Assembly: GCA_963722105.1 (NCBI GenBank)
Contig: CAVRKQ010000008.1
Coordinates: 7,433-71,432, forward strand
Length of the DNA stretch: 64,000 bases
Reading direction: 5' to 3'
Source of the DNA: an uncultured Chloroflexia bacterium
GTDB taxonomy: Bacteria > Chloroflexota > Limnocylindria > Limnocylindrales > CSP1-4
Shown here: positions 1 to 64,000 of the stretch, in pieces
Position numbering within the stretch: the stretch's first letter is position 1
How the letters are laid out: every line of letters starts with the position of its first letter
Position numbers and translations under genes: made by a program
The notes under the pieces: model-generated
Databases searched by the model: none
What the model was told of the DNA's origin: nothing
Seen by the model: only the letters and a program-made list of their open reading frames with translations

Positions 1-699
1 TCCGGCCCGACGCGGGTCGCCGGCTGGAACGCCGCGCGCACCGCCGAGGCCTGGGCCGAGCTGATGCGCCGCCTCGGCTACGACCGCTACGGGGCGCACG
101 GCAACGACGCCGGCGCCATCGTCGTCGCCGATCCTCGGCGAGCTCGACCGCGACCACGTCATCGGCACCCACGTCACCCAGATCTTCTCGTTCCCGACGG
201 GCGCGCCGGGCGAGTTCGACGGGCTTACCCAGGCGGAGTTCGGCTACCTGCAGTTCGGCCAGGCGTTCGTCGAGCACGCGATCCACGACCGGTCGCAGTC
301 GAACCAGCCGCAGACGATGGCCCACGGCGTTGGCCGATTCGCCGGCGGGGCAGGTGGCCTGGATCGGCCAGCTCCTCGGCGACGCCGTCCCGATCGACGA
401 CATCCTGACCATCGCCTCGCTGTTCTGGTTCACCAACACCGCGGCCTCCTCGGCCCGGTTCTACTTCGAGAACCGCGCCTGGTTCGCGACCCACGCGGGC
501 GAGCGCCAGGGCGAGGTGACGACCATCCCGATCGGCCTCGCCTCGTTCGCCTACGACTTCAAGCCCGATCCGCAAGTTCGCCGAGCGCGACCACTCGAAC
601 ATCGTCCACTGGAACAACTACGACCGCGGCGGCCACTGGGCCGCGCACGACGCCCCCGACCTGTTGCTCGGCGACATTCGGGAGTTCTTCCGCAAGGTC
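1..699 (+). pseudogene. epoxide hydrolase-like alpha/beta hydrolase, 3' portion (continues left of window); frame changes three times as assembled
   Basis: Four pieces join into one microsomal-type epoxide hydrolase C-terminal half. They are LMRRLGYDRYGAHGNDAGAIV (frame of 64), ILGELDRDHVIGTHVTQIFSFP (from 131), ADSPAGQVAWIGQLLGDAVPIDDILT..SARFYFENR (frame of 330) and IRKFAERDHSNIVHWNNYDRGGHWAAHDAPDLLLGDIREFFRKV (frame of 664). No stop codon follows FFRKV. Confidence 0.6.
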
Positions 700-733
700 A
701 TTTGCGAGGGGCGCTCGGCAGGTACCTCCGCCG

Positions 734-1901
734 CTATCCGACCTTTTGGAACTCGAGCACTGTCTCGGTGCGCATGCGGCGGCCGAGGTGAGATGGACCT
801 GTCGGGGGCGGCAGATATCTGCGCCGATCTGGCAGGGTATGCTCCCGTGCAGCCATCAGCTCGAGGCCAGCGTGCCTTGCCGCCACGGCGACAGTTCTCA
901 GCGTTGTCGACAAGTCTTCCGTCCAGATAGGAGTTGCCCACGACCATAACGGCGCGCCCTCCAAAACGGAGAACCCGTCTTACTTCACCCGTGACCGCAA
1001 GGACATCATTCGCGTAGCGGTGTACAAGGCGGCGGTTCTCGTCGGGATACCTCTGCGGGAAGGCTCGATTGCGCAACGTGCGCCACGTACGCCGTGGCGT
1101 CGAGGCCGCGTTCCGTGCCCATTGCCTGAGGCTGTCGCTCCGAAGTTCACCAAGACTGTAGCCAAGCCACACGAGCGAGAGTCGGTGGCCGCGAAGATAG
1201 TCGATCGCGTTCAGGTACGGTGGTGACGTAAGAACGAGGTCCACGGAGTCGGCGGATATCGGAAGGCTGCGCGTGTCACCGAAGCTGAACCGCTTAAGGT
1301 TGGCGCGAGTGCTTCGTTCGAGGCCAGAAAGAAGGACAACTAGCCGCCTTACCGATCGATCGAGCGCCGCGAAGACATCGTATTCCCCTGGCTCATACCA
1401 GCGATGTGGGCGCGAATGTGCAGCGTCTCGGGCGAGCGAGGCCCCGCGGTCCTTGGTGACGATGATCCGGCTCAATCCAAGTCGAACTACGTCAGCCTCG
1501 GGGCCATGGCGAAGGACTAGGCTCCGCGCATCCCGCTAATGGAGTTGCTGCTTGGTCGCGAACCAGAAGTCCACTAACGCTCGTAGGGCTCGGGATCAGA
1601 GTCGATCCACGGAACCTTGACGTCAGGGCCGTTCTGTCGACAGTCTTCCAGGATGGCCGCAAGGTCCTTAAGCACAACATCGGCGTCGACTCTTGATAGC
1701 CAAACCCGCGACATCAGGATGGCCAATGGGTCTAGTTAATTTGAACGCCGCGTGCTTCAGGTCTGTGGCAACCCTCAACGCCGTGCCAGATCCGCACATC
1801 GGATCCAACACCACAGAACCTGCAGAAAGGCCTCGGCACGCGCGCAGCGCAATCTCGGGTGCCATCCTCGCTGGAAATGGATGGATCGGACGGAGATTCA
1901 C
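734..1901 (-). pseudogene. N6/N4-type DNA methyltransferase, disrupted (in-frame TAG plus at least 3 frame changes)
   Basis: Motifs are IHPFPARMAPEIA and DPMCGSGT (AdoMet motif I), LDPLAILMSRVW, FWFATKQQL, LSRIIVTKDRGASLARDAAHSRPH and LTSPPYLNAIDY (motif IV). The C-terminus LPDRRRYLPPP..ETVLEFQKV lies in another frame (ORF 734-964). A GTG start at 1901 has GGAAGG 5 nt upstream. An in-frame TAG sits at 1537-1539. Confidence 0.75.
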
Positions 1902-4570
1902 TTTGCCTTCCGTGCTGCGGCTCGGCACGGTTGCCGATGCGGTCGTGGCGCCGCGGCCAAGTTCAACATCGACACCGTGGCGAAGATGCTTCGAGGAAGG
2001 CCAGAAAAGCTGAGACACGACGTGGTCTCGAATTCGGTCAGGACTTGCGCTTAGGAACACGTTTTCGACGTTAACGGCAACCAAAGTCGGCGCAATGACA
2101 CGAAGGCCCGTCATAACGTTTCGAACATCGCCGCGTGTGGGCGTCACAGATCCACCGGTTGCTGTCTTGATGCGGTCCGCGATAACCGAGACGGTCACGG
2201 CGTTCGGCCCTTGATACCCAATCTCGTCGAGCACCTTGAGAACGAGTGCGAGTGACACCCGCGGCTTCCCTGATTCCTTCGCCACGAACTCCTCGACCCA
2301 TCTATCAGCTTATCTGGGTCGTGAAGTGCCCCAATCGCCTGAAGCGCTCGCAAGTCGAGGGGCCCTGTCGCAGCTGCGAGCATTAGCAGTTTGGCCAGAG
2401 CCTGGGCACGCATAGGGACAACCTTGTCTTCTTGCGCCTGCTCTCCAAGTGCACCGGTCTCATAGTCCGGAGCAACAGCGAGCGTGAACGCTGCGCCGTA
2501 TTTCGTCCGGTGACGGCGAAGGGCCGCCGTATTGACGTCCTTTGCCTTTACGCGCTCTCGACCTGTCGACTTGGCCTTGTACGTGAACGTATAGCGAAGG
2601 CATATCTGACTCCCCGGGAGTCAGGGGCGCGATAGCTACCCCTTCGGGCTCGCCTTGTCGGCCCAAGCGACGCACGTCGAGTCCTAGGTACTCCAAGGTG
2701 TCGCCGACGAGTAACTCCAAACCCTTCGCGTGCTCCACCGCGGCAAGAAGCATCTCCCGCTATCTGAGCGGCAGTCCGCCGGTTCATGCGGGAAATGATC
2801 CGCTGCAGTTGGTCGCGGTACGCGACAACGTCGTCGACCTGAGTCGAGTCAACCCCCGCATCAATGAGGAACGCACTCCCAAGCAAGTCCACGAGGGCAG
2901 CGTCGCGAAGCAGCAACTTCTCTTCCTGGCTCGAACTGTGCTCCCGCGCAAAGGGATGGACAAGTTGACAACGACGGCGCGACGCCCGATGTCGAAAAAT
3001 TCCAGCCAGGGGTGTGTCGGGCGAGCCATCCTCCAGAATCACTTCCGCGACGGCCTCCTCCGGCCCGGAAGCCGTCCCAGGTCGCGGCTGTTGACCCGGC
3101 GTCATCGACTCGGGATGCAAACGCAGGAAGGCCACCTGCCGACCTCAGGCCGTCGCGGATCACGCGTTCCAGCGGTTGAAGCGGCACGCTGCTCCACGTC
3201 CTGGAAAATGAGCTGCCGGCCTCCTTCCAAGCCGCTTCTACCGCTGCGTCGTGCGCAACGCGCGCCTTGTTGAAGATGGCGAAGAAACGCTCGGAACACG
3301 CACCAGCCGGTTCCTTCGGTGAAGGTCTCTCGGTTGACCGCTAGAAAGCGATCGAGGCCATCAGCCCGGACGCTCGCTTTGAACTTGGACCAAGCGGAAT
3401 GGCTCAAGTTCTGCAGACCGAAATACTGATCGGCTGGCTGCACCACCCGACCGAGATGTTCACTTCAAATCCATTCGACGGAAGCAAGTCGTCGCTCTTA
3501 CCGCCGGTTATGCGATCCTTGGTAAAGCCGCACGGTGCCAGTCACGCGGCCGGGTACGCCGTCAATCGTCACGTGGGGAAATGGATCGTTCGACGCGACG
3601 ACCTTGGCCACGAGGTCATCGCTTACCTCGACCGTTTCGATCAGGGCTGGACCAATCTGCCATTCGCGATCAACGGGCACTTCGAGTTTGGTCGACCCGA
3701 GGGTCTCGCCATTGAAAGAGATCGTCATCGACGGGCCGAGCGGGAGCGCGCTGCGCAGCATCCGACGAATTTGCCCTATCTGCATTGCGCGACCAGCGGG
3801 CTTGAGCGTGGTCAGCAGCGCGAGTGTCCAGGTCCCGGGTGGATCAGGAGGCATCGCATCTGGAACTCCACGGGGTCCTCATACTCTGGGGCCTCTGGTC
3901 GCGGCACTCCTCGATTGATGAGCTCCCAAGGCATCGTCGCCACCGTCGATCTTCTTCAGGAGCGCCTCGATCTCTTCAAGCGCCGCTTCCCGGACCTCGA
4001 GAGAGATCGGTGAGATGGCAAGGTTGCCCGCAGGCCCCGCCCTCTCGATCCTGCGGTAGTCCATCGAGATGGCTCTTGTGACCCCATCTGCGGCCCGACA
4101 CACGTAGGTAAAGCTTGCTCGCCAATAGGTATGTTGCGGCTCGCCTAGACCAAACTTCCCAATCTGCGGCCGTGAATAGGTGCTTCCGTCTGTCCGTTTG
4201 GTAGAGACAGCTACGCGCCAAAGGTCCCTGAAGCCTTCAATCTGATTGAGCCGCCGTCGTCGAGAATCCAGACGGCCGCGTACTCCGCACCGAGATTTGG
4301 CGACAGCCCCACGTACACGACCTTCGCTCCCGCATCCCACGAATTCGCCACCAGTTCCTCGAACGCCTTGTTGGGCGAGGAGTACAGGTGCTCGCTGAAG
4401 CGTTCAAGGAACTGAGGTCCGATCGACACCTCGACAGTGCCGACTGGAGCGCCGGCCGCCGCGAGCGAAGCAGAAATCCCCGCCGGCGGGCCGCTTGGCG
4501 TGGCGCCCACGCTCTTCATCTCCATCGTGCGTTGCGGCTGCGTTGGCCTTCGCTGCCGGTTGTCCGTCAA
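1898..4570 (-). pseudogene. MORC-like GHKL (HATPase_c_3-type) ATPase with C-terminal PD-(D/E)xK-like region, multiply frameshifted; 3' limit uncertain
   Basis: The N-terminus reads IGPQFLERFSEHLYSSPNKAFEELVANSWDAGA, then ILDDGG, EGFRDLWRVAVSTKR and GKFGLG/AATYLLASKL/TYVCRAADG (Bergerat-fold motifs). The distal part LELLVGDTLEYLGLDV..GEPEGVAIAP..YTFTYKAKS resembles an Mrr-type nuclease core. Pieces are scattered over all three minus frames (ORFs 4211-4570, 3879-4340, 3976-4221, 3498-3854, 3102-3446, 2548-3135, 2460-2753, 2195-2413 and the upper part of 1668-2285). Confidence 0.5.
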
Positions 4571-4654
4571 TTGATTCCCCCCTATACGGTCATGACGAAT
4601 TTGTACGACAGCTCACTCAATAACCCAACCGATGCCACCCGGCTTTGCTGATCC

Positions 4655-6097
4655 CTACTCGTCCGAGTTGTCGCATAGGTGGCTTCCGCAACCCACCCTT
4701 AGCATGCTTAGCCAAGCGCAGGCGTGTATGAGGATCGCAGACTCATCGCGCGTCACGTCATCCATGGGTCCGTGGCCGATTTGATTCCGCAAGTTCAAGC
4801 CCAGCGGCTCAGCGAGCAAATTGACAAGGTACCGGCGCCAAGACTCATCCAACTCGCCCACGAGGTCGGCCAACAGTTCGTTGAGGTGCGCACTCCTCCG
4901 GGTCGATCGCCAGATGGCTCACGGACAATCAGCACGCCCGCCGAGCGCGCCAAAGCGCGAATGACTCTGCTCGAAGGGTGGGGGTGCCAGCAAGTGAGCT
5001 TGCCGAGCTCAAGTCTCCGTGCGAGTGCAGTTCAATGGCCCTCGCAAACCGGCGCGCCGCTGAGCGATCGACAAGTTCGCTCTCGAAACGCCTAAAGGGC
5101 GGGAGCGTCGGGAGGCCCGTACCGAGTAAATGCCTGGGTGAGCGCCTCCGCGGCAAGGTGGGCGAACCAGCGAATCGACCTGAGCCTCCTGCTCGATGAT
5201 TTCGACCGCTTGGTGTTCCTCCTGGCCGGCGATATGGCGAAGCCGCGTGTTTTCGGGCCCCAGCACCGTCCTCTGGAAAAGGAATGGAAGCGGGAACTCC
5301 ACCATAAGTTCCGCGATCAAACTTTTCGTTCTCATCAACAAGGCCTGATGGAGAGCCGAAGCTGCGAGGGCGAGGCGCTCGAGAAACTGTTCGAAGTCGT
5401 CGTCGCCAACGACCAGGCCGAGGGCCGCGTTAACACCATCTTGGTTGACATACTCCACCGCATAACTCAGGTCCTTTAAGTTCAGGTCCGTGTGTCGGAC
5501 GTTCCTGAAGGGCTCGACGTAGCGAGTCGATTTCAGGGCGAAGACCATTGACCTGGGCCACCCCGAGCGCATCTTCTTGTAGGGCAAAGAGCTTCTGCGG
5601 CCCTCCCTGCCCGTCTCCCCAGCGCACCCACCGGTCGATCTGCCTACGCCGGGCCTCGGCGGCGCCGGTTGCGCAACCCGACCGTCGCGCGATCAAGTCA
5701 GCGACAGCGTCAAGGACCGGCGGTTCTGCTTCGTAGCGTGCTTCAAGCCTCGCCAAGAACTGATCGATCCCGACTGGTTGCAGGGGCGGTGGGAGACGGG
5801 TAACTGAGGCCAAAAGCCGGAGCTGTATCTGGCTCGTGCCGCCCGCTCACAAGCGATTCGTCGGCTTGAGCCATTGCACGTTGGCGGGCATTCTCGACAC
5901 GAGGCACGTCATTGATCGTCTTCGCCAGCTGTACGGCACGGCACGTCGCGAGCACGGCTGTCATCGACGCTTGTCCTCGCATCCTTCGACAAATCGAGAT
6001 AGGCATCGATTGCGCTTCGACAGGCGCCCACATCGTTCGTAAACGTCCACAGCAGGTCTCCGGACCGTGCCAGTGCTAGCGGCGTGCGGGCCTCCAT
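4655..6097 (-). pseudogene. DUF4209-like protein, multiply frameshifted; 5' limit uncertain
   Basis: The C-terminal piece LVNLLAEPLGLNLRNQIGHGPMDDVTRDESAILIHACAWL carries the NLRN..HG signature I associate with DUF4209. Upstream protein-like pieces occur in different minus frames (ORFs 5009-5587, 5430-5813, 5743-6033, 5909-6097). Confidence 0.4.
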
Positions 6098-6381
6098 GCC
6101 ATCTCGCCATGAGCTTAGCGCCTTGTCGGACTCGGCTCCCTCCGTTCGCCCGTTCGTCTCGAATGCCCAGCAGCGCAGGCTTAGACCGCGCCTTGCGTCG
6201 TCGGATCGATCGTCTCCGAGTACACGCAGTCAAAGGCCGTCGCGTGCCATTGATGCAGCCGATCCGGCCCCGACCAACTCCCACAGCAACCGGGCAACCT
6301 TGGTCTAGCCTGCCGAATTCCAGAGGCAGCCTTGTTGATGACGTTAACGACCCCGGTCACTCGCCATTCCAATCAGAAAGT

Positions 6382-6413
6382 GAGCGGGCCCAGTGGAGGA
6401 ACTGGGCCCGCTC
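6382..6413 (-). terminator. intrinsic terminator-like hairpin downstream of nrdJ
   Basis: A perfect 12-bp stem GAGCGGGCCCAG/CTGGGCCCGCTC encloses an 8-nt loop. On the minus strand it is followed by ACTTTCTGATT. It lies 27 nt after the nrdJ stop at 6440. Confidence 0.6.
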
Positions 6414-6439
6414 AGGTCCGGTCGTATGCGCCGTTGGGC

Positions 6440-9400
6440 TCAGCTGCAGCCGGAGGTCGACCCACAGTTGAGGCACTTGTAGCAAGAGCCGTTGCGAACC
6501 ATGATCGAGCCGCAATCCATGCACGACGGGGCGTCGGCCTGGGTGGCGAAGGCGACCTTGGTGCCGCCGAGATTCAGGGTGATTCCGCCGCCGTTGGCGG
6601 GCTTGTTCGCGGACGAACCATTGGCATGCCCGTTCGAGTGGCCATTGGAATGCCCATTCGAAGCCGCGCCGACGGTGGCCAGGTAGCCGAGCTCGACCTT
6701 CTCGACCCTTGGAGCATCGTCGATCGACGACTGCATCCCGAGTGGGGCTGCACTCGCCGCGGGGGCGGTGGCGATGGCCTTCGGCTGGTCGTCCGATGAA
6801 CCCGCCGAGGCGGGCGGATCGGCGGCCGGAGGGGTCGGGTCCGAGAGCGTATCGGCAGCGGAGCCGCTTGCGGCGGAGCTGGCGGGCGAAGCCGTAGCGA
6901 GCGGAGCCGACGCCGAGACGGCGAGACGAGCCGGGGCGTCCTCGATCGAGCTGCGATCGATCAACCCGAGGCCGGACTTCTCGTCATCGCGTCAGGAACC
7001 GCGATCCCATCCACCGGAAGATGTAGTCCACCAGGGACTTGGCGATCGGGATCTCGGAGTTGCCGGTGAAGCCGGAGGGCTCGAACCGGACGTGCGCGAA
7101 CTTGTTGACCAGGTCGCGGAGCGGGACGCCGTACTGGAGCGCGACGGACACGGTCGTGGCGAACGAGTCCATCAGGCCGGAGACGGTCGACCCTTCCTTG
7201 GCCATCTTCAGGAAGATCTCGCCGGGCTGGCCGTCCGGGTAGAGACCGACCGTGATGTAGCCCTCGTGGCCCGCGATGTCGAACTTGTGCGTGACCGCGG
7301 TCCGCTCGGCCGGGAGCCGGCGGCGGTGCGGCTTGCCCGCCTCGACCTGCGACGCGCTCAGCTGATCCGTGAGCTGCTTGATGAGGGCCTGCTGTTCGGC
7401 CGAGCCCTCGTCCTTCTTCTTGCCGGTCGAGAGCGGCTGCGAGCGCTTGCTGTTGTCGCGGTAGATCGCGATCGCCTTGAGGCCCTGCTTCCAGCCCTCG
7501 AGGTAGACCTGCTCGATCTCCTCGGCCGTCGCGGCCTCGGGCATGTTCACGGTCTTGCTGATCGCGCCCGAGATGAACGGCTGGACCGCACCCATCATCC
7601 GGATGTGGCCCATGTAGTGGATGCGACCGCTCGCCGTTGACCGGCTTGAACGCGCAGTCGAAGACGGGGAGGTGCTCCGGCTTGAGGGCCGGCGCGCCCT
7701 CGATCGTCTCGTTGTCGTTGACGTAGTCGAGGATGGCCTGCGTCTCGTCCGCGGTGTAGCCGAGCTTCTTGAGCCCGACCGGCACCGTCTGGTTGACGAT
7801 CTTCAGGAAGCCCTCGCCGACGAGCTTCTTGTACTTGATGAGGGCGATGTCGGGCTCGATGCCGGTGGTATCGCAATCCATCATGAACGCGATCGTCCCG
7901 GTGGGGGCGAGCACGGTCACCTGGGCGTTGCGGTAGCCGTTCTCCTTGCCGAGCTCGAGGGCCTCGTCGAAGACGACCTTCGCCGCGTCGAGGATCTCCT
8001 GGGGCACGCCGGCCTTCGTCAGGGCGTAGGCGGCGGTCGCGGTGCTTGCCGATGACGCGGAGGAAGGGAGCGCGATTCACGTCGTACTCGAGGAACGGCC
8101 CGCCGTGATCTCGAGCGATCACCGCGGACTGCCGGTAGGCCTCGCCGTGCATGATCGCGGTGAGACCGGCGGCGAAGTTGCGACCCTCAGGCGAGTCGTA
8201 CGCGAGGCCGCGTGACATCAGCAGGGCGCCGAGGTTCGCGTAGCCCAGGCCGAGCGGCCGGAACTTGTGGCTGTTCTCCTCGATCCGCGGCGTCGGGTAG
8301 GACGCGTTGTCGACGAGGATCTCCTGGGCGGTCAGCGTGACCCGCGCCGCGTAGCGGTAGTCCTCGACGTCGAACTCGCCGTCCTCACCGACGAACTTCA
8401 GGAGGTTGAGGCTCGCCAGGTTGCAGGCGGTGTCGTTGAGGAACATGTACTCGGAGCACGGGTTGGACGCGTAGATCCGATCCGTGTTCGCGGACGTGTG
8501 CCAGTCGTTGATGGTCGAGTCGTACTGGATCCCGGGGTCGCCGCAGATCCAGGCCGCGTCGGCCATGCGCCGGAAGATGTCCCGCGCGCTGAGGGTGTCG
8601 ACCGGCTCGCCCGTGGTGACCGACTTCGTCGTCCACTGGCCGTCGTTCTCGACCGCCCGCATGAACTCGTCCGTGACCCGGACCGAGTGGTTGGCGTTCT
8701 GGAAGTAGACGCTCCCGTAGGCCTCGCCCGTGAAGCTCGGGTCGTAGCCCTGCTCGATCAGCGCCCAGGCCTTCTTCTCCTCGAGCTGCTTCGAGTCGAT
8801 GAACTCGAGCACGTCGGGGTGGTCCGCGTCGAGGATCACCATCTTGGCCGCGCGGCGGGTCTTGCCGCCCGACTTGATGACGCCGGCGAACGCGTCGTAG
8901 CCCTTCATGAAGCTGACCGGGCCGCTTGCAATCCCGCCGCCGGACATGCGCTCCTTCGAGCTCCGGATGGGGGAGAGGTTGCTGCCGGCGCCCGAGCCGA
9001 ACTTGAAGAGCATGGCCTCGGTCTTCGCGAGGTCCATGATCGAGCCCATGTTGTCCTGGACGCAGTTGATGAAGCACGCGGAGCACTGCGGCTTCGGCTC
9101 GATCCCGACGTTGAACCAGACCGGCGAGTTGAACGCCATCTTCTGGTGGACGAGGAGGTGGGTCAGCTCGGCCTGGAAGGCCTTGCGGTCCTCGTCGGTC
9201 GCGAAGTAGCGCTGGGTCTCGGCCCACGAGGCGATCGTGAGGACGACCCGGTCGATGAGCTGCTTGACGCTGTTCTCGCGCTCCGGGGTCCCGACGTGCC
9301 CGCGGAAGTACTTGCTCACGACGACGTTGGTCGCGAGCTGGCTCCAGGCCTTGGGGACCTCGACGTCCTTCTGCTCGAAGACGGTCTTGCCGGTCTCGGA

Positions 9401-9664
9401 GGAGATGGCGGCCGTGCGGAGCTCCCACTCGATCTCGTCGTAGGGGTGGATGTCCGCGCGCGTGAAGCGGCGCTCCCACTTGAGGCCCTTGACCTTGTTG
9501 CCGAAGCCGTCCGTGCCGTCGAAGCTCGCGCCCCACTGGCCGGCCAGCTGCCGGCCTCGGGCCTTGCCGGCGCGGCTCCTGGCTGCCGAGCCCTTCGCAG
9601 TCGGCGCGGCTCCCTTGTCGGTGTTCGCCATGACCGGGACCGGTGCCGCGGTTGCTCGGGCCAT
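6440..9664 (-). pseudogene. nrdJ: class II (adenosylcobalamin-dependent) ribonucleotide reductase NrdJ, three frame changes as assembled (possibly sequencing artefacts)
   Basis: Motifs include NPCSEYMFLNDTACNLASLNL and TGIEPDIALIKYKKL. Further motifs are [28 protein letters not shown] and the C-terminal Zn-ribbon CMDCGSIMVRNGSCYKCLNCGSTSGCS. Four ORF-track pieces (7595-9970, 6961-8007, 6984-7613, 6440-6964) abut at about 8031-8040, 7612-7620 and 6985. The ATG at 9664 is preceded by GGAGAGGA; an alternative ATG lies at 9760. Confidence 0.9.
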
Positions 9665-9866
9665 CGTCGTCCTCTCCTCGCCGCCGGGGGCACCCGAGCG
9701 GTCGTCCTGCTTGCCCGCGTAGCTGCGCGGGTCGTCTCCTCGCCTGGTCCTCTCTGCCATCTGCTCGCCCCGTTGCTCGCTGATCGTTGGGTCTTGATTC
9801 GGACGGTGTTCTGGGGGTCCGAAACGGTCGATCCGGGGCTCCATGCATCGATTGCGCGAGACGACA

Positions 9867-9895
9867 ACTGTACGCCTTGGGGAGGGGCGAGTCAA
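9867..9895 (-). promoter_or_regulatory. sigma70/HrdB-like promoter of nrdJ
   Basis: The minus strand reads TTGACT (9895-9890), a 17-nt spacer, then TACAGT (9872-9867). It lies immediately downstream of the NrdR boxes. Confidence 0.55.
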
Positions 9896-9902
9896 GGCAA
9901 AA

Positions 9903-9951
9903 CCACAACATCTTGTGGTTTGCAACGTCGCCCGATCCCAACATCTAGTGG
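9903..9951 (-). promoter_or_regulatory. two NrdR boxes
   Basis: The boxes are CCACAACATCTTGTGG (9903-9918) and TCCCAACATCTAGTGG (9936-9951). Both are 16-bp palindromes resembling the NrdR consensus acaCwAtATaTwGtgt. Their starts are 33 bp apart, upstream of an RNR gene. Confidence 0.7.
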
Positions 9952-10154
9952 CCCGGCCACTTCCCGCCATCCACGCTCAACACACCGTTCCGCCCCGTTC
10001 GTCCACCTCCGCTCCCAGGTCATGCACACCGCCGCGCGGCTAATCCACGACGAGCTTGCGGGTTGTCCACCGCCGGCGCCTCGGCCATGGATGATATCGA
10101 ACGGATGTTCCAATAAGCAACGGTGCAGTCGCGCCCGCGACGATTGTTCCCGCC

Positions 10155-10925
10155 ATGGACGACCAGCGTCTCGGAGCGCTCCTGCGGCACCTCCGCCTGC
10201 GCCGCGGACTACGGCAGATCGACGTCGCCCTCCTAGCCGGCGTATCGGACGTCACCGTGTCCCGCGTCGAGCGCGGTCACATGGAGTCTCTGAGCCTGAT
10301 GGCGTTGCGTCGGATCAGCCGGGTTCTCGAAGCGCGGCTTGATGTCAGCCTCTGGACCCGATCCGGCGATGTCGAGCGGGTTGCTAGCGGTCGACACTCG
10401 GAGCTCGTCGACGCCCTCATACGCGCGTTGGCCGCGACTGGCTGGACGGCACGCCCGGAGGTGTCCTTCAACGTGCGGGGCGAGCGCGGCCTGGTCGACA
10501 TCGTCGCGTGGCACGCTCCCACACGAACCCTGCTCCTCATCGAGGTCAAGACCGAGATCGTCGACGTGGGCGAGCTGTTCGGAACGTTCGATCGCAAACG
10601 CCGCCTTGCGCCCGACATCGCCCGGTCACTCACCTTGGAGCCGGCCGCCATCTCGACGGCGCTGGTCGTCGCGGACACGCCGACCAATCATCGGCGGATC
10701 CGTGCGCATGCGGCGACATTTGGAGCGGCGCTCCCGCACGGAGGCCAGCGCTTCCGATCCTTCCTCGAGCGCCCGGCTGGCTCCATCCAGGCCTTGGCCT
10801 ATTGGTCATATCGACACCCAGGGACGACAAGTCGTCCCGCCGGTGGCTCGAAGCGCGTCCGGCGGCCAGGTTTGGCTCCGGCGGCAGCCCTCCGCCGCAC
10901 GCGCGGGCGCCGCACCGGCCATTGA
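10155..10925 (+). CDS. HTH-XRE domain fused to a PD-(D/E)xK nuclease-like domain
   Basis: The N-terminus LRLRRGLRQIDVALLAGVSDVTVSRVERG is an XRE-type HTH. The C-terminal half contains ERGLVDIVAW ... LLLIEVKTEI, a D ... E-x-K pattern. The frame is intact and ends in a basic tail. Confidence 0.65.
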   Translation: MDDQRLGALLRHLRLRRGLRQIDVALLAGVSDVTVSRVERGHMESLSLMALRRISRVLEARLDVSLWTRSGDVERVASGRHSELVDALIRALAATGWTARPEVSFNVRGERGLVDIVAWHAPTRTLLLIEVKTEIVDVGELFGTFDRKRRLAPDIARSLTLEPAAISTALVVADTPTNHRRIRAHAATFGAALPHGGQRFRSFLERPAGSIQALAYWSYRHPGTTSRPAGGSKRVRRPGLAPAAALRRTRGRRTGH

Positions 10926-11142
10926 GTGGACGGCGAGGTCTTTCCAACCGCCAACCCAGCCGACTAATCGTCCCTGGGTGACGGATTGATCAGAAGCCCT
11001 GGTCGCAGGGCCGCCGGCCCGCGCTGACACGCTCCAGGCGGCCGGATCGCTCGAGCGAGGCGCCCCAAATGTGCGGAGGGCGCCCAGCGAGGGGCGCCCC
11101 GTGAAGTCAGCGGCGGTCAGCCGGTCTGGCTCGGTGCGCCTC

Positions 11143-12108
11143 CTACCGACGCAAACCCGTGAGCGTGAAGGGCGGGGTGTTGGTCGTGAAGTCGGCGTTC
11201 ACGACCAGGTAGGTGTTCCTGGCGCGGGCGATGGTCGAGGGGCGCTGGAAGGTCGGGTCGGTGCGGGTGAAGAGCTGCGTCGCCGACGAGTGGTCGCCGG
11301 AGAGGTCGAGGAAGACGAGCTGCGCGGTCGGTGGGCCACCCACGACGGCGATGAGCATGCCCCGGTCGACGAGCAGGCCGTCGCCGGCCACGGGTGGGGC
11401 GTCGATCTGGGCGATGTCGCGGCTGTCGACGGAGCCCTTGGCGGACCCACGGCCGAACGAGAGATCGAGGCGGTACAGGGCACCCAGCCCCGAGTGGACC
11501 ACGATGAGCTCGCGGCCGCCCTTGAACGCGACGATCCCATTGAGGTTGAACCCCGAGGCGAACGGAATCTCCGGCGCCAGGTCGATCGCCTCCGGCGTTC
11601 CGCTGCCCGCGGCGAGCTGCGAGGGCGTGATGTGCCAGAGCACGGGGCGGATCGAGTCGGTCACGAAGACGCCGCGGCGGGTGACGACCAGGTCGTTGAG
11701 GAACCCGCCGGCCCCCGTCTCGAACGTGGCCACGAGCGACGCGGTCTTGATGTCGTAGACCTTGATCAGGCCGCTCGGACCGCCGGCGACATACAGGAGG
11801 CCGCGCTTGACCTTCATCCCGACCGCAGGCGTGCCTGGGCCTGGGATCCACACATCGACCGAGGTGTCGCCGAGCGTGCCTCGGTAGATCGTGCCGTTCG
11901 CGACGGTGCCGGTGAAGAAGGTCCGGGTCCTCGGGTCCCACGCGACCCCCTCGGGGTTGCCGTTGTTCTCGGTGAGGACGTACTCGACCGACGGCTTGTC
12001 AGGAGCAGCGAGGGCGGCCGGCGCGACGGCGACAAGGCCAAGCGCAAGAGCCGCGATCGAGGCGAGCAGGCGGCGCGAACAAATCGAGGGCAAGCGAATC
12101 GAGGTCAT
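11143..12108 (-). CDS. secreted beta-propeller protein (SMP-30/gluconolactonase/LRE-like)
   Basis: A signal peptide (LLASIAALALGLVAVAPAALA) is followed by repeated beta-strand blades such as NPEGVAWDPRTRTFFTG, GLLYVAGG and GVFVTDS. The ORF is intact at 321 aa. Confidence 0.55.
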   Translation of the reverse strand: MTSIRLPSICSRRLLASIAALALGLVAVAPAALAAPDKPSVEYVLTENNGNPEGVAWDPRTRTFFTGTVANGTIYRGTLGDTSVDVWIPGPGTPAVGMKVKRGLLYVAGGPSGLIKVYDIKTASLVATFETGAGGFLNDLVVTRRGVFVTDSIRPVLWHITPSQLAAGSGTPEAIDLAPEIPFASGFNLNGIVAFKGGRELIVVHSGLGALYRLDLSFGRGSAKGSVDSRDIAQIDAPPVAGDGLLVDRGMLIAVVGGPPTAQLVFLDLSGDHSSATQLFTRTDPTFQRPSTIARARNTYLVVNADFTTNTPPFTLTGLRR

Positions 12109-12238
12109 GGGGAAAATCTCCGCGGGCAGGAATGTGCTGTCACCTAGGAATACGACCGCGCGACCGACCGCAGATCGGGCGCGGCCCGTTCGAGCGGGTT
12201 GCGGAATGCTTGCGAAACCCTCGCAGGCCTACCCCGCC

Positions 12239-13609
12239 CTACCCCGCGCGGAGCGCCTTCCAGAGCGTTCGAGGCGAGGGCGCCTGCCCGTACATGAGCA
12301 CGCCGGATCGGTAGAGGCGCGCCGCGACCCACAACGCGACGGGGACGGTCAGGGCAAGCAGCAGGATCGCGACCAGCACCTCGAGCGGCTCGGCCGTGCC
12401 CGTCGAGAGGCGTGTGAGCATCAGGTAGGGCGAGAACAGCGGCACGAACGAGAGAACCACGACCAGCGGCGAGTCGAGCGGGATGAGGCCCGTGCCGGCG
12501 TAGGTCGAGACGAGGTAGCCGCCGACCGAGATGAATGTCAGCGGCGCGACGATCTGGTTGATGTCCTCCTGCCGGCTCACGAGCGAGGCCGCGCCCGCGT
12601 ACAGCGACGCGTAGACGGCGAACCCGAGCACGAGCATCACTCCGAACGTCAGGACCAGGCCGATCGAGATCCCGGAGACGAGCGACGGCGCTCCCGGATC
12701 CGCCGCGGGCGGCGCGCCGAGGATGAGCGCGGAGATCTGGCCCTGAAAGACCAGCACCAGGATCATCGGCACCGCCACGATCACGTACTGCAGCAGCGCC
12801 AGCGCGCCGATCCCGATCACCTTCCCGGCCAGCAGCTGGAAGGGCGTCGCGGCCGCGAGGACGATCTCCATGACCCGCGAGCTCTTCTCCTCCGCCACGC
12901 CGTAGGCGATCCACGTGCCGTAGAGGATGATCGCCATGAAGATCGCGATCGACAGGCCGAACCCGGTGAGGAACGCCCCGGGATCGTCGGTCGGGTCGGG
13001 ACGCCCGACGTCGGTCGGGTCGGCGGGCAGGAGCTCGAAGTCGGGCGGCGTGAAGAGCGTCGCCTGGTCGACCGGCGAGACGCCGGCGCGGGTCAGGCGG
13101 TCCTGGATCGCGATCGAGCCGACGGCCTGGCGGATCAGCTGGTTGGTCCGCGAGACGGCGCCGTCGTTCGAGTAGAGGTCGAAGCCCAGGTCGCCGCCGG
13201 CGTCGCGGGCGAACGCGAGGGCGGCGGTCGAGGAGCCATCGACGACGTGCTGGCGCGCGGCCTCGACGTCGGGCGCCGCGACGACCGTGAACCGCGGCGG
13301 CGCCGGCTGGCCGCCGACCGGGATCGAGGGGCCGGCACCGGCCGTCGCGTTGAGCAGCTGCTGGAGCGCGGCGGCGACATCGACGCCGGGGAGCACCTCG
13401 CCGCCGACCACCTCGATCCGGTCGCCCGTGGCGTCGCGATCGATGAGCTGGATGAGCGTCGGCGCAAGGGCCAGCGCGCTGCCGGCGAGCACGAGGATCA
13501 CGGTGGTGAAGCGGTACGCGCGCGTGCGGATGCGCGCGAGCACCTCGCGGCGCGCGACGGCGACGATGTTCGGGAGCGTGCGGCTGGCGAAGCCGGTCTT
13601 CGCGGTCAT
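12239..13609 (-). CDS. ABC-2 type transporter permease (NatB-like)
   Basis: The 456-aa protein has an N-terminal TM segment, a large extracytoplasmic loop and a C-terminal cluster of TM helices. It overlaps the upstream ATPase gene by 4 nt. Confidence 0.7.
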   Translation of the reverse strand: MTAKTGFASRTLPNIVAVARREVLARIRTRAYRFTTVILVLAGSALALAPTLIQLIDRDATGDRIEVVGGEVLPGVDVAAALQQLLNATAGAGPSIPVGGQPAPPRFTVVAAPDVEAARQHVVDGSSTAALAFARDAGGDLGFDLYSNDGAVSRTNQLIRQAVGSIAIQDRLTRAGVSPVDQATLFTPPDFELLPADPTDVGRPDPTDDPGAFLTGFGLSIAIFMAIILYGTWIAYGVAEEKSSRVMEIVLAAATPFQLLAGKVIGIGALALLQYVIVAVPMILVLVFQGQISALILGAPPAADPGAPSLVSGISIGLVLTFGVMLVLGFAVYASLYAGAASLVSRQEDINQIVAPLTFISVGGYLVSTYAGTGLIPLDSPLVVVLSFVPLFSPYLMLTRLSTGTAEPLEVLVAILLLALTVPVALWVAARLYRSGVLMYGQAPSPRTLWKALRAG

Positions 13610-14574
13610 GTCGCTGCCTCCACGGAACCCGCGAGGTGCTTCTCCTCATCAGGCGCCGGCGGTCGACCGACACGCTCGATGAAGATCTCCTCGATCGATG
13701 GGTCGGCGATCAGGAAGTTCGTGACCCGCTCACCCTGCTCGAGCGCGGTTCGCAGCACGATCTCGGGATCGACATCGTGGGGGACCGCCAGCTCCGCATA
13801 GTCCTGCGCGGCACGCGAGACTCGAACGCCGGGGATCGAGCCGAGCCAGGGGATCGAGTCCTCCGAATCGATCACCCGGCCCTCGAGCGCGAGTCGCACG
13901 ACGCGCCGGCCGGTCGACCGCTTCACCTCGCGAATCGGGCCGGACAGGATCAGCCGACCCTTGTCGATGAGGGCGACCGCCTCGCAGAGCTCCTCGACCA
14001 TCTCCATCTGGTGGGTCGAGAAGATGAGTGTCGTCCCGCCCTCCCGCATCTCCCCGAACGCCTCCTTCAGCAACGCGACGTTGACGGGGTCGAGCCCGAC
14101 GAACGGCTCGTCCATCAGCAGCACCGCCGGCTCGTGGAGGATCGCGGCGATCAGCTGGACCTTCTGCTGGTTGCCCTTGGACAGCTCCTCGGCGCGGCGG
14201 GTTGCGTAGTCGGGGATGCGGAGGCGCGCGAGCCATTCCCTCGCGCGCGCGGCGGCTACGTCTCGTGGGATCCCGTACAGCGACGCGAAGAACACGAGCT
14301 GGTCGAGCACCGCGAGTCGCGGATAGAGCCCGCGCTCCTCCGGGAGGTAGCCCCAGGTCTCGCGCGAGACCTCGGTGGTCGGCGTGCCGGCCCACGTCGC
14401 CGTGCCGGAATCGGGCCGGAGGATGTCCAGGACGATCCGCATCGTTGTCGTCTTGCCGGCGCCGTTGGCCCCGAGGAACCCGAACACCTGGCCCTTCGGC
14501 ACCTCGAACGAGATGCCGTCGAGCGCCGTCACCGCGCCGAACCGCTTGACCAGGCCATCGAGAACGAGACTCAT
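13606..14574 (-). CDS. ABC transporter ATP-binding protein (NatA-like)
   Basis: It carries Walker A GANGAGKTT, the signature LSKGNQQKV and Walker B LLMDEP. Confidence 0.85.
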   Translation of the reverse strand: MSLVLDGLVKRFGAVTALDGISFEVPKGQVFGFLGANGAGKTTTMRIVLDILRPDSGTATWAGTPTTEVSRETWGYLPEERGLYPRLAVLDQLVFFASLYGIPRDVAAARAREWLARLRIPDYATRRAEELSKGNQQKVQLIAAILHEPAVLLMDEPFVGLDPVNVALLKEAFGEMREGGTTLIFSTHQMEMVEELCEAVALIDKGRLILSGPIREVKRSTGRRVVRLALEGRVIDSEDSIPWLGSIPGVRVSRAAQDYAELAVPHDVDPEIVLRTALEQGERVTNFLIADPSIEEIFIERVGRPPAPDEEKHLAGSVEAAT

Positions 14575-14875
14575 CGGCTCCTAGCCTACCGGCGCGCCTC
14601 TATACACCCGCAGCCAACGTCCATCGCGCAACCTCCTTGCCAAATTCACGCCCGGGGGCAAGGAGGCGAGGCATTCCCCGTCCGCGCGGCTTCCTCCACG
14701 TCGCGGCGAGCGTGGGCACCACCCAACATGCGTCGCAACCGGGCTCGGAGGCCCCTCCTCGCTGCCTTGCTGCCCGCGGGTGTGAATCTGGCCGGATCGT
14801 GACAGGCGGCGACCACAGGGTCAGCCAGGCCCGCGAGGGTTCCTCGAGGTCGGGAAGCTCGGTCAAGATCGGGAG

Positions 14876-14935
14876 TTCGTCCAACCTCTTGACAAAGGCC
14901 TCGGAGATTGTCCAGACTCTGGACGAAGTCCGCCA
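14876..14935 (+). promoter_or_regulatory. promoter/operator copy A (putative ROK-repressor operator) upstream of the sugar ABC operon
   Basis: TTGACA lies at 14889-14894, followed by an 18-nt spacer and CAGACT. The perfect palindrome GTCCAGA-C-TCTGGAC lies at 14910-14924. A related half-site GTCCAACCTCTTGAC lies at 14879-14893. About 60 bp are nearly identical to 20349-20408. Confidence 0.6.
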
Positions 14936-15000
14936 CAGACGGGGGCGAGTCCCTGTCTGCGCCGCGGATGACCGGTTTCGTAGAGGAGCGAGCCGGGCAC

Positions 15001-15183
15001 GTGAGCTTTCCGAGCAAGCCGGCGGACCGGCACCTGCGCCACGACGACGCCGCCAATGGGCTGCGCGTCACGTTCGACCACTGTCCCATCAGCCGTGCCG
15101 AGGTCGCTCGCCTCAGCGACCTGATCCTGTGGCCCGCCGGCCTTCGTGGCGCGGGTTTCAGGGACGGACGGAGCAGGCGCTAG
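15001..15183 (+). pseudogene. truncated remnant of a ROK-regulator 5' end
   Basis: VSFPSKPADRHLRHDDAANGLRVTFDHCPISRAEVARLSDL parallels VTFPSKATHQQTRAHNAALVLKALYDHGPISRAEVARMSGL of the regulator at 20473. The HTH then breaks off and a stop follows at 15183. Confidence 0.5.
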
Positions 15184-15264
15184 GAGGGCGGCGGCTGGTT
15201 TCCTTGGAACTTGCGGGGCTCACCCATACTGGGTCGAGCCAACGGATCGGTTGAGGAGGAATCA

Positions 15265-16752
15265 ATGGCCAAGCAATCATGGAAGTTTGTCGTCCTGGCG
15301 ATGGCCGGCACGCTGATCCTGGGGGCATGTACGCCTCCGGCAGCGACCGGACCTGCGTCGACCGGATCGACAGCGACAACAGGGCCGGTCGCGACCACGC
15401 CGCCCGCGTCAACGGGCGCCGGTGGGCCAACCACGGCACCGCCGACCGAGCTCGGCCTCCCGGAGGTTCCGACGGGCTACACGGAGCTGGACCTGGCGCT
15501 CGGCGCCGACAAGCCGTACAACGGCACAAAGGTCTCGTTCCAGACCCAGTGGATCGGCGGCGAGGGCGAAGGCTTTGCAGCCGCGATCAAGGACTTCGCA
15601 ACGGCGACCGGCATCGCCGTCCAGATCGACAGCATCGGCTCGAGCCACGAGACGGTGCTCAAGACCCAAATCGAAGGCGGCAGCCCGCCGGACATGGCGG
15701 TGCTCGCCCAGCCGACCGGCGTGCTCGCGTACGCGGCCGACGGCAAGATCATCGACGTCGCGACCTTCATGGATCCCGCGAAGCTCAACGCCGAGTTTCC
15801 GACGACCATCGGCCTCATCAGCGAGGGCGGCCACATCTGGGGCGTCCCGACCAAGGCCGACGTCAAGTCGATGATCTGGTACCCGATCAAGGCCTTCGAG
15901 GCCAAGGGCTACGCCGTTCCCGCCACGTGGGACGAGCTCGTCGCCCTCGCGGACAAGATCGTCGCTGACGGCGCCGGCTTCCCGTTCTGCGCCAGCGCCG
16001 GCGGTCCCGGCACGGCGACGGGCTGGCAGCTGACGGACTGGGTCGAAGAGGTCCTCCTCAAGACCGAGGATCCGCAGGTCACTGCGGACTGGATCAGCCA
16101 CAAGATCCCGTTCAGCGATCCCAGGATCAAGGCCGCCTTCGACCGGGTTGGCTCGCTCCTCTTCAAGGAGGGCTACGTCGAGGGTGGTGGCCCTGCGATC
16201 GTGAACAATCCAATGACCGAAGTCATGGATCCGATGTTCAACCAGGACACGGCCGCGCCGGGTTGCTGGATGCAGAAGATCCCCGTCTGGTACGGCCCCG
16301 ACTTCTTCCCGGATAAGCGTGTCAATGGCGGCGACTCGAAGTACGTCGTCGGCACGGACATCGGCATCTTCCCGTTCCCGACGATCTCCACCGAGTTCAA
16401 GGGCGCCGAGGGTTCGGCTGACGCGATCATGGTCCTCAAGGATCGCCCTGAGGTCCGCGCGTTCGCGGAATTCCTGGCCACGCCCGAGGGGCTCAAGAAC
16501 TGGATCGTCGGCAAGGGCGTTCTCTCGCCGAACGTCACGACGCCGGCCGAGTGGTACGCCAACAACTACAAGCTGAAGGTCGCGAACGACATCGCCAGTG
16601 GCGCAACGGCCATCGGCTTTGACGCTTCTGACCTCATGCCGCCGGCCGTTGGCCAGGGGACATTCTGGACAGAGGTTTCCTCCTGGGCCAACAGCAACGG
16701 CACGACCACGGATGCCACGTTGCAGGCCATCGACGACAGCTGGCCCCAGTAG
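15265..16752 (+). CDS. sugar ABC transporter substrate-binding lipoprotein
   Basis: The ATG at 15265 follows GAGGAGGA. The lipobox LILGAC is followed by a Thr/Pro-rich linker and a family-1 solute-binding fold. Confidence 0.85.
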   Translation: MAKQSWKFVVLAMAGTLILGACTPPAATGPASTGSTATTGPVATTPPASTGAGGPTTAPPTELGLPEVPTGYTELDLALGADKPYNGTKVSFQTQWIGGEGEGFAAAIKDFATATGIAVQIDSIGSSHETVLKTQIEGGSPPDMAVLAQPTGVLAYAADGKIIDVATFMDPAKLNAEFPTTIGLISEGGHIWGVPTKADVKSMIWYPIKAFEAKGYAVPATWDELVALADKIVADGAGFPFCASAGGPGTATGWQLTDWVEEVLLKTEDPQVTADWISHKIPFSDPRIKAAFDRVGSLLFKEGYVEGGGPAIVNNPMTEVMDPMFNQDTAAPGCWMQKIPVWYGPDFFPDKRVNGGDSKYVVGTDIGIFPFPTISTEFKGAEGSADAIMVLKDRPEVRAFAEFLATPEGLKNWIVGKGVLSPNVTTPAEWYANNYKLKVANDIASGATAIGFDASDLMPPAVGQGTFWTEVSSWANSNGTTTDATLQAIDDSWPQ

Positions 16753-16778
16753 CGGCCGCATAGCGACGCGCCAATTGC

Positions 16779-16809
16779 GGGGCGCCCACACCTGACGGTG
16801 GGGCGCCCC
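16779..16809 (+). promoter_or_regulatory. intercistronic hairpin between the binding-protein and permease genes
   Basis: GGGGCGCCCAC (16779-16789) pairs with GTGGGGCGCCCC (16798-16809) with one bulge. The hairpin lies 27 nt after the binding-protein stop. Confidence 0.45.
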
Positions 16810-16836
16810 GTTACTATTTCCACGAGGAGGAGCTGC

Positions 16837-17994
16837 GTGGCGCTCGTTCGGGAGGAACGGTCGACCCTGTCGCGATTGGTGCCGATCGGCGTCCTGATCG
16901 GCCTGGTCCTCACGGGCCTCGGCGTCGCGGTCCTGCTGGATCCGCAGGGCGGCCAGAAGATCCTCGCCTGGTTCTACGACCAGATCGGCAACCCGACGGG
17001 CGCGACCCTCCTCCGCAACGACCAGGGCGACCAGTTCATCGCCAAGCTCGTGCTCGGCGTGATCGCACTCTTCGTCGGCGTCGGCGGGATCTGGCTGATC
17101 TTCACGGGCGCCAGCACGCTGGTCGAGCGCTTCCCACCCAAGATCCGGGATCGGATCCTGCCCTGGATCTTCGTCACGCCCGCGCTCGTCCTGCTCGGCA
17201 TCTTCCTCGTCTATCCGGCCGTGGCGACCGTGATCGGGAGCTTCCAGGACGACGACGGTGTCTTCACCCTGGCCAACTGGGCGAGCCTTGGCACGCCGGC
17301 GTTCCTCGAGATCATTCGGAACAATGTGATCTGGCTGGTCGCCGCGACGGCCGGGAGCGTGGGCCTCGGCCTGCTCGTCGCCGCGCTCTTCGATCGCATC
17401 AAGCGCGAGTCGCTGGCCAAGGTCTTCATCTTCACCCCGCTCGCGATCTCGCTCGTCGGGGCGACGGTCATCTGGAACTTTGTCTACGCCTGGCGGCCGG
17501 CCAGCCAGCCTCAGTTTGGCCTGCTGAACGCGATCTGGACCGGGTTCGGGAACGAGCCGGTCGCATGGGCCACAACGTTCCCGGTCAACATCCCGGCCCA
17601 GATCATCATCATGATCTGGCTCCAGACCGGGTTTGCGATGGTCGTCCTCTCGGCGGCCATCAAGGGCGTCTCGGTCGAAGTGCTCGAGGCCGCGCGCCTC
17701 GACGGCGCGAACGAGCGCCAGACGTTCTTCCAGGTGATCGTGCCACTCATCCGCGGGTCGATCGTGACGGTTGCCACCACGATCGGCATCGCCACGCTGA
17801 AGATCTTCGACATCGTCTTCTCGATCAGCGGCGGCCGAAATCACGACAGCGTGGTGGCGGTCCGCATGTACCAGGAGATGTTCCAGTTCTTCAATGACGG
17901 GCGCGCCGCGGCGCTCGCGACCGTGCTGTTCATCGCCGTCCTGCCGGTGATGGTCCTGAACCTGCGCAACTTCCGCCGCCAACAGGCGATGTAG
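16837..17994 (+). CDS. carbohydrate ABC transporter permease (MalF/CebF-like)
   Basis: It has multiple TM helices and the EAA-like loop LEAARLDGANERQTFFQVIVPL. The GTG at 16837 is preceded by GAGGAGGAG; the ORF track offers an earlier GTG at 16798. Confidence 0.8.
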   Translation: MALVREERSTLSRLVPIGVLIGLVLTGLGVAVLLDPQGGQKILAWFYDQIGNPTGATLLRNDQGDQFIAKLVLGVIALFVGVGGIWLIFTGASTLVERFPPKIRDRILPWIFVTPALVLLGIFLVYPAVATVIGSFQDDDGVFTLANWASLGTPAFLEIIRNNVIWLVAATAGSVGLGLLVAALFDRIKRESLAKVFIFTPLAISLVGATVIWNFVYAWRPASQPQFGLLNAIWTGFGNEPVAWATTFPVNIPAQIIIMIWLQTGFAMVVLSAAIKGVSVEVLEAARLDGANERQTFFQVIVPLIRGSIVTVATTIGIATLKIFDIVFSISGGRNHDSVVAVRMYQEMFQFFNDGRAAALATVLFIAVLPVMVLNLRNFRRQQAM

Positions 17995-18911
17995 TGGCTG
18001 CCCCCGTCGCCCTGCCCGAACAGCCGATCGCTCGAGCATCGAAGCGACGCGGCAACGCGTTCTGGCGTGCGCCGATGCTCGACAGCCTGCCGTTGCGCCT
18101 CTCCGTCCTCGTCATCTGCTTCCTGTGGACGATCCCGACGGCGGGCCTGCTCGTCACCTCCGTCCGGAACCCCCAGCTGATCAGCAAGACCGGCTGGTGG
18201 GAGGGTCTCATCAACCTCTTCTCTCCGGACCAGTGGACGTTCGCGAACTACGAGCAGGTCATGGGGAACGTCGGCATGGGCGCCGCCTTCCTCAACAGCC
18301 TGATCGTCACGATCCCGTCGACGGTGATCCCGATCACGATCGCGGCCTTCGCCGCGTATGCCTTCGCATGGATCCCATTCCGTGGCCGCGGAATCCTGTT
18401 CATCATCGTCGTCGCGCTGCTCGTCGTGCCGATCCAGATGACGCTGATCCCGATCCTCAAGATCTACAGCGGCGCGTCACTGTACGGATCGTTCGTGGGC
18501 ATCTGGCTCGCCCACACCGCGTTCGGCCTGCCGCTCGCGATCTTCCTGCTCTACAACTTCATCTCGCAGCTGCCGCGGGACCTCTTCGAGTCCGCATCGA
18601 TCGACGGCGCGTCCGCGTTCCAGACGTTCATCCGGATCGTGCTGCCGCTGTCCGTGCCGGCGCTGGGCGCCTTCGCGATCTTCCAGTTCCTGTGGGTCTG
18701 GAACGATCTCCTGGTGGCCCTGGTCTTCCTCGGCCCCGGCCAGGACGTGGCAGTGATGCCGACCCAGCTGTTCCTGATGCTCGGGCCATACGGCGGCCAG
18801 TGGCACCTCCTCACCGCCGGCGCCTTCGTGACGATGTTCGTTCCGCTGATCGTCTTCCTCGCGCTCCAGCGGTTCTTCGTGCGCGGAATCCTCGCCGGCT
18901 CCGTCAAGTAG
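17994..18911 (+). CDS. carbohydrate ABC transporter permease (MalG/CebG-like)
   Basis: It carries the EAA loop FESASIDGASAFQTFIRIVLPL. The GTG start overlaps the preceding TAG (TAGTG). Confidence 0.85.
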   Translation: MAAPVALPEQPIARASKRRGNAFWRAPMLDSLPLRLSVLVICFLWTIPTAGLLVTSVRNPQLISKTGWWEGLINLFSPDQWTFANYEQVMGNVGMGAAFLNSLIVTIPSTVIPITIAAFAAYAFAWIPFRGRGILFIIVVALLVVPIQMTLIPILKIYSGASLYGSFVGIWLAHTAFGLPLAIFLLYNFISQLPRDLFESASIDGASAFQTFIRIVLPLSVPALGAFAIFQFLWVWNDLLVALVFLGPGQDVAVMPTQLFLMLGPYGGQWHLLTAGAFVTMFVPLIVFLALQRFFVRGILAGSVK

Positions 18912-18956
18912 GTCGGCCGCGAGGCCTCGAGGCCTCGTGATCCGGGCGCCGGCTGG

Positions 18957-20321
<1,365 letters not shown>

Positions 20322-20348
20322 CGCCGAATCGTAAGGGCTCCGCGCGTC

Positions 20349-20408
20349 TTCGTCCAGACTCTTGACAAAGTCGCCGGCGATCGTCCAGACTCTGGACGAA
20401 GTCCCCAC
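20349..20408 (+). promoter_or_regulatory. promoter/operator copy B between GH1 and the ROK regulator
   Basis: TTGACA lies at 20362-20367, followed by an 18-nt spacer and CAGACT. The palindrome GTCCAGACTCTGGAC lies at 20383-20397 and a second site GTCCAGACTCTTGAC at 20352-20366. Confidence 0.6.
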
Positions 20409-20472
20409 GACCACACCCCTCGGCGCCAACCCACGCATCGCACGAAGATCCGGGAGGAGCGGGCCGACGGCT

Positions 20473-21711
20473 GTGACGTTCCCGTCGAAAGCAACCCACC
20501 AGCAGACGCGTGCCCACAACGCCGCGCTCGTCTTGAAGGCCCTCTATGACCACGGTCCGATCAGCCGCGCCGAGGTGGCGCGGATGAGCGGGCTGACCCG
20601 GACGACCGTCGGGGAGGTCGTGGGCGAGCTCATGGCCGACGGCATGGCGCAAGAGGTCGGTCGCGGCCCATCGACCGGCGGCAAAGCCCCGATCCTCCTC
20701 GAGCTCGTCGACGGTGCCCGCTGCGTCATCGGCCTCGACCTTGGCGAGACCGTGTTCCGCGGCGCACTGCTGGACCTTCGCGGCCGCATCCTCGAGACGG
20801 TCGAGCGGGAGGTCGGCGGGCTCGGCGGGCTCGGTGGGCTCGACGGCGAGCAGGCGCTCGCGGTGGTCTACGACCTGGTCGATGCGCTCCAGCACAAGGT
20901 CGCCGGCGGCGTGCCGCTGCTCGGGATCGGGATCGGCACCCCCGGCATCGTCGACGCCGAGACGGGCAGCATCCGGTGGGCCGTGAACCTCGATTGGCAG
21001 GATCTGCCACTCGGTGACCTGCTGGCGGAGCGATATGGCGTCCCGGTCCAGGTGGCCAACGACTCGCGCGCCGCGGCGCTGGCCATCCATCTCTTCAGCG
21101 GGAACGGGGCGAGCCCTCGACCGGCGAACCTCATCGCGATCACGGTGGGGCTCGGGATCGGCGCCGGCCTGGTGATCGGTGGCGAGCTCTTCCACGGCGA
21201 TGGCTTCGGCGCCGGCGAGATCGGCCACACGACCGTCGAGGAAGACGGTGACGAGTGTCGCTGCGGTCGCTTCGGCTGCCTCGAGACCGTCGCCAGCTCG
21301 CGCGCGATCCTCCGCCGCGCGACCGACGCTGCCAGGGAGAACCCGGCGTCCAGCCTCGGCGTGCGGCTTCGCGAGGCCGGGGAGCTGCACCTCGAGGACG
21401 TCGCGGCCGCCAACGCGTCCGGCGACGAATCCGCGCGCCGGATCGTCCTTGCGGCGGGCAACTATCTCGGCCAAGCCGTCGCCGGGCTGATCGGCGTGCT
21501 CGACATCGAGCGGGTGGTGCTGCACGGCAGCGTCGCCGTCCTCGGCGAGCCGTGGCTCGAGGCGGTCCGGAGCGAGGCCCGGCGAAGGGCGCTGCCGATG
21601 CTGACGAATGCGGTGTCGATCGAGCTGGCGGAGCCCATCGGCGATCCGGCGGTGATGGGTGCGTCGGCGCTCCTCCTGACCGCCGAGCTCGGGCTCGCGG
21701 CGGTTCGCTGA
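20473..21711 (+). CDS. ROK-family transcriptional regulator
   Basis: The N-terminal wHTH reads NAALVLKALYDHGPISRAEVARMSGLTRTTVGEVVGEL. The ROK sugar-kinase fold includes the Zn motif GHTTVEEDGDECRCGRFGCLE. The start is uncertain: GTG 20473 is proposed, while the ORF track begins at 20362 inside the promoter. Confidence 0.8.
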   Translation: MTFPSKATHQQTRAHNAALVLKALYDHGPISRAEVARMSGLTRTTVGEVVGELMADGMAQEVGRGPSTGGKAPILLELVDGARCVIGLDLGETVFRGALLDLRGRILETVEREVGGLGGLGGLDGEQALAVVYDLVDALQHKVAGGVPLLGIGIGTPGIVDAETGSIRWAVNLDWQDLPLGDLLAERYGVPVQVANDSRAAALAIHLFSGNGASPRPANLIAITVGLGIGAGLVIGGELFHGDGFGAGEIGHTTVEEDGDECRCGRFGCLETVASSRAILRRATDAARENPASSLGVRLREAGELHLEDVAAANASGDESARRIVLAAGNYLGQAVAGLIGVLDIERVVLHGSVAVLGEPWLEAVRSEARRRALPMLTNAVSIELAEPIGDPAVMGASALLLTAELGLAAVR

Positions 21712-22727
21712 TGTCGCGGGAGCTCCTCGTCGGCGTCGACATCGGCGGCACGAAGACCGCGATCCTCGTGTGCGACCCGAGGGACGGCGAGGCCGGTGGG
21801 TCGGTCCGAGCCCGGGCGGTGGCGCCAACCGCCGTCGGCGCCTCGGAGCGCGCCGCGGACTCCATCGCGAGCCTCGTCGCCGCCGCACTCGCCCAGGCTT
21901 CTGCCACGCCCGACGACGTCGCGGCCCTCGGCGTCGGCGTCCCCGGCCGGGTGGACCGCGAGACCGGGCACGTCACGCTCGCGGTCAACCTCGACTGGCA
22001 CGACCTGCCGCTCGCGCGTCGCCTGGAGGCGCGGCTCGGCATCCCGACCACGGTGGAAAACGACGTCCGAGCGGCGGCGCTGGGCCTCCACCAGCGTCGC
22101 CTGTTCGGATCGGCGACGTCGCTCGCCTTCCTCGCGATCGGCACCGGCATCTCCGCAGGCGTCGTCCTCGATGGTCGGCTCCATCGGGGCGCGCTGGGCC
22201 TCGCGGGTGAGATCGGGCACGTGATCATCGACCCGACCGGAGCCCGCTGCGCCTGCGGCAATCGCGGCTGCTTCGAGACGGTCGCCGCGGGCCCCGCCAT
22301 CGTGCGGAAGACCCTCGCAGGCTGGGCCGCGCGCCGCAATGGCAGCGCCGCCTCCGACGGGGAGCGACCCCTGCCCGGGGCCGAGGCGGTCTTCGCTGCG
22401 GCAGGTGGCGGCGACGAGGTCGCGCGGGACGTTGTCGAGTCAGCTGGTCGCGCCGTGGCCTGGGGCATCCACTTGCTTGCCCTCGCCTACGACGTTGAGC
22501 GGATCGTCCTCGGTGGCGGCGTCTCGCATGCCGGCGAGCCGTTCATGGCGCCGATCCTCCAGGAGCTCGACCGGTACCGCACGGCCTCGCCGCTCGCGGC
22601 GGAGATCCTGCGGCCGGACCTCGTCCAGCTCCTGCCGCCCGGCGCGGACGCGGGCGCCTGGGGTGCCGTGGCGATTGCCCGCGAGTCGCTGGCGCGGACC
22701 CCGGAGCCGGCCCATGGCAGCCACTGA
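21711..22727 (+). CDS. ROK-family sugar kinase
   Basis: The protein has no HTH. It carries the ATP motif VGVDIGGTKTA and the Zn motif GHVIIDPTGARCACGNRGCFE. The ATG overlaps the upstream TGA (TGATG). Confidence 0.8.
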   Translation: MSRELLVGVDIGGTKTAILVCDPRDGEAGGSVRARAVAPTAVGASERAADSIASLVAAALAQASATPDDVAALGVGVPGRVDRETGHVTLAVNLDWHDLPLARRLEARLGIPTTVENDVRAAALGLHQRRLFGSATSLAFLAIGTGISAGVVLDGRLHRGALGLAGEIGHVIIDPTGARCACGNRGCFETVAAGPAIVRKTLAGWAARRNGSAASDGERPLPGAEAVFAAAGGGDEVARDVVESAGRAVAWGIHLLALAYDVERIVLGGGVSHAGEPFMAPILQELDRYRTASPLAAEILRPDLVQLLPPGADAGAWGAVAIARESLARTPEPAHGSH

Positions 22728-24396
22728 GCTCCAACCCGAGGTGAAGCCCGGAACACCCGAGGCGGTGGTCGAGTCTCCGGTCGGGGCGCCCGATCCGCTG
22801 GAGCGGCTCATGCTGGCGTTCCGGGGAGCCACGCCGCCCCAGTGGCTGACGGAACGGCTCGGCGCCGCCCCCGTCGCCGGGCTCACCCTCTTCCGCGCCC
22901 CGAACCTTCGCTCCCCCGAGCAGGTCCGGGGGCTCACGACGAGCCTGCAGGCGGCCGCGCGCGGGCGCACACGCAAGCACGCCGGCGAGGACCTGCCGCT
23001 GCTCATCGCCGTCGACCAGGAGGGCGGCCAGCTCCTGTCGCTGGGCGACGGCTTCACGGCGTTCGCGGGCCCGATGGCGATCGGCGCGACCGGAGACGCG
23101 GACCTCGCCGAACGCGTCGGCCGGGCGATCGGGCTGGAGCTGCGTGCCGTTGGCGTGAACGTCAACTACGGGCCCGACCTCGACGTCGCGTCGAACCCCG
23201 CCAACCCGGCCCTCGGGATCCGGTCCTTCGGGGACGACCCGGCGGCGGTGGCGGGGCTCGGAGCTGCATGGCTGCGGGGCGTCCAGTCGGCGGGTGTCGG
23301 GGCGACCGGCAAGCACTTCCCGGGCCTGGGCGGTATCGCGGTCGATACCCACCACCAGCTCGGCCTGGTCGACCGCACGCGGGAAGAGCTCGAAGCGCGC
23401 GAGCTCGTGCCGTTTCGAGCGGCGTTGCGGGCCGGCGTGCGGCTGGTCATGTCCGGCCACTTCGCCGTTCCCGCGCTGACCGGCAGCAGGTCGCTGCCGT
23501 CGACGCTCTCCCGCTCGATGATGCACGAGCTGCTTCGCGACGAGCTCGGGTTCGCCGGTGTCTCGATCACCGATGCGCTCGATATGAAGGCCATCCCGCA
23601 AGGGGCCGCCCAGGCGGTCGCGGTCGTGACCGCGCTGGACGCCGGCGTGGACCTGTTGCTCACGACGCCCGACCGCCGGGCGCAGCGGCGCATCGAGACG
23701 GCGATCCTCCGCGCGGCCTCGACCGCCGTGCTCGACGCGGACGCTGCTCGAACGTCGATGGCCCGCGTTCGCGCGCTGCGTCGGTGGCTCGGCGGGTTCG
23801 AGGACCCACCGATCGAGGTGGTCAATTCCGCGGAGCACCAGGCGCTCGCCCGGAAGCTCGCCGCGCGATCGCTGACGCTCGTTCGCGACGACGCGGGGCT
23901 GCTCCCGCTTCGAGTCGGCACGGAAGCGAGAATCGGCGCCGTGATGCCCGCGCCGCGCGACTTGACGCCCGCCGACACCTCCTCCTACGTTCGCCCCACG
24001 CTCGCCAAGGCCCTCCGCGCCCACCACGCGGCGGTCGACGAGGTCGTGACCTCGCACCCGCCCACGAGGAAGGAGATCGCGGCGCTGCGCGAGAAGGCCG
24101 CGAGCTGGGACGTCATCGTCGCCGGCACGATCGCGGTCTCGGAGGGTTCGCCCCAGGCGGAGCTCATCGAGGCGCTCGCCTCGACCGGCCGGCCGCTCGT
24201 CACCGTCGCGCTCAGGACGCCCTGGGACCTCGCGGCCTACCCGCAGGTCCCGACGCACATCGCGACGTTCTCGATCCTGCGGGAGTCGATGGACGCGCTC
24301 GCGGCCGCGCTGTTCGGGGCCGCCGGGGCGCCCGCCGACGCGTTCCCGGGCCGCCTTCCCGTCCGGCTCGACGTCCGTGCGGGCGCGCCGGCATGA
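22714..24396 (+). CDS. GH3 glycoside hydrolase (NagZ-like beta-N-acetylhexosaminidase or beta-glucosidase)
   Basis: Motifs are IAVDQEGGQ, GVNVNYGPDLDV, IRSFGDDP, KHFPGLGG..DTH and SITDALDM. Confidence 0.8.
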   Translation: MAATELQPEVKPGTPEAVVESPVGAPDPLERLMLAFRGATPPQWLTERLGAAPVAGLTLFRAPNLRSPEQVRGLTTSLQAAARGRTRKHAGEDLPLLIAVDQEGGQLLSLGDGFTAFAGPMAIGATGDADLAERVGRAIGLELRAVGVNVNYGPDLDVASNPANPALGIRSFGDDPAAVAGLGAAWLRGVQSAGVGATGKHFPGLGGIAVDTHHQLGLVDRTREELEARELVPFRAALRAGVRLVMSGHFAVPALTGSRSLPSTLSRSMMHELLRDELGFAGVSITDALDMKAIPQGAAQAVAVVTALDAGVDLLLTTPDRRAQRRIETAILRAASTAVLDADAARTSMARVRALRRWLGGFEDPPIEVVNSAEHQALARKLAARSLTLVRDDAGLLPLRVGTEARIGAVMPAPRDLTPADTSSYVRPTLAKALRAHHAAVDEVVTSHPPTRKEIAALREKAASWDVIVAGTIAVSEGSPQAELIEALASTGRPLVTVALRTPWDLAAYPQVPTHIATFSILRESMDALAAALFGAAGAPADAFPGRLPVRLDVRAGAPA

Positions 24397-25441
24397 GCCT
24401 CCACGACGAGATCCTCGAGCAGCCGGACGCGCTCCGCCGGCAGCTTGCCGCGCCCTCGCCGGGGCTCGCAGACGCTCGCCTCGCGCCTCCGCGAGGATCC
24501 CGTCGACACGGTCGTCATCGCCGCGCGCGGGACGTCCGACCACGCCGCGATCTACGGCCAGTACGTCCTCGGGGTCCGGAACGGGCTGTCGGTCGGGCTG
24601 GCGACGCCATCGATCGTGTCGCTCTACGGCGCCGAGCCGCGCGTCGGGCGGTCGCTCGTCGTCGGGATCAGCCAGTCGGGTGCGTCGCCGGACATCATCG
24701 CGGTGGTCTCGTCCGCGCGACGCCAGGGAGCGCCTACGCTCGCGATCACGAACGACCCTGCCAGCCCGCTCGCCGAGGAGGCGGCGTACGTCCTCGACCT
24801 CGCGGCGGGCCCCGAGCTGGCCATCGCCGCGACGAAGACCTACACGACGTCGCTGCTGGCGATCGCCAGGCTGTCGCTGGCCCTCGACCAGGACGCCGCG
24901 GACGACGCAGCGATCGGCGCGCGTCCCGGACGCCGTCGCCGCGGTCCTCGGGCTCGAGTCGACCGTCCAGGAGATCGCAGCGACCCTCGCCGCCGAGGCC
25001 GGCGGCTTCGATCGCTGCGTCGTCGTCGGTCGAGGCTACGAGTACGCCACCGCGCGGGAGTGGGCGCTCAAGCTCAAGGAGCTGGGCCGGGTCTTCGCGG
25101 ATCCCTACTCGTCCGCCGACTTCCGGCACGGCCCCATCGCGCTCGTCCAGCCCGGCATCCCCGTGCTGGTCCTCGCACCCTCGGGCGCGGCGGCCGACGG
25201 GCAGCTGGAGCTCCTGCGCGACCTGGGCGAGCGGGACGTCGAGACCGTCGTGGTCTCGGACGACCCGGAGGCGCTCGCGCTCGGCCGCTGGTCCATCCCG
25301 ATTCCCGCCACCGTGCCGGAGTGGCTCCGCCCGATCGTCTCGATCGTCCCGGCGCAGCTCTTCGCCTACCACGCGACCCTGGCCCGCGGCCTGGACCCGG
25401 ACGCGCCGCGCTACATCTCGAAGGTCACACGAACCGTGTAG
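24393..25441 (+). pseudogene. SIS-domain sugar-phosphate isomerase/deaminase (GlmS C-terminal-like, NagB-II/AgaS-like), two frame changes as assembled
   Basis: The start MSLHDEILEQPDALRRQL is an ATGA overlap with GH3. The sequence continues VVIAARGTSDHAAIYGQY..GISQSGASPDI..AIAATKTYT in the frame of 24445. It ends in the frame of 24377 with VVVGRGYEYATAREWALKLKE. Shifts occur near 24440-24480 and 24915-24925. Confidence 0.75.
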
Positions 25442-25450
25442 CTGGACTCA

Positions 25451-25712
25451 GTGAGCCCGGCGCCCACGGTCGCCGCTGGTGCGACCGCGACGCCGGTGCC
25501 GTCGCTGCTCGAGGGCGAACCCTGTTCACTTGAGCCGGCGACCGGGCCGGAGGACGTTTGCCCGATGCCCGCCGGCGAGTACCACTCGACGACGTTCGGG
25601 CCTGGCGTCACCTTCACCCTGGTCGGCGAGGGCTGGAGCAACGTCTCGAACGAGTTGGATGTCGTCACCGGCGTCGACCGGGAGGGCCAATGGTTCTCGT
25701 TCATCAGCGGCG
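25451..25712 (+). pseudogene. fragment of a secreted hypothetical protein gene
   Basis: The protein-like stretch CPMPAGEYHSTTFGPGVTFTLVGEGWSNVSNELDVVTGVDREGQWFSFISGA has no signal peptide and no plausible C-terminus. Downstream sequence turns into low-complexity translation. Confidence 0.3.
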
Positions 25713-25952
25713 CGCCGGTTGGTCCATCCGGGCCTCTCGCCGCGTCGCGGCCAGGGACCGGAGCTGCTCCGCATCAAGCTGGTCCGGCGCGATCGCGGCC
25801 ACTCGCGCGCGGGTCGACGCACGGAGCGTCGCGGTCCTGACCCGGCACTGCTGGGCCGATTCGTGCGGGGCAGCCCACCGCGGGCGAGGCGATGCGAGGC
25901 GAACCGCGCCGAATCGGTCGTTAGCTGTCCGGGAGCGAGAGTTGGAGGATCC

Positions 25953-26015
25953 GTGCTGGGGTGCCGGCCTGCTGGCGTGCCGGCCTGCTGGGGTGCCGGC
26001 ACTGCTGGCGTGCAC
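25953..26015. repeat. 16-17 bp tandem repeat, about 3.5 copies
   Basis: The copies are GTGCCGGCCTGCTGGC (25961-25976), GTGCCGGCCTGCTGGG (25977-25992) and GTGCCGGCACTGCTGGC (25993-26009), with partial copies at each end. Confidence 0.85.
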
Positions 26016-26035
26016 TCCGCCGAGGCGCGAGTTGC

Positions 26036-27004
26036 CTAGAGGCCGCTGTAGGCGTGGAGCCCCGTGAACCAGAGCGAGCCGGAGTAGGTCACGAGGACCA
26101 TCGCGAAGCCCACGACGAGCAGCAGCGCCGACGGTCGTCCGGCCCAGGCGCGCTGGTTGCGCGCGTGGAGGTAGATGGCGTAGACGAGCCAGGTGACGAG
26201 CGCCGCGGTCTCCTTGGGGTCCCAGCCCCAGTAGCGGGACCAGGCGATCGAGGCCCACCACGAACCGAGGATGATCATCGTCGCGAAGATCGGGAAGCCG
26301 ATGATCACCGCCCGGTAGGCCACCGAATCGAGCACCCGGTGCGATGGCAGCCACGCGAACCGGTCCGCCTTGCCCTGGATCAGGTAGCCGATCCCGGCCG
26401 CGAACGACGTCGCGAAGATCCCGTAGGACACCACCGCGAGCCCGACATGAATGGTGAGGAGCGGCGGGTTCTGGAGCGCGGGCACGAGCGGGTTGACCTC
26501 GTGCGGCAACGATGACGCGTAGAGCGCCAGCGCGAGGGCGACGCCGACCGGAATGAAGGCGATCGAGGCGATCGGGTAGCGCCGCCCCAGCACGAGGTAG
26601 CCGAGCAGGATCGAGGTCGCGAACGCGACCGAGAACTCGAATAGGTTGCCCCACGGTCCGCGTCCCACGATCACCGCGCGCACCGCCATCGAGGCGAGCA
26701 GGACGCCGAAGGCCGTGAGCGTGAGCCATTTCGACGCGCTCGAGAGCGGCGACGGTGCCGCGAAATCCGCGGGACCGGCGGCGGCGATGGCCGACCGGGT
26801 CTGGACGAACGAGCCCGTCGCGACGCCGGCCCAGGCGGGCTTGACCGGGCCGCTGACGAAGGCCCCGGCTGCCCCAGCAGCGGCGGCGAGCGCGCGGCGC
26901 CCGTTGGCAAGCATCACCGCGTGTCCGACGGTCGCGGCGAAGGAGAAGGCGAGGACGATGGTCCCGAGCGCGAAGAGGGCCTGGGTCAGGAACTCGAGAT
27001 CCAT
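26036..27004 (-). CDS. ccsA: cytochrome c biogenesis protein CcsA/ResC
   Basis: It is polytopic and carries the WWD-type haem-handling motif SWWASIAWSRYWGWDPKE plus conserved His residues. The ATG at 27004 starts MDLEFLTQALF. Confidence 0.85.
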   Translation of the reverse strand: MDLEFLTQALFALGTIVLAFSFAATVGHAVMLANGRRALAAAAGAAGAFVSGPVKPAWAGVATGSFVQTRSAIAAAGPADFAAPSPLSSASKWLTLTAFGVLLASMAVRAVIVGRGPWGNLFEFSVAFATSILLGYLVLGRRYPIASIAFIPVGVALALALYASSLPHEVNPLVPALQNPPLLTIHVGLAVVSYGIFATSFAAGIGYLIQGKADRFAWLPSHRVLDSVAYRAVIIGFPIFATMIILGSWWASIAWSRYWGWDPKETAALVTWLVYAIYLHARNQRAWAGRPSALLLVVGFAMVLVTYSGSLWFTGLHAYSGL

Positions 27005-27031
27005 GGTGGCTCCGCTGCTGGCTGGGAGGTC

Positions 27032-27067
27032 GTGGAGTGGTGGAGTGGTGGAGTGGTGGCGTGGTGG
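27032..27067. repeat. octamer tandem repeat (GTGGAGTG), about 4.5 copies, in the ccsA 5' leader
   Basis: There are three perfect GTGGAGTG copies, then GTGGCGTG and GTGGCCCC. The array lies between ccsA (start 27004) and the upstream gene (stop 27115). Confidence 0.85.
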
Positions 27068-27114
27068 CCCCGTGACGGCTCCGACCGTGGCGCCGGTTCC
27101 CGGCACCTTCCCGA

Positions 27115-27588
27115 TCAGGCCGCCGCGGCGCCTCCGGGCGGTGGTCCGGCGGGTCGGAGCGCCGGGACGGCCCGGTCGATCTTGAGGACGAGGCCGCAGG
27201 TGCCACAGGTGTCGACGTAGGCGGCGCGACCGGTCGAGCACTTCGGGCAGATCACCGCGAGGTCGCGCTTGTCGATCTCGCAGCGGGTCTCGCCGAAGGG
27301 GTAGACGAGCTGGTGGACGGCGCAATACGGCTCGCCGGCGGGGTAGACGGGTTGACCGTCGACGATCCGAGCCGGCTGCGGCACGGGCGGCGTGTAGGCG
27401 ACCCGCGAGCGGGGCTTGCCGAGGAAGTAGACGACCCAGCCCAGGACCAGCAGCGACAGCAGCGGCCCGACCACGCCGATAAGCAGCAGCAGGGGGAAGA
27501 GGTCGACGAGCGCCTTCCAGTCGGGAAGGATGATCGGCTCGAGGAAGTCGATGATGCCCTGGAACAGCTGGCCGATCGCGTCGAACAT
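27115..27588 (-). CDS. small membrane protein with C-terminal zinc-ribbon
   Basis: MFDAIGQLFQGIIDF is followed by a TM helix (FPLLLLIGVVGPLLSLLVLGWVVYFLG) and the Cys pairs CAVH..CEID and CPKC..CGTC. Confidence 0.6.
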   Translation of the reverse strand: MFDAIGQLFQGIIDFLEPIILPDWKALVDLFPLLLLIGVVGPLLSLLVLGWVVYFLGKPRSRVAYTPPVPQPARIVDGQPVYPAGEPYCAVHQLVYPFGETRCEIDKRDLAVICPKCSTGRAAYVDTCGTCGLVLKIDRAVPALRPAGPPPGGAAAA

Positions 27589-27598
27589 CGGGGAAATC

Positions 27599-28198
27599 CT
27601 AGCCGCTCGAACTCCGCGGCGCGCCGGGCCCCGGGCGCCCGGGTGCGCGGGGCGGACGTGGCAGCCCGACGCCAGACGCCGCACCGCCACGGAGCCGATC
27701 GCCGAGCCAGGCGGTGCCCTCGACGCGAACGCCGTTGGCGCGGGCATGGCGGCGGACCTCGCGATCGTCGGAGACCACCACGACCGACCAGATGTCCACC
27801 GGGCCGAGGGCCCGGTACGCTTCGGCGACCCGCTCGCCGATGACCCAGTCCGCGCTGGCGCCCTTGGTGAACACCACGATCAGGCCCGGCGCCATGCGGC
27901 CCTGCGGGCTCCGCCCGGCGTGGCCGTCCAGGACCAGCTCGACCGCCGTCGGGGGCGCGAACGCGGCTCGAAGCCGGGCGATGAGCGCGGCCGTCGGGAG
28001 CGACGATCCCCGGTCGCGCGCGAGCGCGTGCTGCACGTTGCGGCCGTCGATGAGGACGCGGCTGATGGTTCCGGGCGGCAGGCTCACGCGGACGGCACCG
28101 GTGACCGCGTCAGTGACGGCGGCGCCCTCGCTGACGTGCGATTCGGTCGGGACCGGCCGCGCCGGCCCGCCCGGTCGACGCCGCCGGTGCGGCGGCAT
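27599..28198 (-). CDS. NYN/YacP-like ribonuclease-domain protein
   Basis: Motifs are VLIDGRNVQHA, VELVLDG, VVFTKGASADWVI and VVVVSDDREVRRHARANG. The ATG overlaps the upstream stop (TGATG). Confidence 0.55.
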   Translation of the reverse strand: MPPHRRRRPGGPARPVPTESHVSEGAAVTDAVTGAVRVSLPPGTISRVLIDGRNVQHALARDRGSSLPTAALIARLRAAFAPPTAVELVLDGHAGRSPQGRMAPGLIVVFTKGASADWVIGERVAEAYRALGPVDIWSVVVVSDDREVRRHARANGVRVEGTAWLGDRLRGGAASGVGLPRPPRAPGRPGPGAPRSSSG

Positions 28199-29067
28199 CA
28201 GGACCAGCGCGGCAGCGGCGCGAGATGCTCCACGATCAGGGACGCGAGCCGGTCCGGCGCCTCCATCGGGACGATGTGGGCGACGTTCGGCAGCCGCTCG
28301 ATCCGCGCGCCGGGGACCCGTTCGGCCACGATCTCCGCCGATCCGCGGGTGCCCTCCGTGTCGAGCTCGCCGATCACGACGAGCGTCGGCTGCACGATGG
28401 ACTCGAGGCTCTCGTAGGCGGTCTTCGTCGGGCGGACGCGCTCGCCATAGACCCGGCCCGGCTCCAGGAGCTCGCGGTCCATCGCCTTCATGGAGGCCCG
28501 CACGGTGGGGTCGGTACGGGCCGTCGGCGCGCTCTCGCCGTTCTCCCAGCCGTCGAACCAGATCCGGGTGTCGAGCTCGGCCGCGAGGTCCCAGTCGCCC
28601 GCCTCCTCGGCGTCCGACTCGGCCTTGAAGAGCGCGTCCTCGTTGGGGTTGGTGACCTCCTTGTCGAAGCCCCCGATCCCGCCACCGACCCAGACGTAGG
28701 CAACGAACCGGTCCGGCGCTGCGACGAGGCCATCGAGCGCGAAGACCGCGCCCATCGAGTTGCCGACGACCGCCGCCTTGCCGACGCCGAAATGGTCGAG
28801 GACGGCGAGGAGATCGTCGCTGGCGACGAACTCGACGTCCTGGCTCGTCGACTCGCCGAAGCCCCGCATGTCGTAGCGGATCGCGCGGTAGCCGGCCGCG
28901 ACCAGCCCGGGAACGACGCCGTTCCACGACCGGCGATTGACAACGGCCGAGTGCACGAGGACGACGGGCGGGCCGTCACCCTCGTCCTGGGCGGCGAGGC
29001 GGCCGCCCGGGATATCGATCCAGATGGTTTCCGACGTGGTGGTATCGAAGTTGGGTCGTGAAGGCAT
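28198..29067 (-). CDS. alpha/beta hydrolase
   Basis: It has PVVLVHS, the nucleophile elbow VVGNSMGA and a C-terminal VAHIVPME. Confidence 0.8.
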   Translation of the reverse strand: MPSRPNFDTTTSETIWIDIPGGRLAAQDEGDGPPVVLVHSAVVNRRSWNGVVPGLVAAGYRAIRYDMRGFGESTSQDVEFVASDDLLAVLDHFGVGKAAVVGNSMGAVFALDGLVAAPDRFVAYVWVGGGIGGFDKEVTNPNEDALFKAESDAEEAGDWDLAAELDTRIWFDGWENGESAPTARTDPTVRASMKAMDRELLEPGRVYGERVRPTKTAYESLESIVQPTLVVIGELDTEGTRGSAEIVAERVPGARIERLPNVAHIVPMEAPDRLASLIVEHLAPLPRWS

Positions 29068-29105
29068 CCGGCGATCCTAGCGCGCAGAAGCCCTAGCATC
29101 CCGGC

Positions 29106-29954
29106 ATGCCCCTCCTGCTCCTCGTCGACCTCGACGGCGTCGTCTATCGCGGCGACGATCCCATCCCCGGCGTCGCCGCCGTCCTGATGGACCGGGCGGA
29201 ACGGGGCGACGACATCGTCTACGTCACCAACAACTCGATGCACTACCGGGCCGACTACGTCCGGCGCCTGACCGAGCTCGGCGCGCCGGTCGCGCCGGAC
29301 CGAATCGTGAGCGCACCCCGGGCGACGGCCCTGTACCTGCAGGAGCGGCACCCGGAGGTCCGACGGGTCCTGGCCGTGGGCGCGGGCGGCCTGGACCGCG
29401 AGCTGCGCGACGTCGGGCTCGAGGTCGTGAACGCCGGCTACGTCGCGGAGCGCATGGCCAAGGAGGCCATCGACGGGGTCGCCGCGTCGGGCGGCGTGCA
29501 GGCCGTCGTGGCCGGCGTCGACCCGCAGATGACGTACCTGCGCATCGCCGCCGCGGCCGACTGTGTCCGCGCCGGCGCCCTGTTCATCGCCACGAACCGG
29601 GACCCGGTCTACCCGGTCGAGGTCGGGCTGCGGCCCGGCGCGGGAAGCATCGTCGCCGCGATCGAGGTCGCGTGTTCCGTGGTGCCGATCACGATCGGCA
29701 AGCCGGAGCCGCTGCTCATGGAGGAGGCCGCCCACGCCGTCGGGCGCGACCCGAAGGAGGGGATCGTGATCGGCGACGGGATCCTCACGGACATCGCCGC
29801 CGCCCGCGCCGTGGGCGCGCGTTCCGTCCTGATGCTCACGGGCGTGACGACCGGCGCAGCGCTCGAGGCCCTGCCGTCCACCGATCGACCGACCAAGGTC
29901 GCCGGGGACGCAAAGGAGCTCGCTCAGGTGCTGGAGGAGCTCGCGAGCGACTGA
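29106..29954 (+). CDS. HAD-IIA family hydrolase (NagD-like)
   Basis: It carries LLVDLDGVVYRG (motif I), YVTNNS, TIGKPEP and IGDGILTDI. Confidence 0.8.
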   Translation: MPLLLLVDLDGVVYRGDDPIPGVAAVLMDRAERGDDIVYVTNNSMHYRADYVRRLTELGAPVAPDRIVSAPRATALYLQERHPEVRRVLAVGAGGLDRELRDVGLEVVNAGYVAERMAKEAIDGVAASGGVQAVVAGVDPQMTYLRIAAAADCVRAGALFIATNRDPVYPVEVGLRPGAGSIVAAIEVACSVVPITIGKPEPLLMEEAAHAVGRDPKEGIVIGDGILTDIAAARAVGARSVLMLTGVTTGAALEALPSTDRPTKVAGDAKELAQVLEELASD

Positions 29955-30001
29955 GCTCGGATCGAGGGTTGCCGGGGCGTTCGCACGCTCGAGGCTGCCG
30001 C

Positions 30002-31050
30002 CTACGTGGGAGCCAGCTCCGGGATGCCCGCGGCCCAGGCATCGAACTCGCGGCGCAGGGGCTCGAGGGTCGCCTCGTCGGCGAAGGCGACATCGAGGGC
30101 GAACCGATCGATCGCCCAGAGCTCCGGGAGCGTCAGCCCGATGTCGCGCACCGCCCGGCCGTACTCCTGGGTCAGCGAGACGTCGGAGACCGTCGTGTCG
30201 TCGGTCGAGAGCGTGACCGGCGCACCGGCCCGATGGAGGCGGGCGAGCGAGTGCTCGGCGAGCGACGGCACGGTACCGGCCTGGACGTTGGAGGTCGGGC
30301 AGAGGTCGAGGGAACGCCGCGCGTGGTGAGCTCCGCGACGAGCGACGGGTCGTCCGAGGCCGCCTCGCCGTGCGCGATCCGCTCCGGGTTCACCGCGAGC
30401 GCCCCTCGGACCTGGGCGGCGCCGTTCCACTCGCCGGCGTGGATGGTGATCCGCAGGCCGCCCGCGCGAGCCGCCTCGAACGCCTCCGCGTGTACGAGTG
30501 GATCGGGGAATGCCTCCTCGGGCCCGGCGAAGTCCCAGCCCGTCAGGCCGCGGTCGCGGAAGCGCGATGCGACCTCGGCGAGTCGAACGTTGTCGGCCGG
30601 ATCGTGGGATCGCAGGGCGGTCGCGACCAGGCGCACGACCGTCCCGGTCCGGGTCGCCGCGTCCTCTGCGCCGCGCACGACCGCCTCGATCCCGTCCTCG
30701 AGCGAGAGACCCTTCACGACGTGGAGCAACGGTCCCCACTTGATCTCGACGTAGCGCACGTTCTCCGCGGCCTTCGTCTCGACCAGCTCGACCGTGATCC
30801 GCTCGAGCGCCTCGGCGTCCTGCATCAGCGCGATCGGCAGGTCGAAGGCCTTGAGGAGCTCCGCCTGGTCGACACACGGCATCGGTGCGACGAGCGCGTC
30901 GAACATGCCGCGCCACGTCAAAGGCGCATCGACCCCACGGCTGCGTGCCAGCTCCAGCGCGGTCCCGATCCGGAGCGAGCCGTCGAGGTGGAGATGCAGC
31001 TCGGCCTTGGGCATCGCCTCGAGCAGGCGGTCGAGGGCTGGATCCGTCAT
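30002..31050 (-). pseudogene. add: adenosine deaminase, one frame change as assembled
   Basis: Motifs are PKAELHLHLDGS, VRYVEIKW and ITIHAGE in ORF 30172-31050. CPTSNVQ and LSTDD occur in the frame of ORF 30002-31996. The junction looks like a C-run one base short near 30313-30318. Confidence 0.85.
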
Positions 31051-31075
31051 ATGCCGATGCTACGATCCCCGCCGC

Positions 31076-32053
31076 ATGTCGAGCGCGCCGGTCCGCACCA
31101 CGCCGTCGTTCGGGCGCGCAGTCCGCGGGCTTCTCTGGGCCGTCCTCCTCGTGATCCTCGCGGCGAGCGCCGCGGGCCTTGCCGGCCTTGCCTGGCACGC
31201 ACCCGGCAGTGCCGCCCGGGCCGAGCTGACCTACGTCGGCGACGGGGCCCTCGGTGCTCGCCTCGACGTCGCCCGCGCGGATCTCGAGCAGATCGCGGCC
31301 GACGTCGAGCGGCTCGCCGAGGAGGCCAAGACGGCCCTCGAGAACGCCAGCAGTGCCGACCCGGACCGTCTCGACGAGAGCCTCCAGCGGGGCGACGAGC
31401 TCGCCGCGGGGATCGAGGCCCGCTCGCGGTCGCTTCGCACCGCCCTCGTGGACCTGCCGGGCGCCGAGCCCGACGCGGCCATGCGCTACAGCAACGGGAT
31501 GCTCGTCCGGCGGTCGACCATCCTTGCGGCGATCGAGGCCTCGTCCGGGCTCGCGGGGAGCTGGCAGACGGTTGCGGCCAGGGCGCGCGACACCGCCCGC
31601 CTTACCGCGCTCATCAACCAGCACGACACGACCGTCCTCAGCGCCGCCGAGAGCGGTCGCAACAGTGCCTTCAAGGACGCCGTCGCCACGATCGACGACG
31701 CCCTTGCGACGATCGCCACGATCGAGGACCTCCGCGAGCGTCTCGTCTCGTCCGAGGACACGATCCTCGACGAGTGGATCGAGCGGACCAGGGCCTACGA
31801 CCTCGCGCTCCAGCACCTCTACGCCGCGCTGGTCAAGTCGAAGGGCCGGGTCACGGTCGAGGTCCAGTCGGCCCGGCGCGAGGAGCGGGCGGCGTTCGAT
31901 CGGCTGCCGCCGGACCGCCGGACGATCCTCGTGATCATCAGCGAGGTCACCCGGAATGGGCTGACCCAGGCGGTCATCGCCATCGACGAGGCGCACGGGC
32001 GTCTGGACGAGGCCCTGGTCGAGGTCGCGGCCGCCTCCACGCCGCCATCCTGA
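31076..32053 (+). CDS. membrane-anchored hypothetical protein (helical, Ala/Asp-rich)
   Basis: An N-terminal TM segment (LLWAVLLVILAASAAGLAGLAW) is followed by a long predicted helical ectodomain. I recognise no family. Confidence 0.5.
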   Translation: MSSAPVRTTPSFGRAVRGLLWAVLLVILAASAAGLAGLAWHAPGSAARAELTYVGDGALGARLDVARADLEQIAADVERLAEEAKTALENASSADPDRLDESLQRGDELAAGIEARSRSLRTALVDLPGAEPDAAMRYSNGMLVRRSTILAAIEASSGLAGSWQTVAARARDTARLTALINQHDTTVLSAAESGRNSAFKDAVATIDDALATIATIEDLRERLVSSEDTILDEWIERTRAYDLALQHLYAALVKSKGRVTVEVQSARREERAAFDRLPPDRRTILVIISEVTRNGLTQAVIAIDEAHGRLDEALVEVAAASTPPS

Positions 32054-32123
32054 CCGCGGTCCGCGCGCCCACTACACTCGCGGCCACAGGGGCCGACATC
32101 CGCCACCACCCAAGGGGGTTGCA

Positions 32124-33644
32124 GTGCAGGTACGCGTCGTCGTCGACCAGCCGTGGGACGTCAAGGCGGACGTGCTCGCCGTGCCCATCATCGGCCAGCC
32201 GAAGTTCAACGGGCCGCTTGGCGAGCTCGACAAGCGTGCGGGCGGGGAGCTCAAGTCGCTCAACGCCTTCGGCGAGCTGAAGGGCAAGCGCTACAAGAGC
32301 GTCCTCGCGGGCGCAGGCGCCTCGGGTGAGGTCAAGGCCGGCCGGCTCCTCGCGATCCTCGCCGGCGACGCGAACGACCTCGACCGCGAGGCGGTGCTCA
32401 AGCTCGGCGCCTCGGCCGAGCGGCGGCTCGCCGGCCGCCAGGCCCGCACGCTGGCGATCTGGGTGAGCCCGCTCGCCGAGGCCCTCGAGGGCGGCGCGGC
32501 GGCGGCCGCGGAGCTCCTGGCGCGCGGCGTCGTGGAGGGCGGCTACGACCCGGCCACGATCTACCGCGAGGACTACGACGAAGGCCCCCCGAAGCTCGAT
32601 CAGCTGGTCCTCATCGCGCCGGGCGAGGACGCCACGGGGCTCAAGAAGGCCGCGGAGCGGGGCATGGTGATCGGCGAGGGCGCGAACATCGCCCGGACCC
32701 TCTCGAACCGCAGCTCCAACGACGTGAGCCCCGAGGTCCTGGCCGAGGAGGCCTACAGCATCGCCAAGGCCAACGGCCTGTGGATCGACGTCATCGGCCC
32801 CGAGAAGGCCACCGAGATGGGCATGGGCCTGTTCATGGCGGTCGGGCGGGGGAGCGACAACCCGCCCCGGATGATCGTCATCCGCTCCGGCAAGGCCGGT
32901 GAGAAGGACAAGCTCGGGCGCCACCTCGCGATCGTTGGCAAGGGCGTGTGCTTCGACTCCGGCGGCATCTCCATCAAGCCATCCGACCGGATGGAGGAGA
33001 TGAAGATGGACAAGACCGGCGCCTGCACCGTGATCGCCGCCGCGGCGACGGTCGCGCGCCTGGCGCCGGGCACGCCGCTCCTCGCGATCGCCCCGGCCGT
33101 CGAGAACATGCCGGGCTCGCACTCCACCCGCCCCGGCGACATCGTGAAGGCCCTCAACGGCAAGTCGGTCGACATCACCAACACGGATGCCGAGGGCCGC
33201 CTCATTCTCGCCGACGCGCTCACGTACGCGGAGCGGCTCGGCGCCACCCACCTCGTGGACGTGGCGACGCTCACCGGCGCCGTGGCCCGCGCCCTCGGCG
33301 ACATGGTGAGCGGCGCCTTCGGGACGCCCCAGACGTTCGTCGACGAGGTCTTCGCCGCGGGCGCGAAGGGCGGCGAGCGCTACTGGCAGCTGCCGCTGAT
33401 CGACGACTACCGGCCGGACATGGAGAGCTGGTACGCCGATCTCGTCAACTTCTCCCGGAACAACGAGGGTGGGCTCGTCAAGAGCGCGCTGTTCATCCAG
33501 GAGTTCGTGACGAAGCCCTGGGTCCACCTGGACATCGCCGGTACCGCGTACTTCCGCAAGAACCTGCCGTTCGCGGCACGCGGCTCCACCGGCGTGGCCC
33601 ACGCGACGCTGGTCGAGCTGGCGCTGGCCGGCGCGAAGGCCTGA
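32124..33644 (+). CDS. pepA: leucyl aminopeptidase (M17)
   Basis: It carries VGKGVCFDSGGISIKP and NTDAEGRLILADAL. The start is GTG. Confidence 0.9.
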   Translation: MQVRVVVDQPWDVKADVLAVPIIGQPKFNGPLGELDKRAGGELKSLNAFGELKGKRYKSVLAGAGASGEVKAGRLLAILAGDANDLDREAVLKLGASAERRLAGRQARTLAIWVSPLAEALEGGAAAAAELLARGVVEGGYDPATIYREDYDEGPPKLDQLVLIAPGEDATGLKKAAERGMVIGEGANIARTLSNRSSNDVSPEVLAEEAYSIAKANGLWIDVIGPEKATEMGMGLFMAVGRGSDNPPRMIVIRSGKAGEKDKLGRHLAIVGKGVCFDSGGISIKPSDRMEEMKMDKTGACTVIAAAATVARLAPGTPLLAIAPAVENMPGSHSTRPGDIVKALNGKSVDITNTDAEGRLILADALTYAERLGATHLVDVATLTGAVARALGDMVSGAFGTPQTFVDEVFAAGAKGGERYWQLPLIDDYRPDMESWYADLVNFSRNNEGGLVKSALFIQEFVTKPWVHLDIAGTAYFRKNLPFAARGSTGVAHATLVELALAGAKA

Positions 33645-33702
33645 CGACCCGGACCTTCGGGCTGGTGCGGCGCCGCACCGGGCGCGAGATGATCGCGGCC
33701 TG

Positions 33703-34356
33703 ATGGACGTCGGAATCCTCATCGCCCTCGCGGGCGTGCTCGGTGTCGGGTTCGGGTATGCCTCGGACCGGCTCGCGGCGAGATGGCCGGCCCACGAGGA
33801 CGGCTCGACGCGCGCGCGGGACTGGCGGACGCCGATCGTCGCGGTCGTCGGCGGGCTGGCGTTCGCGGCCACGGTGGCGAGATTCGGGGTGAACCCCGTT
33901 CCCCTCGCGGTGGTCTTCCCGTACGTCGCGGTCCTGGTCGTGCTCTTCGCCATCGACCTCGACCAGCGACTCCTCCCGAACGTGCTGACGTATCCGCTGG
34001 TCGTCTACGCCCTCGTCGTCTACGCGCTCGGCGTGAGCCCGTTCATCCCGACGCTGGAAGCCCTCGGCTGGGCTGCCGGGGCGGCCATCGTCCTGCCGCT
34101 CGGGCTCTTCCTCCTCGCCATCCCCTACGGCGACGGCGCAATCGGGGAGGGCGACCTGAAGCTGCTCGTCAGCGTCGGCCTGTTCGCCGGCGCGCCGAAC
34201 CTCGTCTACAGCCTGATCTCCGGCACCCTCGCCGCCGGGATCGTGATCGCGGTCCTGCTCTTCGTCCGGCGGCTCTCGAGGCGGAGCTACGTGCCGTACG
34301 GTCCGTTCCTGATCGCTGGGACCCTCTGGGCCATTCTGGTCGTGTCCAAGCCGTGA
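33703..34356 (+). CDS. A24-family prepilin peptidase
   Basis: It is polytopic and has the two catalytic Asp contexts FAIDLDQRLLPN and GEGDLKLL. There is no N-terminal methyltransferase domain. Confidence 0.75.
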   Translation: MDVGILIALAGVLGVGFGYASDRLAARWPAHEDGSTRARDWRTPIVAVVGGLAFAATVARFGVNPVPLAVVFPYVAVLVVLFAIDLDQRLLPNVLTYPLVVYALVVYALGVSPFIPTLEALGWAAGAAIVLPLGLFLLAIPYGDGAIGEGDLKLLVSVGLFAGAPNLVYSLISGTLAAGIVIAVLLFVRRLSRRSYVPYGPFLIAGTLWAILVVSKP

Positions 34357-34517
34357 CCAACGTACGGGTTCGTCAGCCGGTGGCGTTGCAGTATTCTCAC
34401 GGAAGTTGGCCGGTAGTCGTCCCAGAGTGCCAAGCGGGACGGCGATCTTTCCGGCGGACGAACCAACCGCGAACCCCAGCGCGAGAGGCCACGCCCGCAC
34501 GATGAAGACGCTGCTCA

Positions 34518-35888
34518 GTGCGCCGCTCCACGCCTGATCCGGTGGTCCGGTCGGTTCGACCGCGACCCCGCAAGCACCGCTTCGCACGCGGGCTCCTGCT
34601 CCTCCTCGTCGCGTTCTCGACGTTCGGCGGGCTGTTCACGTCGACCCCTGCCAACCCGGCGCGCGCCGACGAGCTCGACGACGCCTACGACCGCCAGCGC
34701 CAGCTCGAGAAGCTCATCGCGCGGCAGAAGTCGTCGATCCGGAGCCTCAGCGCCAGCCAGGCGAACCTGTCGTCCAAGATCTCGAAGACGAAGAACTCGC
34801 TGGCCGAGATCAACGCCAACCTCCTCACCGTCAAGACCCAGATCGTCGCGATGACCGTCGACGTGGCCCGCAGCAAGAACGCGGTCGACGAGATCTCCGA
34901 GACGGCCGCGCGCCTCGACGCCGAGCTCGAGCGGATCGTGGCCGAGGAGGTCCGCAAGACCGCCGAGCTGGAGGCTCGCAAGGTCCTCCTCGCATCGCGC
35001 ATCGTCGAGGCTTACGACACCGACCGGACCTCGATGCTCGAGACGTTCCTCGCCGGCGGCGACTTCACCGACGTCCTCACCAACGTCGGCTACCACCTCG
35101 ACTTCGCCGAGCAGGACCGCGAGCTCGCCGAGCAGATCGTCGCCGACCAGGAGGTCCTGAAGGTCCTCCACGCGAACGTCGAGATCGCCCGGGTCCAGAC
35201 CGAGGAGCTCCACAAGCTCGCCAAGGACTCGAAGGCCGTCCTCGACGACCAGATGGACGAGCTCGCCGCCGCGCGCAAGGAGCTCGCCCGCCTCGAGGCC
35301 GAGACCGAGCGGCTCCTGAAGGCCCAGCAGGCGGCCTACGCCAGGATGGCGAAGGACAAGCGGAAGCTCGCGGCGACCCTCTCGCACCAGATCGAGGCCA
35401 ACCGCAAGCTCGAGAAGCTCATCGACAAGCTCATCCGCGAGCAGATCGCCCAGGGCGGCATCCCGTCGAAGTTCAACGGCACCTTCCAGTGGCCGATGAA
35501 CGGACGGATCTCCCAGGAGTTCGGCTGCACCGGCTTCTCGTGGGAGCCGCGGGTCGGCAACTGTGCCCACTTCCACCGCGGCATCGACATGGTGAACGCC
35601 AAGTACACGCCGATCTACGCCTCGGCGGCCGGCAAGGTCCTCATCTCCGGGCGCAGCCCGTATGACCCCGCCTGGATCGTCATCATCGCCCACTCCGAGA
35701 ACGTCGTGAGCTGGTACGGCCACGTCGACAACGTCAAGAAGCCGGTCGTGCGGGCCGGCCAGTACGTGGCGAAGGGCCAGCTCATCGCCTTCGAGGGCAC
35801 GACGGGCTACTCGACCGGCCCGCACCTCCACTGGGCCGTCCAGCTCAACGGCGCGTGGGTCAACCCGAGGCTGTTCCTCCCGCGCTAG
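34518..35888 (+). CDS. M23 peptidoglycan DD-metalloendopeptidase with N-terminal coiled coil
   Basis: A signal or TM segment is followed by a long coiled coil (QRQLEKLIARQKSSIRSL...). The M23 motifs are HFHRGIDM and GPHLHWAV. Confidence 0.85.
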   Translation: MRRSTPDPVVRSVRPRPRKHRFARGLLLLLVAFSTFGGLFTSTPANPARADELDDAYDRQRQLEKLIARQKSSIRSLSASQANLSSKISKTKNSLAEINANLLTVKTQIVAMTVDVARSKNAVDEISETAARLDAELERIVAEEVRKTAELEARKVLLASRIVEAYDTDRTSMLETFLAGGDFTDVLTNVGYHLDFAEQDRELAEQIVADQEVLKVLHANVEIARVQTEELHKLAKDSKAVLDDQMDELAAARKELARLEAETERLLKAQQAAYARMAKDKRKLAATLSHQIEANRKLEKLIDKLIREQIAQGGIPSKFNGTFQWPMNGRISQEFGCTGFSWEPRVGNCAHFHRGIDMVNAKYTPIYASAAGKVLISGRSPYDPAWIVIIAHSENVVSWYGHVDNVKKPVVRAGQYVAKGQLIAFEGTTGYSTGPHLHWAVQLNGAWVNPRLFLPR

Positions 35889-35940
35889 CCGCCGCGTCGC
35901 GGCCACCTCGCGCCCGTTGCGATCGGAAGTGGCAGGAGAA

Positions 35941-36097
35941 CCGTCAGGCAATCACCCGGTGACTCTTCGTCATCGGCTTCGCCTTCGTGCGCGCCCGCGA
36001 CGAGCGTGGGAGCGTCGATCTCCTCTGCCAGGGAGTCATGCGGTGGATTTCTGACACCGACGCGCTGTCGAAGAGTCACCCTGTGCCGATCTGACGG
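35941..36097. repeat. 157-nt bipartite long inverted repeat (structured RNA or MITE-like element)
   Basis: The outer arms are CCGTCAG (35941-35947) and CTGACGG (36091-36097). The inner arms are GGTGACTCTTCG (35958-35969) and CGAAGAGTCACC (36069-36080). They enclose a 99-nt core between the M23 peptidase gene and the glgC promoter. Confidence 0.6.
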
Positions 36098-36141
36098 AAT
36101 GCCCCGTTGACCGAAGGTTCACGGGCGCTTCGAGAACCCGG

Positions 36142-36150
36142 TGCTACAAT
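36142..36150 (+). promoter_or_regulatory. extended -10 promoter element for glgC
   Basis: TGCTACAAT (TGn + TACAAT) lies 24 nt upstream of the ATG at 36174. The RBS GGGAGGG lies between them. Confidence 0.45.
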
Positions 36151-36173
36151 TCGCCTCGCGACGGGAGGGCACG

Positions 36174-37484
36174 ATGAAGCGGACGATGGCGGTGATCCTC
36201 GCCGGAGGTGAAGGCGAGCGCCTCTCGATCCTCTCGTCCGTGCGCGCGAAGCCCGCGGTCCCCTTCGGCGGCAAGTACCGGATCATCGATTTCACGCTGT
36301 CGAACTGCGTCAACTCGGACATCGACAACGTCCTCGTCCTGACCCAGTACAACCCCCACTCGCTGAACGACCACATCGGCCTCGGGCGGCCGTGGGACCT
36401 CGACCGCAGCCGCGGCGGCGTCAAGCTGCTCCAGCCGTACATCGCGCGCGGCCGGGTGGCCGAGTGGTACCGCGGGACCGCCGACGCGGTCCTCCGGAAC
36501 ATGAACGTGATCGAGCGCTCCGCTGCCGACACGATCGTGGTCCTCGCCGGCGACCACATCTACAAGATGGATTACCAGCCGTTCGTGCAGGCGCACCGGC
36601 GCCACCGCGCGGACGTGACCGTGGCCGTGCGCCGCGTCCCGCTCGCGGACGCCAGCCGGATGGGCATCCTGGCGATGGATGACGCCGATCGAGTGATCGA
36701 CTGGCAGGAGAAGCCCAAGCAGCCCAAGAGCGACCTCGCCTCGATGGGCGTGTACGTCTTCTCGAAGCGGGCGCTGCGCCGCTGGCTCAGTGAGGACCTC
36801 GTCGACTTCGGCGGCAACGTGATCCCGGCGATGCTCGACGGCGGCGCGCGCGTCTTCGGCTACCGCTACAGCGGCTACTGGCAGGACGTCGGGACGATCC
36901 AGTCCTACTGGGAGACGAACCTGGCGCTCCTCGAGGACCGCCCGGAGCTCGACATGTACGACCCCGACTGGGTCATCCACACCCGCTCCGAGGAGCGCGC
37001 GCCGGCCAAGGTCGGGGCCACGGCTCAGATCCACCGGAGCCTCATCAGCCACGGCTGTGTGATCGATGGGACGGTCGTGAACAGCGTGCTCTCGCCAGGC
37101 GTCCGCGTCGACGTCGGGGCCGTCGTGCGCGATTCGATCGTGATGTTCGACTCGGTGATCCGGGCCGGCGCGGTGGTTGACCGGGCGATTCTCGACAAGG
37201 AAGTGGTGGTCGGCCAGGGCGCGATCGTCGGCGAGGGTCCATATGACGGCCCGCCGAACCGCCAGGAGCCCGGCCGGCTCAACACCGGGATCACGGTCGT
37301 CGGGAAGCAGTCGATCGTGCCGCGGGCGGCGCGGCTCGGGCGGAACGTCAAGGTCGGCGGCGGCGTGAAGAACAGCGACTACAAGAGCCGGGTCGTGAAG
37401 GCCGGTGGCTCCGTGGATCCGGCGCCCGTGACGCGCAAGGTCCGCGTCGTTCGTGAGCCGGCGGAGGCCGCGTCCGCGGGCTGA
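36174..37484 (+). CDS. glgC: glucose-1-phosphate adenylyltransferase
   Basis: Motifs are [40 protein letters not shown] and YWQDVGT, followed by left-handed beta-helix repeats. Confidence 0.9.
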
Positions 37485-37536
37485 GCAGGCCGGCGATCGC
37501 CGGCTGATCGGCCGAGCCGGGCTAGACTGCCGGGCC

Positions 37537-38046
37537 ATGCCCGCGACCACCCCGGAGGCCATCGAGGGCTGGCTCGCAGCGCTCGGCCTCGCGCCGGGCG
37601 TCCGCGTCGAGCGCGACGGCGTCTCGGCCTGGGACCTGACCCTCGATGGCCGCGTTCGCCGCGACCTCCGCGTCACGCTGATCCTCGACCCGACGATCGG
37701 CGTGATCGTCTGGGCGCACCTCGCGCCGCCCCTGCTCGACGGCCTGCGGAAGTCCTACCGGACCCTCCTCCGCTGGAACGACGAGTTCCCGCTGGTCAAG
37801 TTCTCGATCGCCGATGACGGTCGGCCGACCGCCGCCGTCGAGGTGCCGACGCGCTGGCTCGACGCAGACGAGCTCGGCCTCGCGCTGGCCCGCGTCGCCG
37901 CCGTCGCGGATCGCCTGTTCGAGGAGACGCGCGGGTGGATCTGGATCGGCGGGCGGGTGCCGGACAAGTACGCCGAGCGCGAGATTCGCAACGTCGCGCT
38001 GCTCGACCGCTTTGCGGGCCGCCTCGCCGAGCTGATCGAGGCGTGA
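37537..38046 (+). CDS. YbjN-like (putative sensory-transduction/chaperone-like) protein
   Basis: The roughly 170-aa acidic protein contains LTLDG..RDLRVTLILDP and LLRWNDEFPLVKFSIADDGRP..VEVP. The stop overlaps the next start (TGATG). Confidence 0.5.
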   Translation: MPATTPEAIEGWLAALGLAPGVRVERDGVSAWDLTLDGRVRRDLRVTLILDPTIGVIVWAHLAPPLLDGLRKSYRTLLRWNDEFPLVKFSIADDGRPTAAVEVPTRWLDADELGLALARVAAVADRLFEETRGWIWIGGRVPDKYAEREIRNVALLDRFAGRLAELIEA

Positions 38047-40091
38047 TGGGCTTCCGCCGGGCGCGCGCCGCGTCGTTCGCCGCCTCGCTTGCGATGGTGC
38101 TGGTGCTCGGCGTCGTGCCGGCGCTCGCCCCCGCAACCGTGGCCGCCGCCACCCCGAACCTGACGATCGTCGGTGCGGCGACCTACGACGTCCTCCCCGA
38201 AGCGGGCCGAGTCAAGGTCGCCGTCGACCTGACCGCAACGAACCGCCTCAGGAACACCTCGACGAAACGCTTCTTCTTCCGGACGGCGGTCCTGACGGTC
38301 CTGCCGGGAGCGTCCGGGTTCAAGCTCAAGGGCGGACCCGGGACCCCGAGGGTCACGGTCACGAAGCGGACGAAGACCTACACCAACATCCGGCTCGACT
38401 TCGGGGCCAACCTCGCCGCCGGCAGGTCGACGAACCTGTCGCTGACGTTCGACCTCAAGGACCCGGGAGGGGCGCCCGACCGCCCGGTCCGCATCTCGCC
38501 GTCGCTCGCGTCGTTCGTCGCGTGGGCCTACGCGACGCCGGAGACACCCGGCGCCTCCGTCGATGTCCGCTTCCCGGCCGGGTACAGCGTGCAGATCGGG
38601 CGCGGGCCGCTCGAGGGGCCGAAGCCAGACGGTGCCGACCACGAGCGCTGGTCCAGCGGGTCGCTGAAGGAGCCACTGGACTTCGTCGCCGATGTCGTCG
38701 CCGACCGCCCGGGCGAGTATGCCGAGACGTCGATGGACATCCCGCTCGAGAAGGGTCCTGCGACGGTCCTGCTGCGCGCCTGGGCCGACGACCCGGCGTG
38801 GCGCGATCGAGTGGCGTCCCTGGTCGAGCGGGCGCTGCCGATCCTGGAGCGCGAGATCGGCGTTGCCTGGCCGGTCGAAGGACCGCTCGCGGTCCATGAG
38901 GCGCTCGTGCGGACGACCGGCGGCTACGCAGGGCTGTATGCGCCGCAGGATCGCCGGATCGAGATCGCCTACACGGCGTCGGACGGGGTGATCCTGCACG
39001 AGCTGGCGCACGCCTGGTTCAACGGCCGGCTCGTGGCGGACCGGTGGGCCGCGGAGGGCTTCGCGTCGTACTACGCCGAGCGGGCCGCGGCCGAGCTGGA
39101 CATCGACGCAGACGCGCCGGCGCCGCCGCCCGATCCCGACGCCGACGCGATCCCGCTGAACGAGTGGGGCCCGAGTGGCAGCGAGACGGCGGCCGCGGAG
39201 ACCTACGCCTACGCGGCCTCGCTCGACCTGGCGGAGGCGATCGCCGAGCGCGCGGGGCCCGAGGCGCTCCGGAGCGTTTGGGGCATGGCCGAGGCCGGCA
39301 TCGGGGCCTACCAGCCGACGAACGCGACGGACCAGGCGGCCGGCCCGCCCACCACTGGTTCCGGCTGCCGACCGGGAGCTCGCGGAGGGCCCGCCCGATT
39401 GGCGCGGCCTGCTCGACCTCCTCGAGGACACGACCGCGAAGGACTTCGGCGACCTGTGGCGCGAGACCGTGGCCACGGCCCGTCGGACGCGGCGGCGCTG
39501 GACGAGCGGCTCGTGGCCCGCGACGCGTACCGGCACTCCGTCACCATCGCCGGCGAGTGGCAGCTCCCACCCGCGACCCGCGCAGCGATGCGCGCCTGGC
39601 AGTTCGAGACCGCCCTCGGGATCCTCGGGGCCGTTGACGCCGTGAGCGAGGAGCGGCACGCGCTGGAGACGGCCGCGAGCGCGGCGGGGCTGACGCTCCC
39701 GGACCGGCTCCGGGACGCGTTCGAGGGGGACATCGGAATCGACGCGGCCGCGGCCGAGGCGCAGGCCGAGGGGACGGTGGTCGAGGCGATCGTGCGGGCG
39801 CGCGCCGCGGAGCCGTCGGACGCACCGATCGGTGAGCAGCTGATCAACACCATCGGGCTGCTGGGCGTGACGCCGAACGTCGAGATCGAGCGCGCCGAAT
39901 CCTCCCTCGCGGCCGGCGACATCCAGGTGGCGTACGCCGCCGCGCTCCAGGCCGAGGCCGCATGGGCGGGCGCACCGGCCGTCGGTCGGTCGCGTATCGT
40001 CAGCACCGTGCTGCTGCTCGTGGCGATGCTGCTGCTCGCGGGCCTGGTCCGGGGGCAGCTCACCCGACGACGAGTGACGACCACGGCCTGA
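38046..40091 (+). pseudogene. secreted, C-terminally membrane-anchored HExxH (peptidase MA-like) protein, paralog 1; two compensating frame changes as assembled
   Basis: It has a signal peptide, a beta-rich N-domain, HELAHAWFNGRLVADRWAAEGFASYYA and a C-terminal TM segment IVSTVLLLVAMLLLAGLV. The segment PPDWRGLLDLLEDTTAKDFGDLWRETVA lies in the frame of ORF 39175-39645 (shifts near 39345 and 39480). Confidence 0.7.
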
Positions 40092-40117
40092 CGGACGCGG
40101 CATCGGAGGGGCGAGGG

Positions 40118-42263
40118 ATGGCGACGGCTCCGGCTCGCCGGCTCGGCGGCGTGCTCCTCGGCACGCTGCTCGCGACCCTGGTCGCGCTCTCGCCGCTCGC
40201 CGCGTCGCCGGCGCTCGCCGCCGGACCGCTGCGGATCGAAGCGGACACGACCTACACGGTCGACCCGGGTGACGGTCGGATCCACGTCGCCCTCCAGTAC
40301 CGGATCACCAACAACAAGCCGAACACCGCCACCTTCATCTACTTCTACCGGACCCTGAGCTTCGGCATCCAGGCCGATGCGCGCTCGATCCGCGCCACCG
40401 ACGCCATTGGTGGCCTGGCGGTCTCGACCATCGCCCACAGGAACTTCACGGAGGTCGACGTACGGCTGCGGGCCAACCTCTACTACCACCGCACGACCAC
40501 GTTCACGCTGCGCTACGACCTCCTCGGAGCGAAGCCGCGGTCCGTCTCGCCGACCCGCGTCAGCCGGGCGTTCGTGACGTTCGGCGTCTGGGCGTTCGGC
40601 GATCGCAACCTGGGGACGGTCGAGGTCCGCATGCCCGAACACTTCACGTCGTCCATCGAGGGTGGCCCCATGACGACGACGACCAGCACCTCGGGCTATG
40701 TCCTCAAGGCGTCGCCGGCGGCGCCGGACGAGTTCTTCGCCATCATCACCGGCGAGAACACCACGGAGTACGAGCGGGAGCTGCTCTCCCTGCCTGGCGA
40801 CGTGGACATCGCGGTCCTCTCGTGGCCGGAGGACGACCGGTGGTCGGAGACGGTCACGGAGACCCTGCGCGCCGGCATGCCCGAGCTCCAGGCCGAGATC
40901 GGGCTCGACCTGGCCGGTCGACGATCTCCTCGACGTCCGCGAGCGCTACACGCCGTCGCTGGAGGGCTACGCGGGCCTCTTCTTCGTCGACGAGCAGCGG
41001 ATCGACGTCAGCGAGGACCTCGACCCCGTCACGATCATGCACGAGGCCTCGCACGCCTGGTTCAACGACGACCTGTTCGGCTATCGCTGGATCTATGAGG
41101 GCCTTGCCGAGGAGTACGCGTGGCGGGTCCAGACCGCCGTCGGAGGCGAGAACGTTGACCTCCCGGAGACGCCGAAGAAGCGCGGCAACGACACCTTCGC
41201 GCTCAACACCTGGGAGTTCCCCGACGTCATCCGCGAGGACACGAACGACACCGAGATCTACGGCTACGAGACGTCGTTCTGGCTCGTCCACCTGATCGTC
41301 GAGACCGCCGGCGAGGAGCAGATGCGGGAAGCATTCGCGAACGCCGCTGCGAACCTCACCGCCTACCCGGGCGAGGCCGCGCCGGAGACCGTCGGGCGCG
41401 TGGACGACTGGCGCCGCCTCCTCGACCTGACCCAGCCGATCGACGAGCCGGATCCGCAGCCCGTGCTGCAGGCGGTCACCGACTACGTGCTGGGCGGCCT
41501 CTCGGCGACCGAGATGAGCGACCGCCTCCACGCCCGAGACGCCTATCGCGACCTCCTCGAGGCCGGCGACGGCTGGAGCCCGCCTTGGTACGTCCGCGAG
41601 CCGATGGGCAAGTGGCTGTTCCGCGACGCGACCCCGCGGATGGCGGCCGCGACGGCCGTCCTTGCGGTCCGCGACGAGGTGGCTGCCGCGGCTGCCGCCG
41701 AGGGACTCGCACTGGACGGCGACCTCGAGGCGGCCTACGAAGGTGCCACCGACGGGTTCTCCGAGGCGACGACCCTCGGCCAGCAGCAGCTCGCCGCCGT
41801 CCAGGCCATCGCCGACGCGCACGCCAAGGTCGCCGCGGAGCCCGACCTCGTGGCCCAGCTCGGCCTCATTGGCGAGACCGCGCCGAGCGTCCCGTTCGAG
41901 GCGGCCCGCAGCGCCTTCGCCGCCGGGGATCTCGGGCTCGCGCTCACGAGCGCCCAGGCGGCGGCCGCGATCGTCGTGCGGGCTCCGGTTGTCGGCCAGG
42001 AGCGGATCGTGATGGGCGCGATCGTCCTGCTGGCGCTCGTCGCGCTGCTGGTCTTCGTCGTGCTGGTGCGGCGGCGGCGTGGCCGGCGCCCGATCGGCGT
42101 GGAGCCGGGCAGCGCTGCCTTCATCGCCATGGACGCGCGCTTCGCACCGGCGTCCGCGGAACCGTCCGAACCCTCCGGTACACTCGGCCCCGATCCGGCA
42201 GCGCCCTCTCCGCCGCTCGGCGGAGCCACTCCGGACGCCGACGGAGGCACCACCCAACCCTGA
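40118..42263 (+). pseudogene. secreted, C-terminally membrane-anchored HExxH (peptidase MA-like) protein, paralog 2; one frame change as assembled
   Basis: It has a signal peptide, HEASHAWFNDDLFGYRWIYEGLAEEYA and a TM segment IVMGAIVLLALVALLVFVVLV. The junction between ORFs 39962-41098 and 40698-42263 lies near 40909 (GAC-C-TGG). It is collinear with paralog 1. Confidence 0.7.
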
Positions 42264-43291
42264 TGGTGGTTCGTCGCACGCGACCGTCCCGCGAGATCCT
42301 CTCGGGCGAATCGGCCGACGTTTACTTCGCGCGCGCCGACCGCATCCTGGAGCGCGAGGGCCTCGACCCCGTCGTGACGATGGAGGTCTTCCCGCGGCGC
42401 GAAGGCCTGCTGTGCGGCATCGACGAGGTCAAGAACCTGCTGGCCCACGCCCTCGCCTCCGCGGACCCCTCGGAGACGATGGTCGAGGCGCTGGAGGACG
42501 GTGACGCGATCGCCCAGAAGGAGATCGTCCTCCGGATCACCGCCCGCTACCGGGCCTTCGGCCTGTACGAGACCGCCATCCTCGGGATGCTCGCCCAGTC
42601 GACGGGCTGGGCCACCGCCGCCCGCGAGTGCGTCGCCGTCGCGGCGCCGCTGCCGGTCATCTCGTTCGGCGCGCGGCACGTCCACCCGGACATCACCGAC
42701 GTCCTCGACTACGCAGCGATCGTCGGGGGCTGCGTGGGCGCGTCGACGCCCGCCGGCGCACGCCTCGCCGGCCTCGCGCCGACCGGGACGATGCCCCACT
42801 CCCTGGTCTTGATCTTCGGCGACACGGTCGCGGCGGCCCAGGCATTCGATCGCGACCTCGAGGCCGACGTCCCCCGGATCGTCCTCGTCGACACCTTCAA
42901 GGACGAGGCCGAGGAGTCGCTGCGCGTCGCGCACGCCCTCGGCGACCGGCTCTACGGCATCCGGCTCGACACGCCGTCGGAGCGCGGCCGCGTGACGCCC
43001 GCGCTGGTCCTCGAGATCCGGGCCCGGCTCGACCAGGCCGGCTTCAATCACGTGAAGATCGTCGTCTCCGGTGGTCTCAACCCGGAGCGGATGCAGGTCT
43101 TCAAGGAGGCGGGTGCGCCGGTCGACTCGTACGCCGTCGGCTCCTACATCAGTGGCGCCACGCCGATCGACTTCACCGGCGACATCAAGGAGATCGACGG
43201 TCGCCCGATCGCGAAGCGCGGTCGCATCCCCGGCCGAACCGAATCCTCGCGGCTCCGCCCCGTGCGCCTCGAGGACTGGCGCGAGAACTGA
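42263..43291 (+). CDS. pncB: nicotinate phosphoribosyltransferase (short, archaeal-type)
   Basis: Motifs are ADVYFARADRIL, FGARHVHP, GTMPHSLV, VLVDTF, GIRLDTPS and VVSGGL. The ATG overlaps the upstream TGA. Confidence 0.7.
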   Translation: MVVRRTRPSREILSGESADVYFARADRILEREGLDPVVTMEVFPRREGLLCGIDEVKNLLAHALASADPSETMVEALEDGDAIAQKEIVLRITARYRAFGLYETAILGMLAQSTGWATAARECVAVAAPLPVISFGARHVHPDITDVLDYAAIVGGCVGASTPAGARLAGLAPTGTMPHSLVLIFGDTVAAAQAFDRDLEADVPRIVLVDTFKDEAEESLRVAHALGDRLYGIRLDTPSERGRVTPALVLEIRARLDQAGFNHVKIVVSGGLNPERMQVFKEAGAPVDSYAVGSYISGATPIDFTGDIKEIDGRPIAKRGRIPGRTESSRLRPVRLEDWREN

Positions 43292-43307
43292 CACCTTCAG
43301 GCTCCAC

Positions 43308-43545
43308 CCACCTTGTTCGTGACTGTGAGGTACGAACGGCGCGGCTCTCGGCCCAATTCCCGCCCGCACGGCCCGATTCCGGCACGAATCGTGTCTCGCA
43401 GGCAAGAACTCGACGTCGTATGGGCAGAACGTCGGTCGTTCGGTCGACGTTCGTGTCTCAGGAACACCAAACCAGCAGGAGGCGGCCTGAATCGGGCTGA
43501 TCCTGTCTCGTTGCTGGCACGTTCGTGCGTACCTGGCAACGATCC
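43308..43545. repeat. degenerate ~25-nt motif repeated about every 64-71 bp in a lower-GC intergenic region
   Basis: The copies are GTTCGTGACTGTGAGGTACGAAC (43313-), CACGAATCGTGTCTCGCAGGCAAGAAC (43383-), GACGTTCGTGTCTCAGGAACAC (43447-) and CACGTTCGTGCGTACCTGGCAACGA (43518-). A hairpin GAACGTCG/CGACGTTC lies at 43427-43452. Confidence 0.5.
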
Positions 43546-43560
43546 TCCAGAATCCGTGAA

Positions 43561-43626
43561 ATGCGGTGGCGCGAATTCGAGGAAGCGGCGCCGGAGCTCG
43601 CCGCCCTCGGGATGGCCGCCTTCCGT
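43561..43626 (+). pseudogene. 5' stub of a PPOX-class (pyridoxamine 5'-phosphate oxidase-like) gene
   Basis: MRWREFEEAAPELAALGMAAF resembles the usual N-terminus of this family. The reading then runs antisense into the convergent gene, whose stop is at 43627. Confidence 0.3.
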
Positions 43627-44142
43627 TCAGCAATCGAAGGCGAACCAGCACAGCTCGTTGCGCAGCCGCTGGTCGTCCAGCACCAGCGCTCGGATCGCCC
43701 GGGGCAGTTGCGCGCGCTGCCAGCGGCACTCCCTGCGACCAGCCTCGACATCCTCGCCTTCGGGAGCGGCGGCCCAGACCGCCTTGATCGCATAGGCCGC
43801 GGCGCCCAGCTCGTGGGCCGCCACGTGACCCACCGCGGCGGCTTGGCCGGCGGCGTACGCGGCGTGCCGTGGCGCCCCACGCAGGTCCCTGGCCGAAGCG
43901 TTGGCGTGGCCGCCCGCGGCACGCGCCTCGCTCCATGAGACCTCGCCCCGCGCCCAGGCGCGCCCCAGCTCGATTGCCCGGAGCGGACGGTCGTCCCCGG
44001 GCCGCGCCTGCTCGAAGTGGTGCAGGACGTGCTGCGCGCAGTCGGCCGCCCACACCGCGAGGAGGAGGTGGTCGTCGTCCCGGAGGCTGCCACCGCGACG
44101 CACGGTGATGAACCGGGGATCCCGGACCTTGGGGAGGATCAT
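43627..44142 (-). CDS. Imm5-like / HEAT-like hypothetical protein
   Basis: The 171-aa protein begins MILPKVRDPRFITVRRGGSLRDDDHLLLAVWAADCAQHVL... and continues RAIELGRAWARGE. I recall this pattern from proteins annotated as putative immunity protein; the label is tentative. Confidence 0.5.
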   Translation of the reverse strand: MILPKVRDPRFITVRRGGSLRDDDHLLLAVWAADCAQHVLHHFEQARPGDDRPLRAIELGRAWARGEVSWSEARAAGGHANASARDLRGAPRHAAYAAGQAAAVGHVAAHELGAAAYAIKAVWAAAPEGEDVEAGRRECRWQRAQLPRAIRALVLDDQRLRNELCWFAFDC

Positions 44143-44196
44143 CCCGGGATCGTAGGTCGACGGACCTTGACGGGCGTCCGTGCGAAGATCGAGGCG

Positions 44197-44637
44197 ATGG
44201 CCGAGTCCCGCGACCCCGCCGCCCCGTTGCCGGACGAGGAGCGCGAAGGTGCCTACGGGCTGCTCCAGCGCGGCCTGGCGCTGATCAAGTCCCGCCATCA
44301 CGCCCAGGCCGCGATCGTGCTGGAGCGCGCCGCCCACTCGGAGCCCGGCAAGGGCTCGATCCTGGAGCCGCTGGGGCGGGCGTACCACCATTCTGGCCAG
44401 TTCGAGCGGGCGCGGGAGACGTTCGAGGCGCTGCTGGAGGTCGATCCCTCGGCGCACTGGGCCCACTTCGCGCTCGCGACCTCGCTCCGCAAGCTCGACC
44501 GCGTCGCCGAGGCCCGCACTCACCTTCGCCTCGCCGTTGCGCTCTGCCCGACCTCCAACCTCTACCGCCAGGCCCTCGCCCGCCTCGAGCCGCCGGCTGG
44601 GGACCCGGGAGCAGGGAACCGCACAGGCGGGGGCTGA
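44197..44637 (+). CDS. tetratricopeptide-repeat protein
   Basis: TPR-like helices include QAAIVLERAAHSEPGKGSILEPLGRAYHHSGQFERARETFEALLEVDP and WAHFALATSLRKLDRVAEARTHLRLAV. Confidence 0.6.
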   Translation: MAESRDPAAPLPDEEREGAYGLLQRGLALIKSRHHAQAAIVLERAAHSEPGKGSILEPLGRAYHHSGQFERARETFEALLEVDPSAHWAHFALATSLRKLDRVAEARTHLRLAVALCPTSNLYRQALARLEPPAGDPGAGNRTGGG

Positions 44638-44682
44638 AGCTCCGCCTCCGCGCTGATCCGACGCTCCACGTCGCTCACGAGG

Positions 44683-44737
44683 GGTCGCTCCCGGAGGTCG
44701 CTCCCGGAGGTCGCTTCCGGAGGTCGCAGGTGTCCGG
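44683..44737. repeat. 13-bp tandem repeat GGTCGCTCCCGGA, about 3.5-4 copies
   Basis: Copies lie at 44683-44695, 44696-44708 and 44709-44721 (one mismatch), followed by a degenerate copy. The array sits in the convergent intergenic region between the TPR and Nudix genes. Confidence 0.85.
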
Positions 44738-44879
44738 CTGGAGGACGAACATGACGAGGTTGCGGCCCCGAGCCCGTCCTGGGGCAACGCACCGTGTCTG
44801 TTTGTCCGGTCAGCCGACATTTCGACGCGTTTTGCGCTTTGGGGAGGCCCGCGTCGGACGACCTCGTCGAGTTGGTTCT

Positions 44880-45533
44880 CTACGCGGACATCGAGCTGGA
44901 CCCGGCTGAGCCGCCACGCTCGTCCCGCAGCCGAGCGACGAGGTAGAGGCCGATGAGGGACTTGGCGTCCCGGATCTCGCCGCGGTCGGCCATCGCGAGC
45001 GCCTCGGCGAACGGGATCGGGCGGAGCTCCAGGCGCTCGTCCTCGTCGGGCCCGAGGCGGTCCTCGTCGGCAGGCGCCAGCTCCTCCGCCAGGTACAGGT
45101 GCATGAGCTCGCTGGTGAAGCCGGGGGCGGTGTAGAAGGCACCCAGGTAGCGCCACGAGCCGGCGCGCGAGCCGGTCTCCTCCTCGAGCTCGCGGGCCGC
45201 GGCGCCGGCGTGGCCCTCGATCGAGCCGTCGGGCTCGCGGTCGAGCGTCCCCGCCGGGATCTCGAGCATCGGTCCGCCGATCGCGTGGCGCCACTGGCGC
45301 ACGAACAGCACGCGATCCTCCGGGTCGATCGCGATCACGCATACGCCGCCCGGATGCGCGGCGATGTCACGGGTCGATCGATGGCCGTCCGCCGCCTCGA
45401 TCGTGTCGACGCGGAACTCCAGGATCCGGCTGCGGCGCAGGACCTCCGACGAGACCAGCGTCTCGCGCAGCGGGTCGTCGCCGGCCGCCCCGGCCGGGTC
45501 ACTCCCCGCCGGCCGCTCGCCGGCATCGGTCAC
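44880..45533 (-). CDS. NUDIX hydrolase (ADP-ribose pyrophosphatase-like)
   Basis: The Nudix box reads GTLDREPDGSIEGHAGAAARELEEETG. Confidence 0.8.
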   Translation of the reverse strand: MTDAGERPAGSDPAGAAGDDPLRETLVSSEVLRRSRILEFRVDTIEAADGHRSTRDIAAHPGGVCVIAIDPEDRVLFVRQWRHAIGGPMLEIPAGTLDREPDGSIEGHAGAAARELEEETGSRAGSWRYLGAFYTAPGFTSELMHLYLAEELAPADEDRLGPDEDERLELRPIPFAEALAMADRGEIRDAKSLIGLYLVARLRDERGGSAGSSSMSA

Positions 45534-46231
45534 GACGGGACCGCCAGCGCGGCGAGCGTCGCCATATCCGGGACGCGGAGATCTGGCGTCGCCTCGGCGG
45601 GCGGGGTCGCGCCGGATCCGGCTCGGTCGCCCCGACGGTCGACCCAGACCGTCGAGAGGCCCAGCCGCTTCGCCGTCACGTGGTCGTGGAACAGACTCTG
45701 CGCCACGTGCAGGATCCGTGCCGGCGGCAGCCCGACCCGCTCGAACATCAGCTCGAAGCCCCGCGGGTTCGGCTTGTAGCGCTTGGCCTGCTGGGCCGTG
45801 ACGACCCAGTCGAACTTGAGACCGAGCTTGGCCTCGGAGGCCGCGAACAGGTCGTCGTCACAGTTCGTGATGACGCCGAGCTTGAACCGCTCGTGCAGCC
45901 GGGCCAGCGCGGCGGCGCTGTCCGGGAACGCCGGCCAGTCCGCGACGGAGCCCCCGAAGGCCTCGACCTCGTCGGCCGACGCGCTGCCGCCCCGCTCCTC
46001 GACCATCGCCTCGAGAACGACCCCGAGCACCTCGCGGTAGCGGCGGTACGGACCGGCCTCCGCCGCGGCTTCGTGCCGGGCGAACGTCTCGAGCAGCTGG
46101 TCGTCCGTCCCTTCGATCCCGTGCGCGGCCATCGGCGCTCGCAGCGCGGTCAGGATCCCGGCCTCCCAGTCGATGAGGGTGCCGTAGCAGTCGAAGGTCA
46201 GGACGTCGAAGGCGTCGAAATCAAGAGGCAT
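45530..46231 (-). CDS. haloacid dehalogenase type II / HAD hydrolase
   Basis: Motifs are LTFDCYGTLIDWE, GVITNCD, YKPNPRGF and VAQSLFHD. It overlaps the Nudix start by 4 nt. Confidence 0.8.
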   Translation of the reverse strand: MPLDFDAFDVLTFDCYGTLIDWEAGILTALRAPMAAHGIEGTDDQLLETFARHEAAAEAGPYRRYREVLGVVLEAMVEERGGSASADEVEAFGGSVADWPAFPDSAAALARLHERFKLGVITNCDDDLFAASEAKLGLKFDWVVTAQQAKRYKPNPRGFELMFERVGLPPARILHVAQSLFHDHVTAKRLGLSTVWVDRRGDRAGSGATPPAEATPDLRVPDMATLAALAVPS

Positions 46232-46248
46232 CCCGCGATGCTAGCGGG

Positions 46249-47847
46249 CTACTTCCGCGGGCAGGGCTTCGCGGTTTCTGTCGGGGTGGGGGAGGGCGAG
46301 GCCTCCGCCGGCGCGTCGAAGATGTGGCGGACGAGCTTCCGGATCCGCTTGATGTCGTCGGTCTGGAGGTAGTCCGGGTAAATCGGCGGCGCGAGCGTGA
46401 TCGTCTGGACCTTCCGGGTGTCGACGCGCGCGGCGAGCACGGCCAGGTTCGCGATGTCGTTCGGCGCGATCGTCGTCCAGAGGTTCTTGCTCGCCACGTC
46501 GAGCAGCTCCGGAGCGCGGGGCAGGAGGGCGATCGGGTCGACCTGCCTTGCCAGGGCCACCAGCACGGCCTGCTGGCGGCGCATCCGGCCGTAGTCGTCC
46601 GACTGGTGACGCGAGCGGGCGTACTCGAGGGCCGTCTCGCCATCGAGATGGCGGCAGCCGGCGCGGATGTAGATCTCCTTGTACCCGGTTCCATCCGGCA
46701 GGGGGTAATGGGCGTCGTAGATCGCGAACGGGATGTCGATCCAGAGACCGTCGATCGCGTCGACGAGGTCGACGAACCCGTTCAGGTTCACGACGACCGC
46801 ACCATCGAGCGGCACGCCGACCAGCTCCTGGACGGCGCCGCTGACGGCACGGAAGCCGCGGGCGTCGTCGGTCTCGCCGGGGAACTGGGTCGGGTGTCCG
46901 ACCGCATAGACGAACAGCGAGTTGAGGAGCGCCGGGTAGCGGCCGTTCACGAAGGCGCCCGCGCTCTCCGGCGGCAGTGGCACGTTCAGCATGTTCCGCG
47001 GGACACCGAACATCGCGGCTCGGCCGCTCGCGACATCGACGCTGAGCACCACCACCGTGTCGGTCCGGGCGAGCCACCGGCCCGGCCCCGCGTCGCTGCC
47101 GATGAGCAGCAGGTTCAGCCGGCCATCCTGGGCCCACGCCGGGCCTGGGGTCGGCGTGGGCCCCGGCGGGACGGTCGGTGCGGGCGTTCCGCGTGGCCCG
47201 GAGGAGCCAGACGGCAACGGTTCCGTCTCTTCGGGCTCGAAGCTCGCCGTCGGGATCTGGAAGCCGCCGCTCGGTTGGACGAAGATCGCGGACGCGGCCT
47301 GGAATGCCCGGACGCCGAGGAGCTCGACGCCCCCGTACAGGCCGGTCGCGACCAGCAACGCCACGACGAGGAGGGGCGAGCGCCGCGGCCGCGTGATCCG
47401 GCCGTGCCACACCGCGGGAGGCGTCGGCCGGCGGCGGGTGGCGACGCGATAGGTGTCGTTGATCGCGGCGAGATGCCACGCCGCGAGACCCAGGATCACG
47501 ACCAGCAGGCCGATGATGACCCCCGGTTCCAGGAGGGCCCCGAGGATGGCCGTGGGGTCGAGCACGGCGAGCGCCACGACGACGGCGATCACGAGGAGGA
47601 CCGGCAGCGCGAGGACGAACCCGCGCCGGATGGCCCCGAGCCAGGCCTGCCCCAGCCCCGGAACCAGGAGTGAGAGGATGGCTGCGATCCCGCCGGGCGA
47701 CGGACGGAGCCGCGAGCCGCCGCTCCCCGGGCGCGACGGGAGCCCGGCACTCGCGGGGAGCGCGGGAGCGTCGCTGCCCTGTTCCCTGCCCGTATCGCCC
47801 ATCCCGGCGCGCACTCTAGCCATGTCCGCAGCGAGACGTTCGGGCAT
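46249..47847 (-). CDS. LytR-CpsA-Psr (LCP) family cell-envelope protein with polytopic N-terminal region
   Basis: The LCP core contains LNLLLIGSD, RTDTVVVLSVD, VVNLNGFVDLVDAIDG, HLDGETALEYARSRH and DDYGRMRRQQ. The start is uncertain (ATG 47847, 47823 or 47802). Confidence 0.8.
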   Translation of the reverse strand: MPERLAADMARVRAGMGDTGREQGSDAPALPASAGLPSRPGSGGSRLRPSPGGIAAILSLLVPGLGQAWLGAIRRGFVLALPVLLVIAVVVALAVLDPTAILGALLEPGVIIGLLVVILGLAAWHLAAINDTYRVATRRRPTPPAVWHGRITRPRRSPLLVVALLVATGLYGGVELLGVRAFQAASAIFVQPSGGFQIPTASFEPEETEPLPSGSSGPRGTPAPTVPPGPTPTPGPAWAQDGRLNLLLIGSDAGPGRWLARTDTVVVLSVDVASGRAAMFGVPRNMLNVPLPPESAGAFVNGRYPALLNSLFVYAVGHPTQFPGETDDARGFRAVSGAVQELVGVPLDGAVVVNLNGFVDLVDAIDGLWIDIPFAIYDAHYPLPDGTGYKEIYIRAGCRHLDGETALEYARSRHQSDDYGRMRRQQAVLVALARQVDPIALLPRAPELLDVASKNLWTTIAPNDIANLAVLAARVDTRKVQTITLAPPIYPDYLQTDDIKRIRKLVRHIFDAPAEASPSPTPTETAKPCPRK

Positions 47848-47914
47848 CGCGTTGTGTTTCCGATCGTGCGCAAGCGCGTCGACATCCGCGTCAGGCCGGG
47901 TAGCATCGGCAGCG

Positions 47915-48607
47915 ATGGATGCCCGAATCCTGCTCATCGAGGACGACCCGTCGATCCGCGAGGTCACCGCGATGGGCCTTCGCGCCGCCGGCTTCGAGGT
48001 CGACACGGCCGCCGACGGCGCCGCGGGCCTCGAGAAGTGGCGGCGCGCGGAGCCCGACCTTGTCCTCCTCGACGTGATGCTGCCGCGCATGGACGGCCTC
48101 GAGGTCTGTCGCGAGATTCGGCGCGAATCGACCACGCCCGTCGTGATGCTCACGGCGCGCGGCGACACCATCGACGTCGTCGTCGGTCTCGAAGCGGGCG
48201 CCGACGACTACGTCAAGAAGCCATTCGAGATGCCGGAGCTCGTCGCGCGCGTCCGCGCCGCCCTCCGACGGACGAGAGGCAGCGACACCAGCGGCCCCGC
48301 GCCGGTCGGGTTCGGCCCCCTGTCGATCGATGTCGCCGGGCGATCGGTGAGCCGCGACGGCAACGACATCCCGCTGACGCGAACCGAGTTCGACCTCCTC
48401 ACCGAGCTGATCCAGCGACCCGGCCAGGTGCTCTCGCGCGACCAGCTCCTCGACCGCGTCTGGGGCTATGACTACCTCGGGGACTCCCGCCTCGTCGACG
48501 TGGCGATCGGGCGGCTCCGGGCCAAGATCGAGACGGACCCGGTCAATCCCGAGCTGATCCTCACCGTGCGTGGCAGCGGCTACAAGGCCGCGCGGCCCGC
48601 GCGTTGA
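47915..48607 (+). CDS. OmpR-family response regulator (MtrA-like)
   Basis: The receiver has DLVLLDVMLPRMDG. The winged-helix output has LTRTEFDLLTEL..VRGSGY. Confidence 0.9.
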   Translation: MDARILLIEDDPSIREVTAMGLRAAGFEVDTAADGAAGLEKWRRAEPDLVLLDVMLPRMDGLEVCREIRRESTTPVVMLTARGDTIDVVVGLEAGADDYVKKPFEMPELVARVRAALRRTRGSDTSGPAPVGFGPLSIDVAGRSVSRDGNDIPLTRTEFDLLTELIQRPGQVLSRDQLLDRVWGYDYLGDSRLVDVAIGRLRAKIETDPVNPELILTVRGSGYKAARPAR

Positions 48608-48654
48608 CCGCTCCCGCCGCGCTCCGAATCGCCCCGGGCTGAGCCTCCGACCCC

Positions 48655-50167
48655 GTGCGCGGCATCCGCACGCGCCTCGCGCTCGCCCTCGTCGCCCTCG
48701 TTGCCGTGACCGTCACCGCGATCGGGCTGGGCACCTACGCGTTCGTTGACGCGCGCCTCCGTGACGGCCTCCTCGGCGACGCCACCCGCCAGGCCCAGTT
48801 CAACCTGTCCGTCCTGGTCCCCGAGCGGCTACCCACGGGCGTGACCCGCCAGACCTACGACGGGAGCGGCCTGGAGGCGGCCTTCCGGCTCCGCGGCGAC
48901 GTCGAGACCATCGTGGACTTCGGTGACGGCGGGGCGCCGGCCGTCTCTCGCTTCAACCTGAACGGTGAGCTGGATCGGTTCCCCCAGCAGGTCCGGCAGC
49001 TCGCGGACGCGGGGCGCCTCGGGTTCGCCTGGCACACCGTCGCCGGCGCGCCGTCCCTGGTCCTGGCGGGCCGCCCCGGCGACGGGCCCGCCTTCTACTT
49101 CATCTTCCCGGCGCGGACCGTCGAGGCGGCCCTCGACCAGCTCCGGCTCGGGCTGCTCGCGGCCGCCTTCGTTGCGATCGTGCTGGCCCTGGCGATGGCC
49201 GGCCTCATGGCCCGTGGGATCCTGCGGCCCGTCTCGTCGGGCTCGGCCGCGGCGGCCCGCATCGCCGCCGGTGACCTGTCGGCCCGGGTCGAGGCCGGCG
49301 GCGCCGACGAGTTCGCGAGAATTCGCGGCGGAGTTCAACCGGATGGCCGATTCGCTGGCCGAGACAGTCGGGCGCCTCGAGGCCTCGGAGCGCCGGAATC
49401 GCCAGTTCGTCGCCGACGTCTCGCACGAGCTGCGGACGCCGCTCACGGCCCTCGTCGGCGAGGCATCGATCATCGAGGCCGACCTCGACCGCCTCCAGCC
49501 CGACGCGCGCCGCGCCGCCCAGCTTCTCGTCGAGGACGTTCGCCGGCTCCGCCTCCTCGTCGAGGACCTGATGGAGATCTCGCGCTTCGACGCCCGTGCG
49601 GAGCAGGCGACGCTGGAGCCCGTCGACCTCGGCGCCGCGGTCCGATCAATCGTCCGGTCGCGCCTGCCATCCGCCGAGCTGGCGCTGCCCGAGCAGCCGG
49701 TGGTCGTCGAGGGCGACGTGCGGCGCCTTGATCGGATCGTCGGCAACCTTCTCGACAACGCCCGCCAGCACGCGCCGGGCTCGCCCGTCGAGGTCACCGT
49801 GGCGGCGGATGGCGCCAGCGGGACGGCCTCGGTCCGCATCGAGGACCGGGGCCCGGGCGTGGCTGCGGACGCCATCCCGCGACTCTTCGACCGCTTCTAC
49901 AAGGCCGATGCGTCCCGAGCCGCCGGCAGCTCAGGGCTGGGCCTGGCCATCGCCGCGGAGCACGCGGCGCTGCTCGGCGGCACGCTCACGGCGGCGAACC
50001 GCGACGGCGGCGGGCTCGTGGTGACGCTGCGGCTGGCCGTGACCCGTTCGTTACCGCCGGGCGATCCAGAGGACACGGCCGAGATCGAGCCTTTGGCCGC
50101 GATCGAAACAGGCCCGGCACGCGAGATCGGCCGGGCCCCCGATCCATCAGCGAGGCCCGAACGATGA
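48655..50167 (+). pseudogene. sensor histidine kinase (MtrB-like), one frame change as assembled
   Basis: It has two TM segments and a HAMP domain. The H-box is FVADVSHELRTPLT, the N-box NLLDNARQHAP and the G-boxes DRGPG and GLGLAI. ORFs 48655-49731 and 48965-50167 join near 49315-49325. Confidence 0.85.
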
Positions 50168-51156
50168 ACGCCCGACCCACAGCCCGAGCCCTTCCGCGAC
50201 TCCCGGCCCTGGCCGCACTGGCCATGGTCGCGCTCATCGCGGCGTGCGGCACCTCGACGGGGGACCTCGGGACCGTGGCGCCGCCACAGTCGACGAGCGA
50301 GCCATCAATCGCCTTCCCGAGCACCGAGCCCACGCCCGGCGGCTCGCCGCTCCCGTCGGACATCGTCGGTCCCAGCCCGAGCCCCGCGCCGGCCGAGACG
50401 CCCGTGCCGACGGCCGCCGGCAGCACGACGGTCCGGGCGTACTTCTTCCTCGGCAGCTTCGTCGACAACGCGGGTCTCGTCCCGGTGCTGCGCGAGGTCC
50501 CCAAGACGCAGGCCGTCGGTGCGGCCGCGATGCGCGCGCTGCTCGAGGGTCCGAACGACGCCGAGCTCGGCGCCCGGCCCGCCATGTACACCGTGGTCCC
50601 CGAGGGGACGCGCTTCCTCGGCCTGCGGATCGAGGATGGGATCGCGACGGTCAACCTCTCGCGCGAGTTCGAGCAGGGTGGCGGCTCGGCCTCCGTCCTG
50701 GGGCGTCTCGCCCAGGTCGTGTACACGCTGACCCAGTTCCCGACGGTCGAGGGCGTCAAGTTCGAGCTCGACGGGGAGCCGGTCACGGTCTTCAGCGGCG
50801 AGGGCGTCGTGCTCGATGACCCGGTCGACCGGGCCGACTACACAGACCAGCTTCCGGCGGTGTTCGTCGATCGACCGGCGTGGGGTGGCGTGCTCGCCAA
50901 CCCGGCCCGGATCATCGGCCTCGCCAACGTCTTCGAGGCCACGTTCCAGCTCCGGCTGCTCGACGGCGACGGGCGCTCCCTCGCCGATGGCATCGTCAAC
51001 GCGACATGCGGGACGGGCTGCTGGGGAACGTTCGATGAGACGATCGCGTACAACGTCCCGCGCGCCGGCTGGGGCACGCTCCAGGTCTACGTCCTGTCGG
51101 CGAAGGACGGCTCCGTCGAGAATCTCACCGAGTACCCGGTCTGGCTCACGCCCTAG
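50164..51156 (+). CDS. lipoprotein with GerMN-like and Gmad2-like domains (occupies the LpqB position)
   Basis: It has the lipobox LIAACG. VRAYFF..LVPVLREVP...AAMRALLEGP..TVNLSREF resembles a GerMN domain. The C-terminal FEATFQLRLLDGDG..CGTGCWGTFDETI resembles a Gmad2 domain. The ATG overlaps the kinase stop (ATGA). Confidence 0.6.
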   Translation: MNARPTARALPRLPALAALAMVALIAACGTSTGDLGTVAPPQSTSEPSIAFPSTEPTPGGSPLPSDIVGPSPSPAPAETPVPTAAGSTTVRAYFFLGSFVDNAGLVPVLREVPKTQAVGAAAMRALLEGPNDAELGARPAMYTVVPEGTRFLGLRIEDGIATVNLSREFEQGGGSASVLGRLAQVVYTLTQFPTVEGVKFELDGEPVTVFSGEGVVLDDPVDRADYTDQLPAVFVDRPAWGGVLANPARIIGLANVFEATFQLRLLDGDGRSLADGIVNATCGTGCWGTFDETIAYNVPRAGWGTLQVYVLSAKDGSVENLTEYPVWLTP

Positions 51157-51177
51157 CGGATGGGGCGCCAGCCCGCG

Positions 51178-51375
51178 TTACATCGATGGGACGTAGTGGG
51201 GATCGAGGTAGCGGGCGGGGTCGTCGCTGAACTCGAGCAGGCAGCCCTTGCCGCAGAAGACGTAGGCGCGGCCCTCGTGGTCAATGGACAGCCCCTTGGC
51301 CCGCGCCGCATCGGGATCGACCTTCATCCCGCAGACAGGGTCTTCGTTCGTGTCGATGGTTCGAATCTCGGTCAT
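51178..51375 (-). CDS. YHS-domain (TRASH-like metal-binding) protein
   Basis: DPVCGMKVDP..YVFCGKGCLLEF is typical of the YHS domain. The protein is 65 aa. Confidence 0.75.
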   Translation of the reverse strand: MTEIRTIDTNEDPVCGMKVDPDAARAKGLSIDHEGRAYVFCGKGCLLEFSDDPARYLDPHYVPSM

Positions 51376-51476
51376 GCGCGAATCGTGCCCCGATTCTCAG
51401 CAACCTGTCAGGCGCGGGCCGGAGTGTTCGGGATGACGAACCACCGGGCGACGGTGGGCCACCAGCGGAGAGACCC

Positions 51477-52382
51477 ATGAACGACCAGCTTCCACCGCAT
51501 CCGGAGGCACCGGCCACGGAGGTCGTGACCCCCGGACCCGTGACCGGCGCCCCGAGCGGCGCGCATCTCGGCGATGCTCCCGGCGCGGCCTTGGCGAGCC
51601 CCTACCCGATGGCGGCGCAGGCCCGGTGGGCCCGGATCGGCCTCCTGGGCATTGCCGTCGCGGCGCTCATCGCCGTCGCCGCGCTCGCGTTCGGCTCGAC
51701 GACCACCCCGGCGGGGACCCTCGCGGCCGGCTCGAACGGCTCGACCTCCGCGAACGACACCACCGATCTTCGCGGCGGCCCCGGCTTCCGCGGTGGCCCG
51801 GGTGGTCCGGGCTTCGGCGGCATCAGCATCACGGCCATCTCGGACTCGAGCATCTCGCTCGCCACCGAGGACGGCTGGACCCGGACCATCACCGTCGATG
51901 ACGGCACGAGGTACACGAAGGCCGGCGAGGACATCACGCTCGGCGACCTGGCAGTCGGCGACACGATCGGCTTCCGGCAGACGCTCGAGGACGACGGCGC
52001 CTGGACCATCGACGCGATCGCGGTGATCCTGCCGCACGTCGGTGGCGAGGTGACGGCGGTCGATGGCTCGACGGTCACCGTGGATCAGCGCGACGGCACG
52101 TCAGCGACGGTCAACATCGGCGGCGACGCCAACATCGTCGTCAACGGCGACGCGGCGGAGCTGGCCGACATCGAGGTCGGGATGGTCCTCGTGGCCGAGG
52201 GCACCGAGAACAGTGATGGCTCCATCGACGCAACGCGCGTCAAGGCTGGCGACGCCGGCCTCCGGGGTCCGGATGGCTTCGGTGGCCGCGGCTTCCACGG
52301 TCCGGGCTTCGGTCCGGGCTTCGGTGGCGGCGAGAAGCCCGACGCCACGACAGCACCCGAGGCGACCGGCAGCGCCACGTAA
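51477..52382 (+). CDS. membrane-anchored protein with two DUF5666-like beta domains flanked by Gly-rich segments
   Basis: It has a TM segment IGLLGIAVAALIAVAALAF. The internal repeat pairs ITAISDSSISLATEDGWTRTITVDDGTRYTK with VTAVDGSTVTVDQRDGTSATVNIGGDANIVV. The Gly-rich tracts are GGPGFRGGPGGPGFGG and GFGGRGFHGPGFGPGFGGG. Confidence 0.55.
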   Translation: MNDQLPPHPEAPATEVVTPGPVTGAPSGAHLGDAPGAALASPYPMAAQARWARIGLLGIAVAALIAVAALAFGSTTTPAGTLAAGSNGSTSANDTTDLRGGPGFRGGPGGPGFGGISITAISDSSISLATEDGWTRTITVDDGTRYTKAGEDITLGDLAVGDTIGFRQTLEDDGAWTIDAIAVILPHVGGEVTAVDGSTVTVDQRDGTSATVNIGGDANIVVNGDAAELADIEVGMVLVAEGTENSDGSIDATRVKAGDAGLRGPDGFGGRGFHGPGFGPGFGGGEKPDATTAPEATGSAT

Positions 52383-52438
52383 CCCAGTCAGCAATCGGCC
52401 CGACCCGGATCCTCCTCCACGGGTCGGGCGACATGGAA

Positions 52439-52476
52439 CAGCCGAGCGGATGGCCCGCTCGGCTGTTTCGATTTCC
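52439..52476 (+). terminator. intrinsic terminator
   Basis: An 11-bp stem CAGCCGAGCGG/CCGCTCGGCTG encloses a 5-nt loop and is followed by TTTCGATTTCC. A second GC hairpin lies at 52398-52429. Confidence 0.6.
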
Positions 52477-52508
52477 GGAGGGGGTCCCGCGCGTGGCGCG
52501 GCACCTGG

Positions 52509-53483
52509 CTACTTGATGGCGATCGGGTCGCTCGCGAGCGTCTTCTCGTCCCCGGTCACGTAGCGGACCTCGTAGGGTCCCGACGCATCCGGCGCGGTGA
52601 GGGTGCAGGTCGGGCCCACGTACGTGTAGCAGTACGAGAGGTACGTGCCCTCGGGTGAGCCCACCGGCGCGATGGTGATGTAGTCGCCCGGCCCGTCCGG
52701 ACCGGTCCACGCGGCGTCGAATGTCGAGCTGGGAGCCGCCTCGACGGGCGCCTCGACCGTGGCGGTGAACGGCGTGACCACGATCGGGATCCGGGCCTCG
52801 ACCGTCTCGGCCGCGCCAAGGACGTACCAGACCTCGTACGCGCCATCCTCGATGGGCGCCTGAAGCGTGCCGGGGTTGCCGCCGGAGGCGGTGTAGAAGT
52901 AGGGCTCGTCGGTCCACTTCGTGGCGCCGGCCTTCACGATCGTCACGTAGTCGCCGGGCCCGTCGGGGCCGTTCCAGGTCACCTCGAACTCGGTCCCCGC
53001 GACGACCGACTCGGGCGCGAGGAGGTCGCCCTGGAATGGCGTGACCATGATCGTCGTGCGGAACAGGACCTGGTCGTCGGCGCCCTGGACATACCAGAGC
53101 TCGTACGGGCCGGCCGCGGCGGCGGCGGTCATCTGGCCGGGGTTCCCATCGACCGTGTAGAAGTACGGCTCGTTCGTCCACTCGGTGGTTCCCGGCGCCA
53201 CCATCGTCACGTAGTCGCGGTCGCCGTTCGGGCCGGTCCAGGTGACGTCGAACTCCGTGCCGGCCTCGACCGACTCCGGCGCCTCGATGTTCGCCGGTCC
53301 GGTGGCCGGGTTCGTCGGCGCGACGCTCGCCGGGGCTGCAGTTGCCGGGGGCACCGTGGCCGGAGCCACCGTTGCCGCCGCTGGCGTGGGTGTCGCTGCG
53401 GTACCGCCGCCGCCACAGGCGGCGACCAGGGCGGCCGCGACGAACGTCGCCGCGATCGCGAGTGTGGGTCGTGAGCGTTGCAT
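52509..53483 (-). CDS. lipoprotein built from three tandem ~90-aa repeats
   Basis: It has the lipobox LVAACG and a Pro/Ala/Thr linker. The three repeats share AGTEF(D/E)VTW.GP.G.(G/R)DY(V/I)T(I/M)... (E)PYFYT ...G.YE(L/V)(W/R)YV. The ATG at 53483 is preceded by GGAGGA. Confidence 0.7.
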   Translation of the reverse strand: MQRSRPTLAIAATFVAAALVAACGGGGTAATPTPAAATVAPATVPPATAAPASVAPTNPATGPANIEAPESVEAGTEFDVTWTGPNGDRDYVTMVAPGTTEWTNEPYFYTVDGNPGQMTAAAAAGPYELWYVQGADDQVLFRTTIMVTPFQGDLLAPESVVAGTEFEVTWNGPDGPGDYVTIVKAGATKWTDEPYFYTASGGNPGTLQAPIEDGAYEVWYVLGAAETVEARIPIVVTPFTATVEAPVEAAPSSTFDAAWTGPDGPGDYITIAPVGSPEGTYLSYCYTYVGPTCTLTAPDASGPYEVRYVTGDEKTLASDPIAIK

Positions 53484-53599
53484 CGGTTCCTCCCCGGGCT
53501 CGACCGCCTCTGCACGGCCTGCCATGCCGCGATGGTACGCAGCGACGTTGTCCGCGACAGCCGGCAAGTTGCGCCAACTTTGGCGACGCGGAGGGGTGT

Positions 53600-53676
53600 T
53601 GGGGTGGCCTACGGGGGTCGAACCCGTAACCTTCGGATCCACAATCCGATGCTCTGCCGGTTGAGCTAAGGCCACC
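53600..53676 (-). tRNA. tRNA-His (anticodon GTG)
   Basis: The minus-strand sequence is GGTGGCCTTAGCTCAACCGGCAGAGCATCGGATTGTGGATCCGAAGGTTACGGGTTCGACCCCCGTAGGCCACCCCA. It folds as a cloverleaf with the extra G(-1) and anticodon loop TTGTGGA. The T-loop is TTCGACC and the CCA end is encoded. Confidence 0.95.
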
Positions 53677-53821
53677 GCGAATGCGCGCTCAGACCGGTCG
53701 AAGCCTCGTCCGGGAGCCCGCGGCCACGGGAGTGTATCCGGGAACACGTCCGCTCGATCCGGGCGACGTCGCGCCGGCGTACCCGGTTGTAGGCTGGCCG
53801 TCCGATCACGAGGTGCAATCC

Positions 53822-54658
53822 ATGCTCGTGCAACCCCGCATCGACCGACGAACCTTCCTCGCCGACCTGGGTCGCGGCGCGTTCGCGATCGCGATCGTCG
53901 GCATCGCCGGTTGCAGCCCATCGACGCTTGCGACCTTCTCGCCCGGCCCCGGTGGCGCGACTCCCGGCGCCACCCCCGGCTCGACACCCGGCGGCCCCGC
54001 GCCGGGCGGCTCGGCCGCACCGACCAGCGGCGCCGGCGCCTCGAGCCCGCCCGGGTCCGCGCCGGGCGGAGGCACCGCCTGGACCCGGGTCAACCTCGGG
54101 TTCGTGTCGGCCTACCTGCTCGTGCGGGGTGGAGAGGCCGCGCTGGTCGACACCGGCGTCTTCGACAGCTCGGACGAGATCGAGGCGGCGCTGACGGACA
54201 TCGGCCTGGGTTGGCCGAGCGTCGGCCACGTCGTGCTGACCCACCGACACAACGATCACGCCGGGTCAGATCGCCGTGATCAAGCAGAAGGCCCCCGCTG
54301 CGACGGCGTACGCCGGCAGCGAGGACATCCCGTGGGCTCGGCGGCGTCGACCTGACCGCCGTCGGCGACGGCGACCAGGTGTTCGGGCTGCAGATCGTGA
54401 CCACGCCGGGGCACACGGCCGGCAGCATCTCCGTGCTCGACCCGGTCGCCGGCGTGCTCGTCGCCGGCGACGCCCTCGGCACAAACGGCGGTCTGCCCAG
54501 CCTCACCGGGCTCCCAGTTCACCGACGACATGGACGAGGCAAAGCGCTCGATCGTCAAGCTCGGGACGTTGTCGTTCGAAACGCTCCTCGTCGGCCACGG
54601 CGACCCGATCGAGTCGGGGGCCTCGGCGCTCGTGGCGGAGCTCGGCGCCGCGGGCTGA
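53822..54658 (+). pseudogene. Tat-signal MBL-fold metallo-hydrolase, at least 3 frame changes
   Basis: The Tat-like start IDRRTFLADLGRGAF is followed by LTHRHNDHAG (HxHxDH), VIKQKAPAATAYAGSEDIP and QIVTTPGHTAGSISVL. It ends ETLLVGHGDPIESGASALVAELGAAG. These pieces occupy successive different frames. Confidence 0.65.
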
Positions 54659-54708
54659 TCCGAGGCTGCGTCAGGCCTCGGGGCCGCGCCGGCCTCCGGG
54701 GGGCTGCC

Positions 54709-55914
54709 TCAGGCCTCGACGATGCTCGCGGGCTTGCGGCCGCTCGTCCGGAAGCTCGGGCGCGGGTCGCGGGAGCGGATCGCGAACCGATCGTCCGGCG
54801 GTGCGAGCTCGGCTCGCGGCGGTTGCGTCCCCGGTGACGAGCGCCGCGAGGTACTCGCCGATCACCGGGCCGTGCTTGAAGGCATGGCCGGTGCCGCCGC
54901 CGGCGATCCAGACGTCGCCGAGGCCGGGGTGCCGGTCGATCACGAAATGGGCGTCCGGCGTGACCTCGTAGAAGCAGGTCCACGTGCGCACGACCGGCTG
55001 CTCGGCGATGGCCGGGAAGCGGCGTCGAAGGACGGCCCGTGACGCCTCGATCGTCTCGTCGGCGCACTCGCGAGCGGAGTCGTCGCAGCGCTCGACCGGC
55101 CCGAGCCAGTCCGGGCAGGCCTTGATCGAAAGGCCGTCGAACGACGGGAAGCCGTAGAACGAGCCCTCGAAGTCGATCCAGACCGGCATCGTGCCGGCGT
55201 CGTAGCGCGGTCGCCGGCTGGGACCTGGAAGTGCATGACGTCCTGGCGGTGGGGCTCGATCAGGCCGCCGATCGCGGCCGGGAAGAGGTCCGGGCAGCCA
55301 CGGGCCGCAGGCGAAGACGAAGGCGTCGGCCTCGATCGAGGGGCCGTCCTCGAGCTCGATGCGCCCGAGCTGGCCGCCCGGCCTGGCGCCTCCGGGCCCT
55401 CGGGCGGGCGAACCCGACCGGTGACGACCGCGCCGCCCTCGCGATTCGAATTGCTCGATGGTGGCGCCGCACGCCCTTCCGCGCCAACAGGGCTCCGGCC
55501 TCCGGCTCGAACAGGGCCCAGGGCACGCCGGAGGCGTCGAGGACCGGGAAGCGCACGGCGAGGTCGTCGCGCGACCAGCGCTCCGCCGGGATGCCGAGCG
55601 CCTTGAGCGTCGCAAGCGACTCGCCCTCGAACGTCTGGGCCTCGTTGGCGAGCCACACGACGCCGGCTTCGACGAACAGCTGCTGCTCGGCACTCGCGCT
55701 CCAGCTCCCGCCAATGCCCGAGGGCCCGACGCTGCCAGACCGGGTAGTGCCGGTCGGCGCGTGGCTGCTGCGCGTGATTCGCGATCGTCGCCGGATGACC
55801 CAAGCTGGTTCCCGGCCCGTGCCGGTCGATGAGGGTGACCTCGTGGCCGCCGCGCCGCAGCCAAAGCGCCGTCCAAGCCCCCATCACGCCGGCCCCAACG
55901 ACGACCACTCGCAT
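54709..55914 (-). pseudogene. FAD-dependent oxidoreductase (DAO / sarcosine-oxidase-like), at least 4 frame changes
   Basis: The start MRVVVVGAGVMGAWTALWLRRGGHEVTLIDR is a GxGxxG motif. Further pieces are ANEAQTFEGESLATLKALGIPAERW, IEADAFVFACGPWLP and VTPDAHFVIDRHPGLGDVWIAGGGTGHAFKHGPVIGEYLA. They are scattered over three minus frames. The 3' end is uncertain (54671 or 54709). Confidence 0.65.
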
Positions 55915-56175
55915 GCGCCGATCGTACCCACACCAGGAAGCGAGCGGGAGTGGCGGACGGGGCCCGCAGGTGATCGGCGCCGCCATTCGTAACCCGGACC
56001 CGTGGTGGGGTCTGGTGCGGTTACGAGCGGCACGTGGTACCGCTGGGCAGAGCGGTCGGGACCATGGGGTGGCGTCCGGTGCGCGCGCGAGGCCCGAGTC
56101 CGGAGCAGCCAGATGCAGGCGGTGCCCGGATGTGCCCCCGAGGCGCGTCGTGCCTGCCGGAACAAGCAGGAGAAC

Positions 56176-57274
56176 ATGGTCGCCCCGAGCCCGAACCTCA
56201 CCTCGCCACCAACCCAGCCGCCGCCGAGCAGGCCGCCCGGTCGCCCTCGCCCTCGGCCTCGCCTCGATCCTGCTCGCGATGGTCTCGCCGGCCGTCGTCC
56301 TACGGCTGGGACGACTACTCCTTCTCGTCGGCCAACGAGGACAAGCTCGTGACGCTGATCAACCAGGCGCGCGCCTCGGCGGGACTCCCCGCGCTCTCCG
56401 ACAACAACGCCCTGCCTGGCGTCGCGCGCTGGCGGTCGAAGGACATGTGGGACCGGAACTACTTCAGCCACAGCATCCCGAACCCGCCCGGCGGCGACGT
56501 CTTCGACGAGCTCCGGGACCGCGACATCTGCTACACGGTCGCCGGCGAGAACATCGGCGTGAACAACTACCCCGACGACCAGACCGCCCAGGACGCCTTC
56601 AACGGCTGGATGAACTCCTCCGGCCACCGGGCGCTCATCCTCGGCTCCGGCTTCAACCGCGTCGGCATCGGCGCGTTCAAGGGCGACGGCTCCGAGTACC
56701 CGAAGAAGTACTGCACGGGCGTCTTCTCCCACGGCTGCGGCAGCAGCGCGACGCCGACCCCGCACCCGACCCCCACGCCCAAGCCCGACGCCGAAGCCCA
56801 CGCCCAAGCCCACGAAGACCCCCGGCCAACGCCGACGGCCGACGCCGCCAACACCCCGCAGCCGACCGCCACGCCGCATGCGACGCCGAAGCCGACGCCC
56901 AGGCCGACGCCACGCGACACGGACGAGCCGGACGACACGCCCGAGCCGACGCCGAGAGACGTCGGGCCGACCCCGAGACCCACGCCTGAAGCCACGCCCG
57001 AGATCACCGCCGAGCCAATCGACCCGACGGCAGACAGCAACCGGGTCTCGCTCGATGTCATCGACGACGGCTGGGGAATTGGCGCCGGCGGTCCGGTCGA
57101 CGTCCCGACGCCCGACCCGGTCCAGGAGACCGTGCCGCCGTCCACCGAAGCGCCGTCCTCCGCCGACCCGCCGGGCGGTGATGGCGACACCCTCCAGGTG
57201 ATCGAGCCGCCGACCTCCAGGGCCTCCTCGACACCATCGTCGGCGACGTCGTCGCCTCGTTCCTGGGGAAGTGA
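56176..57274 (+). pseudogene. secreted CAP/SCP (YkwD-like) domain protein with Pro/Thr-rich linker, at least 2-3 frame changes
   Basis: The CAP core runs LVTLINQARASAGLPAL...WRSKDMWDRNYFSHS..GENIG...[17 protein letters not shown]. The hydrophobic VALALGLASILLAMVSPAV lies in another frame, and the C-terminus [17 protein letters not shown] in a third. Confidence 0.6.
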
Positions 57275-57409
57275 TGGCCAGCATTCTCGACGGCGCGCAG
57301 CGCCAATGCCCTTCACCGCCACGCTCGAGCGTGAGCACGATGACCACCGCGCCAGCCGAGTGGGAGGCGCTCCGATCGGAGGCGCCCGCAGCCGACCAGT
57401 GGCGTCGCC

Positions 57410-58154
57410 GTGCAGCCGATCCTCGAGGCCCGCGACGTCACCAAGGTCTACGCCCTGGGCAAGACCACGGTCGAGGCGCTCAAGGGCGTCACGATGTCCG
57501 TCGCTCCCGGCGAGTTCGTCGCCCTCATGGGCCCGTCGGGATCCGGCAAGAGCACGCTCCTCCAGCTCCTCGGCGGCCTCGACCGGCCGACGACCGGCTC
57601 GATCGTGTTCGAGGGCCGGGACATCAGCCACCTGTCCGACGGCCAGGCCACGAAGCTGCGCCGGGAACGGACGGGCTACATCTTCCAGGCCTTCAACCTG
57701 ATCCCGCTCCTGAACGTCAGCGAGAACATCGCCCTGCCGTTCACGATCGCGGGCGGCCCGAAGCGACCAGAAGGAGCGCGTCCGCCAGGTCATCGACCTC
57801 GTGGAGCTCACCGGCAAGGAGCGCCACCGCCCGGACCAGCTCTCCGCCGGCGAGCAGCAGCGCGTCGCCGTGGCGCGCGCCCTCGTCACCCGGCCCTCGG
57901 TCCTCCTCGCCGACGAGCCGACCGGCAACCTCGACTACACCAACTCCGGCGAGCTCCTCGACGCGCTGTGGCGCTCCTGCGAGCACGGTGGCCAGACGAT
58001 CGTCCTCGTCACCCATGACGCCCGCGCCGCGGCCTACGCGGATCGGGTCCTCGTCATCGGGGACGGGCACATCCAGGAGGAGATCACACTCGGGCGGCGC
58101 GCCGACCACTCGGCCGCGCAGCTGATCGCCCGGCTGGCCCAGGTCGGCTTGTAG
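57410..58154 (+). pseudogene. MacB/LolD-type ABC transporter ATP-binding protein, one frame change as assembled
   Basis: It carries Walker [10 protein letters not shown], the Q-loop, the signature LSAGEQQRV and Walker [12 protein letters not shown]. ORFs 57410-58018 and 57801-58154 join near 57751-57765. Confidence 0.85.
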
Positions 58155-58158
58155 CCCC

Positions 58159-60659
58159 ATGCGGCTCACCGGTCTGGCGTGGCGGACGATCGCCGCGCGC
58201 CCGCTCCGCTCGCTCCTCACGATCCTCGGGATCGCGCTCGGCGTCGCCGTCCTCATCGGCGTCGCTGACGCTGGGCAACGGCCTCGACGCCGCCGTCGAC
58301 CGGACGGTCCGCGACATGGTCGGCCGCGCCGACCTCCGCGTCAGCGGCTTCCTCGAGACCGGCCTGTCCGACGCGTCCGTGGCGACCATCGCCGCCACGC
58401 CGGGGTCGAGGACGCGGCCGCGATCATCGAGCACCGCACGTTCCCGACCGGCTCGCCGTCCGGCGAGCCCTCCGACGCGATCACGGTCCTCGGCATCGAC
58501 CCGGGCTCGTACCTCCGCCTCCACGACCTGCCGCTCGTGACGGGCAGCAGCCTCGATGGCCCGCCGAGCCCGTCGCGCTGGTCACTGAGGAGCTCGCCGC
58601 GAGCGATGGCTACACCGTCGGCAGCAAGCTGACGCTCCTCGGCGCCGGCGGCCTCACGGAGCTTCGCGTCGTCGGGATCCTGCCGGGCTTCGGGCCCGTC
58701 GCCGGGACCGGCCGAACGATCGTCATCCCGATCGACATGGCTCGCGCCGCGTTCGGCCTCACCGGGGCGACGCGCCTCGACCTCAGCCTCGCGCCCGGCT
58801 CGCTCGAGTCCGTGGCCGCCTCGCTCGAATCGCGCATGACCGAGCCGTACGTGCTCGCATCGCCGGCCGACATCGCCCGGAACCTGCGCGCCTCCTCGGC
58901 GGCGTTCCAGGGCACGGCCGCGCTCGTCGCCGCGATCGTCCTGTTCGTCGGCGCGTTCCTGATCGTCAACACCCTCTCGATGACCGTCGGCGAGCGGGCT
59001 CGCGAGGTCGGCCTGCTGCGCGCCGCCGGCGCGACCCGGGGCCAGCTGAGCTGGTTCGTGTTCAGCGGCGCCCTGCTCCTCGGCGTCGTGGGTGCCGCCG
59101 TCGGCATCGGGCTCGGGGCAATCCTCGCCATGGTGATGGCCGGCTCCGTCAGCGATGCCACCGGCCTCTCCGCGTCCATCACCCAGCTCGACGTCGGTGG
59201 CGCGGTGACTGCGGCCGCCGTCGGCATCGGCATCACCGTCCTCGCCGCCATCGAGCCGGCCCTCGCCGCGTCGCGCATCTCGCCGGTCGAGGCACTCCGC
59301 AACCGGTTCGACCTGCCGAGCGTTCGCCGCGGCCGACTTGGCTGGATCGCGTTCATCTTCCTCGTCGTCGCCGTGCTCGCGATGCTGGCCTGGCCGCCGG
59401 TCATCACCGCCGAAGGCACGCAGCGGGCGATCGCCGTCTACGGCGTCCTGCTGGCCGCGACCCTGCTGTCGCCGTTCATCCTCCGACCGCTCGCGCGGGT
59501 CCTCGGCCTGCCGCTCATGCTGTTCCTCCGGATCGAGGAGCGCCTGGCGCGCGGCTCGCTGGCTCGCGATCGCAGCCGGACCACGCTGACCCTCGGGTCG
59601 CTCGTCATCGGCCTGGCGATGGTCGTCGCCCTCGGCTGGTCCGCCCAGGCGGCGCGTGCCTCCGCGTTCGCGTGGCTCGACGACGTCATGCCCGGGGACG
59701 AGATCGTGACCTCGATCCGCCCGATCGGCCCGGATGAGCCCATCCAGGCAGCCCTCACCGAGGTCCCCGGCGTGAGCCGCGTGACGCCGATCGCCTCGTT
59801 CGACCTGGCGTTCCGTGGCGTGCGGGTCGACGCCGCGGCCGTCGTGGGCGCCGACTTCCTCGCGGACGGCCGCCTGACGATGCTCGCCGGAGATCGCTCC
59901 GCGGCGCTCCACGCCCTCGACACCGGCGGCGTCGCCATCCTCCCCGCCGGCCTCGCAAAGGCGCTCGAGCTGGGCGTCGGCGACACGATGCACATCCCGG
60001 TCGACGGGACCCGAAGCGTCGACCTGAAGGTCGCGGCGATCGTGGAACGGTCGATGCCCGGCACCAGCGGCGAGGCCATCCTCGTCGGCTGGAAGGACGC
60101 CACCGAGACACTCGGCGTCCTCGGGGCCGACGCCTACGCGGTTCGCTTCGCACCGGGTGCCGATGAGACGGCCCGTCCCGCCCTCCGCGAGACGGCTCGC
60201 ACCTATGCCCTCGAGGCGAACCCGATCGAGCGCGTCCAGGGTGCCGTCGCCGAGGCGCTGGCTCGGGTCTTCGGTGTCTTCGACGCCCTCGCGTTCGTGG
60301 CGGTCCTCGTCGCGGCGCTCGGCATCGTGAACACCCTCACGATGAGCGTCGTCGAGCGAATTCGGGAGATCGGCGTGCTTCGCGCCATCGGCATGAGCCG
60401 CCGCCAGGCGATGCGCATGGTCGTGGTCGAGGCCGCGCTGCTCGGCATCGTCGGCGTCGTCCTCGGCTCGATCGCGGGCCTGGTGGCCGGCGCGGCCCTG
60501 CTGCAGCTCGGCGGCGGGCTGACGAACCCCGGCGGCCTCCCGTGGCTCCCGATCGGCGTCGCGGCGATCCTCGGCTTGGTTCTCCCGGCGCTCGCGGCGA
60601 TCTACCCGGCCCGCGCCGCCGCCCGGATCTCGATCGTCCGCTCCCTCTACTTCGACTGA
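58159..60659 (+). pseudogene. FtsX/MacB-type ABC permease with two FtsX domains, at least 3 frame changes in the first 450 nt
   Basis: The N-terminus is LAWRTIAARPLRSLLTILGIALGVAVL. The pieces LTLGNGLDAAVDRTVRDMVGRADLRVSG, VEDAAAIIEH..ITVLGIDP and AEPVALVTEELA lie in alternating frames. ORF 58737-60659 is intact. Two junctions look like G- or C-runs one base short. Confidence 0.8.
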
Positions 60660-60665
60660 TCGTCC

Positions 60666-60688
60666 CGGCCCGGGAGGTGCCCGGGCCG
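60666..60688 (+). terminator. GC-rich hairpin after the ABC permease
   Basis: CGGCCCGGG-aggtg-CCCGGGCCG forms a 9-bp stem. The T-tail is weak (TCT). Confidence 0.4.
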
Positions 60689-60768
60689 TCTGGTAGGCTG
60701 AATCCGAGGGAGCCCGACCGCGCCCAGGCGCTTGCGCCACGGTCGACGATGGCGAGGAGGCCGCCGCG

Positions 60769-61416
60769 ATGACGATCGGAATGCCGCGCATGGACCGGCT
60801 TCCCGCTGACCAGCGGGGCCTGACCATCGGCGATTTCCTGGTCCCGATCCGCGTCTCCGAGCGCCTTCATACCCGCGCTCGGCACCTCGCCCTGATCCTG
60901 ATCGGGACGGCGCTGATCGCGGTCTGCGCGCGGATCTACATCCTCATCCCGGGGAGCCCGGTGCCGTTCACGGGCCAGACGTTCGGCGTCCTGCTCGCCT
61001 CGGGCGCGCTCGGCTTCCGGCGGGGGGTCGCGGCCACCGTCCTGTACGTGCTGCTCGGAGCGATCGGCCTCCCGATCTACGCCGAGGGCAAGCACGGCAT
61101 CGAGATCCTTACCGGGGCGACGGGCGGCTACCTCGTGGGCTTCGTGCTCGCGTCGGCGATCGTGGGGCGCCTTGCCGAGCTCGGCTGGGACCGCAACCTC
61201 CTCGGCGGGATCGGCGCGATGCTGATCGGCAGCGCCGCGATGTACGCGGTCGGCGTGCCGTGGCTGTCCGTCATGGCCTTCGGCGGCGACCTCCAGCAGG
61301 GGATCGAGAAGGGCCTCGTCCCGTTCCTCCTCTGGGATGCCGTGAAGCTGACCCTCGCCGCCGCCGCGTTTCCCGCGGCCTGGTGGTTCGTCGGACGACG
61401 ACCGGGCGACCGCTGA
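60769..61416 (+). CDS. bioY: biotin transporter BioY
   Basis: Motifs are VPFTGQTFGVLLAS, GLPIYAEG, GATGGYLVGF and PFLLWDAVKL. Confidence 0.85.
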   Translation: MTIGMPRMDRLPADQRGLTIGDFLVPIRVSERLHTRARHLALILIGTALIAVCARIYILIPGSPVPFTGQTFGVLLASGALGFRRGVAATVLYVLLGAIGLPIYAEGKHGIEILTGATGGYLVGFVLASAIVGRLAELGWDRNLLGGIGAMLIGSAAMYAVGVPWLSVMAFGGDLQQGIEKGLVPFLLWDAVKLTLAAAAFPAAWWFVGRRPGDR

Positions 61417-61420
61417 GCCG

Positions 61421-62353
61421 GTGACGCGCGAGGAGGCCGTCGGGACCGCCGAGATCGTCGAAGGCGGGTTCTACGGCCCCCGGAGCGAGGCCTGGCGCCT
61501 CAACCGCGAGGCGATGCTCCTCCTCGGTGCTGGGCCGCGGGCGCTGCTCCTCCAGATCGCCCATCCCCTCGTTGCCGCCGGCGTCGCCGAGCACTCCGAT
61601 TTCCGCGCCGATCCTTGGGCGCGACTGTCCGGGACCCTGGGCTCGTACCTCCGGATCGTGTACGGGACCGCGAGCGCGGCCCGGGGTGAGATTCGCCGCC
61701 TCCACGACCTGCATCGCGGGATTCGGGGCGACGTGCTCGAGCCCGATGTGCGGGACCGCCACGGCCGCCGCTACAGCGCCCTCGATCCCGACCTGAGCCT
61801 GTGGGTCCACGCGACGCTCGTGGACTCGACCATGGCCGCGTACCAGGCCTGGGTCGAGCCGTTGTCGCGCGACGAGCGCGCCCGCTACTACGAGGAGACC
61901 CTGCCGGTCGGGCAGGCCTTCGGCATCCCGGCGTCGCGGCTGCCGCGGGACCTCGAGGCGTTCGAGGCCTACCTCGACGAGATGCTCGGCGCTGGCGGGC
62001 CGATCGAGGTCGGGGACGTGGCCCGCGATCTCGCCGGCTCGATCCTGCACCCGCCGCTTGGCCCCGCCGTTGCGGCCGCGGGCTTCCCGTTCGACCGTCT
62101 CGCCGGCATGGCCGACGCCATCCCCAGCCGGGCCTACGCGTGGCTCTTCTGGCCCGCGATCGGGCTCCTGCCGCCGAGCGTCCGCGACGGCTACGGCCTC
62201 CAGTGGGGCCTGCGCCAGCGAGCCGTGGCGACGTGGCTCGTCGCGACCTGGTCAGCGTGGCGGCCGGTGCTGCCACCGACCTTCCGCCAGATGCCCCAGG
62301 CGCTGCGGGCCGACCGCCGGGTCGGCGCCGGGGAGCCGCTGCTCCACGCGTGA
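61421..62353 (+). CDS. MpaB/DUF2236-family oxygenase-like protein
   Basis: Motifs are GPRSEAWRLNREAMLLLGAGPRALLLQIAHPLVAAGV, HDLHRGIRG and DPDLSLWVHATLVDS. The start is GTG. Confidence 0.7.
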   Translation: MTREEAVGTAEIVEGGFYGPRSEAWRLNREAMLLLGAGPRALLLQIAHPLVAAGVAEHSDFRADPWARLSGTLGSYLRIVYGTASAARGEIRRLHDLHRGIRGDVLEPDVRDRHGRRYSALDPDLSLWVHATLVDSTMAAYQAWVEPLSRDERARYYEETLPVGQAFGIPASRLPRDLEAFEAYLDEMLGAGGPIEVGDVARDLAGSILHPPLGPAVAAAGFPFDRLAGMADAIPSRAYAWLFWPAIGLLPPSVRDGYGLQWGLRQRAVATWLVATWSAWRPVLPPTFRQMPQALRADRRVGAGEPLLHA

Positions 62354-62368
62354 TCCGGCGCTCCCCGG

Positions 62369-63940
62369 TCAGTAAAGGCTCGGGAACCTCGCGCGGAACA
62401 ACGGCCGCAGGTTGACGCCATTCGGCGCCGCGTCCTCGAGGGCATCGAGCAGGTCGCGCGTCCCGACGAGCTCGAAGCGGTGGTCCTCCACGAACTTCGC
62501 CAGCGTCTTCCAGAAGCGGTTCGTGCCGATCCGCACGCGGACGCCGTCGAGCAGCAGGCCGCCCTGGACGTACACCACCTCGTAGTAGCAGCTGCCCTGG
62601 TAGCGCGCGATCGAGGCGTCCAGCGGGGCCTGCGCGCAGCGCGTGGACCGGAAGCTCCCGAGCGCCGTTCGCGCCAGGAGGTCGGCCGCGGCTTCGTCGA
62701 GGAACGGGTCGTTCCGCTGGTCGTTGCCGACCATGCCGTAGAACCACTGGTGCGCGACCTCGTGGTGCACGAGGTAGGTCCGGTTGAGCGAGTCGAGCGT
62801 GCGCGGGATCCAGATGAGCCCCGGTGACTCCATCGCCTCGCCGCCCTGCGTCTCGACCGCCACGAGCGCCGGCCATGGGTAGTCGGCCCCGAGGACCCGC
62901 TTCTCGGCGGTGAGCGCCTGCGTCACGAGCCCCAGCAAGGAGGTCGCGGCGAAGTCCCCCGTCCGCGCGTAGGCCAACACCGTGACCCCGCCGATCTTCT
63001 CCTTCCGGACCGAAAAGTCCGGAGCGAGCACGAGGGAGACGTCGCGGACATCGTGAACGGTGAAGGCCCAGGCCGTGCCGCTGCCGGCGGCGAACTCCTG
63101 GACCTCGAGGGCGGGCGCCGCGAGGATGAGTGGCAGGTCTGTCAGGAGCTCGACGTTCACCTCGGGGCTCGACACCGTCACGAACGGGTCGCCCTGGTTC
63201 GGCCGGTTGAACGGAACCGAGCGGCTGATCCAGGGAATCCAGCGGAACAGGGCGATCGTGCCGCCGGACCTGGTGAACATCCAGTCGGAGCCCGTGATTC
63301 CGGTCGAGAGGATCGCGCGGTAGGCGACCCGGACGGTCGTCGTGGCGCCGGGCTCGAGGACGCCGCCGAGCGGGACGACGAGAGTCTGGTCCTTGATCCG
63401 GACCTTGACCGGCTCGTCGTCGACCGTCGCGTTGGTGATGCGGAGGCGCCCAAGGCGTGCCGCGACGGTGTTCAGCTCCAGCCGGTCGATCGACTTGGTG
63501 CCGGCGTTCCGGACGGTGATCGTGGTCGAGACGTCGATGAGCCCGTCGGCCACCGTCATCTCTGCGTTCACGTCGTAGGTCGCGCTGAGCGCGAGGCTCG
63601 TCCGGTCGACCGAGCCGGGTCGAAGGCCCGTCAGCGGCGGCGCGACCGACGGCGGGACGGACGGCGCGACCGACGGCGCGACCGACGGCGTCGGCTCGGG
63701 TGCGGTCGTCGGTTCAGCGGTGGCGACGGGTTCCTCGGTCGCCCTCGGCTCGACGGTCGGCTTCGCCGTCGGCGCCGGTGGCGCAGCGGTGAATTCCGGC
63801 CTCGACGTCGCGGCGGCGACCTGGGAGGTCGCGCCGGGCGGCGGCGTCCGGCCGGCATAGCCGAACAGCAAAACACCCGTCACCGCGGTGAGCACCGCGA
63901 GGATCAGGGCAGGCAGAAATCGACCCGCTCGCAAGGTCAT
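62369..63940 (-). CDS. secreted M1-family (gluzincin) metallopeptidase
   Basis: HEVAHQWFYGMVGNDQRNDPFLDE matches HExxH-x18-E. An N-terminal TM/signal segment (FLPALILAVLTAVTGVLLF) and a Pro/Ala/Thr linker precede it. The ATG at 63940 is preferred over 63979. Confidence 0.8.
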   Translation of the reverse strand: MTLRAGRFLPALILAVLTAVTGVLLFGYAGRTPPPGATSQVAAATSRPEFTAAPPAPTAKPTVEPRATEEPVATAEPTTAPEPTPSVAPSVAPSVPPSVAPPLTGLRPGSVDRTSLALSATYDVNAEMTVADGLIDVSTTITVRNAGTKSIDRLELNTVAARLGRLRITNATVDDEPVKVRIKDQTLVVPLGGVLEPGATTTVRVAYRAILSTGITGSDWMFTRSGGTIALFRWIPWISRSVPFNRPNQGDPFVTVSSPEVNVELLTDLPLILAAPALEVQEFAAGSGTAWAFTVHDVRDVSLVLAPDFSVRKEKIGGVTVLAYARTGDFAATSLLGLVTQALTAEKRVLGADYPWPALVAVETQGGEAMESPGLIWIPRTLDSLNRTYLVHHEVAHQWFYGMVGNDQRNDPFLDEAAADLLARTALGSFRSTRCAQAPLDASIARYQGSCYYEVVYVQGGLLLDGVRVRIGTNRFWKTLAKFVEDHRFELVGTRDLLDALEDAAPNGVNLRPLFRARFPSLY

Positions 63941-64000
63941 GGATGCGGATCGTACGCACGTCGTCAACGAAGCCGGCAATGGGGAACTCGACGCATCGGG

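What the first reader, a model, noticed from the sequence alone, without database searches (positions are those of the whole stretch)
700..6380. Lower-GC island carrying a decayed methyltransferase + MORC-like GHKL ATPase/nuclease + DUF4209-like trio
Between the 3' end of an epoxide hydrolase gene and the nrdJ terminator lies about 5.7 kb whose base composition is visibly less GC-rich than its flanks (by eye, not computed). All coding signal is on the minus strand and resolves into three genes:
- A DUF4209-like protein with an NLRN..HG motif.
- A long GHKL ATPase of the MORC/HATPase_c_3 type. Its distal part looks like an Mrr-type PD-(D/E)xK core (GEPEGV ... YTFTYKAKS, where the expected E-x-K reads K-A-K) followed by a wHTH-like segment.
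- An N6/N4 DNA methyltransferase with DPMCGSGT and SPPY motifs. Its GTG start may overlap a stop of the upstream gene (GTGA).

MORC-type GHKL ATPases linked to methyltransferases and nucleases have been proposed as restriction-modification-like defence modules in comparative-genomic work on prokaryotic MORC/paraMORC proteins. I do not recognise the association with a DUF4209 gene as a named system. Every gene is broken many times, including two compensating shifts within about 30 nt in the ATPase, so this copy is almost certainly dead. Repaired in silico, it would define the architecture of a possibly uncharacterised defence system. No integrase, tRNA or flanking direct repeat was seen.
Basis: partly seen in the sequence, partly recalled or inferred. 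Interest (0 to 1): 0.7.

Follow-up and report, generated by a model that had tools for sequence, protein, structure and literature searches.

The report
Broken restriction-modification pair plus unrelated HEPN gene
A low-GC stretch next to the nrdJ gene holds a two-gene restriction-modification-like module (a MORC-like ATPase fused to a nuclease, plus its DNA methylase) and a separately inserted defence-candidate gene; the three are not one system, and the many frame breaks may be largely sequencing error rather than decay.

Summary
Bases 700-6380 are 61% GC against 71% elsewhere and carry three minus-strand genes, all frame-broken.

- The GHKL ATPase-nuclease and the methyltransferase form a widespread two-gene module. 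They are adjacent in 69 of 80 genomes, and their stop and start overlap as GTGA.
- The two nearest relatives carry this pair at the same site, just 3' of nrdJ, with no DUF4209 gene.
- No DUF4209 relative lies within 10 kb of any of the 80 related ATPase loci. That gene belongs to the stand-alone PADLOC candidate family PDC-S39 (DUF7380 plus a HEPN domain) and was inserted separately.
- Structure models support a MORC/Hsp90-like ATPase, a restriction-endonuclease-fold domain and a winged helix.

"Almost certainly dead" is not established. I count 33 frameshifts in the island. However, nrdJ carries three single-base insertions while keeping 455 of 456 family-invariant residues, and about eight other ordinary genes are also frameshifted. 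The ATPase keeps 128 of 134 invariant residues. This pattern fits indel-rich consensus sequence.

Indel-independent damage is limited to two lesions: the nuclease catalytic D/E reads K (unique among 167 relatives), and the methylase has one in-frame TAG.

Overall this is a new variant of a known kind, of moderate interest.

The parts
4655..6237 (-). DUF7380 + DUF4209 (HEPN, motif RNQIGH) gene of the PADLOC PDC-S39 candidate family, frame-broken. Its start may lie as far upstream as about 6348.
   Evidence: Frameshift-aware alignment gives 67% identity to P0121 over 512 aa, with 11 frameshifts and one ambiguous stop. Intact relatives hit PDC-S39 at E 1e-19 to 1e-27 and Pfam DUF7380 + DUF4209. 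DUF4209 is assigned to the HEPN superfamily in PMC3710099.
1898..4570 (-). Fusion protein of about 870-890 aa, frame-broken. It combines a GHKL (MORC/Hsp90-like) ATPase, a middle domain, a PD-(D/E)xK nuclease and a winged helix. GHKL motifs are intact (EELVANSWDAG, LDDGG, IGKFGLG). The nuclease motif reads PEG...K-A-K instead of D/E-A-K. The 5' limit is uncertain: alignment to P0001 begins at 4504, and 4570 is the first TTG of the open frame.
   Evidence: 68% identity to P0001, with 15 frameshifts and no stops. Pfam HATPase_c_3 scores 53 bits on P0001. Fold matches are MORC2/3/4, SMCHD1 and Hsp90 for the N-terminal part, and HindIII, AspBHI, FokI, MspJI and Cdc6/ORC winged helix for the C-terminal part. 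Position 657 is D/E in 165 of 165 ungapped relatives (167 aligned). 128 of 134 family-invariant residues are kept.
734..1901 (-). DNA methyltransferase, frame-broken. Motif I (DPMCGSGT) lies near the N terminus and motif IV (SPPY) about 190 aa later. The GTG start overlaps the ATPase stop as GTGA.
   Evidence: 59% identity to the L001 methylase, with 7 frameshifts, an in-frame TAG at about 1538 replacing a Leu conserved in at least 95% of relatives, and a second ambiguous stop at about 1296. Relatives hit PADLOC MTase_II at E 1e-21 to 1e-24. The motifs are invariant in 54 relatives. The GTGA overlap is shown.
6381..6414 (-). nrdJ intrinsic-terminator hairpin (14-bp stem followed by a T-rich tail). 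It marks the upstream edge of the island.
   Evidence: (I13).
6440..9664 (-). Flanking nrdJ gene (B12-dependent ribonucleotide reductase) with three single-base insertions at about 8037, 7622 and 6988. It serves as an internal control for sequence quality.
   Evidence: 90% identity to P0130. 455 of 456 family-invariant residues are kept. The insertions appear as single-base gaps against L090 and L091 DNA.
1..697 (+). Flanking epoxide-hydrolase-type gene, 3' part, convergent with the methylase. It has three +1 frame changes at about 130, 344 and 562.

Best explanation
The stretch is a variable spot just downstream of nrdJ that holds two independent defence-type modules.

Module 1 is a two-gene restriction-modification-like pair.
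- The first gene encodes a protein of about 870 aa. Its N-terminal GHKL ATPase (MORC/Hsp90-like) is fused to a restriction-endonuclease-fold (PD-(D/E)xK) domain and a winged helix.
- The second gene, translationally coupled to it (GTGA), encodes a DNA methyltransferase with an SPPY catalytic motif.

Inferred mechanism:
- The methylase marks host sites, probably as N4-methylcytosine.
- The ATPase-nuclease dimerises through its GHKL domains on ATP binding, as MORC, MutL and Hsp90 do, and clamps or loops unmodified DNA.
- This brings two FokI-like cleavage domains together to cut.

Module 2 is a stand-alone DUF7380-HEPN (DUF4209) protein of the PDC-S39 candidate family, presumably an RNase-type effector. 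It was inserted between nrdJ and the pair in this lineage only.

In the sequence as given, all three genes are interrupted by 33 frameshifts. I think it somewhat more likely than not (about 55%) that most of these are consensus indel errors in a poorly covered, strain-variable region of a long-read or metagenome assembly, rather than biological decay. Independently of the indels, the nuclease active-site acid is replaced by lysine, so restriction by this copy is probably disabled either way.
For: Shown:
- Domains and folds.
- A methylase relative is adjacent (within 400 nt) in 69 of 80 GTDB loci, and adjacent in seven further fetched ATPase loci (six contigs).
- The GTGA overlap is conserved.
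- 432 species representatives across many phyla encode the ATPase.
- No DUF4209 relative lies within 10 kb of any ATPase locus.
- DUF4209 relatives sit alone among integrases, relaxases, toxin-antitoxin genes and HEPN/RES genes.
- The nearest relatives L001/L002 and L092 have the nrdJ 3' end directly upstream of the pair.
- The nrdJ relatives L090 and L091 carry other cargo at this site.

Evidence that the frameshifts are indel errors:
- nrdJ keeps 455 of 456 invariant residues yet has three 1-nt insertions.
- About eight other ordinary genes have frame breaks that are almost all +1.
- The ATPase deviates at conserved columns no more than real family members do (5 of 117; 42 of 167 members deviate as much or more), despite 15 frameshifts.

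Evidence for a disabled nuclease: D657K, where position 657 is D or E in all 165 ungapped relatives.

Inferred, not shown: the ATP-driven clamp and cleavage mechanism, and N4-cytosine specificity. The latter rests on the SPPY motif and the established classification of amino-methyltransferases.
Against: - No member of this pair family has been tested, so restriction activity, ATP dependence and the methylation target are all inferred.
- Frameshift density is about 6 per kb inside the island against about 0.3 per kb outside. It changes at the island borders, which real pseudogenisation also explains.
- Island indels include many deletion-type events, unlike the +1 bias outside.
- The methylase has an in-frame TAG at a conserved Leu and more deviations at conserved columns than about 95% of relatives.
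- The methylase identity is about 14 points lower than expected from the ATPase identity.
- Fold similarity of the nuclease to the modification-dependent enzymes MspJI and AspBHI leaves a Type IV-like reading open.
Confidence: 0.7

Rival explanations
1. The frame breaks are biological. The island is a true relic of a defence locus, pseudogenised long ago in a genome that is losing genes. The nrdJ and other frameshifts are real recent lesions too.
For: - Frameshift density is 20-fold higher in the island than elsewhere and changes at its borders.
- Frameshifts outside the island cluster within particular genes, for example three in nrdJ, two in the SIS gene and three in the permease.
- The nuclease catalytic residue is lost.
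- The methylase has an in-frame TAG and is unusually diverged.
Against: - nrdJ keeps 455 of 456 invariant residues, and the ATPase keeps 128 of 134.
- With usual bacterial indel-to-substitution ratios of about 1:5 to 1:10 (my knowledge of mutation-accumulation studies), 15 indels should come with roughly 9-18 changes at the invariant ATPase residues. Two to six are seen.
- Frameshifts outside the island are almost all 1-nt insertions outside homopolymers, whereas natural bacterial spectra are usually deletion-biased.
Confidence: 0.45
2. One reading: DUF4209 protein + GHKL ATPase-nuclease + methyltransferase form one three-gene defence system.
For: - The three genes are co-directional and close together in the window.
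- Anantharaman et al. 2013 note that the bacterial C6orf70/DUF4209 HEPN family 'occurs in R-M related operons'.
Against: - No co-occurrence within 10 kb in 80 ATPase loci, nor in the seven separately fetched ATPase loci.
- The three closest DUF4209 relatives have unrelated neighbours.
- The nearest relatives of the pair sit at the same nrdJ site without the DUF4209 gene.
Confidence: 0.04
3. The ATPase-nuclease is a self-sufficient, Shedu-like or Type IV (modification-dependent) nuclease. The neighbouring methylase would not be its protective partner.
For: - GHKL-nuclease fusions work alone in Shedu type I-D (VcSduA, formerly paraMORC3; PMC12137116).
- The nuclease domain resembles those of MspJI and AspBHI.
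- 8 of 80 loci show no methylase relative.
Against: - The methylase is adjacent in 69 of 80 loci, mostly directly downstream with overlapping stop and start.
- At least three of the eight loci without a methylase are cut at the contig end.
- No DUF4263/Shedu hit in Pfam or PADLOC at E <= 0.01.
Confidence: 0.1

Closest known systems
MORC/paraMORC GHKL ATPases of predicted restriction-modification operons (Iyer, Abhiman & Aravind 2008, PMC2292703)
   Same: An N-terminal GHKL ATPase with MORC-like fold matches. It is genomically linked to a DNA methylase and a restriction-fold nuclease, and is sporadically distributed across phyla.
   Different: - Here the nuclease and a winged helix are fused to the ATPase.
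- The partner is a single N6/N4-type (SPPY) methylase.
- No helicase is involved.
- I could not test membership in any of the numbered paraMORC families, because no reference sequences were at hand.
Shedu type I-D / VcSduA (GHKL ATPase + DUF4263 nuclease, formerly paraMORC3; PMC12137116)
   Same: A single polypeptide with an N-terminal GHKL ATPase and a C-terminal PD-(D/E)xK nuclease. For VcSduA, both activities are needed for phage defence.
   Different: - No DUF4263 or Shedu model matches.
- This family is about 300 aa longer and has a winged-helix tail.
- It is almost always paired with a methylase, which Shedu is not.
BbrUII/HgiDII family Type II restriction enzymes (NCBIfam NF050001) and PADLOC REase_II models PDLC03419/03485
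   Same: Restriction enzymes with an N-terminal GHKL-type domain, encoded next to a methylase.
   Different: Only the first 120 or so residues match. The score is 46 bits against a family cut-off of 550, so this is not a member.
PADLOC candidate PDC-S39 and the HEPN family C6orf70/ERMARD (DUF4209)
   Same: Relatives of the window's first gene match PDC-S39 over nearly their full length and carry DUF7380 + DUF4209. The HEPN Rx4H motif (RNQIGH) is present in the window copy.
   Different: PDC-S39 is only a candidate with no tested function. The window copy is frame-broken.

Membership tests
GHKL ATPase superfamily (Pfam HATPase_c_3) | Bergerat-fold ATP-binding domain with motifs I-III (E/N box, DxGxG, GxxGxG) | tested here: met
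   P0001 scores 53 bits (cut-off 25) and P0057 scores 52 bits. The window fragment scores 20 bits. The window reads EELVANSWDAG, LDDGG and IGKFGLG.
MORC family proper | GHKL domain followed by an S5-fold transducer domain, plus the MORC-specific sequence motif | tested here: inconclusive
   Foldseek aligns about 430-450 columns to the MORC3 and MORC4 ATPase modules (E 1e-9 to 1e-10, TM by target 0.47-0.49). Hsp90/TRAP1 scores equally well. The MORC-specific motif was not examined.
Shedu / paraMORC3 | DUF4263 (PF14082) nuclease domain | tested here: not met
   No DUF4263 hit in Pfam and no Shedu model in PADLOC at E <= 0.01 for P0001 or P0057.
PD-(D/E)xK restriction-endonuclease fold | Alpha/beta core with acidic residue(s) and a (D/E)xK triad | tested here: met
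   The C-terminal model (pLDDT 81) matches HindIII, AspBHI, FokI and MspJI at E 7e-5 to 1e-3. Across 167 relatives, E/D634, D/E657 and K659 are invariant in kind. The window copy has K at 657.
Mrr-type nuclease (Pfam Mrr_cat) | Match to the Mrr_cat profile | tested here: not met
   No Mrr_cat hit at E <= 0.01 on P0001 or P0057. The only hint is a weak fold match to AF1548 (1y88), which I recall, unverified, as carrying an Mrr-like nuclease domain (E 0.04).
BbrUII/HgiDII restriction enzymes (NF050001) | Whole-protein score above the curated cut-off (550 bits) | tested here: not met
   45.8 and 43.1 bits, covering the N-terminal 120 residues only.
Restriction-modification system (operational definition) | A nuclease gene conserved next to a DNA methyltransferase gene | tested here: met
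   Adjacent in 69 of 80 loci and in seven further ATPase loci. The methylase matches PADLOC MTase_II at E 1e-21 to 1e-24.
Restriction-modification system (operational definition) | Methylation protects host DNA from the cognate nuclease | not testable with these tools
   This needs an experiment.
N6/N4 amino-methyltransferases | AdoMet-binding motif I (FxGxG-like) and catalytic motif IV ((D/N/S)PP(Y/F)) | tested here: met
   DPMxGSG and SPPY are invariant in 54 relatives and present in the window. Pfam N6_N4_Mtase scores 37 bits on the L001 methylase.
PADLOC PDC-S39 / Pfam DUF7380 + DUF4209 | Match to the family profiles over most of the length | tested here: met
   P0121, P0123, P0124 and P0127 give E 1e-19 to 1e-27, with P0124 covered at 75-551. 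Pfam hits to both domains are above cut-off for three of the four proteins; P0127's DUF4209 hit (18.1 bits) is below it. The stitched window fragment gives E 2e-5 for PDC-S39 and 23 bits for DUF4209.
HEPN superfamily | Rx4-6H motif | tested here: met
   The window reads R-N-Q-I-G-H. P0121 and P0123 read RNRLGH and RNRTGH. The family assignment comes from PMC3710099.

The most novel reading that the evidence does not exclude
The GHKL-nuclease/methylase pair may be an untested class of ATP-dependent restriction-modification system. In it, a MORC-like ATP-driven dimer clamp licenses a FokI-like cleavage domain. If so, it would be a simple bacterial model for how MORC-type ATPases act on DNA in response to its methylation state.
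Probability: 0.35. Interest if true: 0.6.

Novelty: new variant of a known kind. Interest (0 to 1): 0.38.

Why it matters
- The pair family is large. 432 of about 185,000 species representatives carry it, from Actinomycetota and Chloroflexota to Bacteroidota and one archaeon.
- It has no dedicated model in Pfam, NCBIfam or PADLOC beyond its ATPase domain, and I found no paper that tests it.
- If it restricts DNA as inferred, it adds an ATP-dependent, MORC-like route to restriction and offers a tractable system for studying MORC mechanism.
- For this window specifically, the lesson is cautionary. The three-gene 'system' is a chance neighbourhood in a variable spot, and the apparent decay cannot be separated from poor consensus quality without the reads.

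Tried and rejected
- Plain tblastn of intact relatives against the window ran through frame changes at low identity and hid them. I replaced it with my own frameshift-aware dynamic-programming aligner.
- Pfam on raw three-frame translations gave only sub-threshold hits, because the genes are fragmented.
- Looking up an intact window protein to find the source genome returned nothing on record.
- A sequence search of the PDB with the C-terminal profile found nothing meaningful. Only the fold search worked.
- Literature searches for 'HATPase_c_3 + methyltransferase + phage', for 'EMARD', and for GHKL + methyltransferase + anti-phage + restriction gave nothing relevant.
- The HEF_HK/paraMORC paper (PMC8011034) describes a different family.
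- I considered GC loss through decay as the cause of the low GC and rejected it. Intact relatives show the same dip: 62 vs 70%, 57 vs 69%, and 58 vs 66%.
- An apparent 11-nt duplication near the nuclease motif, considered while reading the sequence, was judged a chance resemblance.
- Flanking direct and inverted repeats are all short, low-identity matches.
Full report

Yes. Bases 700-6380 are 61.2% GC against 71.1% for the rest of the window. The 1-kb bins from 1001 to 6000 are the five lowest of all 64. A codon-usage Viterbi trained on intact genes of the window labels 698-6464 as non-coding, which reflects foreign codon usage and/or broken frames. Raw three-frame translations of the minus strand give only weak Pfam hits, to N6_N4_Mtase/UPF0020, HATPase_c_3 and DUF4209.

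I stitched the fragments by eye, found intact relatives, and wrote a frameshift-aware protein-to-DNA aligner. It recovers three minus-strand genes:
- A DUF4209-type gene at 6237->4682, 67% identical to P0121 over 512 aa, with 11 frameshifts.
- A GHKL ATPase at 4504->1891, 68% identical to P0001 over 869 aa, with 15 frameshifts and no stops.
- A methyltransferase at 1901->743, 59% identical to the L001 methylase, with 7 frameshifts.

That overlap is conserved in the relative L001. The pair of compensating shifts about 30 nt apart is at about 4143 and 4109. There is no nearby tRNA, no Rfam match, no integrase and no convincing flanking repeat. The nrdJ terminator hairpin is at 6381-6414.

**2. 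What are the genes?**

*ATPase.* Relatives are 840-950 aa long and carry only Pfam HATPase_c_3.
- An AlphaFold model of P0001 (mean pLDDT 76) matches the ATPase modules of MORC2/3/4, SMCHD1 and Hsp90/TRAP1 over its first 450 or so residues.
- A separate model of the last 320 residues (pLDDT 81, pTM 0.77) matches HindIII, AspBHI, the FokI cleavage domain and MspJI at E 7e-5 to 1e-3. It continues into a Cdc6/ORC-like winged helix.
- In 167 relatives the nuclease motif is (E/D)634-G ... (D/E)657-x-K659 without exception. The window reads K-A-K.

'Mrr-type' is not shown, because no Mrr_cat hit was found.

*Methylase.* Motif I (DPMxGSG) lies at residues 34-40 and SPPY at 228-231, both invariant in 54 relatives. 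The order I->IV together with the serine suggest an N4-cytosine enzyme. That is an inference from the established amino-methyltransferase classification. PADLOC scores the relatives as MTase_II at E 1e-21 to 1e-24.

*DUF4209 gene.* Intact relatives carry Pfam DUF7380 + DUF4209 and match the PADLOC single-gene candidate PDC-S39, nearly end to end for P0124. DUF4209 is the C6orf70/ERMARD family of the HEPN superfamily (PMC3710099). The window keeps the Rx4H motif (RNQIGH).

**3. Is the trio a system?**

No.
- Of 80 loci from GTDB species representatives that encode the ATPase, 69 have a relative of the methylase within 400 nt. In 44 of these it is a close-family methylase lying directly downstream on the same strand. 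A further 3 have a methylase relative elsewhere in the locus.
- None of the 80 has a DUF4209 relative within 10 kb.
- Seven further ATPase loci (six contigs) fetched by exact-protein look-up behave the same way.
- The three closest relatives of the DUF4209 gene sit alone among integrases, a relaxase, toxin-antitoxin genes, HEPN_Toprim_N, RES and a ThiF/ubiquitin-like cluster.
- The two nearest relatives of the window's ATPase are P0001 (L001/L002) and P0002 (L092). Both have the 3' end of nrdJ 140-244 nt upstream of the ATPase, with no gene between.
- Closer nrdJ relatives carry quite different genes downstream of nrdJ: four unknown genes in L090, and DNA_alkylation/PadR genes in L091.

The picture is a variable spot 3' of nrdJ. 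The ATPase-methylase pair has long been resident there in one clade, and a PDC-S39-type gene was inserted there in the window's lineage.

The low GC is a property of the pair wherever it lives in high-GC hosts: 62 vs 70%, 57 vs 69%, and 58 vs 66%. It is not a sign of recent arrival or of decay.

**4. Is this copy dead?**

Frameshifts are not confined to the island.
- nrdJ (9664->6443) is 90% identical to P0130 and keeps 455 of 456 residues that are invariant in 108 relatives. Yet it has three single-base insertions, at about 8037, 7622 and 6988.
- Each insertion appears as a one-base gap against the DNA of two relatives, and none lies in a homopolymer run.
- The epoxide hydrolase at 1-697 has three +1 shifts.
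- Other affected genes are a SIS-domain gene near 24.4-25.0 kb (two), a peptidase-like gene near 40.9 kb, a histidine kinase near 49.3 kb and an FtsX-type permease near 58.2-58.6 kb (three). Further candidates lie near 30.3, 54 to 55.5 and 57.4-57.8 kb.
- Almost all of these are +1 insertions.

An essential-looking, perfectly conserved gene with three insertions is the signature of consensus indel error, or at best of very recent lesions.

Inside the island the density is about 20-fold higher (about 6 per kb), and deletion-type events are common too. But substitution-level decay is nearly absent in the ATPase.
- 128 of 134 family-invariant residues are kept. Four of the six changes lie next to frameshift sites.
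- Deviations at columns conserved in at least 90% of relatives number 5 of 117, and 42 of 167 real members deviate as much or more.
- With ordinary bacterial indel-to-substitution ratios (my knowledge: roughly 1:5 to 1:10), 15 real indels should have come with 9-18 changes at the invariant residues.

A strain-variable island covered by few long reads would explain both the density and its borders.

Against a purely technical explanation:
- The D657K change needs one or two substitutions and is unique in the family.
- An in-frame TAG replaces a Leu conserved in at least 95% of methylases.
- The methylase deviates at conserved columns more than about 95% of relatives.
- The methylase is about 14 identity points more diverged than the ATPase identity predicts, with z near -3 over 52 systems.

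My estimate is about 55% mostly artefact and 45% real relic. Either way the nuclease active site is probably dead.

The nrdJ hits come from MAGs labelled Limnocylindrales, Chloroflexota, Binatia and Dormibacteraeota. This fits a metagenome-assembled source.

**5. Mechanism**

Shown:
- The architecture of the proteins.
- The conserved pairing with a methylase.
- Translational coupling through the GTGA overlap.
- Intact GHKL motifs.
- The invariant (D/E)xK motif in relatives.

Inferred:
- The methylase marks self DNA.
- The ATPase-nuclease dimerises on ATP as MORC, MutL and Hsp90 do, and clamps or loops unmodified DNA recognised through its C-terminal domains.
- This licenses paired FokI-like cleavage.

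Iyer et al. proposed DNA looping for MORC and paraMORC proteins of restriction-modification operons (PMC2292703). VcSduA shows experimentally that a GHKL-nuclease fusion needs both activities for defence (PMC12137116). The HEPN protein would act separately, presumably as an RNase effector.

**6. Comparison and novelty**

The pair works like a restriction-modification system and resembles the MORC/paraMORC operons predicted in 2008. It fails the tests for two known families:
- Shedu/paraMORC3, because it has no DUF4263 domain.
- The BbrUII/HgiDII restriction enzymes, because it scores 46 bits against a cut-off of 550.

No PADLOC, NCBIfam or Pfam model covers the 600 or so residues beyond the ATPase domain, and the literature library holds no paper that tests such a pair. 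I rate it a new variant of a known kind. The DUF4209 gene is a member of an already listed candidate family. The window's own copy adds little beyond pointing to the family, and its sequence quality is doubtful.

Noticed in passing
window 6443-9664 (nrdJ), 1-697, about 24.4-25.0 kb, 40.9 kb, 49.3 kb, 58.2-58.6 kb; candidates near 30.3, 54-55.5 and 57.4-57.8 kb: Ordinary, well-conserved genes across the window carry single-base frameshifts, almost all +1 insertions outside homopolymers. nrdJ has three yet keeps 455 of 456 invariant residues. This suggests an indel-rich consensus, so any 'pseudogene' call in this window needs read-level support.
   Followed up: partly
L090 10423-15583 (downstream of nrdJ in a relative with 91% identical NrdJ): Four consecutive genes (472, 361, 177 and 658 aa) with no Pfam hit occupy the same spot 3' of nrdJ where the window has its island. 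They may be another uncharacterised cargo of this variable site.
   Followed up: no
L008 1-5050 and 7543-8925: The DUF4209 relative P0123 lies next to a HEPN_Toprim_N gene and near a ThiF + Multi_ubiq + protein-kinase cluster. This looks like a defence-island neighbourhood.
   Followed up: no
window 6450-6990 and nrdJ relatives: The NrdJ C-terminal linker is long, low-complexity and length-variable (Ala/Pro/Ser-rich, with NGHSNGH repeats) before the conserved CxxC...CxxC tail. Some relatives also carry LAGLIDADG intein insertions (P0148, P0167, P0172 and others, with Pfam PF14528 and PF14890).
   Followed up: no
L093 162-947 and 7637-8227: In one metagenomic relative the ATPase-methylase pair sits 1.3 kb from a phage-type integrase and near a second (C5) DNA methylase fragment. 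This hints that the pair can travel on integrative elements.
   Followed up: no
window 53600-53675: tRNA-His (GTG) is the only tRNA and the only Rfam match in the 64-kb window. The surrounding 53.7-55.7 kb shows several short frame changes.
   Followed up: no
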